A stretch of DNA of 64,000 bases, taken from NCBI GenBank assembly GCA_035548835.1, contig DASZSB010000155.1:20929-84928 (forward strand), written 5' to 3'. Under the pieces are notes generated by a model that saw nothing but the letters and a program-made list of their open reading frames with translations, did no database searches and was not told the DNA's origin. Source of the stretch: Gammaproteobacteria bacterium. Lineage in GTDB: Bacteria; Pseudomonadota; Gammaproteobacteria; Steroidobacterales; Rariloculaceae. How positions within the stretch are numbered: the first letter of the stretch is position 1; every line of letters begins with the position of its first letter. Below are positions 1-64,000 of this stretch, piece by piece. Position numbers and translations under genes: made by a program.

Positions 1-61
1 GAGAAGCCGGATTGAGGCACATGGGCCGCGCGCGGCTGAATTCCGGCGCGCCCGCGGGACG

Positions 62-1183
62 ATGCGGCACGATCGGAGCGACATGGACGGCAGGATCAAG
101 GGACGCGGGGCACTGTCGAACGGCGCGGGTCGCTTCGCCCGTCACGAGCTCGAGCCCGACCGCGAGGCGTTGGCCGCGGCGGTCGCTGCGGACCCTGACG
201 GCGCTCCGAAGCTCGCGACGACGGTGCACGTGGACACGGCGCGCAGCATCATCACGCGCAATCGCTCGCCCGATCTGCCGTTCAACCAGTCCATCAATCC
301 GTATCGCGGCTGCGAGCACGGCTGCATCTACTGCTACGCGCGCGCCACGCATGCCTATCTCGACCTGTCGCCGGGGCAGGACTTCGAGACGCGTATCTTC
401 TACAAGCCGAACGCCCGCGAGCTGCTGCGCGCCGAGCTGGCCGCGCCGGGCTACGTCGCGAGCCCGATCGCGCTCGGCACGAATACGGACCCGTACCAGC
501 CGATCGAGCGCGAGCTGCGGGTGATGCGCGGCATCCTCGAGCTGCTGGTCGAGACGAAGCACCCGGTGACCATCGTCACGAAGGGTTCCCTGATCCTGCG
601 CGACCTCGACCTGCTCGCCGAGCTGGCGTGCCAGAACCTCGTCGCCGTCAACGTGAGCCTCACGACGCTCGATCACGATCTGAAGCGGCGCATGGAACCT
701 CGGACGGCGGGCCCCGAGCAACGGCTGCACATGATCGAGGCGCTGGCGAAGGCCGGCGTACCGACCGGTGTCCTCGCAGCCCCGATCATTCCGGCACTGA
801 ACGACCACGAGCTCGAACGCATGCTGGAAGCCGCCGCGGCGCGCGGCGCACGGTTCGCCGGCTACGTGCTGCTGCGCCTGCCGCACGAGGTCGAGGCGCT
901 GTTCGTCGAGTGGCTGCACGCCCACTACCCGGACCGCGCCGAGCATGTGCTCGGCCTGCTCCGGCAGATGCGCGGCGGGCAGCTCGACGACCCGGCGTTC
1001 CACAGCCGCCAGCGCGGCCGCGGCCCGTTCGCCGAGCTGCTGCGGGCACGCTTCGAACGCGCCCGGCGCAGCTACCGTTTGGGAGCGGATCTCGCACTGT
1101 CGACCGCCCTGTTCCGCGCCCCGCGGGAGGCCGCGCCGCAGCTCGATCTGTGGCCCTTGGAGTCATTCCGAGAGTCTCAATAA
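62..1183 (+). CDS. PA0069/Rv2578c-family radical SAM protein (SPL-like)
   Basis: NPYRGCEHGCIYC (CxxxCxxC), GTNTDPYQPIE, TKG and C-terminal QLDL motifs typical of this family. Confidence 0.9.
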   Translation: MRHDRSDMDGRIKGRGALSNGAGRFARHELEPDREALAAAVAADPDGAPKLATTVHVDTARSIITRNRSPDLPFNQSINPYRGCEHGCIYCYARATHAYLDLSPGQDFETRIFYKPNARELLRAELAAPGYVASPIALGTNTDPYQPIERELRVMRGILELLVETKHPVTIVTKGSLILRDLDLLAELACQNLVAVNVSLTTLDHDLKRRMEPRTAGPEQRLHMIEALAKAGVPTGVLAAPIIPALNDHELERMLEAAAARGARFAGYVLLRLPHEVEALFVEWLHAHYPDRAEHVLGLLRQMRGGQLDDPAFHSRQRGRGPFAELLRARFERARRSYRLGADLALSTALFRAPREAAPQLDLWPLESFRESQ

Positions 1184-1195
1184 TTGTGGGTCCGG

Positions 1196-1226
1196 AGGCC
1201 CCGCGCTTGGGCCGCCGGGGCCTTTT
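1196..1226 (+). terminator. Possible intrinsic terminator
   Basis: AGGCCCCG (1196-1203) / CGGGGCCT (1216-1223) stem followed by TTTG, just after the radical SAM stop. Confidence 0.5.
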
Positions 1227-1262
1227 GTGGCACTTTGCCCCCACAACGGAGACTCGAGTAAC

Positions 1263-1961
1263 GTGGCCGAGCATCGCCTTCTGATCGTCGACGACGACGT
1301 GCGTCTCACCGAGATGCTCGTCGAATACCTCGCACCGGAGGGCATCGAGCTCACGGCCGTCGCATCGGGCGTGACCGGCCTGCGCAGCGCGCAGCGGGAG
1401 AACTACGACCTGATCATTCTCGACGTCATGCTGCCGGGTCTGTCCGGTTTCGACGTGCTGAAGCAATTGCGCGAGAGCGGATCCAGAACCCCGGTGCTCA
1501 TGCTGACGGCCCGCGGCGACGACGTCGATCGCATCATCGGACTCGACCTCGGTGCCGACGATTACCTGCCGAAGCCCTTCAACCCGCGGGAGCTCCTCGC
1601 GCGCATCAAGGCCATCCTGCGGCGCACGTCGGAAGGCGACGCCGACCAGCCGGCCGAGATCAGCGTGGGCGATCTGCGCGTGAACCTGCCGCGGCGCGAA
1701 GCGTGGATCAAGGAGCAGCCGCTGAAGCTCACGAACGCCGAGTTCGTGATCCTCGTGACTCTGATGCGCTCCCCGGGCGACGTCGTGTCGCGCGAGGCGC
1801 TCACACGCACGGCACTCGGCCGCCAGCTGCTGCCTGACGATCGCAGCCTCGACACGCACATCAGCAACCTGCGCCGCAAGCTCGGCAGCGACGCCGATGC
1901 GGACGTGCTGATCCGCAGCATCCGCGGCAGCGGCTACGTGCTCGTGCCGCCGCAAGGGTGA
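1263..1961 (+). CDS. cpxR: OmpR-family response regulator, CpxR-like
   Basis: GTG start at 1263; LLIVDDD, LDVMLP, LTARG, DDYLPKPF receiver motifs; winged-helix with DRSLDTHISNLRRKL and IRSIRGSGY. Confidence 0.8.
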   Translation: MAEHRLLIVDDDVRLTEMLVEYLAPEGIELTAVASGVTGLRSAQRENYDLIILDVMLPGLSGFDVLKQLRESGSRTPVLMLTARGDDVDRIIGLDLGADDYLPKPFNPRELLARIKAILRRTSEGDADQPAEISVGDLRVNLPRREAWIKEQPLKLTNAEFVILVTLMRSPGDVVSREALTRTALGRQLLPDDRSLDTHISNLRRKLGSDADADVLIRSIRGSGYVLVPPQG

Positions 1962-1967
1962 GCCGTC

Positions 1968-3326
1968 GTGGGGCTGTTCTGGAAGATTTTCATCTCGTTC
2001 ATGATCGCCACGACGGTCACGCTCGTGGGCGCCATATTCGTGAGCTTCCAGATCGCGAGCCAGGCGTTCGATCAGGTCAACGTCGAAGGGCGTGACAAGA
2101 TCATCGAGTCCGTAGCCGCAGCCCTCGCCCATGGCGGCGAACGCGAGCTCAAGGCGTGGCTGTTCAACAATCCCCGCCCGGCCCCCGGCATCGTGCTCCT
2201 CGTCACGAACGAGCGCGGTGACGAGCTGCTGGGCCGCGCCATGCCGCGGGAGCTCGCGCGCCTGCTCGCGACGCGGCCGTTCCGACGCCCCGCCACGCCG
2301 CCGAATCTGCGGCCGATGCAGTTGACGCCGCACCTGATCGGCCCGAACAACGAGGAGTACCGTCTGCTGTTCGCGCGCGCGCCGGTCACGGTGCTCGGAA
2401 TCCTGATGTGGCCGGGAACACCCGTCGCGGTACTCAGCATCGCGATCCTGGCGGCGGCCATCATGTCCCTGCTGCTTGCGCGCTACCTGTCGTCGCCGAT
2501 CGTCCGCCTGCAGAAGGCCAGCCGCGCGATCGCGTCCGGCGAGTTCGGGGCGCGGGTGGGCCAGCCCTTCGACCAGCGCGCGGACGAGGTCGGCACCCTG
2601 GCGCGCGACTTCGACACCATGGCCGAGCGCATCCAGGCGCTCGTGACCGCCAAGGAGACCCTGCTTCGCGACGTGTCGCACGAGCTGCGCTCACCGCTCG
2701 CACGCATCCGCATGGCGCTCGCGCTGGCCGAGCGGCGCGCGGGCCCTGAAGCGCTGCCCGACCTGCAGCGAATCGAGCGGGAGGCCGAGAAGCTCGACGC
2801 ACTCGTGGGCCAGGTCATGACGTTGACCCGCCTGCGGACGGCGACGGCCCCGCGCCAGGATCCGGTACGCCTCGATCAGCTGGTCAGCGAAGTCGTCGAC
2901 GACGCGCGTTTCGAGCACCCGGCGAGCCGCGTGGAGCTCTCGACCAGCGGTCCTATCGAAGTGCGGGGCGATGCGGACGGCCTGAAGAGCGCCATCGAGA
3001 ACGTCGTGCGCAACGCACTGATCTACGGCGATCCGGCGCAACCGATCGTGGTCGAGGCGAAGGCAAACGGCGGCGAGGCCCTCGTGCGCGTGATGGACCG
3101 CGGCCCCGGCGTTCCGGAGCCCGAGCTGGCTCGGATCTTCGAGCCGTTCTATCGGACCGACAAGAGCCGCGATCACCGCAAGGGCGGCCAGGGCATCGGG
3201 CTCGCGATCACGACCCGCGTGACCGAGCTGCACGGCGGGAGCGTGATCGCGCGCAACCGCTCCGGAGGCGGCCTCGAGATCGACCTGAAGCTGCCGCTCG
3301 GCAGCGTTCCCGCGCCTGCGACCTAG
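1968..3326 (+). CDS. cpxA: HAMP sensor histidine kinase, CpxA-like
   Basis: Two TM segments, HAMP, H-box DVSHELRSPLARI, N-box ENVVRNA, DRGPG and GIGL boxes; follows the regulator. Confidence 0.8.
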   Translation: MGLFWKIFISFMIATTVTLVGAIFVSFQIASQAFDQVNVEGRDKIIESVAAALAHGGERELKAWLFNNPRPAPGIVLLVTNERGDELLGRAMPRELARLLATRPFRRPATPPNLRPMQLTPHLIGPNNEEYRLLFARAPVTVLGILMWPGTPVAVLSIAILAAAIMSLLLARYLSSPIVRLQKASRAIASGEFGARVGQPFDQRADEVGTLARDFDTMAERIQALVTAKETLLRDVSHELRSPLARIRMALALAERRAGPEALPDLQRIEREAEKLDALVGQVMTLTRLRTATAPRQDPVRLDQLVSEVVDDARFEHPASRVELSTSGPIEVRGDADGLKSAIENVVRNALIYGDPAQPIVVEAKANGGEALVRVMDRGPGVPEPELARIFEPFYRTDKSRDHRKGGQGIGLAITTRVTELHGGSVIARNRSGGGLEIDLKLPLGSVPAPAT

Positions 3327-4603
3327 AGGCTGTAACCACGTTCCTCGTGCAGCACGAGGTCGAGGCCTTCGCTCTCCTGCTCGGCCGACACGCGTAGCGG
3401 CGTAACGAGGTTCACGAGCTTCAGCAGCACGAACGTGGCCGCGCCGCACCAGGCGGCCGTCGCGAAAGCACCGATCGCCTGCGTCAGCAGCTGACCGCCG
3501 ATCGACACGCCGGGTGGCAGGCCGAGGCCATCAAGCGACGGCGACGAGAACACGGCCGTCAACAGCAGGCCCGTGAAGCCGCCGACCCCATGCACCGGGA
3601 ACACGTCGAGCGAGTCGTCGATCTTGAGCTGCCGCTTCACGATCTGCGTCGCGAGGAAGCACACCACGCCCGCCACGAGGCCGATGATCAGCCCGCCCAT
3701 CGGACCCACGTAGCCCGACGCCGGCGTAATCGTGCCGAGGCCGGCCACCATGCCGGTCACGATGCCGAGCACGCTCGGCTTGCCGAACCGGACCCACTCG
3801 AGACCCATCCAGGCCACCGCGCCCGCGGCCGCACCGATGTGCGTGACGAGCAGCGCCATGCCGGCCGCACCATTCGCCGCGAGCGCGCTGCCGGCGTTGA
3901 AGCCGTACCAGCCGACCCACAGCAGCGAGGCGCCGGTCACGGTCATCGTGAGGTTGTGCGGCAGCATGGGCGTACCCGGAAATCCGTTCCGCCTGCCGAT
4001 CACGATCGCGGCTACGAGCGCGGCGATACCTGCGTTGACATGCACGACGGCGCCCCCCGCGAAATCGCGGAACCCCATCGCCTGCAGCCAGCCCCCGCCC
4101 CACACCCAGTGCGTCACGGGCAGGTACACGACGATGAACCACAGGATGGAGAACAGCAGCATGCCCGCGAAGCGGGTCCGTTCGGCGAAGCCGCCGACGA
4201 TCAGCGCCGGCGTGATGATCGCGAACGTCAGCTGGAACATGCTGAAGACCGTTTCGGGGATCGAGCCGGTGAGCGTATCGACGCCGATGCCGCGCAGCCA
4301 TGCCTTCGACAGGCCGCCGATGAAAGCATTGCCTTCGGCGAACGCGAAGGAATAGCCAAAAATCGTCCACAGCACCGACACGATGCCGCACAGCGCGAAA
4401 CACTGCATGAGCACCGACAGCACGTTGCGGCTGCGGACGAGGCCGCCATAGAACAGCGCCAGTCCCGGCAGGGTCATCATCAATACCAGCGCGGTCGCCG
4501 TCAGCAGCCACGCGGTCGCACCGCTGTCGGCGGACTGCGCCAGCGCCAATGCCGGGCACACGGTCGCCGCCAGTGCCACGACAGCACTCGTCGTCTTGGT
4601 CAC
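3323..4603 (-). CDS. amtB: Ammonium transporter
   Basis: DFAGGAVVHVNAG, GWYGFNAGS, DDSLDVFPVHG (twin His retained); downstream of glnK. Confidence 0.97.
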   Translation of the reverse strand: MTKTTSAVVALAATVCPALALAQSADSGATAWLLTATALVLMMTLPGLALFYGGLVRSRNVLSVLMQCFALCGIVSVLWTIFGYSFAFAEGNAFIGGLSKAWLRGIGVDTLTGSIPETVFSMFQLTFAIITPALIVGGFAERTRFAGMLLFSILWFIVVYLPVTHWVWGGGWLQAMGFRDFAGGAVVHVNAGIAALVAAIVIGRRNGFPGTPMLPHNLTMTVTGASLLWVGWYGFNAGSALAANGAAGMALLVTHIGAAAGAVAWMGLEWVRFGKPSVLGIVTGMVAGLGTITPASGYVGPMGGLIIGLVAGVVCFLATQIVKRQLKIDDSLDVFPVHGVGGFTGLLLTAVFSSPSLDGLGLPPGVSIGGQLLTQAIGAFATAAWCGAATFVLLKLVNLVTPLRVSAEQESEGLDLVLHEERGYSL

Positions 4604-4631
4604 GTTCGCTCCCCCCAGAGCTGGTGGTGAA

Positions 4632-5081
<450 letters not shown>

Positions 5082-5164
5082 CTACGCGCGCGTTGCCCCG
5101 CACGCAACTTTCCGCCCGGCGAAGCGTCCGAATTCATATCGAGATCCAGCCAACGGTGATCACC

Positions 5165-6121
5165 ATGCGCAAGAAGCTCGACACGCGAATCAAGCCTTCC
5201 GAGATCACGCCCGAGAGCGCGTTCATGAACCGGCGCACGCTGCTGAAGGCGGCGGTGGCCGCGGGGCTCGTACCCTCGATTATGTCCACCGGACGCGCGG
5301 CAACCCTCCCGGCCAACGGCGAGTTCACCGACCTCAAGAAGTGGCCTGGCTCGCTGACGGACAAGCCGAACAGCTTCCAGGACATCACGACGTACAACAA
5401 CTTCTACGAGTTCGGCACGGGCAAAGGCGACCCTGCGGCCAATGCGCACACGCTGAAGACGAAACCGTGGTCCATCCAGGTCACCGGTGAGGCGGGCAAG
5501 ACCGGCACGTTCACGCTGGAAGACATCCTCGCGCCGCACGCGCTCGAGGAGCGCATCTACCGGCTGCGCTGCGTGGAGGCATGGTCGATGATCATCCCGT
5601 GGGTCGGCTTTCCACTGGCCGACCTGCTGAAGCGCTTCGAGCCGACGTCGCAGGCCAAGTTCGTGCAGTTCGTGTCGCTGGCGGATCGCAACCAGATGCC
5701 CGGCGTGCGCTACCCGGTGCTCGAATGGCCATACCGCGAGGGGCTCACGATCGAGGAGGCCATGCACCCGTTGACGCTGGTCACGGTCGGCGTCTACGGC
5801 AAGGTGCTGCCGAACCAGAACGGCGCGCCGATCCGCATCATCGTACCGTGGAAATACGGCTTCAAGAGCGCGAAATCGATCGTGCGTATCCACTTCACGG
5901 ATCGCCGCCCGCAGACCAGCTGGAACATGGCCGCGCCGCAGGAATACGGGTTCTATTCGAACGTGAACCCCAACGTCGACCACCCGCGGTGGAGTCAGGC
6001 CACGGAGCGGAAGCTCGGCGGCGGCCTGTTCGCCTCGCGCGTCCCGACACTGATGTTCAACGGGTACGCCGATCAGGTCGCGAGTCTCTACACCGGGCTC
6101 GATCTCAGGAAGAACTACTAG
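5165..6121 (+). CDS. msrP: Methionine sulfoxide reductase catalytic molybdo-subunit
   Basis: Tat-like MNRRTLLK; [39 protein letters not shown]. Confidence 0.95.
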
Positions 6122-6130
6122 TAGTCTCAC

Positions 6131-6802
6131 GTGCCCGCGTCGACGCCACGTTGGGTGGTCGCCGTCAAGGTGGCCGTGTGGGCCGCCTGCCTCGCCCCGT
6201 TCGCCTTGCTCGTGCTGCGCGCGCTCGGCGTGAACGGCATGTCGCTCGGCGCGGATCCCGTGCAGGAGATCCTGAACGTCTGCGGCAAGACCGGTCTGAA
6301 CCTGCTGCTGCTCACGCTCTGCATCACGCCGATCCGGCGCTCGACCGGCATCAATCGGCTGATCTCGTTCCGCCGGCTGCTGGGCCTCTTCGGCTTCTTC
6401 TACGTGGTGCTGCACTTCGCGACCTACGCGGTGCTCGACCTCGGCCTCGCGTGGGATCACGTGCTCGAGGACATCGCCAAGCGTCCCTACATCACCGTGG
6501 GATTCACGGCGCTCGTGCTCCTGATCCCGCTGGCGGCGACTTCGACGAACCGGATTCAGCGCGCGCTCGGCAGACGCTGGGTGAAGCTGCACCGCCTCGT
6601 CTACGTGATCGCCGTGCTCGGCGTGGTGCACTTCTGGTGGCAGGTGAAGCTCGATATCTCCGAGCCGCTGCTGTACGCGTTCCTGCTGACCGTGCTGCTC
6701 GGCGTCCGCGTGCAGCACGCGTGGACGCTGCGCAAGAGGACGCGGTCAGTAGATGCGAAACCCGCCGTGACGACGGCGTATCAGCGAGTCAAGCCACCAT
6801 AG
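6131..6802 (+). CDS. msrQ: Heme-binding membrane subunit
   Basis: RRLLGLFGFFYVVLHF, KRPYITVG, WVKLHRLVY; follows msrP; overlaps the convergent gene by 57 nt. Confidence 0.93.
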   Translation: MPASTPRWVVAVKVAVWAACLAPFALLVLRALGVNGMSLGADPVQEILNVCGKTGLNLLLLTLCITPIRRSTGINRLISFRRLLGLFGFFYVVLHFATYAVLDLGLAWDHVLEDIAKRPYITVGFTALVLLIPLAATSTNRIQRALGRRWVKLHRLVYVIAVLGVVHFWWQVKLDISEPLLYAFLLTVLLGVRVQHAWTLRKRTRSVDAKPAVTTAYQRVKPP

Positions 6803-7351
6803 TCCGGCGGCAAACCCGCCGGCGAACACGACGACCAGCGCGAGCAGCACCCACGGCAACGGCAGGGTGCTGCGGTACGCCTCGAACCGCTCCTCGTAGG
6901 CTCGGTTCTCGCGCCTCAACCGGTCGAGGGCCTCCTGCAGCGCATCCGTGGGGAGGGTGCTCGTCGCCGTGCGGCCATTGTTGAGCTTGCCGATCTGTTC
7001 CTCGGCGGCGTGCTGCGCGTCGTGCGCAGCCGCGACGTCGTTCTTCAGGTCCGCGATCTCCGCCTCGAGCTCGGCCACGCGTGCGCGGGCCGGTTTCCCC
7101 GTGACGAGGAATGCCGTCTTGACCCACCCCTCGTGACCGGCCGCGGTGCGCACGCGCGTGTAGTTCGTGTCGCGCTGCAACACCTCGACGGCCGCGCCGC
7201 TCGTGAGATTCTCGATCGGATCACCGCTGCCGTCGGCCGCGGCGTATACCGCGAGCCGCAGACTGTCGGTGACGTAGGCGGACTCGGCGCCGGCCAGGGA
7301 CGCCCAGCTGACTGCCGCACCGATCAACAGCGAATACGTCCGCATGACCAC
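6746..7351 (-). CDS. SH3-domain protein (TIGR04211/YgiM-like)
   Basis: Signal peptide, YVTDSL...SH3b with EGWV, coiled coil, C-terminal TM plus IRRRHGG. Confidence 0.75.
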   Translation of the reverse strand: MVMRTYSLLIGAAVSWASLAGAESAYVTDSLRLAVYAAADGSGDPIENLTSGAAVEVLQRDTNYTRVRTAAGHEGWVKTAFLVTGKPARARVAELEAEIADLKNDVAAAHDAQHAAEEQIGKLNNGRTATSTLPTDALQEALDRLRRENRAYEERFEAYRSTLPLPWVLLALVVVFAGGFAAGLWWLDSLIRRRHGGFRIY

Positions 7352-7420
7352 CCTCGGTAAATCTGCTCCGGATGTCGGCCGTATTGTAGGCCAGCTCGCG
7401 GCCCGAGCCTCGATCGCGAC

Positions 7421-9601
7421 TCAGCCGCGCGTGGTCACGCGCACCGCGGGCTCGGCGCTTGAACCGGCCAGCAGAGTGCCGAGCGGCTGCGGCCGGCCGA
7501 AGTAGAAGCCCTGCCCGAAGTCGACGTCGAGCTCGCGCAGCTTGTCCGCCGTGGCGGCGTTCTCCACGTGCTCCGCGATCGAGCTGACGCCGAGCGTCCG
7601 TGCGGCGCGTGCGATGCCGGAGACGATCGACTCGGCAATGCGGTCCTCGACGATGCGGCGCACGAAACGGCCGTCGATCTTCAGGTAGTGCACGGGCAGG
7701 CGCTTCAGATGTGCGAGCGAGCTCAACCCGGAGCCGAAATCGTCGAGCGCGATCCTGCAGCCGGCCGCGCTGAGATCCCGGATCAGCGCCTCGGCGGCGG
7801 CCACGTGATTCACCGCTACCGCCTCCTTGAGCTCGAAGCAGAACGCGGACGGCGGCAGACCGGCCTCCCCGAGCTGCTCCAGCGCAAACGCCGCGTACCT
7901 GCGCGTAGCCAGCGACTGCGCAGACACGTTCAGCGTGAAGGAATAGGACGTATTGGCAACCTCCGCGACTCGGGATCGCAGAGCATCGATCAACGAGCAC
8001 AGCACCCAGCGGTCGAGGGCCGGCAGGAGCTCGTAGCGCTCCGCTGCGTCGAAGAACTTGTCGGGCGCGAGCAAAGCGCCAGCCGCGTTGCGCATGCGCA
8101 CGAGCGACTCGTAGCCCACCGTGTCGCCGGGGCGGGACGCCAGGCCGACGATCGGCTGAACTTCCAGGTGGAAGTCGTTGCTGCGGAAGGCGTCCTGGAA
8201 CGTCGAGGCCGCGAGCGCCTGGCGCACCACGGTACCGCCGGCCGCCGTGGCGTCTTCGTCGGCGACGGCCAGACGACCGCCGCCCCGTTGCTTGGCGCGC
8301 TTGCAGGCGAGTTCCGCGGCGGCGATCAGGTGTGCAACCTGGTCCTGTCCCGGGGTCACGCCCACGATGCCGACGCTGACACTCACGGGTACCGCATCGA
8401 CGCCGTGCACGTAGCCGAGCTGGGAGGTAGCGGCCAGCAGGCGCCGGCCGAGTTCGCCCGCGGTTGCGAGATCGGTCTGCGGCAGCAGCGCGACGAATCG
8501 ATCGGCACCGATGCGGCACACCGTCGCCGTCGTGCCGGCCGCGCGGCGCAGCATGTCGGCGACGCGCTGGATGACCTCGTCGCCGGCCTGCAGGCCGAAC
8601 GCCTCGTTGATCGCCTCGAGACGGTCGATATCGACATACAGCAGCGCGTGGGAGCCCGTGCCCGGCGCGAGCAGCGACGCCATGCGGCGCTCGAAAATCA
8701 AGCGGTTCACGAGACCGGTCAGGGCGTCGTGCTGACTGCCAAGGATCGCGACCGCTTTGCGGCTGACGAATTCGAGGATCCGGATGTCGCGCAGCTCGAA
8801 GTCCTCGGCCGTGACAGCCCGGAACAACGCGACGAGCCCGATGACGCGGCCGTGCGTGTCGCGCACGGGGCAGGACAGGATCTTGTACGGCGCGACCCCA
8901 CCGGCGCCCGCCACGCGATTGACGACCATCGGGCGATTGTTCAGCTGCGCCCACGCGAGCAGGTGCTTCTGCGTGCGATCGAGGATCGTGACGCCCGGGA
9001 TCGTCTCGTCGATGGCGCTGGACACCGTCAGGTTCTTGTCGGGCACGAGCAGGGCGCCGAGCACGCAACCCAAGTGCTGCATGCAGTGGCGCAGGAGCTG
9101 AGTCAGCGCTCCGCTGTCGAGCTGGCCCGATTCGTCGACGGAGAGCAGCAACTCGAGGCCGTCGTCGGCGGCGGGAGCAGACTCCGGCCGCGCCTGCTCG
9201 AGGTCGAGCCGGCTCTCGAGCGTATCGAGCACGGGCCGCAGCATGCTGAGCACCATCGACGGCGTCTGCTTGGAATTCTGGCTCAACTCAACGACGAGGG
9301 ATCCCAGCGGGCGCGACTCCGTGCCGCGCAGCAATGCGACGAATGCGGGCACGCCGGCGGAGGTCATCTCGATGCTGCCACGACCGGCAACCGTGTCGCT
9401 CGAGCGCACGCGTTCCAGGAGCTGGCGCAGATCGGGCCGCTCGTAGCCATCCGAGCACCAGGCGAGCTCGCTCTCCCCAGCGTAGATGGCGATGCTGCCA
9501 GTGCTCGGCAGAAGCATCTTGATCAGCTGGCCATACGCGGCGTAGCTGGCACCTGTAGCAGCGGCATTCGATTCGGCACTGGCGGCGGCGGGCTCGGCCA
9601 T
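7421..9601 (-). CDS. GGDEF-EAL protein with degenerate signatures
   Basis: HDALTGLVNR, GADRF at the GGDEF position, ESL at the EAL position, LDDFGSGLSS, LKIDG. Confidence 0.85.
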   Translation of the reverse strand: MAEPAAASAESNAAATGASYAAYGQLIKMLLPSTGSIAIYAGESELAWCSDGYERPDLRQLLERVRSSDTVAGRGSIEMTSAGVPAFVALLRGTESRPLGSLVVELSQNSKQTPSMVLSMLRPVLDTLESRLDLEQARPESAPAADDGLELLLSVDESGQLDSGALTQLLRHCMQHLGCVLGALLVPDKNLTVSSAIDETIPGVTILDRTQKHLLAWAQLNNRPMVVNRVAGAGGVAPYKILSCPVRDTHGRVIGLVALFRAVTAEDFELRDIRILEFVSRKAVAILGSQHDALTGLVNRLIFERRMASLLAPGTGSHALLYVDIDRLEAINEAFGLQAGDEVIQRVADMLRRAAGTTATVCRIGADRFVALLPQTDLATAGELGRRLLAATSQLGYVHGVDAVPVSVSVGIVGVTPGQDQVAHLIAAAELACKRAKQRGGGRLAVADEDATAAGGTVVRQALAASTFQDAFRSNDFHLEVQPIVGLASRPGDTVGYESLVRMRNAAGALLAPDKFFDAAERYELLPALDRWVLCSLIDALRSRVAEVANTSYSFTLNVSAQSLATRRYAAFALEQLGEAGLPPSAFCFELKEAVAVNHVAAAEALIRDLSAAGCRIALDDFGSGLSSLAHLKRLPVHYLKIDGRFVRRIVEDRIAESIVSGIARAARTLGVSSIAEHVENAATADKLRELDVDFGQGFYFGRPQPLGTLLAGSSAEPAVRVTTRG

Positions 9602-9710
9602 TCAATGGCGTCCGGGCGGGCGGGAAAGGCTCCCCAGCATGCTCCGCCATGAGGACGTCCGAATCTTTGATCGAAGTCGCAAAACCGCCCGTTGAGGCGA
9701 TGCCGCGGAC

Positions 9711-10076
9711 TCAGCTGCGGCTGGTCAGGTACTGCGGCGGCTTCTTCGGGGAGCTGACCACCTTCAGCGGCTCCGCCCGCTCGAGCGTGTTCAGCAACTC
9801 GACGTAGAGCTTCACGATCGTGGCCGCGTGGCCGCCAGCCTCGTCCGGCGACATCTTCTGGACGCTCGCACGAACCCTCGACTCGGTGCCTACCGGAGCG
9901 ACGCGACTCAGCGCCGTCTGGAGGTCCGCGAAGTCCCGGCGCAGACCGGCCGGAAACTCGCCGTCGACGAGATCCGCGAGATGGGCGGTGTAGGCCTGGG
10001 CGAGACGAGCCTTGACGGGCCCGTCACCAATCAGGGTCTTGACCGCTTCGGCGAAGCGCTGCGCGAGTGGCGACAT
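9711..10076 (-). CDS. Hypothetical protein (121 aa)
   Basis: Protein-like helical ORF from MSPLAQRF, typical codon usage, fills an intergenic gap. Confidence 0.7.
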   Translation of the reverse strand: MSPLAQRFAEAVKTLIGDGPVKARLAQAYTAHLADLVDGEFPAGLRRDFADLQTALSRVAPVGTESRVRASVQKMSPDEAGGHAATIVKLYVELLNTLERAEPLKVVSSPKKPPQYLTSRS

Positions 10077-10184
10077 GGGTGGAGCCTTGGTTCTTGTTGT
10101 TGTTGGCACCGACCGGGCGACCCACTGTCGCCCTTGGACATAACGTATAGCAGATATCAACAATCGGCGACAAGTATCTGGACA

Positions 10185-12026
10185 CTAAGCCGGTTGCTGC
10201 CGGTCGAGCGTGTTCCTGCCGAGTGGCGCGGAGGGCTTCCGCAACTTCAGTTTCTTCATGCGATCGGCGAGGGTCGTGGGCTTCACCCCAAGCAGCTTCG
10301 CGGCGCCGTTCGGACCGGACACGCGCCACTCGGAGCGCTCGAGCGCCAGCAGCGTGTTCCTGCGCTCAAGCTCCAGCAGCTCCGCTTCGGTCATGAGCCG
10401 TACGACGCCTTCCGGCGCATTCGGCGCGTCGGCCGCCACGGGGTTCAGGATGTCGCTCATCGCGAGATCGAGCCGCAACACCTTGCCCCGTGACAGGATG
10501 ACGGCGCGCTCGATGACGTTCTTGAGCTCACGAATATTGCCGGGCCAGTCGTAGCGTTTCAGCAGAGCGGCCTGCTGCTTCGACAGCGTCAGCGGTCGAT
10601 GGCCGAACTCCTGACAGGTGCGCTCGAGGAAATGGCTCGCAATCTGCAGCACGTCGTCGCCGCGCTCGCGAAGCGGCGGAACCTCGATCGGGAACACGCT
10701 CAACCGATAGAAAAGATCCTCGCGAAACTTGCCCTCGGCAACCGCCTGCTCCAGGTCGCGATTCGTGGCCGCAATCACGCGGACGTCAACGGAGTGCGTG
10801 CGGTCGTCACCGACTCGCTCGTACTCGCTCTCCTGCAGGACGCGCAGCAGCTTGCTCTGCAGATCGAGCGGAATTTCACCTACCTCGTCGAGGAAGATAG
10901 TGCCGCCGTCCGCGAGCTCGAAGCGCCCCACACGATCCCGGTGAGCGCCCGTGAAGGCACCCTTGACGTGACCGAAGAATTCGCTCTCGAACAGCTCGTG
11001 CGGGATCGAGGCGCAATTGACCTTCACGAGCGGCCCTTGACTGCGAGGGCTGCGAGCGTGAATGACGTGGGCCACGAGCTCTTTGCCGACGCCGGATTCG
11101 CCTTGGATCAGAACGCTGGCGGACGTCTGCGCGACGGCTTCGATGCGGGCCAGCATCTTCTTCAGGGGCGGACTCTCGCCGATGATGCGACCGTAGTTCA
11201 TCGACACCTGAACTTCCTCGCGCAGGTAATCGCGCTCGCGCTCGAGCTCTGCGCGCAGACGCGCGTTCTCCTCGAACGCCGCGCGCAGCTGGCGCTCTGC
11301 GCGATTGCGCTCAGTGACGTCCGTGGACGCGACCAGCAAAGCGACGACGGCGCCGCTCGGATCCCGATCCGCAGTCGCGGAGACGACGACCTCGAGCACC
11401 TCGCCGGATTTCGCGACGTAGGAGCGGGGCACGTTCTCGAGCTCGCCGTGGGCAATGACGTCTTCGAGCTTGCCGCCGCCGAGCGTCAGCCTCGTCTCTG
11501 GCCCCATGAAGTCCATGATCGGGCGCCCCAGCACCTCTTCGCGTCGGTAACCGAGCGTTTGCAGCCAACGATCGCTGACGTGGATGATCCGGCCGTGACT
11601 GTCGACGGTGTGCAGCATCGCAGGCGTCGCGCGGTAGAGGCCGCGATAGTGCTGCTCCAGGCGCGCCTGCTGGCCAAGCTCCGTGTATACCGCGACCGTA
11701 CGCAGGTAAGCGCCCTCGTCGGTGCGATCCACGATCGCTGTCGCCAGGCAGTCGACGCGCTCGCCGCTGCGCGTGACGAGGTCCACCGGCACGCCCTGCA
11801 GGCGACCGGTGCGGCGCAGCATCGGCAGGTACTCCTCCGTGATGACCTTGGCCACCTCCTTGGTGGCAAGGTCCTGCGGGCGCATGTTCGTGATCTCTTC
11901 GCGGCCGTAGCCGAAGCGCCTGAGCCACGAATCGCTGGCGTCGACGAAGAAGCCTTCTTCGTTGAGCAGCACGATCAGCGCGGGGCTTCTACGGAACAAC
12001 CACTGGTAGCTGGCTTCGATCGACAT
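10185..12026 (-). CDS. PAS-PAS sigma54-dependent activator (FhlA/NtrC-type)
   Basis: Two PAS domains; [32 protein letters not shown]; Fis-type HTH. Confidence 0.93.
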
Positions 12027-12037
12027 GGCGGAAGTTT

Positions 12038-12106
12038 ACGGATTTTCGTTGTACGGATCAACGAAATTCCGTTTATCACGGAAAATCGTTAGGCCGGAAA
12101 TCCCGT
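12038..12106. promoter_or_regulatory. Putative enhancer array: ACG-N6-CGT palindromes
   Basis: ACGGATTTTCGT 12038-49, ACGAAATTCCGT 12061-72, ACGGAAAATCGT 12078-89, degenerate CGGAAATCCCGT 12095-106. Confidence 0.65.
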
Positions 12107-12135
12107 AACCGTCTGTTTTTATTGGCATGCATAGT

Positions 12136-12151
12136 TGGCACGGTCCCTGCA
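12136..12151 (+). promoter_or_regulatory. Sigma54 -24/-12 promoter
   Basis: TGGCACGGTCCCTGCA with GG-N10-GC spacing, divergent from a sigma54 activator. Confidence 0.85.
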
Positions 12152-12221
12152 CTAAGGGGCTCGTAGGAGATCTCCAGGACGGAGATCGGCAAGCACCGAA
12201 AAATCGGTAAAGGACTTGAGT

Positions 12222-12497
12222 ATGGTTGCACGCAAACTGTCGATGTCGGCGCTCTTGGCCGTCGGACTGTCCGTGGGCCTGCTCGCGCAGAACGCGACGG
12301 CCACGGAGGCCAATCCGACGTTCAAGTCGCCGGTGCTCGTCGATGTTTCGGTCGATGGACAGATGTTCCGGACCGAGATCGACAACTACATCCGGGCGCT
12401 GAACAAGGAAATGCGAAGCACGCTCGATCAGGAGCTGCGTCGCGCGTTGGCGCCCAGGGTCGTACTCGCGAGCAACGAGCTTCGCGCTCGGGGTTGA
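12222..12497 (+). CDS. Small secreted hypothetical protein (91 aa)
   Basis: AAGGA RBS 7 nt before ATG 12222; Sec-type signal MVARKLSMSALLAVGLSVGLLAQNATA; downstream of the sigma54 promoter. Confidence 0.75.
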   Translation: MVARKLSMSALLAVGLSVGLLAQNATATEANPTFKSPVLVDVSVDGQMFRTEIDNYIRALNKEMRSTLDQELRRALAPRVVLASNELRARG

Positions 12498-12514
12498 GCG
12501 GCAAGAGAACGCGC

Positions 12515-12655
12515 GGCGTCACCACTACTCCCCCCGTGGTGGCGCCGTTGGCCGAATCGGACGGCCTTGCTAAGGGGACCGGGCTTCCGGTAGCGAACCA
12601 GGATAGGCTTCGCAACGAAGAATATGGACGTTCGCAGCCCGGTCCCTATTTTTTT
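12515..12655 (+). ncRNA. Structured 3' region / candidate sRNA ending in a U-tract
   Basis: Hairpin with C-rich loop 12515-46, hairpin 12550-66, long stem GGGACCGGGCT/AGCCCGGTCCC (12575-85/12636-46) followed by TATTTTTTT. Confidence 0.4.
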
Positions 12656-12695
12656 CCGGCTCCGTAGCCGCCTCGAGGACTCGAGGCCGGCCGCA

Positions 12696-13583
12696 CTACT
12701 GAGCGGAATCCGCCACCTTCAGGTTGTGCCGTAGGAACTCCAGCGTCTTGTTCCAGGCTTCATCGGCGAAGCGCTGGTCGTAGTTGTCGTTTCCCGGGAT
12801 CGCGAATCCGTGATTCGCTCCGATCGTAACCAGTATCTCGGCGTTCTTGCCGAGATCGTTCAGCGTGCTGCGGAAGGTTTGTACGTCGCGGACCGGGATA
12901 CTCTTGTCCTCCGAGCCGAAGAAGCCGAGCAGGGGCATCTTGAGCTTCGCGAGTTGATCCCGCTCGGCGAGCACCTGGCCGTAGTAGAGCACGGCCGCGT
13001 CGAGCTGATCGGGGTACAACAGTGCGGTCTGCAGTGACCACGCACCACCAAGATCCCAGCCGATGCTGCCGATGCGCGGCGCCAGCGCGTACTTCTCGAG
13101 ATAGTCATACGCCTGGCGTAGGTTCTTGCGCCCCACTTCCACGTCGCCCAGATGAGTGGTCATCAACTGCTGCGCCTTCTCCGGCGTCGTTGCAGTAGCG
13201 CCGTCGTAGAGATCCACGGCGAGCGCGACATACCCCTCCGCGGCCAGCCGGCGCGTGACGTTCTTGATCTGATCGTTCAGGCCCCACCACTCGTGGATCA
13301 CGATGAGGCCGGGCAGCGGCTCGGCGGCATCCCGCGGCATGGCCAGGAACCCGACGAGGTTGGTCTTCTGCCCCTCGCCGTAGGCTACGTCCTGCTCGAG
13401 CAGCGGCACGGCAGGCGCGGCGGCAACCGGCGCTGCGGCGGGCGGCGACTGCGGGACGCTGGCCGCCGGACTTGGAGTGGGCCCGGTCGGGGCCGGAGGG
13501 GTCGATGGCTGGCAAGCTGCCAGAAGGCCGGCGAGCAGGCCGGCGGCAACGCCGCGCAGAGCCACGTGGAGCCCGGTATTCAT
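12696..13583 (-). CDS. Dienelactone hydrolase-family protein (likely lipoprotein)
   Basis: LLAAC lipobox; IHEWWGLN, GSIGWDLGG, ANHGFA. Confidence 0.85.
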   Translation of the reverse strand: MNTGLHVALRGVAAGLLAGLLAACQPSTPPAPTGPTPSPAASVPQSPPAAAPVAAAPAVPLLEQDVAYGEGQKTNLVGFLAMPRDAAEPLPGLIVIHEWWGLNDQIKNVTRRLAAEGYVALAVDLYDGATATTPEKAQQLMTTHLGDVEVGRKNLRQAYDYLEKYALAPRIGSIGWDLGGAWSLQTALLYPDQLDAAVLYYGQVLAERDQLAKLKMPLLGFFGSEDKSIPVRDVQTFRSTLNDLGKNAEILVTIGANHGFAIPGNDNYDQRFADEAWNKTLEFLRHNLKVADSAQ

Positions 13584-13629
13584 AGGCAGAACTCCAGCAC
13601 AGCGGCCGTTCCGCTGACAAGGTAACGCG

Positions 13630-14970
13630 TCACGCGCGCGGCCGGAACTGAAGCGGGCGCGCCGCGCGCGGACCGCCGGCAGGCCTGCCGTCCCGGTAGA
13701 CGACGCTACCGTTCAGCACCGTCAGGAAGACGCTGGAGCCCAAGGTCGTGCCCTCCAGCGGCGACCAGCCGCACTTGTAGAGGACCTGCGCGCTGTCGAT
13801 ACGCGTCGGTGTCTTCAGATCCACCGCCACGAGGTCGGCGAAGTAGCCTTCGCGCACGTACCCCCGGTCGACGATGCCGAACAGCGTCGCCGGATTGTGC
13901 GCCGCCTTCTCGACGATCTTCGGCAGCGTGTAGAGCCCCTGGGCGTGCTGCTCGAGCAGCATCAACAGCGAGTGCTGGACCAGCGGCAAGCCCGAGGGCG
14001 CTTCGAAATAGCCTCGCGCCTTCTCCGCCAATGTGTGCGGCGCGTGGTCGGTGGCGATCACGTCGATGCGGTCGTTCACGACGCCCTGCTGGAGCGCTGC
14101 ACGGTCCGCAGCTGTCTTGATCGCGGGGTTGCACTTGATACGCGCACCGAGCGTGGCATAGCTCGACTGTTCGAACCACAGGTGATGCACGCAGACCTCG
14201 GCCGTGATGCGCTTGCCCGCGATCGGCCCCGCCTCGAACAGCTCGAGCTCGCGACCGGTGCTGAGATGCAGCACGTGCAGGCGCGTGCCGTGCTTCTTCG
14301 CGAGCCCAACCGCGAACGAGGACGAGAGATAGCAGGCCTCGGCGGAGCGAATCTCGGGATGTGCCTCGATCGGAACGGCATCGCCGTAGCGCTCGCGGAA
14401 GCGCTTTTCGTTCGCCCAGATCGTTGGCGAGTGCTCGCAGTGGGTCGCAATCGGCAGACGCGCGGCGGCGAAGATCCCCTCGAGCGTGACCGGGTCGTCG
14501 ACGAGCATGTTGCCCGTCGAAGCGCCCATGAACACCTTGATGCCCGCGGCCAGATCGGGTCCAACCTGCTTCAGCTCCTCGAGGTTCGTGTTCGTCGCCC
14601 CGAAGTAGAACCCGTAGTTCACGTGGCAGGTGTCCGCGGCGATACGATGCTTCTCGACCAGCGCCGCGCGATCGACGGTCGGCGGCTGCGTATTCGGCAT
14701 GTCGAGGAAACTCGTGACGCCGCCGGAGAGCGCAGCCAGCGACTCGGTGGCCAGCGTGGCCTTGTGAGTGAGCCCCGGCTCCCTGCAGTGGACCTGGTCG
14801 TCGATGATACCCGGCAACAGGTAGCGACCCGCGAGATCGATCACGGGAGTGCCCGCAGGCACCGAGCCGGGTCCGATGCGCTCGATACGCTCGCCACGCA
14901 CCAGGACATCCGCCGCGACGATGCGACCCTCGTTCACGATCTGTCCATTGACTAAAGACAATGCCGTCAT
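13630..14970 (-). CDS. pyrC: Dihydroorotase
   Basis: DDQVHCREPG, IKVFMGASTG, KCNPAIK, IATDHAPH. Confidence 0.9.
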   Translation of the reverse strand: MTALSLVNGQIVNEGRIVAADVLVRGERIERIGPGSVPAGTPVIDLAGRYLLPGIIDDQVHCREPGLTHKATLATESLAALSGGVTSFLDMPNTQPPTVDRAALVEKHRIAADTCHVNYGFYFGATNTNLEELKQVGPDLAAGIKVFMGASTGNMLVDDPVTLEGIFAAARLPIATHCEHSPTIWANEKRFRERYGDAVPIEAHPEIRSAEACYLSSSFAVGLAKKHGTRLHVLHLSTGRELELFEAGPIAGKRITAEVCVHHLWFEQSSYATLGARIKCNPAIKTAADRAALQQGVVNDRIDVIATDHAPHTLAEKARGYFEAPSGLPLVQHSLLMLLEQHAQGLYTLPKIVEKAAHNPATLFGIVDRGYVREGYFADLVAVDLKTPTRIDSAQVLYKCGWSPLEGTTLGSSVFLTVLNGSVVYRDGRPAGGPRAARPLQFRPRA

Positions 14971-14976
14971 TGCGTC

Positions 14977-15933
14977 CTAGCTCCTCGCCAAAAAACGGTC
15001 CGTGGCCCTGATCAGCTCGGCCGTGATGCCGGGCTCGTAGGCCGAATGCCCGGCGTCGACGACCACGCGAAAATCGGCCTCGGGCCAGCGTTGATGCAGC
15101 TTCCACGCGGTATCGATCGGACACACGACGTCGTAACGGCCGTGCACGATGATTCCAGGAATCCCGCGGATGGCGTCGACGCCGGTCAGCAGCTGGTTCT
15201 CGTCCGTGAAGAAGCCGCGATTGACGAAATAGTGAGCCTCGATTCGCGCGAGCGCCAGCGCGAATTGCGGCGCCCCGAACTGTGCCGCCCGTGCAGGGTT
15301 CGGCCACAGCGAGCTCGTCGCGCCTTCCCAGATGGACCAGGCGCGCGCCGCCGCGAGCTGCGCCTCCGGGTCACTGCCCGTCAGGCGCCGGTGATAAGCG
15401 GCAAGCAGATCGTGGCGTTCGTCGTGCGGGATCGGCGCCAGATATTCCTGCCACAGCTCGGGGAACACCATGCTGGCCCCGTGCTGGTAGAACCACTGCA
15501 GCTCGGCGCGCCGCAGCAGAAAGATGCCGCGCAGCACGAGCCCGGTCACGGCCGACGGGTGCGTCTCAGCATAGGCCAGCGCGAGCGTGCTGCCCCACGA
15601 CCCGCCGAACACGACCCACCGCTCGATGCCGAGATGCCGGCGCAGCCGTTCCATGTCGGCCACGAGATGCCAGGTCGTGTTCTCCACGAGCGAAGCGCGC
15701 GGTCGGCTTCGTCCCGCACCGCGCTGGTCGAACACCACGATCCGATAGCCGGCAGGATCGAAGAACCGCCGTGCGTTGGCATCGCCACCTGCTCCGGGTC
15801 CGCCGTGCACGAATACCGCCGGCTTGCCGCGGGGGTTGCCGCTTTGCTCGTAATAGAGCTCGTGGCCGTCGCCGACGCTGAGATAGCCCGTCTCGAAGGG
15901 CTCGATCGGAGGATAGAGTTCTTGCCTGCTCAT
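14977..15933 (-). CDS. pip: Proline iminopeptidase
   Basis: HGGPG, FDQRGAGRS, FGGSWGST, LRGIFL, GRYDVVCP, AGHS. Confidence 0.95.
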   Translation of the reverse strand: MSRQELYPPIEPFETGYLSVGDGHELYYEQSGNPRGKPAVFVHGGPGAGGDANARRFFDPAGYRIVVFDQRGAGRSRPRASLVENTTWHLVADMERLRRHLGIERWVVFGGSWGSTLALAYAETHPSAVTGLVLRGIFLLRRAELQWFYQHGASMVFPELWQEYLAPIPHDERHDLLAAYHRRLTGSDPEAQLAAARAWSIWEGATSSLWPNPARAAQFGAPQFALALARIEAHYFVNRGFFTDENQLLTGVDAIRGIPGIIVHGRYDVVCPIDTAWKLHQRWPEADFRVVVDAGHSAYEPGITAELIRATDRFLARS

Positions 15934-16030
15934 GGATTCTTGGCCTTCTGGCGGTTACTCCGCCGCCGCACGCCGCGCTTATACTCCAGCACGCCGTACG
16001 CACGGCGCACAACGCCGCCGAGGAACCTGC

Positions 16031-18763
16031 ATGGCCCGACTGCTCGCTCTTGCCTGCCTCGTGAGCTGTTTCGCCGCGCGCGCGCTGGCGCAGGATCCCG
16101 ACATCCCGTTCAGCGAGTTCCGCCTCGACAACGGGCTGCGCGTGATCGTGCACGAGGACCGGAAGGCTCCGATCGTCGCGGTCACCCTCTGGTACCACGT
16201 GGGCTCGAAGAACGAAGTCGCGGGCAAAACAGGCTTCGCGCACCTGTTCGAGCACCTGATGTTCAACGGCAGCGAGAACCACAACGACGAATACTTCCGG
16301 CCGCTGCAGGAAGTGGGTGCGACGAACGTCAATGGCACCACGGATTTCGACCGCACGAACTACTTCGAGACGGTGCCGACCTCGGCGCTCGATCTGGCGC
16401 TGTGGATGGAGTCGGACCGCATGGGCCACCTGCTCGGCGCCATCGACCAGAAGAAGCTCGACGAGCAGCGCGGCGTCGTGCAGAACGAGAAGCGCCAGGG
16501 CGACAACGCGCCGTACGGGAAGGCCTTCGGGACGATCATCACGAACCTGTTCCCGCCGGGTCACCCGTATTCGTGGGAAGTCGTCGGCTCGATGGAGGAC
16601 CTGAACGCCGCGAGCCTGGACGACGTCAAGAAGTGGTTCCAGACCTACTACGGCCCGAACAACGCCACGCTCGTGCTGGCGGGCGACATCGATGTCGCCA
16701 CTGCCAGGGAGAAGGTGCAGCGCTACTTCGGCGACATTCCGCCCGGACCGCCCCTGACCCGCCGCGAGCGCTCCATCCCGGCCAGCGTGCCGGCCACCCG
16801 CATGGTCATGCAGGACCGCGTGCCGGAAGCCCGGATCTACAAGGTCTGGCTCGGCCCCGAATGGATCAGTGACGACTCCACGTACCTGCAACTCGCCGAC
16901 TACGTGCTCACGAGCGGCAAGACGTCGCGGCTCTACCAGCGCCTGGTCTACAAGGACCAGATCGCCACGGACGCCGGCGCATTCGCGCTGAACAACGAGA
17001 TCGCCGGCGCGTACATCGTGTATGCCACCGCGGCCCCGGGCCAGGATCTGGCGAAGGTCGAGAAGGCTCTCGACGAGGAGCTCGCGCGCTTCCTGGCGCA
17101 GGGACCCACGCGGGCCGAGCTGGACCGTGCGAAGACCGAGATCCGCGCAGCATTCATCCGCGGCGTCGAGCAGGTGGGCGGCTTCCGGGGCAAGTCGAAC
17201 ATCCTCGCAGAGAACGCCGTCTACGGCGGCCGGCCCGATTTCTACAAGCACTCCCTCGAGCTGCTGCGCACCGCGACCCCGCAGCAGGTCGTCGGCACCG
17301 CCCGCAACTGGATCAAGGGCGCACCGCTGGTGCTCGAGGTGCAGCCCTTCTCGCGGCAGCTCAAAGCCGATGCGGGCGGCGCCGATCGAAAAACGCTGCC
17401 GATGCCGCAATCGTTCCCCGATGCGCCGTTCCCGGCGCTGAGCGAAGCCACGCTCGCGAACGGCATGCGCCTGATCGTGGCGGAGCGTCACGCCGTACCC
17501 GTCGTGCAATTCAGCCTGCAGCTGAACGCCGGCTATGCCGCCGATCAGTTCGCCGCGCCCGGCGTCGCGAACATGACGATGCAGATGCTCGACGAGGGCA
17601 CGACGAGCATGGACGCGCTGAAGATCGACGACGCGCTCGCACGCCTCGGCGCTGACCTGAACTCCGGCGCGAACCTCGACTTCTCGGTCGTGAGCCTGTC
17701 CGCGCTGAAGGAGAATCTCGATGCATCGCTCGCGATCTACGCGGACGTGATCCTGAATCCGTCGTTCACGCCGAGCGAGCTCGACCGCCTGAAGCGCCTG
17801 CAGCTCGCGGGCATCCAGCAGGAGAAGAACACGCCGACGTCGATGGCGCTGCGGGTCCTGCCGCGGCTGCTCTACGGCCAGGGGCACGCCTACGCGCTGC
17901 CGATGACGGGCTCCGGCACCGAGAAGTCCGTCGCCGCCATCACGCGCGACGACCTCGTGAAGTATCACTCCACGTGGTTCAAGCCGAACAACGCGACGCT
18001 GATCGTCGTGGGCGACACGACGCTCGCGGAGATCAAGCCGAAGCTCGAGGCGCTGTTCTCGCGCTGGCAGGGCGGCGACGTGCCGACGAAGAAGCTGCCG
18101 GACGTCGCCCTGCCCGACAAACCCCGTGTCTACCTGATCGACCGGCCGGGCTCCGAGCAGAGCATGATCATCGCGGGCGAACTGATCCCGGCCAAGAGCC
18201 AGGCCGACGAGATCGCGATCGACGCCATGAACGACATCCTGGGTGGCGCGTTCACGTCGCGCATCAACATGAACCTGCGGGAAGACAAGACCTGGTCCTA
18301 CGGCGCAGATACGACGATCGTCGACACGCAGGCGCAGCGGCCGTTCCTGGCGATCGCGCCGGTCCAGGCCGACAAGACGGCGCCCTCGATGCGCGAGATG
18401 AAGCGCGAGATCGACGACTTCCTGGCCTCACGCGCAGCCACGGATGCCGAGGTCGCCACGAGCAAGCGCCGCAGCACGCTGACGCTGCCCGGGCGCTGGG
18501 AGACCGCGCGCGCCGTGGCGCGCGACATCGCGGCCCTCGTTCGCTTCAAGCTGCCGGACACCTACTGGAACGACTATGCCGAGCTCGTGCAGAAGCTCAC
18601 GGTCGGCGAGGTCAACGCCGCCGCCAGGCGACTGCTGCGCCCCGACAACCTGACGTGGGTCGTCGTCGGCGACCGACGCGTCATGGAAGCGGAGGTTCGC
18701 GCGCTCGGTTTCGGCGACGTCACGATCGTCGACGCAGACGGCAATCCGCCGACCTCACCATGA
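16031..18763 (+). CDS. M16 zinc peptidase (secreted, four-domain)
   Basis: Signal peptide; GFAHLFEHLMFNGS (HxxEH); second half with NLREDKTWSYG. Confidence 0.92.
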   Translation: MARLLALACLVSCFAARALAQDPDIPFSEFRLDNGLRVIVHEDRKAPIVAVTLWYHVGSKNEVAGKTGFAHLFEHLMFNGSENHNDEYFRPLQEVGATNVNGTTDFDRTNYFETVPTSALDLALWMESDRMGHLLGAIDQKKLDEQRGVVQNEKRQGDNAPYGKAFGTIITNLFPPGHPYSWEVVGSMEDLNAASLDDVKKWFQTYYGPNNATLVLAGDIDVATAREKVQRYFGDIPPGPPLTRRERSIPASVPATRMVMQDRVPEARIYKVWLGPEWISDDSTYLQLADYVLTSGKTSRLYQRLVYKDQIATDAGAFALNNEIAGAYIVYATAAPGQDLAKVEKALDEELARFLAQGPTRAELDRAKTEIRAAFIRGVEQVGGFRGKSNILAENAVYGGRPDFYKHSLELLRTATPQQVVGTARNWIKGAPLVLEVQPFSRQLKADAGGADRKTLPMPQSFPDAPFPALSEATLANGMRLIVAERHAVPVVQFSLQLNAGYAADQFAAPGVANMTMQMLDEGTTSMDALKIDDALARLGADLNSGANLDFSVVSLSALKENLDASLAIYADVILNPSFTPSELDRLKRLQLAGIQQEKNTPTSMALRVLPRLLYGQGHAYALPMTGSGTEKSVAAITRDDLVKYHSTWFKPNNATLIVVGDTTLAEIKPKLEALFSRWQGGDVPTKKLPDVALPDKPRVYLIDRPGSEQSMIIAGELIPAKSQADEIAIDAMNDILGGAFTSRINMNLREDKTWSYGADTTIVDTQAQRPFLAIAPVQADKTAPSMREMKREIDDFLASRAATDAEVATSKRRSTLTLPGRWETARAVARDIAALVRFKLPDTYWNDYAELVQKLTVGEVNAAARRLLRPDNLTWVVVGDRRVMEAEVRALGFGDVTIVDADGNPPTSP

Positions 18764-18857
18764 CAAGTCTGTAACTTGAAAGGCTTTTCCCCTCTATGGA
18801 GAATACGTCGCCGCTCCGCGGCACCGTACGCTGTTTAGGTCGCCGCCGGGTTTCCAG

Positions 18858-19793
18858 ATGATCGACGTCCAGGGCCTCACCAAAGAATATGGTCGGCTCC
18901 GTGCCGTAGACGATTTGAGTTTCCGGGTCGAGCCGGGCCAGGTGCTCGGCTTCCTGGGCCCGAACGGCGCGGGCAAATCGACCACGATGCGCATCGTCGC
19001 CGGGTTCCTGCCGGCCACCGCCGGACGCGTGCTCGTGTGCGGCCACGACATCGAAACGGACGCCGTTGCGGCCAAGCGCCGGATCGGCTACCTGCCCGAA
19101 GGCGCGCCGAGCTACCCCGAGATGACGCCGCGCTCGTTCCTCGAATTCATCGCCGAGGCCCGCGGGATGCCCGTGGAGAGGCGGCGTCAACGCCTCGACG
19201 AGGTCTTCGCGCAGCTGCACCTCGAACGCGTGCTCGATCAGAGCATCGACACGCTGTCGAAGGGCTACCGGCGCCGCGTGGGCCTGGCCCAGGCCATCCT
19301 GCACGACCCGGAAGTGCTGATTCTCGACGAGCCCACCGACGGCCTCGACCCCAATCAGAAGCATGAGGTCCGCGAGCTGATCGGCCGCATGGCACGCGAC
19401 AAGATCATCGTCATCTCGACACACGTGCTCGAAGAGGTCGATGCCGTGTGCAATCGCGCGATCATCATCGCGCACGGCAAGATCCTGGCCGACGACACGC
19501 CGCGAGGCCTCGAATCGCGCTCGCGCTTCCACAATGCTGTGTCGGTGAAGCTGGCGAACTCGGAGCAGCTGCCTGCCGTGCGCCGCGCCATCAACGCGCT
19601 GACCGAGGTCGCGAGCACCGAGCTCGATGAGAAGAACCAGCGTCTCACGGCGTTCCCGGCCCCCGGCAAGCTGCCGCTCGCCGCGATCAACGCGCTGGCG
19701 GAGCAGGAGCGCTGGCCGCTGGCCGAGCTGCACCTCGAATCCGGGCGCCTGGACGAAGTATTCCGGTCGATCACCGGCGGAGCCACGGCATGA
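18858..19793 (+). CDS. ABC transporter ATP-binding protein (GldA-like)
   Basis: GPNGAGKST, LSKGYRRRVG, LILDEPTDGLDP. Confidence 0.92.
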   Translation: MIDVQGLTKEYGRLRAVDDLSFRVEPGQVLGFLGPNGAGKSTTMRIVAGFLPATAGRVLVCGHDIETDAVAAKRRIGYLPEGAPSYPEMTPRSFLEFIAEARGMPVERRRQRLDEVFAQLHLERVLDQSIDTLSKGYRRRVGLAQAILHDPEVLILDEPTDGLDPNQKHEVRELIGRMARDKIIVISTHVLEEVDAVCNRAIIIAHGKILADDTPRGLESRSRFHNAVSVKLANSEQLPAVRRAINALTEVASTELDEKNQRLTAFPAPGKLPLAAINALAEQERWPLAELHLESGRLDEVFRSITGGATA

Positions 19794-20524
19794 ACGGCGT
19801 CCTCGCAGTCATGAAGCGCGAGCTTCGGAGCTACTTCGCGACGCCGATCGCGTATGTCTTCATCGTGATCTTCCTGATGCTCGCGGGCGTCTTCACGTTC
19901 TACTTCGGCGGCTTCTACGAGGGCGGCCAGGCCGATCTGACGGCATTCTTCTACTGGCACCCGTGGCTGTACCTGTTCCTGGTGCCGGCGCTCTCGATGC
20001 GGCTCTGGGCCGAGGAGCGCAAGTCGGGCTCGATCGAGCTCCTGATGACACTGCCGATCGAGGTCTGGCAGATCGTCGTGGGCAAGTTCCTCGCCGCGTG
20101 GATCTTCACCGGCATCGCGCTCGCGCTGACGTTCCCGATCTGGATCACGGTGAACTACCTCGGCAGCCCCGACAACGGCGTGATCCTGGCCGCATACGTG
20201 GGCAGCTTTCTGATGGCCGGCGGCTTCCTCGCGGTCGGCGCCTGCATCTCGGCGACCACGAAGAACCAGGTCATCGCCTTCATCCTGTCGGTCGTGGCCT
20301 GCTTCCTGCTGCTGGCCGCGGGCGTCGAGTTCGTGCAGGACGTGTTCGCGGCGTGGGCACCGCAATGGCTCGTCGACGGGCTCTCGAGCCTGAGCTTCCA
20401 GACGCACTTCAGCTACATCAGCAAGGGCGTCATCGACGTGCGCGACATCGTTTACTTCGGGCTGCTGATCGGCGCCTGCCTGTACGCGAACGCCATCGTG
20501 TTGCAAATGAAGAAGGCGGACTGA
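19790..20524 (+). CDS. ABC-2 permease (GldF-like)
   Basis: RELRSYFATPIAY, MRLWAEERKSGSIELLMTLP, TKNQVIAF. Confidence 0.9.
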   Translation: MNGVLAVMKRELRSYFATPIAYVFIVIFLMLAGVFTFYFGGFYEGGQADLTAFFYWHPWLYLFLVPALSMRLWAEERKSGSIELLMTLPIEVWQIVVGKFLAAWIFTGIALALTFPIWITVNYLGSPDNGVILAAYVGSFLMAGGFLAVGACISATTKNQVIAFILSVVACFLLLAAGVEFVQDVFAAWAPQWLVDGLSSLSFQTHFSYISKGVIDVRDIVYFGLLIGACLYANAIVLQMKKAD

Positions 20525-20528
20525 GCCG

Positions 20529-22421
20529 ATGAGCACGCGCACCCGACAAAGGATCGGCTATTCGACCCTTGCGATACTGTTCGCCGCGCTGATCGTGGCC
20601 GTGGTCGCCAGCAACGTGTGGCTGCGCGGCATGCGCCTCGACCTGACGGCCAACGGCCTCTTCACGCTCGGCAGCGGCACGCGTGAGGTGTTGAAGGACA
20701 TCAAGGAACCGATCGACCTCTATTTCTTCTTCTCGAACGAGTCGACGAAGACCCTGCCGCAACTGCGCGCGTACGCGAACCGCGTTCGCGAGACGCTCGA
20801 GGAGTTCGCCGCCAACACGCCGGACGGCCGGCTCGTGTTGCACGTCGTGGACCCGGTCCCGTTCTCCGAGGACGAGGACCGCGCCGAGCAGTTCGGACTG
20901 CAGGCGGCCAACATCGGCCCGGCCGGAGAGGCCGTGTACTTCGGCCTCGCGGGCTCGAACAGCATCGGCAAGACGGACACGATCCCGTTCTTCCAGCCGG
21001 ATCCGCGCAAGGAGATGTTCCTCGAGTACGATCTCGCGCGGCTCGTCTACAACCTGTCGACCACGAAGAAGACGGTGGTCGGGCTGCTCACCAGCGCACC
21101 GATCGGCGGCGGCTTCGATCCGATCACGCAGCAGCCGAGCCAGCCGTGGACCGTGGTGGATCAGGCGCGCAAGCTGTTCGACGTCCGGACGCTGCCGGCC
21201 AGCGTGCTGAAGATCGACGACGACGTGAACGTGCTGTGGATCGTGCACCCGACGATGCTCGATGATTCGACGCTGTACGCGATCGACCAGTTCGTCATGC
21301 GCGGCGGCCGGGCGCTGATCTTCGTCGACCCGCTCGCCGAGGTTCTCGCCGGCAACGGCGGACAGGAGAGCCCGGGCGCCCCGCAGGCCACGTCGTCGCT
21401 CGACAAGCTGTTCGCGGCCTGGGGCGTGAAGTTCAACACGCACGACGTCGTCGCGGACAACCGCTATGCGCTCAGCATCGGCGGTCGCTTCAAACCCGTG
21501 CGGCACATCGGGCTGCTCGGGATCCCCATGGACGCGATGAACCAGGAAGACGTCATCACGGCGGGCCTGAACTCCGTGAACGTGGGCATCGCGGGCCACC
21601 TGGAGCTCGCCGAGGGCGCCACGGCCAAGCTGACCCCGTTGCTGCATTCGAGCCCCGAGTCCGAGATCCTGCCGGCGGACCGCTTCCAGCTCCTGGCCGA
21701 TCCCGGCGAGCTGTTGAACAACTTCACGCCAGGCGGCAAGGAGCAGGTCATCGCCGCGCGTCTGTCCGGTCCCCTGAAGACCGCGTTCCCCGACGGCCCG
21801 CCGAAGGCCGAGGGCCGCGATGCGCCGATCGATGCGGCGCTGAACGCGCAGCAGCTGAAGTCCACGGACAACGCCAGCATCGTGCTCGTCGCCGACGTCG
21901 ACATGCTGAGCGACCGGCTCTGGGTGCAGGCGCAGAACTTCCTCGGGCAGCGCATCGTGCAGGCGTTCGCCAACAACGGCGACTTCGTGATCAACGCGCT
22001 CGACAACCTGTCCGGCAGCGCGGCGTTGATCGGCCTGCGCAGCCGCGCGACGTACACGCGGCCGTTCACGAAGGTCGAGGAGCTGCGCAGCAACGCCGAT
22101 GTACAGTTCCGCGCGACCGAGCAGCGCCTCCAGGCCGAGCTGCGCGACACCGAGCAGAAGCTCGCCGAGCTTCAGGCTCAGCGCAAGGACTCGAGCTCGC
22201 TGATGATGAGCCCCGAGCAACAGGCCGAGGTGCAGAAGTTCCTGGACGAACAGGTGCGCATCCGCCAGGAGCTGCGCAACGTGCGCCGCAACCTCGATCG
22301 TGACATCGACAACCTCGGCACCACGCTCAAGATCCTGAACATCGCGCTCGTGCCGCTACTCCTCACCATCGGGGCGCTGACGGCCGTGTTCCTGAAGCGC
22401 CGCAGGAAGGCCCACGCATGA
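20529..22421 (+). CDS. GldG-family ABC accessory protein
   Basis: RLDLTANGLFTL, EYDLARL, IDQFVMRGG, NGDFVINALDNL; N- and C-terminal TM. Confidence 0.88.
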   Translation: MSTRTRQRIGYSTLAILFAALIVAVVASNVWLRGMRLDLTANGLFTLGSGTREVLKDIKEPIDLYFFFSNESTKTLPQLRAYANRVRETLEEFAANTPDGRLVLHVVDPVPFSEDEDRAEQFGLQAANIGPAGEAVYFGLAGSNSIGKTDTIPFFQPDPRKEMFLEYDLARLVYNLSTTKKTVVGLLTSAPIGGGFDPITQQPSQPWTVVDQARKLFDVRTLPASVLKIDDDVNVLWIVHPTMLDDSTLYAIDQFVMRGGRALIFVDPLAEVLAGNGGQESPGAPQATSSLDKLFAAWGVKFNTHDVVADNRYALSIGGRFKPVRHIGLLGIPMDAMNQEDVITAGLNSVNVGIAGHLELAEGATAKLTPLLHSSPESEILPADRFQLLADPGELLNNFTPGGKEQVIAARLSGPLKTAFPDGPPKAEGRDAPIDAALNAQQLKSTDNASIVLVADVDMLSDRLWVQAQNFLGQRIVQAFANNGDFVINALDNLSGSAALIGLRSRATYTRPFTKVEELRSNADVQFRATEQRLQAELRDTEQKLAELQAQRKDSSSLMMSPEQQAEVQKFLDEQVRIRQELRNVRRNLDRDIDNLGTTLKILNIALVPLLLTIGALTAVFLKRRRKAHA

Positions 22422-23527
22422 GTCAACGCAACGTCCTGATCCTGCTTGGGGCGTTCGTCGTCCTCGTCGCGCTCGTGCTGATCGGCCAGCACAGCCGCTC
22501 GCCGGACGGCGGAAGCGGCGCGCTGTTCGTGCCTTCGCTCGCCGCGGCGCTGAACGACATCGAGCGCGTCACGATCACGAAGGCCGGCAACGAGACCGTG
22601 GTGACGCTCGAGCGCAAGCCGGATGGCTGGGTCGCCACGAACAAGAACGGCTACCCGGCGGACGTGAACAAGCTGCGCCAGGGATTGAGTGCGCTGGCCG
22701 AGGCCAGAATCCTCGAGCAGAAGACGGCGAACCCCGAGCTGTACGACCACCTCGGCGTCGAGGACGTCAGTGGCGCCAAGGCAGCCGGCGTGGCAGTCAC
22801 GCTGTCGGCCAATGGGAAGAACCTGCCGACGCTGATCCTCGGCAACGCCGAAGGATCGAAATTCCGGTACGCGCGTCGCGCGGGCGAAGCGCCGAGCTAC
22901 CTGATCGACAGGAACCCCGAGTTCCCGCGCGGCGTAGGCCAGTGGCTCGATGCGCGCATCATCGACGTGCGCAGCGACCGCATCGCCGAGGTCACGATCA
23001 CCCATACGGACGGACAGGTGGTTCACCTCTCGAAAGCCAGCAAGGACGCGCAGAACTTCGACGTCGCGGACGTGCCGAAGGGGCGCGAACTGCTGTATCC
23101 CGGCGTCGCGAACGTAATCGGCAACGCGCTGCGCGAGCTGAATCTCGAAGACGTGGAGCCCGCGACCGCGTCGCCGCCTGCCAAGCCGACGGTCGTCGAG
23201 TTCCGCACGTTCGACGGGCTCGTCGTTCGCGTCGAGGGCGAGAAGCGGGGCGACGCCGCCTGGATCGGCCTCGTGGCCAGTGCCAACGCGCCCGCGCCCG
23301 CGCCCGCACCCGCACCCGCACCCGCGGCCGCGGCTGCACCGGCTGCTGATGGCGCCGCCGCACCGGGCGCCGCCGCGAAACCGGCGGACCCGGCCGCGGA
23401 GGCCGCGAGCATCAACGCGAAGGTCGGAGCCTGGCGCTACAAGATCGCAACCTTCCAGTACGACCAGCTGACCCGCCGGCTCACGGACCTGCTGAAGCCG
23501 CCGGCCGACGTTCCCAAGGCCCGCTGA
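22418..23527 (+). CDS. DUF4340-like membrane-anchored protein
   Basis: Usual fourth gene of GldAFG-like modules; N-terminal TM, LLGN...YARR, TFDGLVV. Confidence 0.75.
   Translation: MSQRNVLILLGAFVVLVALVLIGQHSRSPDGGSGALFVPSLAAALNDIERVTITKAGNETVVTLERKPDGWVATNKNGYPADVNKLRQGLSALAEARILEQKTANPELYDHLGVEDVSGAKAAGVAVTLSANGKNLPTLILGNAEGSKFRYARRAGEAPSYLIDRNPEFPRGVGQWLDARIIDVRSDRIAEVTITHTDGQVVHLSKASKDAQNFDVADVPKGRELLYPGVANVIGNALRELNLEDVEPATASPPAKPTVVEFRTFDGLVVRVEGEKRGDAAWIGLVASANAPAPAPAPAPAPAAAAAPAADGAAAPGAAAKPADPAAEAASINAKVGAWRYKIATFQYDQLTRRLTDLLKPPADVPKAR
23291..23326 (+). repeat. (CCCGCR)x6 tandem repeat encoding a Pro-Ala linker
   Basis: cccgcg cccgcg cccgca cccgca cccgca cccgcg, in frame. Confidence 0.9.
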
Positions 23528-23632
23528 CTCCCCCGAAGGGGGACGCCCCAAGGCCGCGCTCTGCTGCGGCCCTTCGACAGGCTCGGCGAAGCCTATACTC
23601 CCGCGGTCGCCACCCCCTTGGGGGACTGTGCA

Positions 23633-23992
23633 ATGACACACCGCGTGCTGTTGCTGACCGCCGCCGCGACGCTCGTGCTCTGCACCCGCCTTGCGAGCGC
23701 CCAGCCGGGACCGCCGTCGTTCGACCAGATCGACAAGGACAAGAACGGCTCACTGTCGAAGGAAGAAGTCGCCGCGTTCTTCACCGAGCGACGCGCAGCC
23801 GCCGGCGGGCCACCGCGCGGCGCGGGTGCCGGCGGTCCTCCCGGCGGCGGACCGCCGGATCCGGCCCAGATCTTCACGCGCTGGGACACGAACGGCGACG
23901 GCAAGGTCACGAAGGCCGAGTTCGATGCCCGCCCGCGCCCGGGCGGCGGACCTGGCGCGCAGCAGCGCCCACCGCCCTCACCCGCCAGGTAA
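23633..23992 (+). CDS. Secreted two-EF-hand protein
   Basis: Signal peptide; loops DKDKNGSLSKEE and DTNGDGKVTKAE separated by a Gly/Pro-rich linker. Confidence 0.85.
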   Translation: MTHRVLLLTAAATLVLCTRLASAQPGPPSFDQIDKDKNGSLSKEEVAAFFTERRAAAGGPPRGAGAGGPPGGGPPDPAQIFTRWDTNGDGKVTKAEFDARPRPGGGPGAQQRPPPSPAR

Positions 23993-24127
23993 CGCGCGCC
24001 GGAAGCCCGGCGGCGGGTCCCGCACGCGGCCGCGCGGGCCCGCGGGCGCCCTGCACGCGCGCGAAACTTACCTGTGCCAAAGGCGCCGAGTACACTGGCG
24101 AGCCGGTTTTGATGGCACGAGCCGCCC

Positions 24128-25678
24128 ATGAGCACTGTCCGCAAGTCCTACCCCGTGGCCGCGAGCTACGCGCCGCTGATCGCGCGCGCGCAGGTCTACG
24201 ACGTCGCGATCGAGTCGCCGCTCGACCGCGCGCCGCGGCTGTCGAAACGGCTCGGGCACGAGGTGCTGCTGAAGCGCGAGGATCTGCAGGCCGTCTTCTC
24301 GTTCAAACTGCGCGGCGCGTACAACCGCATGGCGCACCTGCCCGCGGCGGCGCTCGCCAAGGGGGTGATCTGCAGCTCGGCCGGCAATCACGCGCAGGGA
24401 GTCGCCCTCGCGGCCAGGCGTCGCGGCGTTCGCGCGGTGATCGTGATGCCCACGAGCACGCCGTCGATCAAGGTCGACGCCGTGGCCGCGCTCGGCGGCG
24501 AGATCGTGCTCGAAGGTGCCACGTTCGACGACGCGTATGCGTACGCGATGCAGCTTCGCGCCGAGCAGGATCTGACGTTCGTGCACCCGTTCAACGACCC
24601 CGACGTGATCGCGGGCCAGGCCACGGTCGGCATCGAGCTCGAACGGCAGTGGCCACAGCTGCCGGCCGCCGTGTTCGTGCCGATCGGCGGCGGCGGCCTC
24701 GTCAGCGGTGTCGGCGCCTACTTGAAGAACCGCCATCCCGGCATCCGGATCGTGGGCGTGGAGCCGCTCGAGTCGGCCAGCATGTACGAGTCGCTGAAGC
24801 GCGGCGCGCCGTTCACGCTCGACCGCGTCGGCACGTTCGCCGAGGGCGTGGCCGTACGCCGCGTCGGCGACGAGACGTTCCGCGTCGCGAGCGAGGTCGT
24901 CGACGAGATCATCCTCGTCAGCACCGACGAGATCTGCGCGGCCATCAAGGACATCTTCGAGGACAGCCGCGTGATCGTGGAACCCGCGGGCGCACTCGGA
25001 GTGGCTGGTCTCAAGCGCTACGTCGAGCGCGGCGCGACGCCGGACGGCCCGCTGATCGCGATCAACAGCGGCGCCAACATGAATTTCGACCGGCTACGCC
25101 ACGTCGCCGAGCGAGCCGAGATCGGCGAGCATCGCGAGGCCGTGCTCGCGGTCGAGATACCGGAGCAGCCGGGCGCCTTCTTGCGCTTTTGCGAAGCACT
25201 CGGCACGCGCAACATCACGGAGTTCAACTATCGCTACGCACCCGGCACGACCGCGCGCATCTTCGTGGGCGTGTCGCTGCAACGCGGTCTGAACGAAGCG
25301 GCGGAAATCGTCGCGCTGCTGAAGGAGCGCGGCTACCCCGTGCTCGATCTGAGCGACAACGAGCTCGCGAAGCTGCACGTGCGCCACCTCGTGGGCGGCC
25401 AGGTGCCGGGACTGAAGCACGAGCTGCTGTACCGCTTCGAGTTCCCGGAGCGGCCCGGTGCGCTGCGCGCTTTCCTGCAGGCCGTCGGCGATCGCTGGAA
25501 CATCAGCCTGTTCCACTACCGCAATCACGGCTCGGACTACGGCCGCGTTCTGGCCGGCGTGCAGGTGCCGCCCGCGGATCGCGCGAAGTTCACGCAGCAC
25601 CTGGCGCGGCTCGGCTACACCTATGCCGACGAGACGGAGAACCCCGCGTATCGCCTGTTCCTGCGCTCCGCGGACTGA
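24128..25678 (+). CDS. ilvA: Biosynthetic threonine dehydratase
   Basis: VFSFKLRGAYN, SAGNHAQG, IGGGGL, SGANMNF; C-terminal regulatory domain FEFPERPGAL. Confidence 0.97.
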   Translation: MSTVRKSYPVAASYAPLIARAQVYDVAIESPLDRAPRLSKRLGHEVLLKREDLQAVFSFKLRGAYNRMAHLPAAALAKGVICSSAGNHAQGVALAARRRGVRAVIVMPTSTPSIKVDAVAALGGEIVLEGATFDDAYAYAMQLRAEQDLTFVHPFNDPDVIAGQATVGIELERQWPQLPAAVFVPIGGGGLVSGVGAYLKNRHPGIRIVGVEPLESASMYESLKRGAPFTLDRVGTFAEGVAVRRVGDETFRVASEVVDEIILVSTDEICAAIKDIFEDSRVIVEPAGALGVAGLKRYVERGATPDGPLIAINSGANMNFDRLRHVAERAEIGEHREAVLAVEIPEQPGAFLRFCEALGTRNITEFNYRYAPGTTARIFVGVSLQRGLNEAAEIVALLKERGYPVLDLSDNELAKLHVRHLVGGQVPGLKHELLYRFEFPERPGALRAFLQAVGDRWNISLFHYRNHGSDYGRVLAGVQVPPADRAKFTQHLARLGYTYADETENPAYRLFLRSAD

Positions 25679-25697
25679 CAGCCGGGCGCACTGGCGC

Positions 25698-26219
25698 TCA
25701 GCGCGGCGGGCCGGTGGCCTGCCGGTCGAACACGAACAGGAAACTCAGAGGTGCGCCCCTCACGTCCGTCGCCTCGACCGTGAACGACAGCGTCGTGCCG
25801 TCGGCCGACACCCACTTGCGGCCGTGCGCCGTCACCTTGCCGCTCTGCTTGTCGACCCAGTCCACGGTGTGGGAGTCGACCGGAGTCTCCGCATAGGTGC
25901 CGGTCGGTTTCGTGCCGTCGATCTGCAGGGCCGCGAGCGCACCGGAGTCGAACTCGGGGTAGTCCTTGCCGTCGGCCTTGGCGGCGAACTGCAGGAAGTA
26001 GGGATTCCCGGCGGCGTCGACGACGACCGCAAGACCGACCAGCGTGCCGTCCGGCGCGAGGCTGTAACGGCGCACGTGCACCTGTGGCGGCGGCCCCGGC
26101 GGCAGACGGGAGGCCGCGACGTTCAGCTTCCATGTGCCGAGCACGTAAGGTGCCTGGGCGAACGCGGCCGGCAAGGCGGCGAACAGCGAAACGCAGCCGA
26201 CGGCAGCGGCACGCCACAC
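25698..26219 (-). CDS. Secreted hypothetical beta-rich protein
   Basis: Probable GTG start at 26219; signal peptide; GTWKLNVAAS...DGKDYP...VSADGTTL pattern; start uncertain. Confidence 0.7.
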   Translation of the reverse strand: MWRAAAVGCVSLFAALPAAFAQAPYVLGTWKLNVAASRLPPGPPPQVHVRRYSLAPDGTLVGLAVVVDAAGNPYFLQFAAKADGKDYPEFDSGALAALQIDGTKPTGTYAETPVDSHTVDWVDKQSGKVTAHGRKWVSADGTTLSFTVEATDVRGAPLSFLFVFDRQATGPPR

Positions 26220-26232
26220 GCCGCGGCTGCGA

Positions 26233-26835
26233 TCAGGCCGCAAAGGGCTTGAGCGGCGCGAGCTGCGCGTCGAGCTGCTGCAACGCATCCCCACCCAACA
26301 ACGCCTTGGCCGCCGCCTTGGCGCGGGACTTCTTGCGCCACCAACCGTACACCGGCAGGCCGATCAGAGCCAGGAACCCGAGGCCACTCGAGATGAAGAA
26401 CAGCACGACGATGATGGCGGCCGCCACACCGATCACGCCCCAGCTGTACGGCTCCTCCATCCACGCGGCGACGCTGGCCTGCGAGGCGTCGTGGCGCTCG
26501 CCCGTGTTGTGATTCCGCACGGCCAGGAACGGCCCCTCGTTCTTGCCTTCGGCGATGGTCCACATGACGGACATCGTCTGGCCTTCGCGGCACGGGAAAT
26601 CGAAGTTGACGGTCTTGAACGCGCGCTCCTTGCCGGTGCTGTCGGCCAGGAAAAACTCGTGGTGATCCACGGTGCGCGACGAGACGGACGTGGACGCCTG
26701 GTTGTTGCCGTGGTACTGCGTGGTGCTGCTGATCTGCGTTTCCTTCTGCTTCTGGCTGGACAGCACTTTGCCCGTGAAGTAGTAGAGCTGGCACCGGCGG
26801 CCGTCGGGAACCGTGGTCTTGGGGCCTTCGGACAT
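26233..26835 (-). CDS. Hypothetical membrane protein (200 aa)
   Basis: GAGGAG RBS before ATG 26835; soluble N-domain plus C-terminal hydrophobic hairpin. Confidence 0.75.
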   Translation of the reverse strand: MSEGPKTTVPDGRRCQLYYFTGKVLSSQKQKETQISSTTQYHGNNQASTSVSSRTVDHHEFFLADSTGKERAFKTVNFDFPCREGQTMSVMWTIAEGKNEGPFLAVRNHNTGERHDASQASVAAWMEEPYSWGVIGVAAAIIVVLFFISSGLGFLALIGLPVYGWWRKKSRAKAAAKALLGGDALQQLDAQLAPLKPFAA

Positions 26836-26989
26836 GGGAGCCTCCTCGATTCTTATTGTTGTACGCGGCCTTCTGGCGCGTTCCGGTAGCTTTTCACCAA
26901 GCTGGAGGAGGGTCAATATGCGTGAATCGCCTGGTGCAACGGGCTACCTTTCCTGCGTTTCGTTTGCTAGCGTGCGCGCTGCCGGCGAC

Positions 26990-28105
26990 GTGCACGACCG
27001 GCACTCGGCAACGAACCCATCCCGAGAGGTCGACCCTACGCAACCCGTCACCGAAACCCTGGTCCTGCCCGAACGCAGCAAGTCGCTGTTCCACGTCATC
27101 GACCCGCATGTGTTCGACCGCGCCCTGCTCGACGAGCTGTGCGACCTCGCGACGCGGGTCCGCACGCTGGCCAAGTCCGACGTCGGCGCCCGCGCCCTGC
27201 GCGACCTGCTGCCGACGCGCCGCGCAATGCTGTACTTTACGCAGCCCTCGACCCGGACGTTCCTGTCGTTCAACAACGCCTGCCACATCCTGGGGATGCG
27301 CACGAGCGAGATCCGCGATCCGTCCACCTCCTCGGAGGTGAAGGGCGAGAGCTTCGAGGACTCGATCCGGACGTTCAGCTCGTACGTGGACGTCATCATC
27401 ATGCGCACGAAGGAAGCCGGCCGCGCCGCACAGGCGGCCAGGCTCATGGACAGCATTCCGCGCCCGGTGCCCGTGATCAACGCCGGCAGCGGCAGCGATC
27501 AGCATCCCACGCAGGCGCTGCTCGACATCTACACGCTCGCGCGCAGCTTCGAGGAGCGCGGCGGCATCGACGGCAAGGTCATCGGCATGATGGGCGACCT
27601 GAAGCGCGGCCGCACCGTGCGCTCGCTCTGCTACCTGATGCGCCACTATCGCGACGTGCGGCTCGTGTTCATCGCACCGCCGCAATTCGCCATGGAGAAG
27701 GACGTCAAGACCTATCTCGACGAGCACGGCATCGCGTACGCCGAGACCACGCAGCTCGCCGACGTGCTGCCGCGGCTCGACGCTTTGTACGTCACGCGCA
27801 TGCAGACGGAATGGGACACGGCGGGCGAATCGCGCGCGGTGGATCTACGCCCGTTCAGCATCGGCCTGAACGAGCTCACGCTCATGAAACGCGACGCCAT
27901 CATCATGCACCCGTTGCCACGCGGCCAGGAGATCGACCCGGCCGTGGATCACGATCCACGCGCCATGTACTGGCGGCAGGAGCGCAACGGCATGTGGATG
28001 CGCGTGGCCGTGCTGATCAAGATCTTCGGCGTCGAGCGCATCGTCACCGCTCTGGCAGCCGCGGACACGACGCCACCGCCGCCGCCCGGCCGCGCACTGG
28101 CCTGA
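26990..28105 (+). CDS. pyrB: Aspartate carbamoyltransferase
   Basis: QPSTRTFLSF, HPTQALLD, GDLKRGRTVRSL, YVTRMQTE, MHPLPR; start uncertain. Confidence 0.93.
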   Translation: MHDRHSATNPSREVDPTQPVTETLVLPERSKSLFHVIDPHVFDRALLDELCDLATRVRTLAKSDVGARALRDLLPTRRAMLYFTQPSTRTFLSFNNACHILGMRTSEIRDPSTSSEVKGESFEDSIRTFSSYVDVIIMRTKEAGRAAQAARLMDSIPRPVPVINAGSGSDQHPTQALLDIYTLARSFEERGGIDGKVIGMMGDLKRGRTVRSLCYLMRHYRDVRLVFIAPPQFAMEKDVKTYLDEHGIAYAETTQLADVLPRLDALYVTRMQTEWDTAGESRAVDLRPFSIGLNELTLMKRDAIIMHPLPRGQEIDPAVDHDPRAMYWRQERNGMWMRVAVLIKIFGVERIVTALAAADTTPPPPPGRALA

Positions 28106-28122
28106 GCGGGCAGCGCGATACG

Positions 28123-28764
28123 CTACTGCGCGTCGATGTGCGCGAGCTTGGACTGCTGCGACAGCCGATAGAACGTACGCAGCTCGCGTTGCACGGCCTC
28201 GTCGCCCGCGCCTCGCGTGAGCGCCGGCGCGAGCCGCCGGCAGTACTTGCCCGCGTAGCGGTTCGCGCGCCGGTAGCGCTCGCGCTCCTCGCCGTTCAAC
28301 TCGCTCGCGAGCCGCGGCCGATCGAACAGCCAGTCGTGCAGCGCGGGTAACTCGCGGCCGTTCTGCCGCTTCAGCAGCAAACCGGTCGTGACAAACTTGT
28401 CCACTTCCGCCTGCAGCTCGAGCTCGAACAGGGTCACGTGCTTCTCGCGCTGCGCGTTCCAGGCGTAGTAGGTGAAGTGGCTCACGCCTTCGAGCGCCGC
28501 CCAGAAGTCGGCGAGGTTGTCGGCGTCGAGGCACGTCAGGGGATCCCGCTCCGCCAGCCGCCGCAGCAACTCGGCCTCGAGATACAGCGCGACCTCCGCC
28601 TCGCCGTCGGCCTCCGCGATCAGCAGTTTCTCGTCGACGTCGCGGCCACCCGTGTCGAGTGCGCGCGCGAACGCGGCGTCGGTGATCAGGAAGTCGTCCA
28701 CGCCGTACTGCACGTCCAGCGCATACAGCTCGTGCAGCAAGGCCTGCAGCTTCGCGAGCAGCAT
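28123..28764 (-). CDS. Hypothetical protein (213 aa), possible zincin-like fold
   Basis: ATG 3 nt after the upstream stop; LEGVSHF and ELELQAEVDKF motifs. Confidence 0.8.
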   Translation of the reverse strand: MLLAKLQALLHELYALDVQYGVDDFLITDAAFARALDTGGRDVDEKLLIAEADGEAEVALYLEAELLRRLAERDPLTCLDADNLADFWAALEGVSHFTYYAWNAQREKHVTLFELELQAEVDKFVTTGLLLKRQNGRELPALHDWLFDRPRLASELNGEERERYRRANRYAGKYCRRLAPALTRGAGDEAVQRELRTFYRLSQQSKLAHIDAQ

Positions 28765-28766
28765 GC

Positions 28767-29396
28767 TCAGTGCCGCGTGGCCGCGGTCAGAGTGACGTTC
28801 GGCTCGATGCCCTGCTCGCGCAACAGCCGCGCCGCGCGCTGGCTGCCGGTTCTGAGCCACACTTCGTAGAGCCGCAGCACGTCGGCCGCCGCGGCAGAGC
28901 CCGACGCACGGATCTCGGCCAGCACGTCGACGAAGTCGCGGAACTTCGCCGCAAGCTCGGCGAATACGGCGGAGAGCGCGCGTCCGTGCAGCGTGCCGCG
29001 CACGCCTGCCGAGAGCCGCCCGTACGCGGCCCCGCCCATGTCGATGTAGTAGTCGACGTCGACGAGCTTGCGAGCGAAGCCATCGCCGAGGAAACCCGCC
29101 ACGAACAACGAGGTGTCGCCGACCCGGCGCAACACCGCGTTGCGCGTTTCGCGATCCGGCGCGTCCGCCGCCTCCGCGAGCAGCAGCGCGAGCGGTTGTA
29201 GTCCAGGTCCCGTCCTGCTGTTGTCGTACAGCGCTTCGTGACGGGCGAACAGCGTGAGCAGGTTCACCACGTAGTAGGCGGTGTGGTCGTCCGCCGCTAC
29301 ACCCTGCTTGGCCATGGCAGTGGCCACGGAGTCCTTGAAGAACTCCCGGAGGCTCACTACCGGACGAACTCGATGAGTTGCCGCGCGCAATGACAT
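28767..29396 (-). CDS. Hypothetical all-helical protein (209 aa)
   Basis: AGGAG RBS; LRRVGDTSLFVAGF, DYYIDMGGAAY, LYEVWLRTGS. Confidence 0.85.
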   Translation of the reverse strand: MSLRAATHRVRPVVSLREFFKDSVATAMAKQGVAADDHTAYYVVNLLTLFARHEALYDNSRTGPGLQPLALLLAEAADAPDRETRNAVLRRVGDTSLFVAGFLGDGFARKLVDVDYYIDMGGAAYGRLSAGVRGTLHGRALSAVFAELAAKFRDFVDVLAEIRASGSAAAADVLRLYEVWLRTGSQRAARLLREQGIEPNVTLTAATRH

Positions 29397-29490
29397 CTCC
29401 TGCTACCCGGCTGCTCTGCCGCTTACGACAGCAGAGCATGCCGCTTCGGTTCGAGTATAGAACCGCATGCGTAGCGGACCGCGCAACACT

Positions 29491-29934
29491 TCACGTTTCT
29501 TTGCCTGGCACTCGCTGCTCGAGAGCGCTAAGCATGCGCGTGCAGTGGCCGTCGATGCGCTCCTGCCAATGCCGGCGGCGCAGAGTGGCAGCGCCGTTCA
29601 GCAGATAGCGCGCGTCGAGCAGCACACGGGACCCTTCCTCCACCGGCTCGAGCCGCCAGTGCAACCGCAACTGCACACAACACGGCGGATCGAGCAGCAT
29701 CTCCTGCAGCGTGATCGACACGGGCCGCAGGCACGCGAGCACCTTGCCACGCCGCAATACCTTGCCGCGCTGCTGCGCGTACTGGCAACCGGCGCGCGGC
29801 GGCGTGCCGGCATCGGCCAGCGCGACGCCTCCCCAGCGACCCTTGCCGATGACCTCGATCAGTGCCGCGAACGCCTCGGTCATCGGACACTGTAACTGTC
29901 TCTCGTGCCGCCGTTTCAGCACGGTGCCCTCCAT
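29491..29934 (-). CDS. Hypothetical protein, possibly SRPBCC/START-like
   Basis: LRLHWRLEPVEEGSRVLLDARY strand-turn-strand followed by a long C-terminal helix; weak. Confidence 0.5.
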   Translation of the reverse strand: MEGTVLKRRHERQLQCPMTEAFAALIEVIGKGRWGGVALADAGTPPRAGCQYAQQRGKVLRRGKVLACLRPVSITLQEMLLDPPCCVQLRLHWRLEPVEEGSRVLLDARYLLNGAATLRRRHWQERIDGHCTRMLSALEQRVPGKET

Positions 29935-30018
29935 GACGTGCTCGTGGAGGACAAGGTAGCGGCGCGCGCGAAAGCGCGGCGAGACGCGTTTCTCGGCGAA
30001 TGCGCGGGAAACGCCGCG

Positions 30019-30990
30019 CTACGGAACCAGCACGGTCGAGCCCGTCGTTCGGCGCGCCTCGAGATCGCGGTGCGCCTGTGCCGCATCGCGCAGCGCATAC
30101 GTCTGATTGACTTCGATCCTGATGCGCCCGCGCTGTACGAGATCGAACAACTCGCCGGCGCCCTGCTCGAGGTCGCGGCGCTCGCGGATGAAGTCCCCGA
30201 GCGTCGGGCGCGTGACGTACAGCGAGCCGCGCTTCTGCAGCTCGTTGAGGCCGAACGGCTCCACGCGGCCCGACGAGTTACCGAAGCTCACGAGCAGGCC
30301 GTGCGGCCGGAGGCAGTCCAGCGACTGGAAGAACGTGGCTCGGCCGACGGAGTCGTAGACGACCGGCACGCCAGTGCCCGTGATCTCGCGTACCCGGCGC
30401 GGCAGGTCCTCGCTGTCGAGCAGCACGTGCTCGCAGCCGTGCGCCAGCGCCACCTCACGCTTCGCGGTCGAGCCCACGACGCCGATCACCCGCGCGCCGA
30501 GCTCGCGCGCCCACTGCGACGCGATCAGACCCACGCCGCCGGCCGCGGCATGCAACAGGATGAAGTCGCCGGCCGCGACGCGATAGCTCTTCTTCAGCAG
30601 ATACCAGGCCGTTAGACCCTTCAGCATCATGGCGGCGCCTGTGCGGTCATCGATACCGTCCGGCAACCGCACGAGCACACGCGCATCGAGGATGCGCTCC
30701 TCGGCGTACGCCCCGAGCGTTCCGGACGCCGTGTAGGCGACACGGTCGCCGGGCCGCACGTGCGTGACACCCGCGCCGACGGCCACGACCACGCCCGCGC
30801 CCTCGCCGCCGAGTCCGCTCGGCAACGCCATCGGGTACAGACCCGTGCGGTGATAGACGTCGATGAAGTTCAGACCGATCGCGCGGTGCGCGATACGCGC
30901 CTCGCCCGGCTTTGGTTCACCGACCTCCACCTGCTGGTACTTCAGTACCTCGGGGCCGCCGAACTGCTCGAATCGAATCGCCCAGACCAT
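30019..30990 (-). CDS. qor: NADPH:quinone oxidoreductase (zeta-crystallin/MDR)
   Basis: GLNFIDVYHRTGLY, HAAAGGVG, VVYDSVG, GSLYVTRPTL. Confidence 0.93.
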   Translation of the reverse strand: MVWAIRFEQFGGPEVLKYQQVEVGEPKPGEARIAHRAIGLNFIDVYHRTGLYPMALPSGLGGEGAGVVVAVGAGVTHVRPGDRVAYTASGTLGAYAEERILDARVLVRLPDGIDDRTGAAMMLKGLTAWYLLKKSYRVAAGDFILLHAAAGGVGLIASQWARELGARVIGVVGSTAKREVALAHGCEHVLLDSEDLPRRVREITGTGVPVVYDSVGRATFFQSLDCLRPHGLLVSFGNSSGRVEPFGLNELQKRGSLYVTRPTLGDFIRERRDLEQGAGELFDLVQRGRIRIEVNQTYALRDAAQAHRDLEARRTTGSTVLVP

Positions 30991-31046
30991 GAGTCGTCCG
31001 CTCGCTGCTAGAATTCCGGTTTCTTTCGTCCGGAATATACCACCCG

Positions 31047-32258
31047 ATGGCAGAACACCTCGTCGTCGTTGGCGGCGGTCAGGCCGCAGCGCAGGCCGTG
31101 CAGACGCTGCGGCAGCAGAATTACCCGGGCACGATTACGCTGCTGGCCGACGAGCCCTACGCGCCGTACCAGCGCCCGCCGCTGTCGAAGAAGTATCTCG
31201 CGGGCGAGCTGACGCGCGACCGGCTGCTGCTGCGCCCGACGGCGTTCTACGCCGAGAAGAACGTGACGCTGATGCTCGGCACGCGCGCCGTCGAGATCGA
31301 GCTCGCGCCGCGCCGCGTGCGTCTTGCCGACGGCCGCGTGCTCCGCTACGACCGTCTGCTGCTCGCGACCGGCAGCCGCCCGCGCCAGCTCGACGTGCCC
31401 GGCGCCAAGCTGCGCGGCGTCCATTACCTGCGCACGATCGCCGACGTCGACGGCATCACCGCCGAGCTCACCGCCGGCGCGCGCGTCGCGCTGATCGGCG
31501 CCGGATTCATCGGTCTCGAGGCCGCTGCCGTGCTGCGCCAACGCGGGTTCGACGTGACGGTACTCGAGGCGTTCGAGCGCGTGCTGGGCCGCGCCGTGGG
31601 CGCCGAGGTCGCGGAGTTCTATGCCGGATGCCATCGCGCGGCCGGCGTCTCGCTGCATCTGGGCGCCGCCGTGCGCGCGCTGCACGGCACGGAACGCGTG
31701 GCGGCGGTCGAGACCGTCGATGGTGGGCGCTTCCCGTGCGACCTCGTGATCATCGGCATCGGCGTGGTGCCCAATGTCGAGCTCGCTGCGTCGGCCGGGC
31801 TCGCGTGTGACAACGGCATCGTCGTCGACGAGTTCGCGCGCACGGCCGATCCGAACGTCGTCGCCGCCGGCGACTGCACGAACCACCCGTTGAATGGGCG
31901 GCGCGTGCGCCTGGAATCGGTGCCGAATGCCGTGCACCAGGCACGAGTCGCCGCGGCCACGCTGCTCGGTACGCCGGCGGCGTATTCGGAGATTCCGTGG
32001 TTCTGGTCCGATCAGTACGACCTGAAGCTGCAGATCGTCGGGCTGTCGCACGACCACGATCACGTCGTGCTGCGCGGCGACCCCGCCGCACGCAGCTTCG
32101 CGGCGTTCTACCTGCGTGACGGCGCACTGCTCGCCGTCGATGCGGTCAACAACGCGCGCGAGTTCGCACACGCGAAGAAGCTGGTGGCGGCGCGGGCGCG
32201 GCTCGCACCCGAAATACTGCGCGACGCGAGCGTGGACCTCGGCGCAGTGGCGCTGTAG
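31047..32258 (+). CDS. FAD-dependent ferredoxin reductase (putidaredoxin-reductase-like)
   Basis: GGGQAA, YQRPPLSKKYL, IGAGFIGLE, AAGDC, PWFWSDQYD. Confidence 0.92.
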   Translation: MAEHLVVVGGGQAAAQAVQTLRQQNYPGTITLLADEPYAPYQRPPLSKKYLAGELTRDRLLLRPTAFYAEKNVTLMLGTRAVEIELAPRRVRLADGRVLRYDRLLLATGSRPRQLDVPGAKLRGVHYLRTIADVDGITAELTAGARVALIGAGFIGLEAAAVLRQRGFDVTVLEAFERVLGRAVGAEVAEFYAGCHRAAGVSLHLGAAVRALHGTERVAAVETVDGGRFPCDLVIIGIGVVPNVELAASAGLACDNGIVVDEFARTADPNVVAAGDCTNHPLNGRRVRLESVPNAVHQARVAAATLLGTPAAYSEIPWFWSDQYDLKLQIVGLSHDHDHVVLRGDPAARSFAAFYLRDGALLAVDAVNNAREFAHAKKLVAARARLAPEILRDASVDLGAVAL

Positions 32259-32262
32259 CCGC

Positions 32263-32937
32263 CTACTGCTGGGCGACCTGCTTCTCGGGCAGGTGCAGGA
32301 ACAGCTCGCCCGTGGCGGCGGCGGCGTGCTCCGCCGGAGCGAACGCCGTGACGTCGTAGCGCTCGACCGCGCTGCCGACCTCGCCTTCGAATGCGCCCGC
32401 CACGCCGAGGACGGCCGCAGTGCTGCCGGCATTCGGTCCCACCGTGGGCCGATACTCGAGGGGACCGCGCCAGGGCCGGTCGAACAGCCAAACGGGCAAC
32501 ACCGTCTGCTTCAGGAACGGCCAGACGTTGGAATCGGAACGCACGAACAGCGTGCCCTGGCCGGGCAGGCTCACGAGCCAGTAGTCGGACAGCACGACGC
32601 CCTTCAGCAGCAAGTCGGTGTCGGGCGACGGCGCCAGCATGCGGCTCGCGATGGCCGCCGGCTGGCCCGAGTCGTCCGTCAGCACAAGACCCAGCATGGC
32701 GGTGCGGTCGATCGTCTCTTCCCACAGACCCTGCACGGAGCTCGGGCGCCCCGCGAACATCGCGTCCTCACCGACTGCCGCCGTGAGCAGCTGGTCCGGC
32801 AGCGAGTACCGCAGCACACGGTCGCCGGCGCCCGGCGCGGTGCCGCCTTGCTCGGTGAACGGGTTGTAGTAGACCACGGCGCCTGCGAGCACGGCCCCGA
32901 TCAGCAATCCAGAGAGTGCGACGAACAGGTATTTCAT
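32263..32937 (-). CDS. Membrane-anchored hypothetical protein (224 aa)
   Basis: ATGA overlap with the upstream gene; N-terminal TM; beta-rich with GVAGAFEGEVG. Confidence 0.75.
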   Translation of the reverse strand: MKYLFVALSGLLIGAVLAGAVVYYNPFTEQGGTAPGAGDRVLRYSLPDQLLTAAVGEDAMFAGRPSSVQGLWEETIDRTAMLGLVLTDDSGQPAAIASRMLAPSPDTDLLLKGVVLSDYWLVSLPGQGTLFVRSDSNVWPFLKQTVLPVWLFDRPWRGPLEYRPTVGPNAGSTAAVLGVAGAFEGEVGSAVERYDVTAFAPAEHAAAATGELFLHLPEKQVAQQ

Positions 32938-33572
32938 GGCGTGCGCGTCACCGTGTAGAGCTCGATCGTGCCGCGCATCGAGCCGGCAGCGTCGACGCCC
33001 GTGAGCTTCCACGTCTCCGTGTAGCTGCCGTCGAGACCGCTGAACTCACCGCTCCCTCCCGCGACGACGCCTCCGGAGGCCAGCGGCGCTTCCACGCTGC
33101 CTTCCCACGCCGTGCCCGGCGTGTAGCCGGCGCGCTGCAGCGCGCTGTCGAGCGCGCCGGCCTTCTCGCCCGGCGCACGCAACAACAGCGAACCACGCGC
33201 CGGGATCATGAGCGACCACGTCGTCGTGGGACCGCGGTTGCCGTTGACCCAGTGCCGGGCGGCCACGCCGATGACCTGCCCGGTGGCATCCCGGACCTTG
33301 TAGTGCTCGACCAGCAGCGGCTCGGCGACGAATTTCGCAGGTAGCGCCATGACGCCCTCGGCCGAGACCGAGCGCAGCCCGCCGGCCTTGCCGTCGGTGG
33401 CGGCGATGCGATCCGCCGGCAGACGGATCACGAACGGCTCGGCACGGCCTCCGTTGGCGACCACCGACGTCTGCGAAGGCAGGCGGTGGTGGTTGAGCCA
33501 CGGCATGTAGTGGGCCGCGGCCAGCGTGCCGCCGAACCCCACGACAATGGCCAACAGGAATAACGTTCTCAT
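32934..33572 (-). CDS. Membrane-anchored hypothetical protein (212 aa)
   Basis: N-terminal TM/signal; beta-rich with VAGGSGEFSGLDGS. Confidence 0.75.
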   Translation of the reverse strand: MRTLFLLAIVVGFGGTLAAAHYMPWLNHHRLPSQTSVVANGGRAEPFVIRLPADRIAATDGKAGGLRSVSAEGVMALPAKFVAEPLLVEHYKVRDATGQVIGVAARHWVNGNRGPTTTWSLMIPARGSLLLRAPGEKAGALDSALQRAGYTPGTAWEGSVEAPLASGGVVAGGSGEFSGLDGSYTETWKLTGVDAAGSMRGTIELYTVTRTP

Positions 33573-33642
33573 GCCGGTTCCACAGTGTACCGAGAGCGGC
33601 AGTATCCCCACCGCCGGGTGGCGCGGCGGTTAACGAAATCAC

Positions 33643-33669
33643 AAAACGCCGCGCCCGGAAACGGCGCGG
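33643..33669 (-). terminator. Intrinsic terminator after gshA
   Basis: CCGCGCC/GGCGCGG stem; reads stem then CGTTTTGT on the minus strand. Confidence 0.6.
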
Positions 33670-33673
33670 GGCC

Positions 33674-35293
33674 TCAAATCGCGGCGAAATGCTCAGCCAG
33701 GTAGGCCTCGAAGGACCGCGTGTCCTTGTGAGCCAGTGCCTCTGCCTCCTCGAGCGACCGGCGCACCGTTGCGGCCAGCGACTCCTCGCGCTCGGGCGCG
33801 AGCGCGAGCTCCCGGAAATACGCCGCGTGGCTGCGGGCCAGGGCCAATGTGTACTCGAAGAAGCTGGCCCCCTCGCCCTGCAGGGCCGCGAGCACGGCTG
33901 CCGACGGCGTCCGCCCGGGCTCCCGCAGCGCGTCGGCCGCAGCGTCGACGGCGGCGACGTAGCCGGTGCCATCGGCATCGAGCAGCTCGGCCACCGCACG
34001 CACCTGCTCGAGCAGCTCCGTGCCGCACGCCGCAAGCGGCCGGGCCCGGCCGCCCTCGACGAGTGCAAGGCCTGGCCGACGCCCCTCGCGGGCGACGGTC
34101 AGATCGCGCGAGTCGATCTCCGCCTGCTCGCTTGCGGAGATCGGTGGGCTCTCGGCCAGCAGACAGCGAATCAGCAGCGCCTCGAGCAGGCGAAGCTCGT
34201 TCTGATTCATGCCGATAGGATCGGCGCAGTTCAGATCGAGCGTGCGCACCTCGACGTACTCGACGCCGGTGCGCTCGAGCGCGATCAACGGCCGGTACGA
34301 GCTGGCCTTGCTGGGCTTGGGCCGGATCGTGCTGTAGTACTCGTTCTCGATCTGCAGGATGTTCGCGTTCAGCTGGCGATAGTCGCCATCGACGACGACG
34401 CCGATGGCGGCGTAGCGCGGGTCTTCGGTCGTGACGGCGGCGCGCATGCCGGCGACGTACTCGGACAACGAGTTCGCCCGAATGCTGAGCCGCCCCTGGC
34501 TCTTGTTGCGATAGCCGAGATCGCTCATGCGCAGCGACGTCGCGAACGGTGCGTGCCACGTGTCGCGATCGAGCTCCGTCAAGAGCTCGTGCCCCTCCGG
34601 ACGGAACGACTTCGACAATGCCGGCGACGCGCCGAACAGGTACGTCACGAGCCAGGCGCAGCGCCGGTAGTTGCGCACGAGCCCCATGAGCTCGGCGGAA
34701 CGGAAGTCGGCAGGCGACTCGCGACGCCCCTCGTGCTCGCGGTACTCGGGCCAGAACTCCGCCGGCAGCGAATAGTTGAAGTGCACGCCCGCGATGGCCT
34801 GCATGGCGCGGCCGTAGCGGTGACCGAGCCCGCGTCGATAGACGGTCTTCATGCGGCCGAGGTTCGAAGGGCCGTAGTCCGCGATCGGAATGTCGTCGTT
34901 GCCGCCGAGCGAGCACGGCATGCTGGCCGGCCACAGCAACTCGCCGTCGAGACGCCGGTGAATGAACGCGTGCACGTCGCAGAGAAACTGCACCGTCTCC
35001 CAGGAGGTGCGCAGCGGCGGCGTGACGAGCTCCGGCAGCGCCTCGGAGTAGTCCGTGGTGATGAACGGGTGCGTCAGCGCCGCACCGAGGCTCCGCGGAT
35101 GCGGCCGCTGCGACAGGCGCCCGTCGGCCGTGACGCGCAGACTCTCCTTCTCGACGCCGCGCAACCCTCGCCGCACGAGTGCGGCACGGTCCCGCAGCCA
35201 CTCCAGCCGGGCGGCGAGAGCTCTTGGGCGGCTGGCGTGTGCGGATGAGTTGCTGCTCGACACTGTCACGGGCTCCACGAGGCCGGCGCGCAT
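33674..35293 (-). CDS. gshA: Glutamate-cysteine ligase
   Basis: RGVEKESLR, ITTDYSEALPELVTP, SLRMSDLGY, LQIENEYYS, YVEVRTLD; start may be a nearby GTG. Confidence 0.96.
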   Translation of the reverse strand: MRAGLVEPVTVSSSNSSAHASRPRALAARLEWLRDRAALVRRGLRGVEKESLRVTADGRLSQRPHPRSLGAALTHPFITTDYSEALPELVTPPLRTSWETVQFLCDVHAFIHRRLDGELLWPASMPCSLGGNDDIPIADYGPSNLGRMKTVYRRGLGHRYGRAMQAIAGVHFNYSLPAEFWPEYREHEGRRESPADFRSAELMGLVRNYRRCAWLVTYLFGASPALSKSFRPEGHELLTELDRDTWHAPFATSLRMSDLGYRNKSQGRLSIRANSLSEYVAGMRAAVTTEDPRYAAIGVVVDGDYRQLNANILQIENEYYSTIRPKPSKASSYRPLIALERTGVEYVEVRTLDLNCADPIGMNQNELRLLEALLIRCLLAESPPISASEQAEIDSRDLTVAREGRRPGLALVEGGRARPLAACGTELLEQVRAVAELLDADGTGYVAAVDAAADALREPGRTPSAAVLAALQGEGASFFEYTLALARSHAAYFRELALAPEREESLAATVRRSLEEAEALAHKDTRSFEAYLAEHFAAI

Positions 35294-35380
35294 TATAGGC
35301 CGCCGAATTGCCGGCGGGGCCGGTTCAGCGTAGGTTCACGGAGAGCGCGTAGATTAACGGCGATCAGGAGGCTCACGACA

Positions 35381-35716
35381 GTGTTGGTCGCGCCCAGGTA
35401 TCGAGCGGCAATTGCCTGTGCCGTATTGGCGCTCGCGGCGGCCCCCGCATACGCCTTCCGCTGCGGGACGCGCATCATCACGGCGGGGGATCCTGCCGAC
35501 AAGGTTCTGCAGTTCTGCGGCTCGCCTGTTTCGGTGCAGACGCGCCGGGCGGAGCGCCCCTACATCGACGACTTCGGTCGGAGCTACCGGGGCATGCTCG
35601 AGGAAGTCGTGATCGAGGAGTGGACCTACAACCTGGGTCCGACGCAATTCATGCGCCTCGTCCGGCTCGAGAACGGGCTCGTGGTCGAGGTCAAACCACT
35701 GGGTTACGGCTACTGA
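35381..35716 (+). CDS. DUF2845-like secreted protein
   Basis: Signal peptide, FRCG...V...CGSP, EEWTYNLGP...ENG pattern. Confidence 0.8.
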   Translation: MLVAPRYRAAIACAVLALAAAPAYAFRCGTRIITAGDPADKVLQFCGSPVSVQTRRAERPYIDDFGRSYRGMLEEVVIEEWTYNLGPTQFMRLVRLENGLVVEVKPLGYGY

Positions 35717-35721
35717 CCGTC

Positions 35722-35997
35722 TCAGCCACCGGCAGCTCGCAGCAGCGGCACCTGTTCCATTTCGTAGCCGATGACTTCGTGAGTGTGCGGATCGTGAATG
35801 GGCTTGCCCCGGCGGAAGCAGCCCGTGGTCCGCGCCGTGCGCTCGAACTCCTCCTCGGATTCGACGGGCTCGAGCGAGACGCGGCCGTCCGGCAGTCGTA
35901 CCAGCCGTTGTGCTCCCTTGCCGAGCTGGCCCGCGTGCCAACGACGGTCCGTCGTATCCCCGAGAACCAGGGCAATGATCTCGATGCTGTCGTCCAT
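35722..35997 (-). CDS. Hypothetical protein (91 aa)
   Basis: GAGG RBS before ATG 35997; protein-like composition. Confidence 0.6.
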   Translation of the reverse strand: MDDSIEIIALVLGDTTDRRWHAGQLGKGAQRLVRLPDGRVSLEPVESEEEFERTARTTGCFRRGKPIHDPHTHEVIGYEMEQVPLLRAAGG

Positions 35998-36230
35998 GCT
36001 CGAACCTCGCTGCGGGCGTCCACGTGCGCCGCCACGCGTGAGAAAGCAACGTCCATGCCAGCACAGACGGGCGCGGCAAAACAGGCACTTAGTGCGTAGC
36101 GACGTGACCGCCTTCACAGCCGAATGCGACAAAATTTGCCACCTTGACGCCGAAACGTCGCCGCGTGACATGGGTCCCGCGCAGATCCCGGGACCTCGGA
36201 CGAGGTCGTGGCTACACCAGGAGACTCCGC

Positions 36231-36656
36231 ATGCTGAAGTTCAAACGCCGGATTCAGGACTCGAACCATGGGCCGAGGACCTTCGTGGCTCCGGGCACAA
36301 AGATCGTCGGCTCGATCACCGGCAAAGGTTCGTACGTGTTCTGCGGCACCATCGAAGGCGACTGCGAGATCAGCGGTCCGGTGACGCTCGCGGAAGGCGG
36401 GCGATGGAAGGGCACGATCAAGGCCACCGACATCGTGATCGCGGGGGTCGTCGAGGGCGACGTGGTGGGCGAGCAGCGCGTTGAGATCGCGGGCACTGCG
36501 CGCGTGAGCGGCAGCCTCGCCGGGCACTCGATCGCGGTTGCGGAAGGCGCGATCATCGAGGGCGACATCAAGGTCAAGAGCGGTGCGCCCGCGGTCACCT
36601 TCCAGGAGAAGCGCGGCACCGAGGTGCAGGCGCCGGCGAAACTCGCGAACTCATAG
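36231..36656 (+). CDS. Bactofilin (polymer-forming cytoskeletal protein)
   Basis: AGGAG RBS; beta-helix repeats GTKIVGSI, GTIEGD, GVVEGDV, VAEGAIIEGDI. Confidence 0.9.
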   Translation: MLKFKRRIQDSNHGPRTFVAPGTKIVGSITGKGSYVFCGTIEGDCEISGPVTLAEGGRWKGTIKATDIVIAGVVEGDVVGEQRVEIAGTARVSGSLAGHSIAVAEGAIIEGDIKVKSGAPAVTFQEKRGTEVQAPAKLANS

Positions 36657-37646
36657 CGCGCGTTCGAGCTCGGCCAACACGGCGCGATCGAGCCAGCTGC
36701 GCAGCCTGTAACTCTCGATGAATGCGCAGTGCCCGCCGCGCGGGAAGACGTCGACGCTCAGCTCGCTCGTCACGGCAACATCGGCGAGGTCCTCGATCGG
36801 AATGACCGGATCGTCGGCAGCCGCGATGACGCGGGTCGGCACTCTCAAGTTCGCAAGAACGTCTCCGGTCACCGCGTAGCCCGCGAGATACGTATCGAGA
36901 TCAGGGAAGCCCGCGTAACGCGTCGCGAAGAACTCCGTGGTGGCGGTCAACGTGGACAGACGACGCAGATCGCCGAAGTCGTAGAGATCCGGAAAGCACT
37001 CGGCCTTTGCGAGCAGACTGCGACGCCACCGGTGCAGGAAGTACTCGCGATAGACCCACAACCCCTCCTCGAGCGCACGCATCGTGCTATGAGGCCGCAG
37101 CACGGGGCAGATCGCCACGACACGAGCGAGCTCGATGCCGGCATCCGGCGCGCGCGCGGCGACCCGCAGCGCGAAGTTGCCGCCGAGGGAGTGCCCCACC
37201 AGGAACGCGCGCGCAGCCGGATGGTCGACGATGACGCGTCGAACCGCTCCGACGACCTCGTCGATTCGGCATGAATGGAACAGCTCACGGTTCAACGCGA
37301 ACGTGTTGCCGTGATCGCGAAAATTCAGGCGAAAGACGTCGAACCCGGCGTCGTAGAGCAAGCCGCCCGTCGATAACACGTAGCTCGCCGCCGCGCTGCC
37401 TTCCCAGCCATGCAACAGAATCACGAGACCGCGCGTCTGCTGCGTCTGTGCGCTGAAGTGACCCAGCAATCGCACGCCGTCGCCGCAATCGAGGATTTCG
37501 TCCCGAGCGACAGCCAGCATGCGACGGGCCTGGCGACGCAGCCAGGGCTGGCGAATGGGCCAGCCCGCCAGCAGTGACTGAACGTGCCTGTGACGCAGCC
37601 CTACCGGGGGTTTGAAGGCACTTACAACGTGCGGCCTGCGCTGCAT
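36651..37646 (-). CDS. YheT-like alpha/beta hydrolase
   Basis: LLHGWEGS, NFRDHG, GHSLGG, ADDPVIP, GGHCAF. Confidence 0.88.
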   Translation of the reverse strand: MQRRPHVVSAFKPPVGLRHRHVQSLLAGWPIRQPWLRRQARRMLAVARDEILDCGDGVRLLGHFSAQTQQTRGLVILLHGWEGSAAASYVLSTGGLLYDAGFDVFRLNFRDHGNTFALNRELFHSCRIDEVVGAVRRVIVDHPAARAFLVGHSLGGNFALRVAARAPDAGIELARVVAICPVLRPHSTMRALEEGLWVYREYFLHRWRRSLLAKAECFPDLYDFGDLRRLSTLTATTEFFATRYAGFPDLDTYLAGYAVTGDVLANLRVPTRVIAAADDPVIPIEDLADVAVTSELSVDVFPRGGHCAFIESYRLRSWLDRAVLAELERAL

Positions 37647-37739
37647 AGTTATAGACTTGGGGGCGGTCGCGACCGTGCGTCGATTCGACGAGCCGGGCGG
37701 CCAGACAACAACTATAACAATGAACCCGAAGTCGCGCGC

Positions 37740-39791
37740 ATGCCGAGCTCCGCCCTCAATTCCGGACTGAAGCGACGCTACCTCGCGTCGATGGCAGCCC
37801 TTGCGGCGGGCGTCGGCGGCACGTGCGCGATCCTGTTCTACCTGCTGTCGACGGGCGCGCTGTCATTGAAGGCGTTCGGCATCGGCCTGTTCACGTGCCT
37901 CTTCGTCGCGAGTGTCATCGCGCTGCTGCTGATACGCGCGTTGGCCGACGGCTTCTCGCGCCCGCTGCGCGAGGTGGCGAGCGCACTTGCGAACGCTGCG
38001 CGCGGGGACTTCGACACGGTGGCGGACTTCGGTGACGCCAGCGAGCTGCGCGACCTCGCGTCCGCGGTGAACACGATGCGTTCGAGTCTGCGCACGAGCA
38101 CGATCTCCCGCGACTATCTCGACAGGCTTCTGTCGAGCATGGGCGAAGCGCTGTTGATCACCGACATCAACGGCCGCATCGAACGCGCCAACGCCGCGGC
38201 AAGCGAGCTGTTCGGCCACCCGGAAGGGGATCTGGTCGGCAAACTGGCCGACGAGCTGATCCTGTCGAATGACCGGCGCCGCGCCGAGGGTGTGGCGTCG
38301 CGACCGCGTGAAGGCGCGGTGCTGCGGCCCGACGGCACGACCGTCAGCGTGTCGTACACGGTCGCGAACGTCCATAACGATCACAACGAGCTCGTGAGCA
38401 AGGTGTACGCTGCGCACAACATCGACGAGCGCAAGCGCGTCGAGCAGCGGATCCGCTATCTCGCCAGGACCGACTCGCTCACGAAGATCGCCAACCGCAT
38501 GCAGTTTCAGCATCTGCTGCAGCAGGCGATCGCGCGGGCGCGCCGCAATCAGCAGTACGTTGCGATCCTGTATCTCGACGTGGATCGCTTCAAGGACATC
38601 AACGACACTTTCGGCCACGCCGCAGGCGACGCGAGCCTCGAGATCTTCGCGCGCCGCATTCTCGCCGAGCTCGGCGAGAACGCGCACGCCGGCCGCCTCG
38701 CGGGTGACGAATTCGCGGTTCTGATCACGGGCTTCGAGCGCCTGGACGCCATCCAGAGATACCTGGGTGACCTCGCGCCGCGCCTGCTGCAGTCGGCCGG
38801 GAAGCCGTTCCAGGTACACGGGGAAGAGATCTTCCTGACGGCCAGCATGGGCATCGCGGTGTACCCGCGCGATGGCGACAACGTGATCGACCTGATACGC
38901 AACGCGGACGCCGCGCTGTATCAGGCGAAGAAAGCGGGCGGCAACTGCTTCGAGTGGTACTCGCCGGACATGAACACGGAAGCCGTCGAGCGGTTGATGC
39001 TGAAGAGCAAGCTGCGGCGCGCGCTCGAGCGCGACGAGCTGCGAATCCATTACCAGCCGAAGTACCGGCTGAGCACCGGCCGCCTGGAAGGCGCCGAAGC
39101 CCTCCTGCGGTGGGATCTGCCCGAGCGCGGTATGGTGCTGCCGTCTGACTTCGTGCCGCTCGCCGAGGAGACGAACCTCATTCTTCAACTCGGCGACTGG
39201 GTGCTGAATCGCGTCTGCGCCGACTATCGCGCGTGGCAGCGGGTGGTGCCATCACCGTGCCGGGTGTCCGTGAATCTGTCCCTGCGCCAGCTGCAGCAGC
39301 GTCGGTTCCTGGACCAGGTACGAGACACGTTCCGAGCGCACGGGGTTTCGCCGACCTCGCTCGAGCTCGAGATCACGGAGACCACGCTGATGGAGGACCC
39401 GGAGCGAACCATCCGGATCCTGGACTCGCTGTATGGCATGGGCCTGCACCTCGCCATCGACGATTTCGGCACGGGCTATTCGTCGTTGAGCGCCCTGCAG
39501 CAGTTTCCGATCAATACCCTGAAGATCGATCAGTCCTTCGTGCGCAACGTAGCCGTCGACCGCGACGACGCGGCGATCGTGGATGCGATCATCCAGATGG
39601 CCCACAGCCTGCAGCTCGACGTAGTGGCCGAAGGCGTGGAGAACGAGGCGCAGCTCGACTTCCTGCGCAAGCACGGCTGCGACTACGCGCAGGGCCACCT
39701 TTTCGGGGACCCGGTTACGGCCGACCAGTTCTGCGAGCTGCTGATCGCCGAGGCCGAGGGCAGCGGCAAGCACCGGACGCTCTTCGCGTGA
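37740..39791 (+). CDS. HAMP-PAS-GGDEF-EAL membrane protein
   Basis: Two TM, HAMP, PAS, DSLTKIANR, RLAGDEF, EALLRW, DDFGTGYSSL, AEGVE. Confidence 0.92.
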   Translation: MPSSALNSGLKRRYLASMAALAAGVGGTCAILFYLLSTGALSLKAFGIGLFTCLFVASVIALLLIRALADGFSRPLREVASALANAARGDFDTVADFGDASELRDLASAVNTMRSSLRTSTISRDYLDRLLSSMGEALLITDINGRIERANAAASELFGHPEGDLVGKLADELILSNDRRRAEGVASRPREGAVLRPDGTTVSVSYTVANVHNDHNELVSKVYAAHNIDERKRVEQRIRYLARTDSLTKIANRMQFQHLLQQAIARARRNQQYVAILYLDVDRFKDINDTFGHAAGDASLEIFARRILAELGENAHAGRLAGDEFAVLITGFERLDAIQRYLGDLAPRLLQSAGKPFQVHGEEIFLTASMGIAVYPRDGDNVIDLIRNADAALYQAKKAGGNCFEWYSPDMNTEAVERLMLKSKLRRALERDELRIHYQPKYRLSTGRLEGAEALLRWDLPERGMVLPSDFVPLAEETNLILQLGDWVLNRVCADYRAWQRVVPSPCRVSVNLSLRQLQQRRFLDQVRDTFRAHGVSPTSLELEITETTLMEDPERTIRILDSLYGMGLHLAIDDFGTGYSSLSALQQFPINTLKIDQSFVRNVAVDRDDAAIVDAIIQMAHSLQLDVVAEGVENEAQLDFLRKHGCDYAQGHLFGDPVTADQFCELLIAEAEGSGKHRTLFA

Positions 39792-39877
39792 CCCCCCCGG
39801 GGGGCCTGCTGCCCCGGGCCTTGGGCTTGGGGTATATTCTGCAGCTGCGCTGTTCAGAACTCCAAAGAGGTAATGTC

Positions 39878-40228
39878 ATGAGAACGCTGACGTGCTGCTC
39901 CGTGGCTGCTGTCGCCGGCTGTTTCGCCATCGCCGCGGCAGCCTGCGAGAGTCCGTCCCTCGTTGCGATTCCCGAGGGTAAGACGTCAACGCTCGAGCAG
40001 ATGCTTGCGGCACAGAAGGACGTCAAGGCCTATCAGGCCAAGATGAACGAGTATCTGGCCTGCATCGATGCGGAAGCCGACACGCAGGGCGAGAAGGCTC
40101 CGGCCGAGTACAAGGCTCTGATGGTCAACCGTCACAACGCCGCCGTCGCCGAAATGGAAGGCGTGGCTGCGGCGTTCAACGATCAGATCAAGGCGTACAA
40201 GGCCGCGAATCCGGCGCCCGCCAAGTAA
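39878..40228 (+). CDS. Secreted helical hypothetical protein (116 aa)
   Basis: AGAGG RBS; signal peptide; amphipathic helices with Cys residues. Confidence 0.75.
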   Translation: MRTLTCCSVAAVAGCFAIAAAACESPSLVAIPEGKTSTLEQMLAAQKDVKAYQAKMNEYLACIDAEADTQGEKAPAEYKALMVNRHNAAVAEMEGVAAAFNDQIKAYKAANPAPAK

Positions 40229-40245
40229 CCTGCGGATTCGAGCGC

Positions 40246-40270
40246 GGCGGCGGCGCCAGGCGCCGCCGCC
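40246..40270. terminator. GC-rich inverted repeat between convergent genes
   Basis: GGCGGCGGCGCC-A-GGCGCCGCCGCC; no U-tract. Confidence 0.4.
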
Positions 40271-40273
40271 GGG

Positions 40274-40498
40274 TCATCTGTCCAGCGCCTCGATCTGGCG
40301 CTTCAAATCGTACTTGTCGTCGGTCACGATCCGTTCGAGCACTTTGACGCGCTCTTCGAGCTGATCGAGCCGCTGCTGCCACGCGATCTGGTCGGTATCG
40401 TCCGTGCGGCGCAGCCGCTTGTGCTGCATCCGCAGCGTCACCAGCCTGTAGCCGAAAACGATGACGATGATCGCAATGACGAACTCAAACGGATTCAT
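40274..40498 (-). CDS. Small Psp-associated membrane protein (PspB/PspC-tail-like)
   Basis: One TM then LEERVKVLERIVTD...LKRQIEAL, resembling PspB LETIL and PspC LEKYVTS tails. Confidence 0.75.
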   Translation of the reverse strand: MNPFEFVIAIIVIVFGYRLVTLRMQHKRLRRTDDTDQIAWQQRLDQLEERVKVLERIVTDDKYDLKRQIEALDR

Positions 40499-40543
40499 CG
40501 GCGCCGACCTCCCCGTCCACGCCACGTACGGCATTCTTCCGGA

Positions 40544-40927
40544 TCACTTCAGCTGCTGGAACTCGCGATCCAGCTTGTAACGACTCGACGTGACGTATTT
40601 CTCCAGCCGCTGCAGGCGTACATCGAGATCCCGAAACCGGTATCGCACGCTCGAGAGACTGCTGTGCGGATTCGACCGCAGCTGCGCCTGCACCGGATCG
40701 GCCTCGCGGTCACCATAAGCCCTGGCGGGAAGCAGGAATCCGAGCACGACGTAAGCCACGATCACGAGCGGCGCGGAGAACATGGCGCCGAGCACGACGA
40801 TCACACGCGTGACCGTCACGTCGAAGCCGAAATAGTCCGCAAGACCCGCGCACACGCCGAAAATCACGCCGCGGCGAGGAATCCTGTACAACCGGTTCAC
40901 GCCTGCCGGAGCACCGTCGCCTTTCAT
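40544..40927 (-). CDS. pspC: Phage shock protein C
   Basis: GVIFGVCAGLADYFG; C-terminal RLQRLEKYVTSSRYKL. Confidence 0.93.
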   Translation of the reverse strand: MKGDGAPAGVNRLYRIPRRGVIFGVCAGLADYFGFDVTVTRVIVVLGAMFSAPLVIVAYVVLGFLLPARAYGDREADPVQAQLRSNPHSSLSSVRYRFRDLDVRLQRLEKYVTSSRYKLDREFQQLK

Positions 40928-40976
40928 CGCCGCACTCCACTGGCCTCGACGGGCTGCCCGTTGGGGATAGGAAGGA

Positions 40977-41204
40977 TCATAGCTTCTTTCTCCAGTCGGG
41001 GACCTCGGTGTCGAGAATCGTCTCGAGCGCGTTCACGCGGCTTTCCATCCGCTGACTCTCCTTCCACAGCTCTTCGAGCATCTGGTGCTCGTCGTCCGAG
41101 AGGCCCTTCGTCGCTTTCCACTTGGTCGTGTAGTGCATGATCGCGAAGAGCGGCAGCACGACCGTCATGAAAATGATGCTGAGTACGAACAGTTGCTGGG
41201 ACAT
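40977..41204 (-). CDS. pspB: Phage shock protein B
   Basis: TM, MHYTTKW, RVNALETILDTEVPDWR. Confidence 0.93.
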   Translation of the reverse strand: MSQQLFVLSIIFMTVVLPLFAIMHYTTKWKATKGLSDDEHQMLEELWKESQRMESRVNALETILDTEVPDWRKKL

Positions 41205-41212
41205 GGCCTACG

Positions 41213-41905
41213 TCACGTCGGTTCGTTACCACCACCTTTCTGCCCGGCGCGCCTGGATTTCAGCTCGCGCAACTCTTTCGCAACCTTGTCCTCGTTCTCG
41301 AGCTCTGCGAATTCGTCGTGCAGCCCCTTCTTGGACTTGCTGCCCATGTCGTAAGCCTCGACATGCGCCTCCATGTCATCGACGCGGCGCTCGAACTGGT
41401 CGAACCGGATGAATGCGTCGTCGATTCTGGCGCTGTGCAGCCGCTTGCGCACCTCGAGACGGCGGCTGGCCGTCTGCTGCCTGGCCAGGATCGCCTGCTG
41501 ACGCGTCTTGGCGTCGACGAGCTTTTCCTCCAGGCGGACGATGTCGTCGTTGAGGCGCTCGAGCCCTTCGCCGAGCGCGGCGTGCTGGTTGCGCAGCGTC
41601 TCAGCGGCCGTCACCGCACGGGCCTTCTCCGCCAGCGCCGCCTTGGCCAGGTCCTCGCGTTCCTTGTCGAGCGCGAGCTCCGCCTTGGCCTGCCAGTCGC
41701 GGGCTTCGGCCTCGAGCGCGGCCAGGGAACGCGTGATCTCCTTGCGGTCGGCGATTGCGCGGGCCGCCGTCGAGCGCACCTCGACCAGCGTGTCCTCCAT
41801 CTCCTGGATCATCAGGCGCACCAGCTTTTCAGGGTCCTCGGCCTTGTCGAGGATCGAATTGATGTTGGCGTTTACGATGTCCGTGAATCGCGAAAAGATG
41901 CCCAT
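41213..41905 (-). CDS. pspA: Phage shock protein A
   Basis: MGIFSRFTDIVNANINSILDKAEDPEKLVRLMIQEMEDTLVEVR. Confidence 0.97.
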   Translation of the reverse strand: MGIFSRFTDIVNANINSILDKAEDPEKLVRLMIQEMEDTLVEVRSTAARAIADRKEITRSLAALEAEARDWQAKAELALDKEREDLAKAALAEKARAVTAAETLRNQHAALGEGLERLNDDIVRLEEKLVDAKTRQQAILARQQTASRRLEVRKRLHSARIDDAFIRFDQFERRVDDMEAHVEAYDMGSKSKKGLHDEFAELENEDKVAKELRELKSRRAGQKGGGNEPT

Positions 41906-41941
41906 GGCCACGGATCCTCTGTCTTCGGGTGATCTCGGTTT

Positions 41942-41957
41942 AGCAGGATCCATGCCA
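41942..41957 (-). promoter_or_regulatory. Sigma54 promoter of pspA
   Basis: Minus strand TGGCATGGATCCTGCT, GG-N10-GC; a possible UAS AGCCA/TGGCT at 42067-84. Confidence 0.85.
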
Positions 41958-42085
41958 CACCCGGCGGAGCGATCTAAGCCGCTGAATAGCCTGTCATCCG
42001 CCGACTTGGCCGGACAATACGCGCGATGGGCATTGGGGCGGCGTTCGGCTAAGATTTCGCGGATTCAGCCAATTCTTGGTGGCTC

Positions 42086-43138
42086 TTGACCAGTGCAGCC
42101 CCGACGACGCCCGAGAGCATCGGCCTGATCGGTGAAGCGCCGGCCTTCCTGGCCATGCTCGAGCACGTATCCCGGGCGGCGAAGCTGGCGAAACCCGTGC
42201 TGGTGATCGGCGAGCGCGGCACGGGCAAGGAGCTTATCGCCTCCCGTCTCCATTACCTGTCCGAGCGCTGGGAGCAGCCCCTCGTGAAGGTCAATTGCGC
42301 CGCGCTCACGGAGTCGCTGCTCGAAACTGAGCTGTTCGGGCACCAGGCCGGCGCGTTCACAGGCGCCACGCGCACGCACATCGGCCGCTTCGAGCAGGCC
42401 GACGGCGGCACGCTCGTGCTCGACGAGCTCGGCACGATTCCGCTGCGGATGCAGGAGAAAATCCTGCGCGTCATCGAATACGGCGAGTTCCAGCGCGTCG
42501 GCGGCTCGGAAACACTGCGCACCGACGTCCGCATCGTCGGTGCGACGAACGAACATCTACCGCGTCTGGCCGAGCTCGGGCGGTTCCGGCCCGATCTGCT
42601 CGACCGGCTCGCATTCGACGTGATTCACGTGCCGCCGCTGCGCGCACGCCCCGAGGACGTCGGCACGCTGGCGTACCACTTCGCCGTGAACGTCACGAAG
42701 GAGCTGCGGCGGCCGTTCTTTCCCGGCTTCACGGCCGCGGCGAAGGCGGCGTTGCTCGGCTACGCGTGGCCCGGCAACGTCCGCGAGCTGAAGAACGCGA
42801 TCGAGCGCAGCGTCTATCGGGCCGAGGATCCGGAACAGCCGATCGACACGATTCTGTTCGATCCGTTCGCCTCGCCGTACAGCCCAGCCGCACCCCCGCC
42901 GCCGCCTTCTGCCGCGGCCGCGCCGGTCGCCCAGGTCCCCGCGAGCGAGGACGTGGTGCCGCGCGACTTCCGCACGGCGGTCGCCACGTTCGAGCAGCAG
43001 CTCATCCAGCGTGCGCTGCAGCGCGCGCAGTTCAAGCAAACGCTGGCCGCCAAACTGCTCGGCTTGAGCTACCACCAGCTGCGCAGCCTCCTGCGCAAAT
43101 ACAATCTCGCGAAAGCCGGCAACGACGGCGGCGAGTGA
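42086..43138 (+). CDS. pspF: Phage shock operon activator
   Basis: No N-terminal sensor domain; GERGTGKEL, GAFTGA, LDRLAFDVI, WPGNVRELKN; divergent from pspA. Confidence 0.95.
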   Translation: MTSAAPTTPESIGLIGEAPAFLAMLEHVSRAAKLAKPVLVIGERGTGKELIASRLHYLSERWEQPLVKVNCAALTESLLETELFGHQAGAFTGATRTHIGRFEQADGGTLVLDELGTIPLRMQEKILRVIEYGEFQRVGGSETLRTDVRIVGATNEHLPRLAELGRFRPDLLDRLAFDVIHVPPLRARPEDVGTLAYHFAVNVTKELRRPFFPGFTAAAKAALLGYAWPGNVRELKNAIERSVYRAEDPEQPIDTILFDPFASPYSPAAPPPPPSAAAAPVAQVPASEDVVPRDFRTAVATFEQQLIQRALQRAQFKQTLAAKLLGLSYHQLRSLLRKYNLAKAGNDGGE

Positions 43139-43248
43139 CACACCGGGAGGTGTCCGCGACGCCCCGCGCAGTGCCGGCCGGGCCGCCCCTGCATGCTAAG
43201 ATGCCGGGCTCTGTTTGAGCACATTCCTGTCGAGGCAGACGTCAGATC

Positions 43249-44238
43249 ATGAAGCAGAAGAGCAAGCCGCCCGTGCGAGTCGCCATCACCGGCGCCGCGG
43301 GTCAGATCGGGTATCAATTGGCATTTCGCATCGCATCGGGCCAGCTGTTCGGACCGGATCAACCGGTCGTCCTGCAGCTGCTCGAGATCACGCCGGCGCT
43401 CGGCGCGCTGAACGGCGTCGCCATGGAGCTCGACGACTGCGCCTTCGACACGCTGCACAGCGTCGTAGTGACCGACAAGGCCGAAGTCGCCTTCCGCGAC
43501 GCGAATTACGCCCTGCTCGTCGGCGCGCGCCCGCGCGGCCCCGGCATGGAGCGCAAGGATCTGCTGATCGCCAACGCGCAGATCTTCTCCGCACAGGGCA
43601 AGGCACTCGACACCGTCGCGGACCGCCGCGTGAAGGTGCTGGTGGTCGGCAACCCCGCGAACACGAACGCCCTGATCGCGCGCGAGAACGCCAAGGGCCT
43701 CGACCCCCGCAACTTCACCGCCATGACCCGCCTCGATCACAACCGCGCGAAGGCGCAGCTCGCCGCCAAGGTCGGCGCACACGTCAGCGACGTGCAGCGC
43801 GCGATCATCTGGGGCAACCACTCGGCGACGCAGTTCCCCGACCTCGCCCACGCCACGGTCAATGGCGCAGCGGCGTTCACGCGCGTCTCCCAGGCCTGGT
43901 ACCGCGACGAGTTCATCCCCACGGTCCAGCAGCGCGGCGCCGCGATCATCAAGGCGCGCGGCGCGTCTTCGGCGGCTTCGGCAGCTTCTGCCGCGATCGA
44001 CCACGTCCGCGACTGGGCGCTCGGCACACCCGACGGCGACTGGGTCAGCATGGGTGTGGCCTCGGATGGCAGCTACGGCATTCCGGAAGGCGTCGTGTAC
44101 TCGTATCCGGTCCGCTGCGTGCGCGGCGAGTACCAGATCGTGCAGGGACTGAGCATCGACGACTTCGGGCGCAGCAAGATGGCGGCTACCGACGCCGAGC
44201 TCCGCGAGGAGCGCGCCGGAGTCAAAGACCTGCTGTAA
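43249..44238 (+). CDS. mdh: Malate dehydrogenase (MDH2 type)
   Basis: [42 protein letters not shown]. Confidence 0.96.
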
Positions 44239-44288
44239 CCATGCAGCGACGGGTGTGACCGCGAATCCTCCAGGATGAAGGAGTAGCG

Positions 44289-46721
44289 ATGGCGACGTTC
44301 CTCTGGCTGCTCCTGCTCCTGGTCGTGCTTCCGGTCACGCTCGCCTACTGGCGCGCGAACCTGCTCGTGACGACCGGCGCATTCGGCGCCGTCCTGCTCG
44401 TCTACACGTTCCTGGGCCACGGCGGCCCCGCATTGCGAGCGGCGCTCTGGGCACTGTTCGCCGTATTGCTGTTCCTGAACCTGGTGCCGCTGCGCCGCGT
44501 GCTCGTCAGCAAGCCACTGCTCGGACTCTATCGCCGCATGCTGCCCAGCATGTCGAAGACCGAGCAGGACGCGCTCGAGGCCGGTAACGTCTGGTGGGAA
44601 GGCGAACTCTTCGCCGGCCTGCCCGACTGGCGCAAGCTGCACGGGCTGCCGAAACCAGAGCTCACCGCCGAGGAGCAGGCGTTCCTCGACGGCCCAACCG
44701 AAGAGCTCTGCCGCATGCTCGACGACTGGCAGATCACGCACGAGCTCGCCGACATGCCGCCGGACGTGTGGCAGTACATCAAGGCGCAGAAGTTCTTCGC
44801 GATGATCATCCCGAAGGACTACGGGGGCTTGGGCTTCTCGCCGCTCGCGAGCTCGATGGTGCTGGCGAAGATAGCGTCCAGGAACGCCACCGCCGCCTCG
44901 ACGATCGGCGTGCCGAACTCGCTCGGACCCGCCGAGCTGCTGCTGCACTACGGCACCGACGAGCAGAAGCAGCGGTGGCTGCCCGGACTCGCAGCCGGCA
45001 CCGAGATTCCATCGTTCGCGCTGACCTCGCCGCGCGTGGGTTCCGATGCCACGGCGCTCGTCGACAAGGGCGTGGTCTGTCGAGGCACGTTCCAGGGCCG
45101 CGAGGTCATCGGCATCCGCCTGAACTGGGACAAGCGCTACATCACGCTCGCTCCGATCGCAACCGTGCTCGGTCTCGCTTTCAAGCTCTACGATCCCGAC
45201 CACCTGCTCGGTGACGTCGAGGAATACGGCATCACCGCGGCCTTGATTCCTACGAACCTGCCGGGCATCGAGATCGGGCGCCGGCACTTTCCGCTCAATA
45301 TTCCGTTCCAGAACGGCCCCACCCGCGGCCACGACGTGTTCGTGCCGGTCGACGCCATCATCGGCGGGCCGAAGATGGCGGGGCAGGGCTGGCGCATGCT
45401 GGTCGAGCTGCTGGCCGTCGGCCGCAGCATCGTGCTGCCGAGCAACGCGCTCGGCGCGGCCGCCGCGGCCCTGTACGCCTCGGGCGCGTACGCGAAGCTG
45501 CGACGCCAGTTCGGCCTGCCGATCGGCAAATTCCACGGCGTGGGCGAGGCCCTGGCGCGCATGGCCGGCAACGTCTACACGATGACGGCGGCCTCGCGCG
45601 TGACGTGCACGGCGCTCAAGCACGGCGAAAAGCCCGCGGTGCCGTCCGCGATACTGAAGTACCACAACACCGAACTCGGCCGGCAGGTGGCGAACGACGC
45701 CATGGACGTGCACGGCGGCAAGGGCATCATGCTCGGCCCGAAGAACTATCTCGCGCGCGGCTACGAGTCCGTGCCAATCGCGATCACGGTGGAAGGCGCG
45801 AACATCCTGACCCGCAATCTGATCATCTTCGGCCAGGGCGCGATCCGCTGCCACCCATTCGTACGCGCCGAGATGGACGCCGTGCGCAATCCGGACCGTG
45901 CCGCCGGCCTCGCCGCGTTCGACCGGCTGCTGTTCCGGCACGTCGGCTACGCACTGTCGAACGCTGCGCGCTCCTTCGTGCTGGCGCTCACGATGGCGCG
46001 CTTCACGTCGGTGCCGGTGCGCGGCCCGACGCGGCGGTTCTATCAGAAGATCAACCGCTACAGCGCGTCGTTCGCGCTGCTGACGGACGCCGCGATGCTC
46101 ACGCTCGGCGGCGAGCTGAAGCGGCGCGAGCTCCTGTCCGCCCGCTTCGGCGACATCCTGAGCTACATGTATCTGACCTCGATGGTGCTGAAGCACTACC
46201 GCGACAACGGCGAGCCGGCCGACGAGCTGCCGCTCGTCGAGTGGTCGTGCCGCACACTGCTGTACAAGGCGCAGGAGCAGTTCCACGGCCTGCTGCGCAA
46301 CTTTCCTAGCCGCCCGCTCGCGGCCCTGCTGCGCGTGCTGATCTTCCCGCGCGGCCGCACCTACTCGTCCCCGGCCGACGAACTCGGGCAACGTATCGTC
46401 GAACTCGTGATCAATCCAACGGCCACGCGCGAGCGGCTTACGGACGGCATCTACAAGACCGTCGAGCCCGGCAACCCGCTCGGCCTTTTGCAGCAGGTCA
46501 TGGAGCTGGCGGAGCAGGTCAAGCCGCTCGAGCGCAAGATCTTCGATGCGCGCCGCGCGGGCCAGATCAAGGCCGAGGACACGCCCGGTCAGATCGACGA
46601 GGCCGAGCGCAAGGGTGTGCTTACGAAGGCCGAAGCCGACGCCGTGCGGGCGTTCGACCGCCGGGTGCTCGAGCTGACCGGCGTCGACGACTTCGATCCT
46701 CGCGACCTGCGCCGGGCCTGA
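44289..46721 (+). CDS. fadE: Acyl-CoA dehydrogenase
   Basis: N-terminal TMs, MSKTEQDALEAG, VPNSLGPAELL, DVHGGKG, ITVEGANILTR. Confidence 0.95.
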   Translation: MATFLWLLLLLVVLPVTLAYWRANLLVTTGAFGAVLLVYTFLGHGGPALRAALWALFAVLLFLNLVPLRRVLVSKPLLGLYRRMLPSMSKTEQDALEAGNVWWEGELFAGLPDWRKLHGLPKPELTAEEQAFLDGPTEELCRMLDDWQITHELADMPPDVWQYIKAQKFFAMIIPKDYGGLGFSPLASSMVLAKIASRNATAASTIGVPNSLGPAELLLHYGTDEQKQRWLPGLAAGTEIPSFALTSPRVGSDATALVDKGVVCRGTFQGREVIGIRLNWDKRYITLAPIATVLGLAFKLYDPDHLLGDVEEYGITAALIPTNLPGIEIGRRHFPLNIPFQNGPTRGHDVFVPVDAIIGGPKMAGQGWRMLVELLAVGRSIVLPSNALGAAAAALYASGAYAKLRRQFGLPIGKFHGVGEALARMAGNVYTMTAASRVTCTALKHGEKPAVPSAILKYHNTELGRQVANDAMDVHGGKGIMLGPKNYLARGYESVPIAITVEGANILTRNLIIFGQGAIRCHPFVRAEMDAVRNPDRAAGLAAFDRLLFRHVGYALSNAARSFVLALTMARFTSVPVRGPTRRFYQKINRYSASFALLTDAAMLTLGGELKRRELLSARFGDILSYMYLTSMVLKHYRDNGEPADELPLVEWSCRTLLYKAQEQFHGLLRNFPSRPLAALLRVLIFPRGRTYSSPADELGQRIVELVINPTATRERLTDGIYKTVEPGNPLGLLQQVMELAEQVKPLERKIFDARRAGQIKAEDTPGQIDEAERKGVLTKAEADAVRAFDRRVLELTGVDDFDPRDLRRA

Positions 46722-46796
46722 ATCCGGCTGCCGCGTGAGGTGCCGCGGGCTGCGTGCTAGAGTGAGGCGATTCAAACTCGCGAGGAGTCGTCACCC

Positions 46797-47285
46797 ATGC
46801 TGACGCGCAGCGCTTTGGTCCTGGCAATGGCGACGCTTGCTGCCTGCGGTAACCCGGCCCCGCCGCCTCCTGCCACCCCGGCGGCCGCGCCCCCTGCTCA
46901 GCCCGCCGCCGCCCCAACCACATTCACCCGCAAGCCCGCGCCCGCCGGCGCCGAGGCATACATCATCGAGCCCGCCGATGGCGCAACGGTCACGAACCCC
47001 GTGCACGTGGTGTTCGGACTGAAGGGCATCGGCGTGGCGCCGGCCGGCACGGATCGCGCCGACGTCGGCCACCATCACCTGCTGATCGACGTCAGCCTGC
47101 CCGAGAACCTGGCGGCGCCGATCCCGAACGACGATCAGCACAAACACTTCGGCGGCGGTCAAACGGAGACGACGCTGACGCTTTCGCCCGGCAAACACAC
47201 GCTGCAGCTGCTCCTTGGCGACAACCTGCACGTGCCGTTCGACCCACCGATCGCGTCCAAGGTCATCACGATCGAGGTGCAGTAG
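46797..47285 (+). CDS. DUF4399-like lipoprotein
   Basis: LAAC lipobox; GHHHLLID, KHFGGGQTE, GKHTLQLLLGD. Confidence 0.85.
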   Translation: MLTRSALVLAMATLAACGNPAPPPPATPAAAPPAQPAAAPTTFTRKPAPAGAEAYIIEPADGATVTNPVHVVFGLKGIGVAPAGTDRADVGHHHLLIDVSLPENLAAPIPNDDQHKHFGGGQTETTLTLSPGKHTLQLLLGDNLHVPFDPPIASKVITIEVQ

Positions 47286-47340
47286 CGCACTGCCGCGGCG
47301 CTGATCCGCGGCGGCGGCGCGAGGGATCCGGAAACGCAAC

Positions 47341-49035
47341 GTGTACACCGAGTTCTTCGGTCTCAACGAGAAGCCGTTCGCGATCACGCCGGATCCGCGC
47401 TACCTCTACATGAGCGCGCGCCACACGGACGCGCTCGCGCATCTCGTCTACGGCATCTCGGAGAGCGGCGGGTTCATTCAGCTCACGGGCGAGGTCGGCA
47501 CCGGTAAGACCACGCTGATCCGTAGCCTGCTCGAGCGGATGCCGGAAAAGGCCGACATCGCGCTGATCCTGAGCCCGCAGCTCACGACCGTGGAGTTCCT
47601 GCAGACCATCGCCGACGAGCTCGGTTGTCTGCTGCCGCGCGAAGTCACGGTCAAGGCGATCATCGACAACCTGAATTCGCACCTGTTGCGCGTGCACGCC
47701 GCGGGACGCCGCGTGGTCCTGATCGTCGACGAGGCGCAGACGCTATCGCCCGAGCTGCTGGAGCAGGTGCGCCTGCTGACGAACCTCGAGACGGCCAAGC
47801 ACAAGCTGTTGCAGATCATCCTGATCGGCCAACCGGAGCTGCGCGCTCTTCTCGACCGGCCCGACATGCGGCAGATCGCGCAACGCGTGACCGGGCGCTA
47901 TCACCTGGAGCCGCTGGACGCGAACGACACCGCGGCGTACGTGCGCCACCGCATGCGCGTGGCCGGCGCGCAGCGGGACATCTTCACGAATTCGGCGCTG
48001 CGCGCCCTGTACCGTCGCGCACGCGGCATTCCAAGGCTCATCAACGTGATCGCGGATCGCGCGCTGCTCGCCGCGTACACGCAGGATCGCCACACCGTCG
48101 ACGGCCAGCTCGTGGCACTCGCGGCTGCGGAAGTCTTCGGCCGCCGGAGCGTACCGAGCCGCCGATGGTGGTGGGCGGCGGCCGTGGCGGCGGGCATCGC
48201 CCTGTTCGCATTCGCGACGACGAATCTGTGGCGCGACCAACTGGAGCCAGGGCAGGCTCCCGCGGCGGCCGTGGAGACATCACTCCAGGTCGCCGGCGCT
48301 CCCGCGCCGCCGGCCGCGGATGCGGCACCCATCGTGGTCGCCGCCGCCACATCGGCATCGGCGGGCACCCCGGCCGGGCAACTTCCCGCCCAACCGCAAA
48401 GCCGGCCGGCCACTCTGCACGAATTGCTCACGCAGCCTGACTTCGCGCAGACGGCCGACGAAGCCATCGGCACCCTGCTGACGCTCTGGGGGGCCCGGTA
48501 CGACGCCGCACGCCGCGAGCCATGCCAGCAGGCCCAGGAACAAGGGCTGCGTTGCCTCCTGCAGAGCCGCGGCACGCTCGGCGAGCTGAAGCGCGTGAAC
48601 TGGCCAACGATCGTCCAGCTCGTGACTGAGGACGGCGTCCGGCACCCCGTCGTGATCGCGGCGCTGCACCAGGACACCGCGCAAGTCGTCGCTCACGGCA
48701 AAACGTTCGAGCTGCCGCTCGCGGAGATTGGGTTCAGCTGGTACGGCGACCATCTGCTGCTTTGGCGCCCCGGCAATGCCCCGAAAAAGGATCTCGTGCC
48801 GGGCGTCGACGACGTCGGCGTGCTGTGGCTGCGGGGGATGCTCGCCCGCGTGCAAGGCAGCGAGCCGCCCGTCGACGCCTCGACCGTCTACGACGCGGCG
48901 CTCGTGCGCGAAGTCAAGGCGTATCAGCGCGAGCGCCAGCTCACCGTCGACGGCATCGTCGGTGAGCGCACGCAGATCGCCATGCTCGCGGACCTGAAGC
49001 TGCCCGATACGCCCCTGCTGCTCGCGGAGCGCTGA
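47341..49035 (+). CDS. exeA: ExeA/GspA AAA ATPase with peptidoglycan-binding domain
   Basis: PFAITPDPRYLY, GEVGTGKTT, DEAQ, LIGQPEL, GIPRLIN; C-terminal VDGIVGERT. Confidence 0.9.
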   Translation: MYTEFFGLNEKPFAITPDPRYLYMSARHTDALAHLVYGISESGGFIQLTGEVGTGKTTLIRSLLERMPEKADIALILSPQLTTVEFLQTIADELGCLLPREVTVKAIIDNLNSHLLRVHAAGRRVVLIVDEAQTLSPELLEQVRLLTNLETAKHKLLQIILIGQPELRALLDRPDMRQIAQRVTGRYHLEPLDANDTAAYVRHRMRVAGAQRDIFTNSALRALYRRARGIPRLINVIADRALLAAYTQDRHTVDGQLVALAAAEVFGRRSVPSRRWWWAAAVAAGIALFAFATTNLWRDQLEPGQAPAAAVETSLQVAGAPAPPAADAAPIVVAAATSASAGTPAGQLPAQPQSRPATLHELLTQPDFAQTADEAIGTLLTLWGARYDAARREPCQQAQEQGLRCLLQSRGTLGELKRVNWPTIVQLVTEDGVRHPVVIAALHQDTAQVVAHGKTFELPLAEIGFSWYGDHLLLWRPGNAPKKDLVPGVDDVGVLWLRGMLARVQGSEPPVDASTVYDAALVREVKAYQRERQLTVDGIVGERTQIAMLADLKLPDTPLLLAER

Positions 49036-49793
49036 TGTCGTTCATCCTCGACGCTCTTCGCAAATCCGAGCACGAGCGCCAGCGCTCGGCGGCGCCAGGC
49101 CTGTCACATGTGCCGATGGCTACGCCGCGCCGCGAGATTCCCGTGTGGATGTTCGTCGTGATCGGCGTGTTGGCGGCCGCGGTGCTGGTGCTCGGTGGCG
49201 CGTGGTGGCAGGCACAAAGATCGGTCACGGTCGTGCTCCCCTCGTCCGCCGCACTGACTCCATCGGCCGTAACGAGTCCGGCTCCCGCGCCGACACCGCC
49301 GGCCACGGCTACGCCGGCGGTCACGGCGCCCCCCGCGGAGCCCCCGCCCGCGCCTGCCGAGGCACGCGTGGCCGGCGCGAGCGGCGTCTCGGCCACGCCC
49401 GCCCCGACCGAACCGCGGGCGGCCGGGGCCGTCATGCCGCCGCCCGGAGCCCTCACAGACCCGGCAGCCAGCGCCCCGACGGCGGCCGCGCGCCTCCGGG
49501 AACCGGCATCCGACTCGCTCGCCACGGCCGCGGCGGTGCCAAAGGAAGCCCCGCCGAGCGGTCCCACGCTGCCGAGCGCGGCGGCGCTGCTGGCGCAGGG
49601 CATCGACGTTCCGGTGCTGCACCTCGAGCTGCACGGCTACGGCCCCACGCCCGCAGAGCGGTTCGTGTTCATCAACGGCCGCAAGTACAAGGAAGGGGAG
49701 CGGCTCGGCGAAGGCCCGGAAGTAGTCGCAATCGAGCCGAACGGCGTCGTGCTGAGCCAGCAGGGCCACCGGTTCATGCTGGCGCCTGAATAG
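49035..49793 (+). CDS. exeB: ExeB/GspB protein
   Basis: MSFILDALRKSEHER, TM, Pro/Ala linker, LELHGY...RFVFING...EG. Confidence 0.88.
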   Translation: MSFILDALRKSEHERQRSAAPGLSHVPMATPRREIPVWMFVVIGVLAAAVLVLGGAWWQAQRSVTVVLPSSAALTPSAVTSPAPAPTPPATATPAVTAPPAEPPPAPAEARVAGASGVSATPAPTEPRAAGAVMPPPGALTDPAASAPTAAARLREPASDSLATAAAVPKEAPPSGPTLPSAAALLAQGIDVPVLHLELHGYGPTPAERFVFINGRKYKEGERLGEGPEVVAIEPNGVVLSQQGHRFMLAPE

Positions 49794-50468
49794 TCAGGGC
49801 GCCGCGGCCAGCGGCTCGATCAGCGTCTCGTCGTCGTTGCGCGGATCGTTGACCGCGAGCGAGACCTGCCACGATTCGACTCGCGGAGCACGACCGGCGA
49901 TCGCCGCTGCCTCGGTGAGGCTCGTGCGCGGATCGAGCCAGCGCGCGTGATCCTCGCGCGCCACGAGCATCGGCATGCGCTCGTGGATCGGCGCGAGCGC
50001 CGCGTTCGCGTCCGTGGTCACGATCACGCAGGTCTCGAGCGGCTTACCGTCGGGGCTCCGCCAGCGCTCCCACAGGCCCGCAAAGGCGAGCAGACGCTCG
50101 TCGTGGCCGCGCACGAAGAACGGCCGCCGGCGCCCCTGCACGGGCTCGCTCCACTCGTAGAAGCCGCTCGCGACGATCAGGCACCGCCGGCGGGCGAACG
50201 CTTCGCGAAACGCGGGCTTGGTGGTGATGCTGTCGAGGCGGGCGTTGATGAGCCGCTGGCCGATCGAGGCGTCCTTGGCCCAGAACGGCACGAGGCCCCA
50301 CCTCAGCAGATCGAGCCGGCGGACGCCGTCACGCTCGCGCACCACGGCCACGGCCTGGCCCGGCGTGAGATTGAAGCGCGGCGGCAGCGTCTCCGCCACG
50401 CCCGCCGCCAGCGTGAAGTACTCGGCGAGCTGCTCGGACGTTGCGAAGAGCGCGAACCGCCCGCACAC
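49794..50468 (-). CDS. SOS response-associated peptidase (SRAP/YedK family)
   Basis: MCGRF, LINAR, RCLIVASGFYEW, IHERMP. Confidence 0.93.
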   Translation of the reverse strand: MCGRFALFATSEQLAEYFTLAAGVAETLPPRFNLTPGQAVAVVRERDGVRRLDLLRWGLVPFWAKDASIGQRLINARLDSITTKPAFREAFARRRCLIVASGFYEWSEPVQGRRRPFFVRGHDERLLAFAGLWERWRSPDGKPLETCVIVTTDANAALAPIHERMPMLVAREDHARWLDPRTSLTEAAAIAGRAPRVESWQVSLAVNDPRNDDETLIEPLAAAP

Positions 50469-50469
50469 G

Positions 50470-51282
50470 TCAGGCGCGAACTCCGCGGCCGTAGTTCAGC
50501 AGCAGCAGCACGGCCGCGAACAGCGCGACCGCAAACCCGAGCATGATCGCGTAGGCCAGGCCGATCGGAATGTCCGACGTACCCAGCATGCCGTAGCGGA
50601 ACGCGTTGACCATGTAGAGGATCGGGTTCGCGAGCGCCACCTTCTGCCAGAACGGCGACAGCAGCTTGATCGAGAAGAACACGCCGCCGAGATACGTCAG
50701 CGGCGTCAGCACGAACGTCGGAATGATCGAGATGTCGTCGAACGACTTCGCGAAGATCGCGTTGAAGAGCCCCGCGAGGGAGAACACGACCGCAACCAGC
50801 AGGATCGTCGTGAACGTGATGAGGGGATGTGCCACGTGCAGATCGGCGAAGAACATCGCCACGACCACGACGAGCGCGGCGACGAGCAGCCCGCGCACCA
50901 CCCCGCCCACGACGTAGCCCACGACGATCGTGGTGTAGGCCAGCGGCGCGACGAGCATCTCCTCGAGATGCAGCATCAGCTTGCTCGAGAAGAACGAGGA
51001 CACCACGTTCGCGAACGAGTTCGTGATCACGGCCATCATGATGAGGCCGGGCGCGATGAACGTGGTATACGCCACACCGTCCATCGTGCCGATCCGCCCG
51101 CCCACGAGGCTGCCGAAGATGATGAAGTACAGCGTCATCGTGATGGCGGGCGGCACGATGGTCTGGATCCAGATGCGCACGACGCGCCGCGACTCCTTGC
51201 GCGCGATCGTCGAGAGACCGATCAGGTTGATGCGCCAGAGATTCGGGGCCGCCGTGCGGCCGACAATCGTTGCGTCGTTCAT
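50470..51282 (-). CDS. yadH: ABC-2 permease (YadH-like)
   Basis: IWIQTIVPPAITMTLYF, FIAPGLIMM, TPLTYLGGVF; ATGA overlap. Confidence 0.9.
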   Translation of the reverse strand: MNDATIVGRTAAPNLWRINLIGLSTIARKESRRVVRIWIQTIVPPAITMTLYFIIFGSLVGGRIGTMDGVAYTTFIAPGLIMMAVITNSFANVVSSFFSSKLMLHLEEMLVAPLAYTTIVVGYVVGGVVRGLLVAALVVVVAMFFADLHVAHPLITFTTILLVAVVFSLAGLFNAIFAKSFDDISIIPTFVLTPLTYLGGVFFSIKLLSPFWQKVALANPILYMVNAFRYGMLGTSDIPIGLAYAIMLGFAVALFAAVLLLLNYGRGVRA

Positions 51283-52214
51283 GCGGAGCGGCGGTCCTCT
51301 TTGTCTTTGTCGTGCACGAGCCGGATGAAAAGCTCCTCGAGCCGGTTCGTCTTCGTGCGCATGCTGGCCACGTGCAGCGACAGGGCCGAGAGCTGCGCGA
51401 ACGCATCGTTCAGCCCCTGCCCCTTCGCCACCTCGACCTCGATCTCGTGCTCGTTGCGCAGCTGCGTGGGGTAACCCGCGAGCACCGGCGCTGCGCCGAC
51501 CGGCTCCTTCAGGCTCAAAACGAACGTCTCGACCTGCAGTTTGCCGATCACGTTCTTCATCGTGTCGTTCTCGATGATGCGGCCTTCGTCGATGATCGCG
51601 ATGTTGCGGCAGAGGCTCTCGGCCTCCTCGAGGTAGTGCGTCGTCAGGATGATCGTGACGCCGGCCGCGTTGATCTCGCGCATGAAGTCCCACATCGAGC
51701 GGCGGATCTCGATGTCCACGCCGGCCGTCGGCTCGTCCAAGATCAGGAGACGCGGCTCGTGCACGAGCGCGCGCGCGATCATGAGCCGCCGTTTCATGCC
51801 GCCCGAGAGCGTGCGCGCCACGCCCAGGCGCTTCTCCCACAGGTGCAGCGCCTTCAGGTACTTCTCCGCGCGCTCGCGCGCGACGTGCGCAGGCACGCCG
51901 TAGTAGCCGGCCTGGTTGATCAGCGTCAGGTCGTTGCGCTCGAACATGTTCAGGTTGACTTCCTGCGGCACGACGCCGATGCAGGACTTCGCGGCCTCGC
52001 GCGCGGTCTCGAGATCGTGGCCGAACACCTGCACGGTGCCGCCCGACTTGCGGACCAGCGAGGTGATGATGCCGATCGTCGTGGTCTTGCCGGCGCCGTT
52101 CGGGCCGAGCAACGCGAAGAAATCTCCCTCGCGGACCGTCAGGTCGATGCCCTTCAGCGCTTCCACGCCATTGCCGTAGACCTTGCGCAGGCCCTTGATG
52201 ACTAACGCGTCCAT
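51279..52214 (-). CDS. yadG: ABC ATP-binding protein (YadG-like)
   Basis: GPNGAGKTT, LSGGMKRRL, LDEPTAGVD, TTHYLEEAE. Confidence 0.92.
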   Translation of the reverse strand: MDALVIKGLRKVYGNGVEALKGIDLTVREGDFFALLGPNGAGKTTTIGIITSLVRKSGGTVQVFGHDLETAREAAKSCIGVVPQEVNLNMFERNDLTLINQAGYYGVPAHVARERAEKYLKALHLWEKRLGVARTLSGGMKRRLMIARALVHEPRLLILDEPTAGVDIEIRRSMWDFMREINAAGVTIILTTHYLEEAESLCRNIAIIDEGRIIENDTMKNVIGKLQVETFVLSLKEPVGAAPVLAGYPTQLRNEHEIEVEVAKGQGLNDAFAQLSALSLHVASMRTKTNRLEELFIRLVHDKDKEDRRSA

Positions 52215-52298
52215 GGATTCCTTAGCCTAAGCCCGCGCTCCGCGGGCGGCTATTGTAAATGCGGCGCCGGCCGCCGCAACGAAACGCGCGCGGGTGGC

Positions 52299-52874
52299 TT
52301 AAGCGACGGGACGCGCCGGCCGGCGTCGCGGCCAGTCGCGCGCGAGCCGCGGCTGCAGAGCCAGGAGTGTCAGCTGGCGCCTGGATTCCGGCCGCGTATC
52401 CGTCAGCAGGCTGCACCAGAGCCTCTCCGTCTCAGCGAACGCGCACGTCAGCACGCCCGGGACGCAGGCGAGCCGCTGCACGTCCAGCAGACTCATGGAA
52501 CGCAAGACCTGAATCTGGGCGACCTCGAGACCAAGCGAGAAGCGCGCCTGGTACGGGCTCTGGCGGCTCGTCTGCCGTGCCGCGAGCAGGATCGACAGCG
52601 CAAGCTCGCGTTGACGGGCATCGCTCTGGCCGCCGGCAGAGACGTCCTGATGGTCGACGAGCGGCCACTCGAATTCGACGCGGAACAACGCGTGGGGGAA
52701 CGCCGCGACGGCGTCGAGCAGGCGGCCGTCGGCGGAGAGCAGGGCAGCGCACGCGCCTTCCGGGAACCCGAGGCAATCGCCCTCGGTGCGGACGCGAAGC
52801 TGCAGCAGATCCAGGAACAGCCGGTTGAGCTCGCGAAGGTGGTCGAGATGCTCGCGGTGGGCGTCAGCGGACAT
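52299..52874 (-). CDS. Tandem FlhD-like protein
   Basis: Two repeats resembling FlhD (N/L..L..A....A.F.LG......L..L.......LA.......FRF); divergent from the FlhC-like gene. Confidence 0.65.
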   Translation of the reverse strand: MSADAHREHLDHLRELNRLFLDLLQLRVRTEGDCLGFPEGACAALLSADGRLLDAVAAFPHALFRVEFEWPLVDHQDVSAGGQSDARQRELALSILLAARQTSRQSPYQARFSLGLEVAQIQVLRSMSLLDVQRLACVPGVLTCAFAETERLWCSLLTDTRPESRRQLTLLALQPRLARDWPRRRPARPVA

Positions 52875-52985
52875 GGCTTGTTAACCTTAATTTCGGCGGT
52901 TTTGCCATATATGGTCCTAAAATACCATTAGTGGCAAATGTAGGCTAACCTCGCGAATGTTGCCGAAATGGGGGGAAAGGGGAAC

Positions 52986-53558
52986 ATGAGGGCAACCGAC
53001 GACCGTTATCGCCGCGAGCAGGCGCGCTTTCAGCTCGCCATGAAGCTGATCGAATACGAGGCTCGAACGGGCACGATCCGCTACCTGACGGGCCTGCAGG
53101 ACGATCGCATCCGCAAGCTGTACACCACGTACTTCAAACACGGCACGCAGCCGGTCAGGCGCCGCCGCGGGCGCTCGCCGACGCGGGTGGGCCCGCTGGT
53201 GCGCACGCCGCAACGTGCACTCGAGTCCGGCGTGTTCGCACATCTGCTGCTGGCGAACGGCCTGTTCTGCGTCGATGAGCCACCGGGACCGAACCTCAAA
53301 GCCAACGTCGAGCTCGGCCACCGTCTCTGCGAGTGCTTCGAGAGCTTCCAGGTGGTCGTGCCGCACCATTCTCTGTCGTTCGAATGGGGCTGGAACCTGC
53401 TGCAGAGCATCCGCCGGGGCGACGAGCTCGGCATCGCACGCTGCGAGGATTGCAGCCTCTGTTACGTCTTCGACCTGCTGTCGCTGCCGCGCGCGGCGTG
53501 CCCGGCGTGCCTGTGGTTCGAGGGCCGCGGCGTGCCGAGCGAGCTCCTATCGGCCTGA
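52986..53558 (+). CDS. FlhC-like transcriptional activator
   Basis: 190 aa; QLAMKLIEYEAR...TGL..DRIRKLY, W.L, C-terminal CEDC...CPAC zinc site as in FlhC. Confidence 0.75.
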   Translation: MRATDDRYRREQARFQLAMKLIEYEARTGTIRYLTGLQDDRIRKLYTTYFKHGTQPVRRRRGRSPTRVGPLVRTPQRALESGVFAHLLLANGLFCVDEPPGPNLKANVELGHRLCECFESFQVVVPHHSLSFEWGWNLLQSIRRGDELGIARCEDCSLCYVFDLLSLPRAACPACLWFEGRGVPSELLSA

Positions 53559-53797
53559 GGCAGACGCGGCCGAGGCCCCTCGGCGGGCCAGGGCGCTGCA
53601 CAACTTTGTTGTCTGCGAGAACCAGACGCCGAATCGGTCGCCGTGACAACCACGGTGACCGGATCGGATCGAGACGAAACACGGCGCGATCATCCAGCAT
53701 CGGCAACTCTATCTCGCGACTGCTGGTCAGGCGTTCGCATCATCCTGGGGCTCGCGGGCCGCGGCGGCGTACCATGCGGGGCTCTATCGGCCTGAGG
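53547..53797 (+). repeat. 14-bp direct repeat CTATCGGCCTGAGG flanking a hairpin-rich segment
   Basis: Exact copies at 53547-60 and 53784-97. Confidence 0.75.
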
Positions 53798-53809
53798 TGG
53801 ACCGGCTCC

Positions 53810-54559
53810 ATGTGTCTCGTGGTCGTCGCACGCGCGGCAACGGCGCGCTACCCGCTCGTGATCGCGGCGAACCGCGACGAGCGGCATGCGCGGGCCACGC
53901 GACCGGCCGGCTGGTGGCCCGAACCGCCGGGCTTGCTCGGCGGCCGCGACCTCGCCGCCGGCGGCACCTGGCTCGGCGTGGACCGGCGCGGGCGGATTGC
54001 CGCCGTCACGAACGTGCGCGACGGCACGCCGCGCGAGGCAGCGCCCTCGCGCGGTGGCCTCGTGACGAGCTATCTAGGCAGCGATTCAGCGGCCGCCGAG
54101 TTCGCGACGGCGCTCGACGCTGCCGCCGGGAGCTTCGCGGCGTTCAACCTGCTGCTCTGGGACGGCACGGACCTGCGCTACGCGAGCAATCGCGCGCCGG
54201 CCGCAGTGCTCGGCGCCGGCGTGCACGCGCTCAGCAACGCACCGCTCGGCGTGGAGTGGCCGAAGACCGCGACCGCGCGCAGCGGCGCGACGCGACTGCT
54301 CGCGAGCAGCGACCCGGTCGGCGGCCTGTTCGACCTGCTCGCGATGCGCAGCGCCGCCGCGACAGCCGAGGAACGCTATCGCAGCGCTCACTTCGTCATG
54401 GGGCCCACGTATGGCACGCGCTGCTCGACCGTGATCCTGGTCGACGCCGCGGGTACGGTGACGTTCGCGGAGCGCTCGTTCGACGAGGCGGGCGAGCCTA
54501 CGGGGGAAGTGCGCGAGACGTTCGCCGTCGCGCCGGAATCAGGCAACGCGCCTCGCTAG
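53810..54559 (+). CDS. NRDE/TANGO2-family protein
   Basis: MCL, AANRDE, RDLAAGGTWLG, TNVR, YGTRCSTVI. Confidence 0.92.
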   Translation: MCLVVVARAATARYPLVIAANRDERHARATRPAGWWPEPPGLLGGRDLAAGGTWLGVDRRGRIAAVTNVRDGTPREAAPSRGGLVTSYLGSDSAAAEFATALDAAAGSFAAFNLLLWDGTDLRYASNRAPAAVLGAGVHALSNAPLGVEWPKTATARSGATRLLASSDPVGGLFDLLAMRSAAATAEERYRSAHFVMGPTYGTRCSTVILVDAAGTVTFAERSFDEAGEPTGEVRETFAVAPESGNAPR

Positions 54560-55210
54560 CCACACCGCGATCGCGGCGATCTCCTCCACGCACACGCTGT
54601 GCGGCATGGGGTACACGTGGAACTCCACGGCGTAGCCCAGCGCCTCGAGCGTACGCCGCGAGCCTTCGGCGAGGGCCAGAGGCAGCAACGGGTCCGCCGT
54701 GCCGTGCGCCAAGAAGATCGGCACGCCGGCATTCGCGGCGCTGCGCTCGGCCGGCAGCGTCTCGCCGAGCGGCAGGTAGGTCGACAGCGCCATGACGCCC
54801 GCGAGCGGCCGCGGCTCGCGCAGCGCCGCGTGTAGCGCTATGGCCCCGCCCTGCGAAAACCCGGCCAGCACGATGCGCGACGCCGCGATGCCGCGCGCGA
54901 TCTCGCGATCGATGAGCCGCGTGACGGCGGCCGCGCTCTCGCGGATGCCCGCCGCATCCTGCTGCACGTTCAATCCGAACCCCACGATGTCGTACCAGGC
55001 GCGCATCTCCATGCCGCCGTTCACGGTGATCGGGCGAATCGGCGCATGCGGAAAGATGAAGCGCGCGGGGAAGCGCAGACCGAGCTCCGGCACGATCGGC
55101 TCGAAGTCGTGGCCGTCGGCGCCGAGTCCGTGCAGCCAGATGATCGCGAGCTCGGGGGAGTCGCCGGTGGCGATTTCGACGGTCGGAAGCAGCGGCGGAG
55201 TCGAGCTCAT
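54539..55210 (-). CDS. Phospholipase/carboxylesterase
   Basis: WLHGLGADG, MRAWYDI, GFSQGG, HGTADP, MPHSV. Confidence 0.93.
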   Translation of the reverse strand: MSSTPPLLPTVEIATGDSPELAIIWLHGLGADGHDFEPIVPELGLRFPARFIFPHAPIRPITVNGGMEMRAWYDIVGFGLNVQQDAAGIRESAAAVTRLIDREIARGIAASRIVLAGFSQGGAIALHAALREPRPLAGVMALSTYLPLGETLPAERSAANAGVPIFLAHGTADPLLPLALAEGSRRTLEALGYAVEFHVYPMPHSVCVEEIAAIAVWLARRVA

Positions 55211-55228
55211 CGGAGTCTAATTCTGCCT

Positions 55229-55265
55229 ATTGCAAATTTGCGCATACGGCCTACTATATGCGCAA
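55229..55265. promoter_or_regulatory. Putative ArgR operator
   Basis: ARG-box-like ATTGCAAATTTGCGCATA (55229-46); inverted repeat TTGCGCATA / TATGCGCAA (55238-46, 55257-65). Confidence 0.55.
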
Positions 55266-55290
55266 TTTTTTCCACGGCCTTTTCGCGAAA

Positions 55291-55761
55291 ATGCCCACCG
55301 CGACTCTCGAACAGACCGAGCGGCGCCGAGCTATTGCCCGGCTCCTCGAGGATCACCCGATCCAACGGCAGGCACAGCTCGTCGAGCTGCTCAAGGCCGA
55401 GGGCTATCCGGCCACGCAGTCGAGTGTGTGCAGGGATTTGCGGGATCTCGGGGCGATCAAGCAGAAGAACGGTTACAGCTTGCCGAAGCCCGCCGAGGTA
55501 AGCAACGGCGAAACGTTGCAGGTCGTGGCGGAGTTCGTGCGCGACATCCGGCCCGCCGGGCCGAACCTGCTCGTCATCATGACCGAGGTCGGTGCCGCCC
55601 AGCGCGTCGCCGTCACGCTCGACCGCATCGGCTGGCCGGAAATCGTTGCGACGCTGTCCGGCGACGACACGATCTTCGTGGCCACCGAGAGCGCGAACCA
55701 ACAGCGCCGGCTGCGCAGCCGGTTACGACAACATCTGACTCTGAAGAAGGCATCTCCATGA
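55291..55761 (+). CDS. argR: Arginine repressor
   Basis: 156 aa; TQSSVCRDL HTH; TLSGDDTIF arginine-binding motif. Confidence 0.9.
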   Translation: MPTATLEQTERRRAIARLLEDHPIQRQAQLVELLKAEGYPATQSSVCRDLRDLGAIKQKNGYSLPKPAEVSNGETLQVVAEFVRDIRPAGPNLLVIMTEVGAAQRVAVTLDRIGWPEIVATLSGDDTIFVATESANQQRRLRSRLRQHLTLKKASP

Positions 55762-56963
55762 CTGCTGCTAAACCGATCGTTCTGGCGTTCTCCGGCGGGC
55801 TCGACACGTCGTTCTGCATTCCCTGGCTCAAGGAGACCTACAACCGCCCGGTCGTGACCGTCACGGTGAACTGCGGCGGCATCGACGCCGCGGCCGCGCG
55901 GCAACTCGAGGAGCGCGCGAAGGCGCTCGGCGCGGTGGAGCACCACCTGATCGAGGCGCGCGCGGAGTTCTTCGACAAGGTCTTGAAGTACCTGGTCATG
56001 GGCAACATCCGCCGCGGCAACATGTACCCGTTGAGCGTAGGCGCCGAGCGCGGGCTGCAGGCGAAGTACCTGGCGCAGCTGGCGAAGCAGCTCGGCTCGG
56101 ACACCGTGGCGCATGGCTGCACGGCCGCCGGCAACGACCAGGTGCGCTTCGAGATCGTGCTGAAGGCCGTGGCGCCCGAGCTCGTGATCCTCGCGCCCGT
56201 GCGCGATCACGCGTGGCAGCGGCCCGCGCAGGTCAAGTTCCTCGAGGAGCGCAAGCTGCCCGTGCCGACGCGCGGCTCTGCGTACTCGACGAACCGCGGC
56301 CTCTGGGGTGTGACGATCGGCGGCACCGAGACACTCGACTCGAAGGGCAGCATCCCCGAGTCGGCCTGGGTCCTGTCGGCAGGGGCGCTGGACAAACCGC
56401 TGCCGTTCAGTGAGGTCGAGGTCGAGTTCGAACGCGGCGTGCCCGTGGGGCTCGACGGCAAGCGGCAGGACGCGGTGACGCTGATCGAGACGCTCGAGGC
56501 CGTCGGTGCGAAGTACGGCATCGGCCGCGGCATTCACCTGGGCGACACGATCATCGGCACCAAGGGCCGGGTGGCGTTCGAGGCGCCGGCCGCGGAGATC
56601 CTCATCAACGCCCACCGCGAGCTCGAGAAGCTCACGCTGACGCTCACGCAGACGCAGGCGAAGGAGCCCGTGAGCCAGCTCTATGGGCAGCTGATCCACG
56701 AAGGCAAGCAGCTCGACCCGGCATGCCGCGACATCGAGGCGCTGTTCACGTCGTCGCAGGCGCGCGTGACCGGCAAGGTCCGCGTGCAGCTGCGGCCCGG
56801 CAGCCTGTTCGTGCTGGGCGTCACCTCGCCGCATTCGCTGATGGCCGCGAGCCGGGGCAAGTACGGTGAGGCGGCCGGCGAATGGACGGCGGCCGACGCG
56901 CTCGGTTTCTCCAAGATCATGGCGTTGCCCGGGATGTTCCACACCCGGGCCGGAGGGCAGTGA
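55758..56963 (+). CDS. argG: Argininosuccinate synthase
   Basis: LAFSGGLDTS, HGCTAAGNDQVRF, GRGIHLGDTIIGTKGRVAFEAP. Confidence 0.95.
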   Translation: MTAAKPIVLAFSGGLDTSFCIPWLKETYNRPVVTVTVNCGGIDAAAARQLEERAKALGAVEHHLIEARAEFFDKVLKYLVMGNIRRGNMYPLSVGAERGLQAKYLAQLAKQLGSDTVAHGCTAAGNDQVRFEIVLKAVAPELVILAPVRDHAWQRPAQVKFLEERKLPVPTRGSAYSTNRGLWGVTIGGTETLDSKGSIPESAWVLSAGALDKPLPFSEVEVEFERGVPVGLDGKRQDAVTLIETLEAVGAKYGIGRGIHLGDTIIGTKGRVAFEAPAAEILINAHRELEKLTLTLTQTQAKEPVSQLYGQLIHEGKQLDPACRDIEALFTSSQARVTGKVRVQLRPGSLFVLGVTSPHSLMAASRGKYGEAAGEWTAADALGFSKIMALPGMFHTRAGGQ

Positions 56964-56964
56964 C

Positions 56965-58038
56965 ATGCGCTCGGTACTGGTCGACAAGATCGCTTCGGTC
57001 GCGCTGCAAGCCGACTTGGGACAGGAGATCCGCGTCGCGGACGACATTCCGTGCGAGGAAGGCGTGTTGATCGCGTTCGAGGTACTGAACAACAAGTCGC
57101 GCTACAACACGATCGAGCTCACGAGCGGCCGCATGGCCGAGGTCAAGAAAGGCGACGTCGTGGTCGGCGCGCTCGGGCATCGCAAGGCGCTGTTCGGCTA
57201 CTCGGGCCACCTGCCGACCGAGCTCAAGCCCGGCGACATCGTGCAGCTGCTGAACTTGGGCGGCGTGGTCGGCATCTGCGACTCGATCAATCCGGCGCAC
57301 GGCGAGCCGTTCGACTGCCGCGTGCTCGGCGTCGTGCTCGACTTCCCGTATCTCGGCCAGCGCGTCGGCGTGCCGGCGCGCGTGGCGGCCGAGCCGCTGA
57401 AGATCGACGTGCCGCTCGTGAAGCACGGCGTGCCCGTGGTCGCCATCGCGGGCACCTGCATGAACTCCGGCAAGACGGCGGCCGCGTGCGCGATCGTGAG
57501 CCGGTTCCGGCACAACGGCATCGTCGTGGACGCGTTCAAGTCGACCGGCGTCGCGCTGCGCCGCGACATCCTGGCGATGGAAGATTCGGGCGCGCGCCAC
57601 GTGGCCATGTTCTCGGACTTCGGGATCGTGGCGACGACGTCGAAGAATGCGCCGGCGCTCACGCGCAATCTGTTGAACGAGCTCGGCGAGCAGAAGCCCG
57701 ACGCGATCGTGTTCGAGCTCGGCGACGGCCTGCTCGGCGCCTACGGCGTCGAAGCCATCCTGCGCGACAAGGAGGTCGTCAATTCGATCACGGCCATGGT
57801 GTTGTGCGCGAACGACCCCGTGGGTGCCTGGGGCGGCGCGAAGCTGCTGCGCGAGGAGTTCGGCATCGAGCCGACCGTGATCTCGGGGCCCGCCACGGAC
57901 AACCAGGTGGGGATCGACATCATCAAGGAACGCGCGAACGTATCGGCCTTGAATGCCATGACGCATGCGGCCGAGCTCGGCGACCTGCTGCAGTCCGCGA
58001 TCGGCCTGGGATCGCGGACCGCGAAGGCAAGCGCATGA
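56965..58038 (+). CDS. DUF1611-like P-loop protein within the arg operon
   Basis: 357 aa; KGDVVVGALG.R, GTCMNSGKT P-loop, KSTG, FELGDG; 1 nt after the argG stop and ATGA-coupled to argC. Confidence 0.7.
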   Translation: MRSVLVDKIASVALQADLGQEIRVADDIPCEEGVLIAFEVLNNKSRYNTIELTSGRMAEVKKGDVVVGALGHRKALFGYSGHLPTELKPGDIVQLLNLGGVVGICDSINPAHGEPFDCRVLGVVLDFPYLGQRVGVPARVAAEPLKIDVPLVKHGVPVVAIAGTCMNSGKTAAACAIVSRFRHNGIVVDAFKSTGVALRRDILAMEDSGARHVAMFSDFGIVATTSKNAPALTRNLLNELGEQKPDAIVFELGDGLLGAYGVEAILRDKEVVNSITAMVLCANDPVGAWGGAKLLREEFGIEPTVISGPATDNQVGIDIIKERANVSALNAMTHAAELGDLLQSAIGLGSRTAKASA

Positions 58039-59099
58039 GCGCGCCAAAGCCCGTTCCGACGATCGTGCTCGGCGGCTCCGGCTACGTGGCCGGGGAATTC
58101 CTGCGCCTGCTGCACGCGCACCCAGGCCTCTCGCTCGGCGGCGTCGTGTCGTCGAGCCAGGCCGGCGAGGCGGTCGCGAAGACGTTCCCGCACCTCGCAC
58201 CGGCGTTCCCGAACCATACGTTCGTATCGCTCGAGGCCATGATCGAGCGGCTCGGCACCGCGCCGAAGTGGCTCGTACTATCGGCCGCGCCGCACGGCGC
58301 CTCCGCCGGGCTGATCGACAAGCTGCTGACGGCGGGCGCCACCGCCGGCGTCGAGATCGTGGTCGTCGACGCTTCGGCCGACTTCCGCTTCCCCGAAGCC
58401 GAAGCCTGGGCGGCCGTGTACGGCCACCCGCATGCGACGCCGCAGCGACTCGCGGAATTCACGTGCGCCGTCCCGGAACAGCTGAAATCCGTCGACACGC
58501 CGCACGTGGCTCACCCCGGCTGCTTCGCGACCACGATGCTGCTGCCGATCGTGCCACTGGTGGCGCTCGGCGCGGCCGACGAGTTCTTCGTCAGCGCCGT
58601 CACGGGCAGCACGGGCGCCGGCCGCACGCCGCGCGATACGACGCACCATCCGCTGCGCCAGAGCAACATGTTCGCGTACCAGGCGCTGAAACACCGGCAC
58701 GAGCCGGAAGTGCGCTCGCTCATCAAGGCTGCGACCGGCCGCGACGTGGCGCTGAACTTCGTGCCGCACTCGGGGCCGTTCGCGCGCGGCATTCACGCGA
58801 CGATCTTCCTGAAGCCGAAGGAGCGTCTGACCGCGGCGCAGATCAACGATGCGCTGCGTGAGTACTATCGCGGCAGCGAGTTCGTGCGCGTGGAGGCCGA
58901 GCCGCCGAAGATGAAGGACATCGTGGCGACGAACTACGCGGCGATGCACGCCGTGGCGAACAACGACACGATTGCGGTGTTCTCCGTGACCGACAACCTG
59001 CTGAAGGGCGCCGCGGGTGGCAGCCTGCAGTGGGCGAACCGGTTGCTCGGGATGCCTGAGACGATGGGTCTGACTGCACCTGCAGCGGGGTGGTTGTAA
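58035..59099 (+). CDS. argC: N-acyl-gamma-glutamyl-phosphate reductase
   Basis: GGSGYVAGE, HPGCFAT, SAVTGSTGAG, HRHEPE, DNLLKGAAG. Confidence 0.93.
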   Translation: MSAPKPVPTIVLGGSGYVAGEFLRLLHAHPGLSLGGVVSSSQAGEAVAKTFPHLAPAFPNHTFVSLEAMIERLGTAPKWLVLSAAPHGASAGLIDKLLTAGATAGVEIVVVDASADFRFPEAEAWAAVYGHPHATPQRLAEFTCAVPEQLKSVDTPHVAHPGCFATTMLLPIVPLVALGAADEFFVSAVTGSTGAGRTPRDTTHHPLRQSNMFAYQALKHRHEPEVRSLIKAATGRDVALNFVPHSGPFARGIHATIFLKPKERLTAAQINDALREYYRGSEFVRVEAEPPKMKDIVATNYAAMHAVANNDTIAVFSVTDNLLKGAAGGSLQWANRLLGMPETMGLTAPAAGWL

Positions 59100-60274
59100 T
59101 GAGTGTCGCGACACACGAGATTGCCGCCGTCGGCGCGCATCTGAACGAGGTCTATCCCATGTTGCCGTTCACGCCCGTGCGCGGCACGGGCGTGTGGCTC
59201 GAGAACGCGGCCGGACGCCGCGTGCTCGATCTGTACGGCGGCCACGCCGTGGCCGCGCTCGGCTACGGTCACCGCGACCTGTCCGACGCGATCGCGCGGC
59301 AGAGCCGCGACCTCGTGTTCCAGACAAACGCGCTGCCGCTCAAAGTCCGCGACGAAGCGGCCGAGAAGCTCGCGGCTTTCGGCCCGCCGGGACTCGGTCG
59401 CGTGTTCTTCGTGAACAGCGGCGCGGAGGCCAACGAGAACGCCCTGCGCCTCGCGTTCCGGGTCACGGGCCGCACCAAGATCGTCGCGATGGAAGGCAGC
59501 TTCCACGGCCGCACGGCCGCGGCAGCGGCCGTGACGTGGGGCGCCGCGAAGTCCTGGTACGGCTTTCCGCGCGCGCCGTTCGACGTGCAGTTCGTGCCGC
59601 GCAACGACGCGCAGGCGCTCGCGGCGGCCGTCGACTCGAGCACGGCCGCCGTGATCATCGAGCCCGTGCAGGGGCTCGCGGGCGCGTTCGACTTCGCGCC
59701 GGACTTCCTGCACGCGATCCGCGCGGCCTGCGACAAGACCGGCGCGCTGTACATCATCGACGAGGTGCAAACCGGCATGGGCCGGCTCGGCGCCCCGTTC
59801 GGCGCGCAGCTCTACAACGTCCGGCCGGATCTCTTGACCGTCGCGAAGGGGCTCGGGGGCGGCTTTCCGTGCGGCGCCGTGCTGATGCCGCACGCCATCG
59901 CGTCGGAGCTCAAGGCCGGCGCGCTCGGCACGACGTTCGGCGGCGGGCCCGTAGCCTGCGCGGCGATCAAGGCCGTGATCGAGGTCATCGAGCGCGACAA
60001 GCTGCTCGCGAACGTGCGCGCGGTCAGCGACGCGATCCGTGCGAAGTGCGTGGTCGGCCCGGTCGAGAGCATCCAGGGGAAGGGCTTCCTGCTGGGGCTC
60101 AAGACGCGGCCGAAGGCCGCGGCCGTGCGCGACGCACTGCTGGCGCGCGACATTCTGGCCGGCACCAGTGCAGACCCGCACGTGCTGCGCCTGCTGCCGC
60201 CGCTCATTCTTTCGACCGAGCACGTCGAACGCCTGTCTGCCGTCCTGAAGGAGCTCACCGATGCGTCGCTTTAA
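59099..60274 (+). CDS. argD: Acylornithine aminotransferase
   Basis: LDLYGGHAV, NSGAEANE, FHGRT, DEVQTGMGR, AKGLGGG, TTFGG; TAATG coupling. Confidence 0.93.
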   Translation: MSVATHEIAAVGAHLNEVYPMLPFTPVRGTGVWLENAAGRRVLDLYGGHAVAALGYGHRDLSDAIARQSRDLVFQTNALPLKVRDEAAEKLAAFGPPGLGRVFFVNSGAEANENALRLAFRVTGRTKIVAMEGSFHGRTAAAAAVTWGAAKSWYGFPRAPFDVQFVPRNDAQALAAAVDSSTAAVIIEPVQGLAGAFDFAPDFLHAIRAACDKTGALYIIDEVQTGMGRLGAPFGAQLYNVRPDLLTVAKGLGGGFPCGAVLMPHAIASELKAGALGTTFGGGPVACAAIKAVIEVIERDKLLANVRAVSDAIRAKCVVGPVESIQGKGFLLGLKTRPKAAAVRDALLARDILAGTSADPHVLRLLPPLILSTEHVERLSAVLKELTDASL

Positions 60275-61262
60275 CGATCTCGCCGACTTCTCGAACGAGG
60301 AGATCAAGGATCTCATCGCTCTGGCGAACCGTCTCGACAGGAACCCCGAGCCGCGCGCGCTCGAGGGCAAGGTTCTGTCATTGCTGTTCTTAAGCCCGTC
60401 GCTGCGCACGCTGTCGTCGTTCCAGGCCGCGATGATCAGGCTCGGCGGCGGCGCCTTCGTGATCTCGCCGGACATGTCGATCCACGGGCTCGAGTCGCGC
60501 TACGGTATCGTCATGGACGGGGCGGCGGCCGAGCACGTGCGCGAAGCGATCCCGGTGATCGCCTCGTATGGCGACGCGATGGGCGTGCGCGCGTTCGCGC
60601 AGCGCAACAATCTCGCGCACGACCTCGCGGAAACGGACTTCAAGAACCTCACGAGCCTGATCGACAAGCCGTGGATCAACATGGAGTCGGCCAACGACCA
60701 TCCGTGCCAAAGCCTGGCCGACTGGAAGACGCTGGACGACCTCGGCATTCCGGAGAACGCCAAGTTCGTGCTGTCGTGGGGCTATCACCCGAAACCGCTG
60801 CCGCTCGCCGTGTCGGCGGCGACGATCCACATGGCGGCCAAGCGCGGCATGAACGTGGTGCACCTGCGCCCACCGGGTTTCGAGCTGCCACCGCAGATCA
60901 TGGACAAGGCACGCAAGGCCGCGGCCGCATCGGGTGGCAGTGTCACCGAGACCACGGACCGGCGCGAGGCGATGGAAGGCGCGCACGTGATCTACACGAA
61001 GTCGTATTCTTCGACGAAGTACTACGGCGACAAGCTCGGCGACCAGGCCCTGCGCGAGCAACTGGTCGGCACGTGGTGCGTCGACGAGCCGTGGTTCGCG
61101 AACGCGCGCCCCGACTGCCGCTTCATGCACTGCCTGCCGGTGCGCCGCGGCGTCGAGGTGTCGGACCGGATTCTCGACGGTTCGCGCAGCGTCGTGATCC
61201 AGGAGGCGCGCAACCGGTTGTACGCGCAGATGGCAGTGCTGTACCGCATGATGAAAGGCTGA
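60261..61262 (+). CDS. argF': N-acylornithine carbamoyltransferase (ArgF'), predicted succinyl-specific
   Basis: SPSLRT, MDG...EH, HPCQ, WGYHPKPLP, HCLPVRR diagnostic of the AOTC/SOTC family. Confidence 0.9.
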   Translation: MRRFNDLADFSNEEIKDLIALANRLDRNPEPRALEGKVLSLLFLSPSLRTLSSFQAAMIRLGGGAFVISPDMSIHGLESRYGIVMDGAAAEHVREAIPVIASYGDAMGVRAFAQRNNLAHDLAETDFKNLTSLIDKPWINMESANDHPCQSLADWKTLDDLGIPENAKFVLSWGYHPKPLPLAVSAATIHMAAKRGMNVVHLRPPGFELPPQIMDKARKAAAASGGSVTETTDRREAMEGAHVIYTKSYSSTKYYGDKLGDQALREQLVGTWCVDEPWFANARPDCRFMHCLPVRRGVEVSDRILDGSRSVVIQEARNRLYAQMAVLYRMMKG

Positions 61263-61267
61263 GGAAA

Positions 61268-62197
61268 ATGACGGCAAGACTCTCGACCAACGAACGGGCC
61301 ATCGTGATAACCGCTCTGCGGCACGCTCTGCCTTATCTCCGTGTCTTCAAGAACAAGGTCTTCGTGATCAAGGCCGGTGGCGACGCGTTCGTCTCGAACG
61401 AGACGACCCGCGCGCTCATGGAGCAGATCGGCATCCTGCACCAGGTGGGCATCCGCGTGGTGCTCGTGCACGGCGGCGGGCCGCAGTCCACGGCGCTCGC
61501 GAAGCGGCTCGGGCTCTCGACGCAGATGGTCGAGGGCCGGCGCGTCACGGATGCGCAGACGCTCGAAGTCTCGACCATGGTGCTGAACGGCGAGATCAAC
61601 ACGCGGATCGTCGCGATGTGCCGCGCGCTCGGCATTCCGGCCATCGGCATCAGCGGGGTCGACGGCGGCCTCATCAAGGCCGGCAAGCGCCCGCCGGTGC
61701 AGGTCGGCGACCAGACGGTCGACTACGGCTTCGTCGGCGACATCTTCGGCATCGATCCCAGCATCATCCTGAAGCAGCTCGACAACGACCTCGTGCCGAT
61801 CGTGAGCCCTCTGTCGGCCGACGATGGCGGCACACTGCTGAACATCAACGCCGACACGGTTGCCGCGATGATCGCCTGCGAGCTCAAGGCCGAGAAGTTC
61901 GTCATGGCCACGGGCACGCCGGGCATTCTCGAGTCGGTCGAGGATCCGCGCTCCCTGATCTCGTACATCGACCGCGCGGGACTGCGGCGGCTGCGCGACG
62001 AGGGCAAGATCTCGGGCGGCATGCTGCCGAAGGTCGCGGCCATCGAGCGCGCGCTCTCGGGCGGCGTGCCACGCGTGCACGTGATCTCGTACGCGCAGCC
62101 GGACAGCCTGCTGCTCGAGGTATTCACGAACGAAGGCACGGGCACGCTGGTTGTGAACGACACGAAGAACCTGCGGCCCGAGGAACAGGCGGGCTAG
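61268..62197 (+). CDS. argB: N-acylglutamate kinase
   Basis: ALPYL, IKAGG, VHGGGPQ, GRRVTD, LNINAD, GGMLPKV; no fused GNAT domain. Confidence 0.94.
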   Translation: MTARLSTNERAIVITALRHALPYLRVFKNKVFVIKAGGDAFVSNETTRALMEQIGILHQVGIRVVLVHGGGPQSTALAKRLGLSTQMVEGRRVTDAQTLEVSTMVLNGEINTRIVAMCRALGIPAIGISGVDGGLIKAGKRPPVQVGDQTVDYGFVGDIFGIDPSIILKQLDNDLVPIVSPLSADDGGTLLNINADTVAAMIACELKAEKFVMATGTPGILESVEDPRSLISYIDRAGLRRLRDEGKISGGMLPKVAAIERALSGGVPRVHVISYAQPDSLLLEVFTNEGTGTLVVNDTKNLRPEEQAG

Positions 62198-62199
62198 AG

Positions 62200-63396
62200 A
62201 TGGCACGCCTCTGGGACAAAGGGCTGCCGCTCGACGAGCGCATCCTGAAATTCACGGCCGGCGAGGATCACGTCCTCGACCAGCGGCTCGTGGCGTACGA
62301 CGCGCGCGCGTCGGTCGCGCACGCGCGCATGCTCACGAAGCAGGGCCTGCTGTCCCGGGCCGACTGCGAAGCGATCTGTGCCGGCATCGAGGCCGTCGCC
62401 GCGGCGCATGCCGCAGGCGAATGGCGGATCGAGCTCGCCGACGAAGACGCGCACAGCGCGCTCGAGCGGCGGCTCACGGAGCGCATCGGCCCGGCGGGCG
62501 GCCGCGTGCATCTCGGCCGCTCGCGCAACGACCAGGTGCTGGTCGCGCTGCGCCTGTATCTGCGCGACGCCATCGGCGATCTCGCCGCTGCAACCAACGG
62601 CGTGATCGCCGCGCTCGAGCGCGTGGCGACGGAGCAGGGTTCGATCGCCCTGCCCGGCTACACGCACATGCAACCCGCGATGCCGAGCTCCGTAGCGCTG
62701 TGGGCGCGCGGCTTCGCGACCGAGCTCGCCGACGACCGTGATGGCCTGAAGACCGTGCTGCGGCGCGTGCAGAAGAATCCGCTGGGTTCCGCCGCCGGCT
62801 ACGGCGTGCCGAACCTGCCGCTCGACCGCGAGGCCACACGCGCGGCGCTCGGCTTCGACAGCGTGCACGAGCCCGTGACGGCCGTGCAGCTCTCGCGCGG
62901 CAAGGCGGAAGCCTCGCTGCTGTTCGAGCTCGCGCTGCTGCTCGGCGACCTCGGGCGGCTCGCGTCCGATCTGCTGCTTTTCTACACGAGCGAGTTCGCG
63001 TACGTGACGCTGCCGGCCGAGATGACGACCGGCTCGTCGATCATGCCGCAGAAGCGCAACCCCGACGTGTTCGAGCTCGTGCGCGGCACGCAGTCGACCG
63101 TGGTCGGCGCCCTGAACGAGACGCTCGCGCTGACGGCCAAGCTCACCTCCGGCTACCACCGCGATCTGCAGCGGCTGAAGGCGCCGCTGTTCCGCAGCAT
63201 CGATCTCGCGACCGACGTGCTCGCGATCATGGCGCACGCGCTGCCGAACGTGCGGTTCCGGCCCGAGCACATCACGCTTCAGCCGGAGCTCTACGCCGCG
63301 GAACAGGCCAACGCGCTGGTCGTCAAGGAAGGCATCCCGTTCCGCGAGGCGTACAAGCGCGTCGCGGCACAGCTTGCGAAGGAGCGGAACAAGTGA
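62200..63396 (+). CDS. argH: Argininosuccinate lyase (short, 398 aa)
   Basis: GRSRNDQ, PGYTHMQPA, NPLGSAAG, GSSIMPQKRNPD, GYHRDLQ. Confidence 0.94.
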   Translation: MARLWDKGLPLDERILKFTAGEDHVLDQRLVAYDARASVAHARMLTKQGLLSRADCEAICAGIEAVAAAHAAGEWRIELADEDAHSALERRLTERIGPAGGRVHLGRSRNDQVLVALRLYLRDAIGDLAAATNGVIAALERVATEQGSIALPGYTHMQPAMPSSVALWARGFATELADDRDGLKTVLRRVQKNPLGSAAGYGVPNLPLDREATRAALGFDSVHEPVTAVQLSRGKAEASLLFELALLLGDLGRLASDLLLFYTSEFAYVTLPAEMTTGSSIMPQKRNPDVFELVRGTQSTVVGALNETLALTAKLTSGYHRDLQRLKAPLFRSIDLATDVLAIMAHALPNVRFRPEHITLQPELYAAEQANALVVKEGIPFREAYKRVAAQLAKERNK

Positions 63397-63596
63397 GCCG
63401 CGGCGTCGTGCGCAATCTCGCTTTCTGCATGCTGCTTGCCGCCGGCATCGTTGCCTGCGGGCAGCGCGGGCCGCTCCAGCTGCCGGAGAGCGCGCGTCCC
63501 ATTCAGCGCATTGAGCTGCCGCAGTCGCAGCCGCCGGCGCAATCGGCCCCGGCGCCGGAAAAACAGGACGACGAGCAGAAAAAGAATGAGCGCTAA
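63393..63596 (+). CDS. lptM: LptM/YifL (LppL)-family lipoprotein
   Basis: VAC lipobox followed by GQRGPLQLP. Confidence 0.8.
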
Positions 63597-64000
63597 ACCG
63601 CTCGTTCTGGTCGACGGCTCCTCGTATCTGTACCGCGCGTTCCACGCGCTGCCCGCGCTGTCGACGGCCAGCGGCGAGCCCACCGGCGCAGTGCTGGGCG
63701 TCGTGAACATGCTCTACAAGCTGCTCGACGAGGTCGGGCCGGAACGCATGGCCGTGGTGTTCGACGCACCGGGCCGGACGTTCCGCGACGACCTTTACGC
63801 CGAATACAAGGCGCACCGCCCGCCGATGCCGGACGAGCTGCGCGCGCAGGTCGCGCCGCTGCTCGAGGCCATCGAGGCCATGGGCATCCCGCTGCTGCGC
63901 ATCGAGGGCGTGGAGGCCGACGACGTGATCGGCACGCTGGCGCGGCAGGCGTCCGCGGCCGGCACGCGGACCGTGATCTCGACCGGCGACAAGGATCTCG
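63586..64000 (+). CDS. polA: DNA polymerase I, 5' part (runs off the window)
   Basis: [43 protein letters not shown]. Confidence 0.95.

What the first reader, a model, noticed from the sequence alone, without database searches (positions are those of the whole stretch)
56965..58038. DUF1611-like P-loop gene in an arg operon lacking argA/argJ/argE: candidate new N-acylglutamate synthase or acyl-handling enzyme
Seen: argR-argG-X-argC-argD-argF'-argB-argH is tightly coupled (1 nt gap and ATGA overlap around X), and no GNAT, ArgJ or ArgE gene is in the operon or window; ArgB has no fused GNAT. X has GTCMNSGKT (57451-77). Known (from memory): an ArgF' route needs both glutamate N-acylation and acylcitrulline deacylation, and the DUF1611 protein DgcN was reported as a D-glutamate N-acetyltransferase. 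Inference: X supplies the missing first step (L-glutamate plus acetyl- or succinyl-CoA), or less likely the deacylation.
Basis: partly seen in the sequence, partly recalled or inferred. Interest (0 to 1): 0.88.

Follow-up and report, generated by a model that had tools for sequence, protein, structure and literature searches.

The report
Predicted P-loop N-succinylglutamate synthase gene
An unnamed two-domain P-loop protein locked between argG and argC most likely makes N-succinylglutamate, the first intermediate of arginine synthesis, in bacteria that lack the usual first enzyme. A 2024-2026 paper already predicts this for the same protein family, and nobody has tested it.

Summary
argR-argG-X-argC-argD-argF'-argB-argH is one tightly coupled operon. 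X (56965-58038, 357 aa) has the P-loop GTCMNSGKT at 57451-57477. ArgB has no GNAT domain. The 97%-complete genome has no ArgJ, no two-domain ArgA and no ArgE.

The reading that X supplies the first step is well supported by comparative genomics:
- X lies beside arg genes in 85 of 85 genome loci checked, across two different gene orders, and in some loci as a minimal X-argC-argB cluster.
- All six X-bearing genomes in a 301-genome class sample lack both ArgA and ArgJ.
- The linked ArgF' always has Ala, Val or Pro at the acetyl/succinyl switch, which points to succinylated intermediates.

The idea is not new. GapMind 2026 (bioRxiv 2024; PLoS Genet, Nov 2026) predicts exactly this for the Steroidobacter orthologue and lists it as having no experimental evidence.

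X is not a DUF1611/DgcN member. Its C-domain profile matches dethiobiotin synthetase better (hhalign 94.5% against 50%). It keeps all five BioD ATP/Mg/phosphoryl-transfer residues. Its N-terminal beta domain has no solved relative.

So an ATP-dependent ligation of succinate to glutamate is at least as likely as acyl-CoA transfer. The desuccinylase is still unassigned; DapE is the obvious candidate.

The parts
55258..55761 (+). argR, arginine repressor, first gene of the operon
   Evidence: Pfam Arg_repressor and Arg_repressor_C. ATGA overlap with argG.
55758..56963 (+). argG, argininosuccinate synthase (401 aa)
   Evidence: TIGR00032 302.5 bits, above cut-off 268.
56965..58038 (+). X, 357 aa: predicted N-succinyl-L-glutamate-forming enzyme. 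N-terminal all-beta domain (about residues 1-150) plus C-terminal BioD-like SIMIBI P-loop domain (about 155-345).
   Evidence: Translation. AF2 model pLDDT 96.2, pTM 0.92. Foldseek and hhalign. Genomic context.
56965..57414 (+). N-terminal beta domain of X. Its most conserved charged residues are E51 (51/53) and R73 (52/53). No solved structural relative.
   Evidence: Domain model pLDDT 91.1. Foldseek against PDB: best E 0.85, TM at most 0.22. Conservation.
57451..57477 (+). Walker A P-loop GTCMNSGKT (G163-T171)
   Evidence: K170 in 53/53 and T171 in 52/53 diverse homologues. Aligns with BioD GTDTGVGKT.
57538..57567 (+). K192-S-T-G ... R200-D201. These are the equivalents of BioD Lys37 (KPVASG) and Asp54 (NxDAL).
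   Evidence: hhalign alignment. PDB profile alignment to M. tuberculosis BioD. K192 in 53/53, D201 in 52/53.
57715..57729 (+). E251-L-G-D-G, the Walker-B-like motif equivalent to BioD VEGAGG (Glu115)
   Evidence: hhalign. E251 in 52/53.
58035..59099 (+). [quoted passage not shown]
   Evidence: TIGR01850 271.9 bits, above cut-off 233.6. ATGA overlap with X.
59099..60274 (+). argD, acyl-ornithine aminotransferase
   Evidence: Aminotran_3 287.6 bits. Best NCBIfam models are the acetylornithine/succinylornithine transaminases.
60261..61262 (+). argF', N-acylornithine carbamoyltransferase with Ala90 at the acetyl/succinyl specificity switch (codon 60528-60530)
   Evidence: NF003384 310 bits, above cut-off 288. 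A90 aligns with E92 of X. campestris AOTCase, and the best PDB match is the E92A mutant 3l02. Ala in 61/61 related loci.
61268..62197 (+). argB, N-acylglutamate kinase, 309 aa, no fused GNAT
   Evidence: AA_kinase only. TIGR00761 212 bits.
62200..63396 (+). argH, argininosuccinate lyase (short form, 398 aa)
   Evidence: TIGR00838 308 bits, matching model positions 11-390 of 455.

Best explanation
X is the enzyme that makes N-succinyl-L-glutamate. This is the first, amino-protecting step of an arginine pathway that runs through succinylated intermediates: X, then ArgB, ArgC, ArgD, ArgF' (a succinylornithine carbamoyltransferase), a desuccinylase, ArgG and ArgH. X replaces the GNAT-type ArgA and the ArgJ that this lineage lacks.

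Shown here:
- The operon.
- The absence of ArgA and ArgJ.
- The conserved linkage of X to arg genes.
- The succinyl-type residue in ArgF'.
- The two-domain architecture of X.
- The conserved BioD-type active-site residues.

Inferred: the reaction itself. Two chemistries fit.
(a) My preferred reading, about 0.4 absolute. The BioD-like domain binds Mg-ATP through K170/T171, D201 and E251. With K192 it phosphorylates a carboxylate of free, symmetric succinate to succinyl phosphate. The alpha-amino group of glutamate, held by the conserved N-terminal beta domain (E51, R73), then attacks it. The products are N-succinylglutamate, ADP and Pi.
(b) About 0.3. The P-loop binds the phosphates of succinyl-CoA and the enzyme is a CoA-dependent transferase, as reported for the distantly similar DUF1611 enzyme DgcN.

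The final N-succinylcitrulline desuccinylase is not X. It is probably DapE, or another M20 enzyme encoded elsewhere.
For: 1. Gap. The genome is 97% complete and has no ArgJ, no ArgA over cut-off and ArgB without a GNAT domain.

2. Linkage.
- 80 of 80 loci from related species have X flanked by arg genes, and 51 show the full argR-argG-X-argC-argD-argF'-argB-argH order.
- Three other gammaproteobacterial families (43-45% identity) have the rearranged order argD-argF'-argB-argH-argG-X-argC and still keep argG-X-argC.
- Homologues at 32-33% identity sit as argG-X-OTCase and argH-X.

3. Step assignment. Seven loci carry a minimal (argR)-X-argC-argB cluster, which is steps 1-3 of the pathway.

4. 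Phyletic complementarity. In 301 genomes of the class, all six with an X orthologue (at least 43% identity) lack ArgJ and show only ArgB-level TIGR01890 hits. In the whole sample ArgJ is present in 213/301 and ArgA over cut-off in 188/301.

5. Succinyl route. ArgF' A90 aligns with E92 of X. campestris AOTCase, and the top PDB hit is the E92A mutant. The position is Ala in 61/61 loci and V, P or V in the distant families. E92A/P/S/V switches specificity to succinylornithine (Shi et al. 2007, as quoted in 10.1101/2024.10.14.618325).

6. Chemistry.
- The full-length AF2 model is confident (pLDDT 96.2).
- Foldseek top hits are SIMIBI P-loop proteins led by BioD.
- The family profile against PDB sequences gives BioD as best hit (E 8.5e-4), aligning the P-loop and K192 with BioD Lys37.
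- hhalign against BioD gives 94.5%, E 7.6e-8, over 173 columns. It aligns K170/T171, K192, D201 and E251 with BioD K15/T16, K37, D54 and E115.
- These residues are conserved in 52-53 of 53 diverse homologues.

7. The same functional prediction was reached independently in the literature.
Against: - There is no biochemical or genetic test of any family member. PMC13759103 Table 1 lists it as having no experimental evidence.
- The genome holds 20 GNAT-domain genes outside the window. One of them could be a stand-alone acylglutamate synthase.
- X-bearing genomes also lack a recognisable ArgE. Complementarity alone therefore does not separate step 1 from the deacylation step.
- For chemistry (a): all characterised N-acylglutamate synthases use acyl-CoA. 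DgcN is the only characterised enzyme of a similar fold class that N-acylates glutamate, and it is reported as an acetyl-CoA transferase. DUF1611 also keeps the two acidic residues (invariant D190 and E217 in A3). Only T171 and K192 distinguish X from it.
- Direct identity to A0A127FCT3 could not be computed because that sequence was not on hand.
Confidence: 0.75

Rival explanations
1. X is a succinyl-recycling transacylase. It would be a functional analogue of ArgJ that moves the succinyl group from N-succinylcitrulline (or N-succinylornithine) onto glutamate. That would fill both the ArgA gap and the ArgE gap at once.
For: No ArgE-type or AstE-type deacylase is recognisable in the genome apart from DapE. 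No M20 gene lies within 10 kb of X in the 80 related loci, and none was found beside X in the five other genomes checked. ArgJ is absent.
Against: A canonical Mg-NTP site (GKT, D201, E251, K192) has no role in an isoenergetic acyl transfer. No P-loop transacylase of this kind is known. DapE (529 bits) is a plausible desuccinylase, so the second gap does not need X.
Confidence: 0.07
2. X is the N-succinylcitrulline desuccinylase (the ArgE step), and an unlinked stand-alone GNAT does the first step.
For: The ArgE step is also unassigned. There are 20 GNAT genes elsewhere in the genome.
Against: The fold is a P-loop NTPase/ligase fold, not a hydrolase fold. The minimal clusters are X-argC-argB, which are early steps. 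An FR47-like GNAT that lies downstream of the arg cluster in seven related loci is absent from this genome. According to the GapMind paper, some homologues sit near plausible argE genes, which means both genes occur together.
Confidence: 0.05
3. X is an accessory or regulatory NTPase of the pathway, not a catalytic step. Examples would be a SIMIBI-type chaperone or assembly factor, or an arginine- or energy-sensing regulator of ArgB or ArgC.
For: Foldseek also matches HypB, SRP54/FtsY, MobB and FleN-type NTPases at similar E-values. Pfam and NCBIfam give weak MobB hits.
Against: X lacks the NKxD-type guanine motif. The BioD-specific Lys37 equivalent (K192) is invariant, and hhalign prefers BioD. 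An accessory role would leave the ArgA gap open in every X-bearing genome.
Confidence: 0.08

Closest known systems
[quoted passage not shown]
   Same: It is a hypothetical protein inside the arginine operon of Steroidobacter and related bacteria. The genome has no ArgA. The linked ArgF' has A/P/S/V at position 92. It resembles DgcN only remotely. Steroidobacteraceae-labelled MAGs carry 62-67%-identical proteins in the same operon slot as X.
   Different: This copy comes from a different, unnamed gammaproteobacterial lineage. The paper assumes an acyl-CoA-type transferase by analogy with DgcN. Here the profile evidence favours a BioD-like ATP site instead. Direct pairwise identity to A0A127FCT3 was not computed.
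Dethiobiotin synthetase BioD (TIGR00347; PDB 1dbs, 3fgn)
   Same: It has the same SIMIBI P-loop fold. It is the best sequence-profile and Foldseek match. X has conserved equivalents of K15, T16, K37, D54 and E115. BioD phosphorylates a carboxyl-type group with ATP and an amine then attacks it, which is the chemistry proposed for X.
   Different: X scores below every BioD model cut-off. It carries an extra beta domain of about 150 residues with no solved relative. Its P-loop is GTCM rather than GTDT. The genome has its own true BioD at C87. Substrates and pathway differ.
DgcN, D-glutamate N-acetyltransferase (DUF1611; PF07755 + PF17396; NCBIfam NF041892; PDB 7XRJ, 2OBN)
   Same: It is a P-loop protein of the same fold class that N-acylates glutamate. 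Foldseek to 2obn gives E 6e-6. There is a sub-threshold Pfam hit on the P-loop region.
   Different: hhalign gives only 50%. There is no NF041892 hit. DUF1611 has a Rossmann-like N-domain, whereas X has an all-beta one. The DUF1611 P-loop is GTDCxxGK[MKR], with no Ser/Thr after Lys and no conserved Lys37 equivalent. A near-threshold DgcN-type protein (472.7 bits on NF041892, cut-off 480) co-exists with an X orthologue in the same-order genome G023. DgcN acts on D-Glu in catabolism.
BT3761 / Cabys_1732-type GNAT N-acylglutamate synthase of Bacteroidota (PMC8121099, PMC7311316)
   Same: It has the same predicted reaction (N-succinylglutamate synthesis) and sits in an arg operon with argF'-type succinylornithine carbamoyltransferase.
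   Different: The fold is unrelated: GNAT against P-loop plus beta domain.
LysX/ArgX ATP-grasp ligases of the LysW carrier pathway
   Same: They are a precedent that the amino-protecting first step of arginine and lysine synthesis can be an ATP-dependent ligation to a free carboxylate rather than an acyl-CoA transfer (established knowledge).
   Different: The fold differs (ATP-grasp) and the acyl partner is a carrier protein. No LysW is present here.

Membership tests
[quoted passage not shown] | Sequence homology to ACG33_RS14135 (at least 30% of its maximum bit score) | tested here: inconclusive
   The reference sequence was not on hand. Indirect support: proteins from MAGs labelled Steroidobacteraceae or Steroidobacterales are 62-67% identical over the full length and occupy the same operon slot.
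[quoted passage not shown] | Gene embedded in an arginine biosynthesis cluster | tested here: met
   argG-X-argC with a 1-nt gap and an ATGA overlap. 85 of 85 related loci are arg-linked.
[quoted passage not shown] | No ArgA-type (or ArgJ) enzyme in the same genome | tested here: met
   Own genome. All six X-bearing genomes in the 301-genome sample lack both.
[quoted passage not shown] | Linked ArgF' has A/P/S/V at the position of X. campestris E92 | tested here: met
   A90 aligns with E92. Ala in 61/61 loci. V, P, V, A and A in five further genomes.
[quoted passage not shown] | Catalyses formation of N-succinyl-L-glutamate | not testable with these tools
   No member has been assayed (PMC13759103 Table 1).
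DUF1611 / DgcN | Scores above the Pfam PF07755 gathering threshold or the NCBIfam NF041892 cut-off | tested here: not met
   PF07755 gives 12.8 bits against a cut-off of 25, over residues 155-195 only. NF041892 gives no hit at E up to 1. A DUF1611 protein from G023 scores 472.7 bits on NF041892.
DUF1611 / DgcN | Rossmann-like N-terminal domain (PF17396) | tested here: not met
   The N-domain of X is all-beta and has no PDB structural match. There is no PF17396 hit.
DUF1611 / DgcN | Family motifs GTDCxxGK[MKR], TGQTG and EGQxS | tested here: not met
   X has GTCMxxGKT, KxTGV and ELGDG. hhalign probability is 50%.
Dethiobiotin synthetase (BioD) | Scores above the family model cut-off; single domain of about 225 aa | tested here: not met
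   No BioD model is listed for X in Pfam or NCBIfam. X is 357 aa with an extra N-domain. The genome's true BioD is at C87:12632-13141.
Dethiobiotin synthetase (BioD) | Catalytic constellation Lys15/Thr16 (P-loop), Lys37, Asp54, Glu115 | tested here: met
   hhalign aligns K170/T171, K192, D201 and E251 to them. They are conserved in 52-53 of 53 homologues. The residue roles in BioD are from memory of the BioD literature.
SIMIBI-class P-loop NTPase fold | Parallel-sheet P-loop domain structurally similar to BioD, SRP54, HypB and MinD | tested here: met
   Foldseek: 176 PDB hits at E up to 0.001, led by BioD, SRP54/FtsY, DUF1611 and HypB.
GNAT-type N-acylglutamate synthase (ArgA, ArgA-B fusion, BT3761 type) | GNAT acyl-CoA-binding domain | tested here: not met
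   X has no GNAT hit. Its fold is a P-loop plus a beta domain.

The most novel reading that the evidence does not exclude
X is a CoA-independent, ATP-dependent succinate-L-glutamate ligase (ADP-forming). A BioD-type P-loop domain would phosphorylate free succinate. A previously unseen beta domain would present the alpha-amino group of glutamate. The committed step of arginine synthesis would then be an acyl-phosphate ligation rather than an acyl-CoA transfer. The succinate released at the citrulline stage would be re-used directly. The wider family, with members next to RimK ligases in archaea and next to ABC exporters in other gammaproteobacteria, would be a new class of N-acyl-amino-acid ligases.
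Probability: 0.4. Interest if true: 0.75.

Novelty: new member of a known kind. Interest (0 to 1): 0.5.

Why it matters
Arginine biosynthesis is a textbook pathway, and every characterised N-acylglutamate synthase is a GNAT-type enzyme or ArgJ. A P-loop enzyme doing this step would be a third, unrelated solution. It would close a real annotation gap for a large group of soil, sediment and marine Gammaproteobacteria. Relatives were confirmed in at least 596 stretches of a scan of one genome per species, and the family spans about 1,400 clusters at 50% identity.

If the reaction turns out to be ATP-driven ligation of free succinate, it would change how the energetics and regulation of the committed step are understood. 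It would also define a new ligase family with an uncharacterised substrate-binding fold.

Credit for the functional prediction belongs to the GapMind 2026 paper. What remains open, and directly testable, is the activity itself, the acyl donor and the identity of the desuccinylase.

Tried and rejected
- Sequence search of X against the PDB found nothing.
- Pfam and NCBIfam gave only sub-threshold hits: EF-G_D2, DUF1611_C, MobB.
- DUF1611/DgcN membership was rejected after hhalign, motif comparison and the N-domain fold.
- I looked for a desuccinylase:
  - The best M20 in the genome is DapE itself.
  - No AstE/AspA family member is present.
  - No M20 gene lies within 10 kb of X in 80 loci.
- An FR47-like GNAT lies downstream of the arg cluster in seven related loci, five of them X-argC-argB mini-clusters. 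I checked it as a possible hidden ArgA. It is absent from this genome, so I dismissed it here.
- Paralogues at about 30% identity occur in ArgA+/ArgJ+ gammaproteobacteria. They belong to a different module (ABC exporter plus porin) and are not evidence about arginine synthesis.
- The first attempt at search for related loci with the 53-sequence alignment failed because it was too diverse. I repeated it with 11 sequences.
- The DgcN paper (PMC10030869) is not held, so its mechanism could not be read.
- The 7XRJ match reported by GapMind was not among the top 50 Foldseek hits listed. The DUF1611 structure 2obn was at rank 7.
- Model coordinates are not exposed to scripts, so I could not do a pocket or ligand-geometry analysis.
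Full report
**1. Observation**

The ORF at 56965-58038 (+) translates to a 357-residue protein, P0001, without stops. A GGAGG sits 8 nt upstream of the ATG (sequence).

The flanking genes were identified with Pfam and NCBIfam:

| Gene | Coordinates | Note |
|---|---|---|
| argR | 55258-55761 | |
| argG | 55758-56963 | |
| X | 56965-58038 | |
| argC | 58035-59099 | |
| argD | 59099-60274 | |
| argF' | 60261-61262 | NF003384 310 bits, cut-off 288 |
| argB | 61268-62197 | 309 aa, kinase domain only |
| argH | 62200-63396 | |

The junctions are overlaps, or gaps of 1-5 nt. X is separated from argG by one base and overlaps argC by ATGA.

The window lies in a 4.35-Mb, 68.6% G+C assembly that is 97.4% complete. 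In that genome:
- No ArgJ is present.
- TIGR01890 (two-domain ArgA) finds only ArgB's kinase domain and two generic GNATs, all below cut-off.
- TIGR01892 (ArgE) finds nothing above cut-off.
- Of 20 GNAT-domain hits, none is in the window.

**2. What X is**

No Pfam or NCBIfam model reaches its cut-off. The best are EF-G_D2 (17.9 bits), DUF1611_C (12.8 bits, residues 155-195 only) and MobB. A sequence search of the PDB finds nothing.

The family is nevertheless large:
- More than 7,900 cluster representatives at 90% identity. Every name that a source gives among those listed is 'hypothetical protein'.
- 1,415 clusters at 50% identity with E up to 0.001.
- A capped scan of one genome per species confirmed relatives in 596 stretches, and there are more.

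An alignment of 53 diverse full-length members (A1, 28-63% identity) has P84, G169, K170 and K192 invariant. S11, E51, R73, T171, D201, D218, E251, Y260, D284 and G308 are near-invariant.

AlphaFold2 on this alignment gives a very confident model (pLDDT 96.2, pTM 0.92). It has an all-beta N-terminal domain (about residues 1-150) and an alpha/beta P-loop C-terminal domain.

Foldseek against the PDB matches only the C-domain, to SIMIBI-class P-loop proteins. Dethiobiotin synthetase is first (1dbs, E 3.2e-6), followed by SRP54/FtsY, the DUF1611 structure 2obn (rank 7, E 6e-6) and HypB.

The N-domain was modelled alone (pLDDT 91.1). It has no structural relative in the PDB (best E 0.85, TM at most 0.22).

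**3. Is it DUF1611/DgcN-like?**

NCBIfam NF041892, 'N-acetyltransferase DgcN', is a DUF1611-family model. A DUF1611 protein from a same-order genome (G023) scores 472.7 bits on it, just under its 480-bit cut-off.

X is not a member, for these reasons:
- It does not hit NF041892 at all.
- Its N-domain is not the Rossmann-like DUF1611_N.
- Its motifs differ: GTCMxxGKT / KxTGV / ELGDG, against GTDCxxGK[MKR] / TGQTG / EGQxS.
- G023 carries both that DgcN-type protein and an X orthologue, so the two families co-exist.

I built profiles from eight gammaproteobacterial DUF1611 proteins (A3) and fourteen BioD proteins (A4) and compared them with A1 using hhalign:

| X family (A1) against | Probability | E-value | Aligned columns |
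|---|---|---|---|
| DUF1611 (A3) | 50% | 1.6e-4 | 120 |
| BioD (A4) | 94.5% | 7.6e-8 | 173 |

The X family profile searched against PDB sequences also puts BioD first (3fgn, E 8.5e-4) and lists no DUF1611 entry at E up to 10.

The BioD alignment superposes:
- K170/T171 on the BioD P-loop Lys and Thr.
- K192 on the Lys of BioD's KPVASG.
- D201 on the Asp of NxDAL.
- E251 on the Glu of VEGAGG.

From my knowledge of the BioD literature, these are K15, T16, K37, D54 and E115. They are the ATP/Mg ligands and the lysine that assists phosphoryl transfer to the substrate's carbamate. In the X family they are conserved in 52-53 of 53 sequences.

DUF1611 keeps the two acidic residues. It has no Ser/Thr directly after the P-loop Lys and no conserved Lys37 equivalent.

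**4. Genomic evidence for the function**

(a) *Linkage.* In the 80 best genome loci (62-93% identity; MAGs labelled Gammaproteobacteria, Steroidobacteraceae, Woeseiaceae, Ca. Rariloculus and others), X is next to arg genes in every one. 51 show the complete argR-argG-X-argC-argD-argF'-argB-argH order, and the rest are mostly cut by contig ends.

(b) *Minimal clusters.* Seven loci have only (argR)-X-argC-argB. With X as step 1, that is the first three steps of the pathway.

(c) *Rearranged operons.* Three further gammaproteobacterial families with 43-45%-identical X have the order argD-argF'-argB-argH-argG-X-argC, with argR divergent in two of them. They still keep argG-X-argC.

(d) *Distant homologues.* Metagenomic homologues at 32-33% identity sit as argG-X-OTCase and argH-X.

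(e) *Phyletic complementarity.* In a 301-genome sample of the class, six genomes carry an X orthologue (at least 43% identity): G000, G023, G238, G030, G087 and G242. All six lack ArgJ and show only ArgB-level TIGR01890 hits (E 1e-30 to 1e-46, below cut-off). In the whole sample ArgJ is present in 213/301 and ArgA over cut-off in 188/301.

(f) *Paralogues.* Thirteen genomes carry only a paralogue at about 30% identity. These genomes do have ArgA-type matches far stronger than ArgB-level and also have ArgJ. In the three paralogue loci examined, which include the second copy in X-bearing G238, the gene precedes an ABC exporter and a phosphate-type porin. This sets the boundary of the arg-linked orthologous group.

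**5. Which acyl group?**

Phmmer of ArgF' against the PDB aligns its Ala90 (within VMDGAAAEH) with E92 of Xanthomonas campestris N-acetylornithine carbamoyltransferase. The best-scoring entry is the E92A mutant 3l02.

According to Shi et al. 2007, as quoted in the GapMind paper, E92A/P/S/V converts that enzyme to a succinylornithine carbamoyltransferase. The position is Ala in 61 of 61 related loci and V, P, V, A and A in five further genomes. The pathway therefore most likely runs through N-succinylated intermediates.

**6. The other gap**

N-succinylcitrulline must be desuccinylated.
- The genome's best M20 enzyme is a clear DapE (NF009557 529 bits, cut-off 284).
- Two other M20 proteins are a secreted one and a dipeptidase-like one.
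- There is no AstE/AspA family member.
- No M20 gene lies within 10 kb of X in 80 loci.

N-succinyl-diaminopimelate and N-succinylcitrulline are both N-alpha-succinyl L-amino acids of similar size. E. coli ArgD already serves both pathways. I therefore infer that DapE is the most economical candidate. This was not tested.

**7. Mechanism**

The functional assignment (X makes N-succinylglutamate) rests on context, complementarity and fold-class precedent. I put it at about 0.75.

For the chemistry, two options remain.

The literature assumes an acyl-CoA transferase, by analogy with DgcN.

The evidence gathered here instead shows a complete, strongly conserved BioD-type Mg-ATP/phosphoryl-transfer site. 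BioD, and from established knowledge its relatives CobB/CobQ and the CTP synthase synthetase domain, phosphorylate a carboxyl-type oxygen with ATP and then let an amine attack. Applied to X, this gives succinate + ATP -> succinyl phosphate, then attack by the alpha-amine of glutamate -> N-succinylglutamate + ADP + Pi.

Succinate is symmetric, so either carboxylate serves. It is released again at the citrulline stage. The LysW pathway shows that an ATP-dependent ligase can perform the amino-protecting step (LysX/ArgX). I rate this ligase reading at about 0.4 and the CoA-dependent reading at about 0.3.

Against the ligase reading: every characterised ArgA uses acyl-CoA, and DgcN, of a similar fold class, is reported as an acetyl-CoA enzyme.

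**8. Prior knowledge and novelty**

A full-text search found that the same functional prediction is already published. [quoted passage not shown] It concerns ACG33_RS14135 / A0A127FCT3 of Steroidobacter denitrificans.

The arguments there are arg-operon linkage, non-co-occurrence with ArgA, a weak Foldseek match to DgcN (7XRJ), and A/P/S/V at ArgF' position 92. Table 1 of the paper marks it as the one new enzyme without experimental evidence. No other paper in the library mentions the family.

Earlier follow-ups in this scan reached the same reading on orthologues in other genomes. I treat those as leads, not as support.

This gene is therefore a new member of an already predicted, still untested family.
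- An independent replication of the genomic arguments.
- The boundary between orthologues and paralogues.
- Failure of DUF1611 membership.
- The BioD-type active site.
- The finding that the N-domain has no solved relative.
- DapE as the desuccinylase candidate.

**9. Verdict**

Its 'new candidate' claim is pre-empted, and its DUF1611 label and acyl-CoA donor are questionable. Interest is moderate (0.5). A textbook step would be carried out by an unrelated fold, possibly with unexpected chemistry, and it is directly testable. The central idea, however, is already in print.

Noticed in passing
L088/L089 8001-9029 and L093 7001-8047, L094 1234-2280 (archaeal-type contigs): X-family homologues at 30-31% identity lie on contigs with archaeal ribosomal genes. 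In L093/L094 the homologue overlaps the start of a RimK-type ATP-grasp ligase gene. All four loci also carry a convergent RimK-type ligase, a 270-279-aa unknown and a Peptidase_C39_2 protein. L088/L089 also have an AstE/AspA-type deacylase just upstream. The combination resembles the N-acetylaspartate / NAAG logic (acyl-amino-acid synthase, RimK-like ligase, aspartoacylase). It suggests the wider family N-acylates acidic amino acids.
   Followed up: partly
L097 6082-7176 (-), L098 6002-7132, L099 6190-7248: A paralogue family (28-34% identical to X) occurs in gammaproteobacteria that do have ArgA and ArgJ. In these three loci it is followed by a fused ABC exporter (ABC_membrane + ABC_tran) with a phosphate-selective porin (Porin_O_P) further downstream; L098 and L099 have a gene of about 297 aa of unknown function in between. 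G238 carries both this paralogue and an X orthologue. Function unknown.
   Followed up: partly
G023:C28:29956-30549 (L102) and G023:C3:138134-138727 (L108): A same-order genome carries two DUF1611 genes alongside its X orthologue. The L102 copy, the one scanned, scores 472.7 bits on NF041892 'DgcN' (cut-off 480). This fits a published report that Woeseiales are carriers of dgcN (PMC12363236) and shows the two families are distinct.
   Followed up: partly
window 62200-63396: ArgH is only 398 aa. It matches TIGR00838 positions 11-390 of 455, so the C-terminal ASL_C2 region seems to be missing. Orthologues in related genomes align over the same 1-392 span. A distant metagenomic arg cluster (L090) has an ArgH with ASL_C2.
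   Followed up: no
G000:C222:157-1194 (L001): The only close ArgE/DapE-type M20 enzyme in the genome is a clear DapE (529 bits). It is the simplest candidate for the unassigned N-succinylcitrulline desuccinylase, in the way E. coli ArgD serves both the arginine and lysine pathways.
   Followed up: partly
L031 14322-15059 (also L030, L035, L037, L048, L052, L053): An FR47-like GNAT gene is conserved downstream of the arg cluster in seven related loci, about 2-4 kb past argB in the five with the X-argC-argB mini-cluster. It has no homologue in this window's genome, so it is probably synteny rather than part of the pathway.
   Followed up: yes
window 53810-54559 (+) and 54539-55210 (-): Just upstream of the operon are a TANGO2/NRDE-family protein and a convergent phospholipase/carboxylesterase (Abhydrolase_2). 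Their 3' ends overlap by about 20 nt. There is no evident link to arginine synthesis.
   Followed up: no
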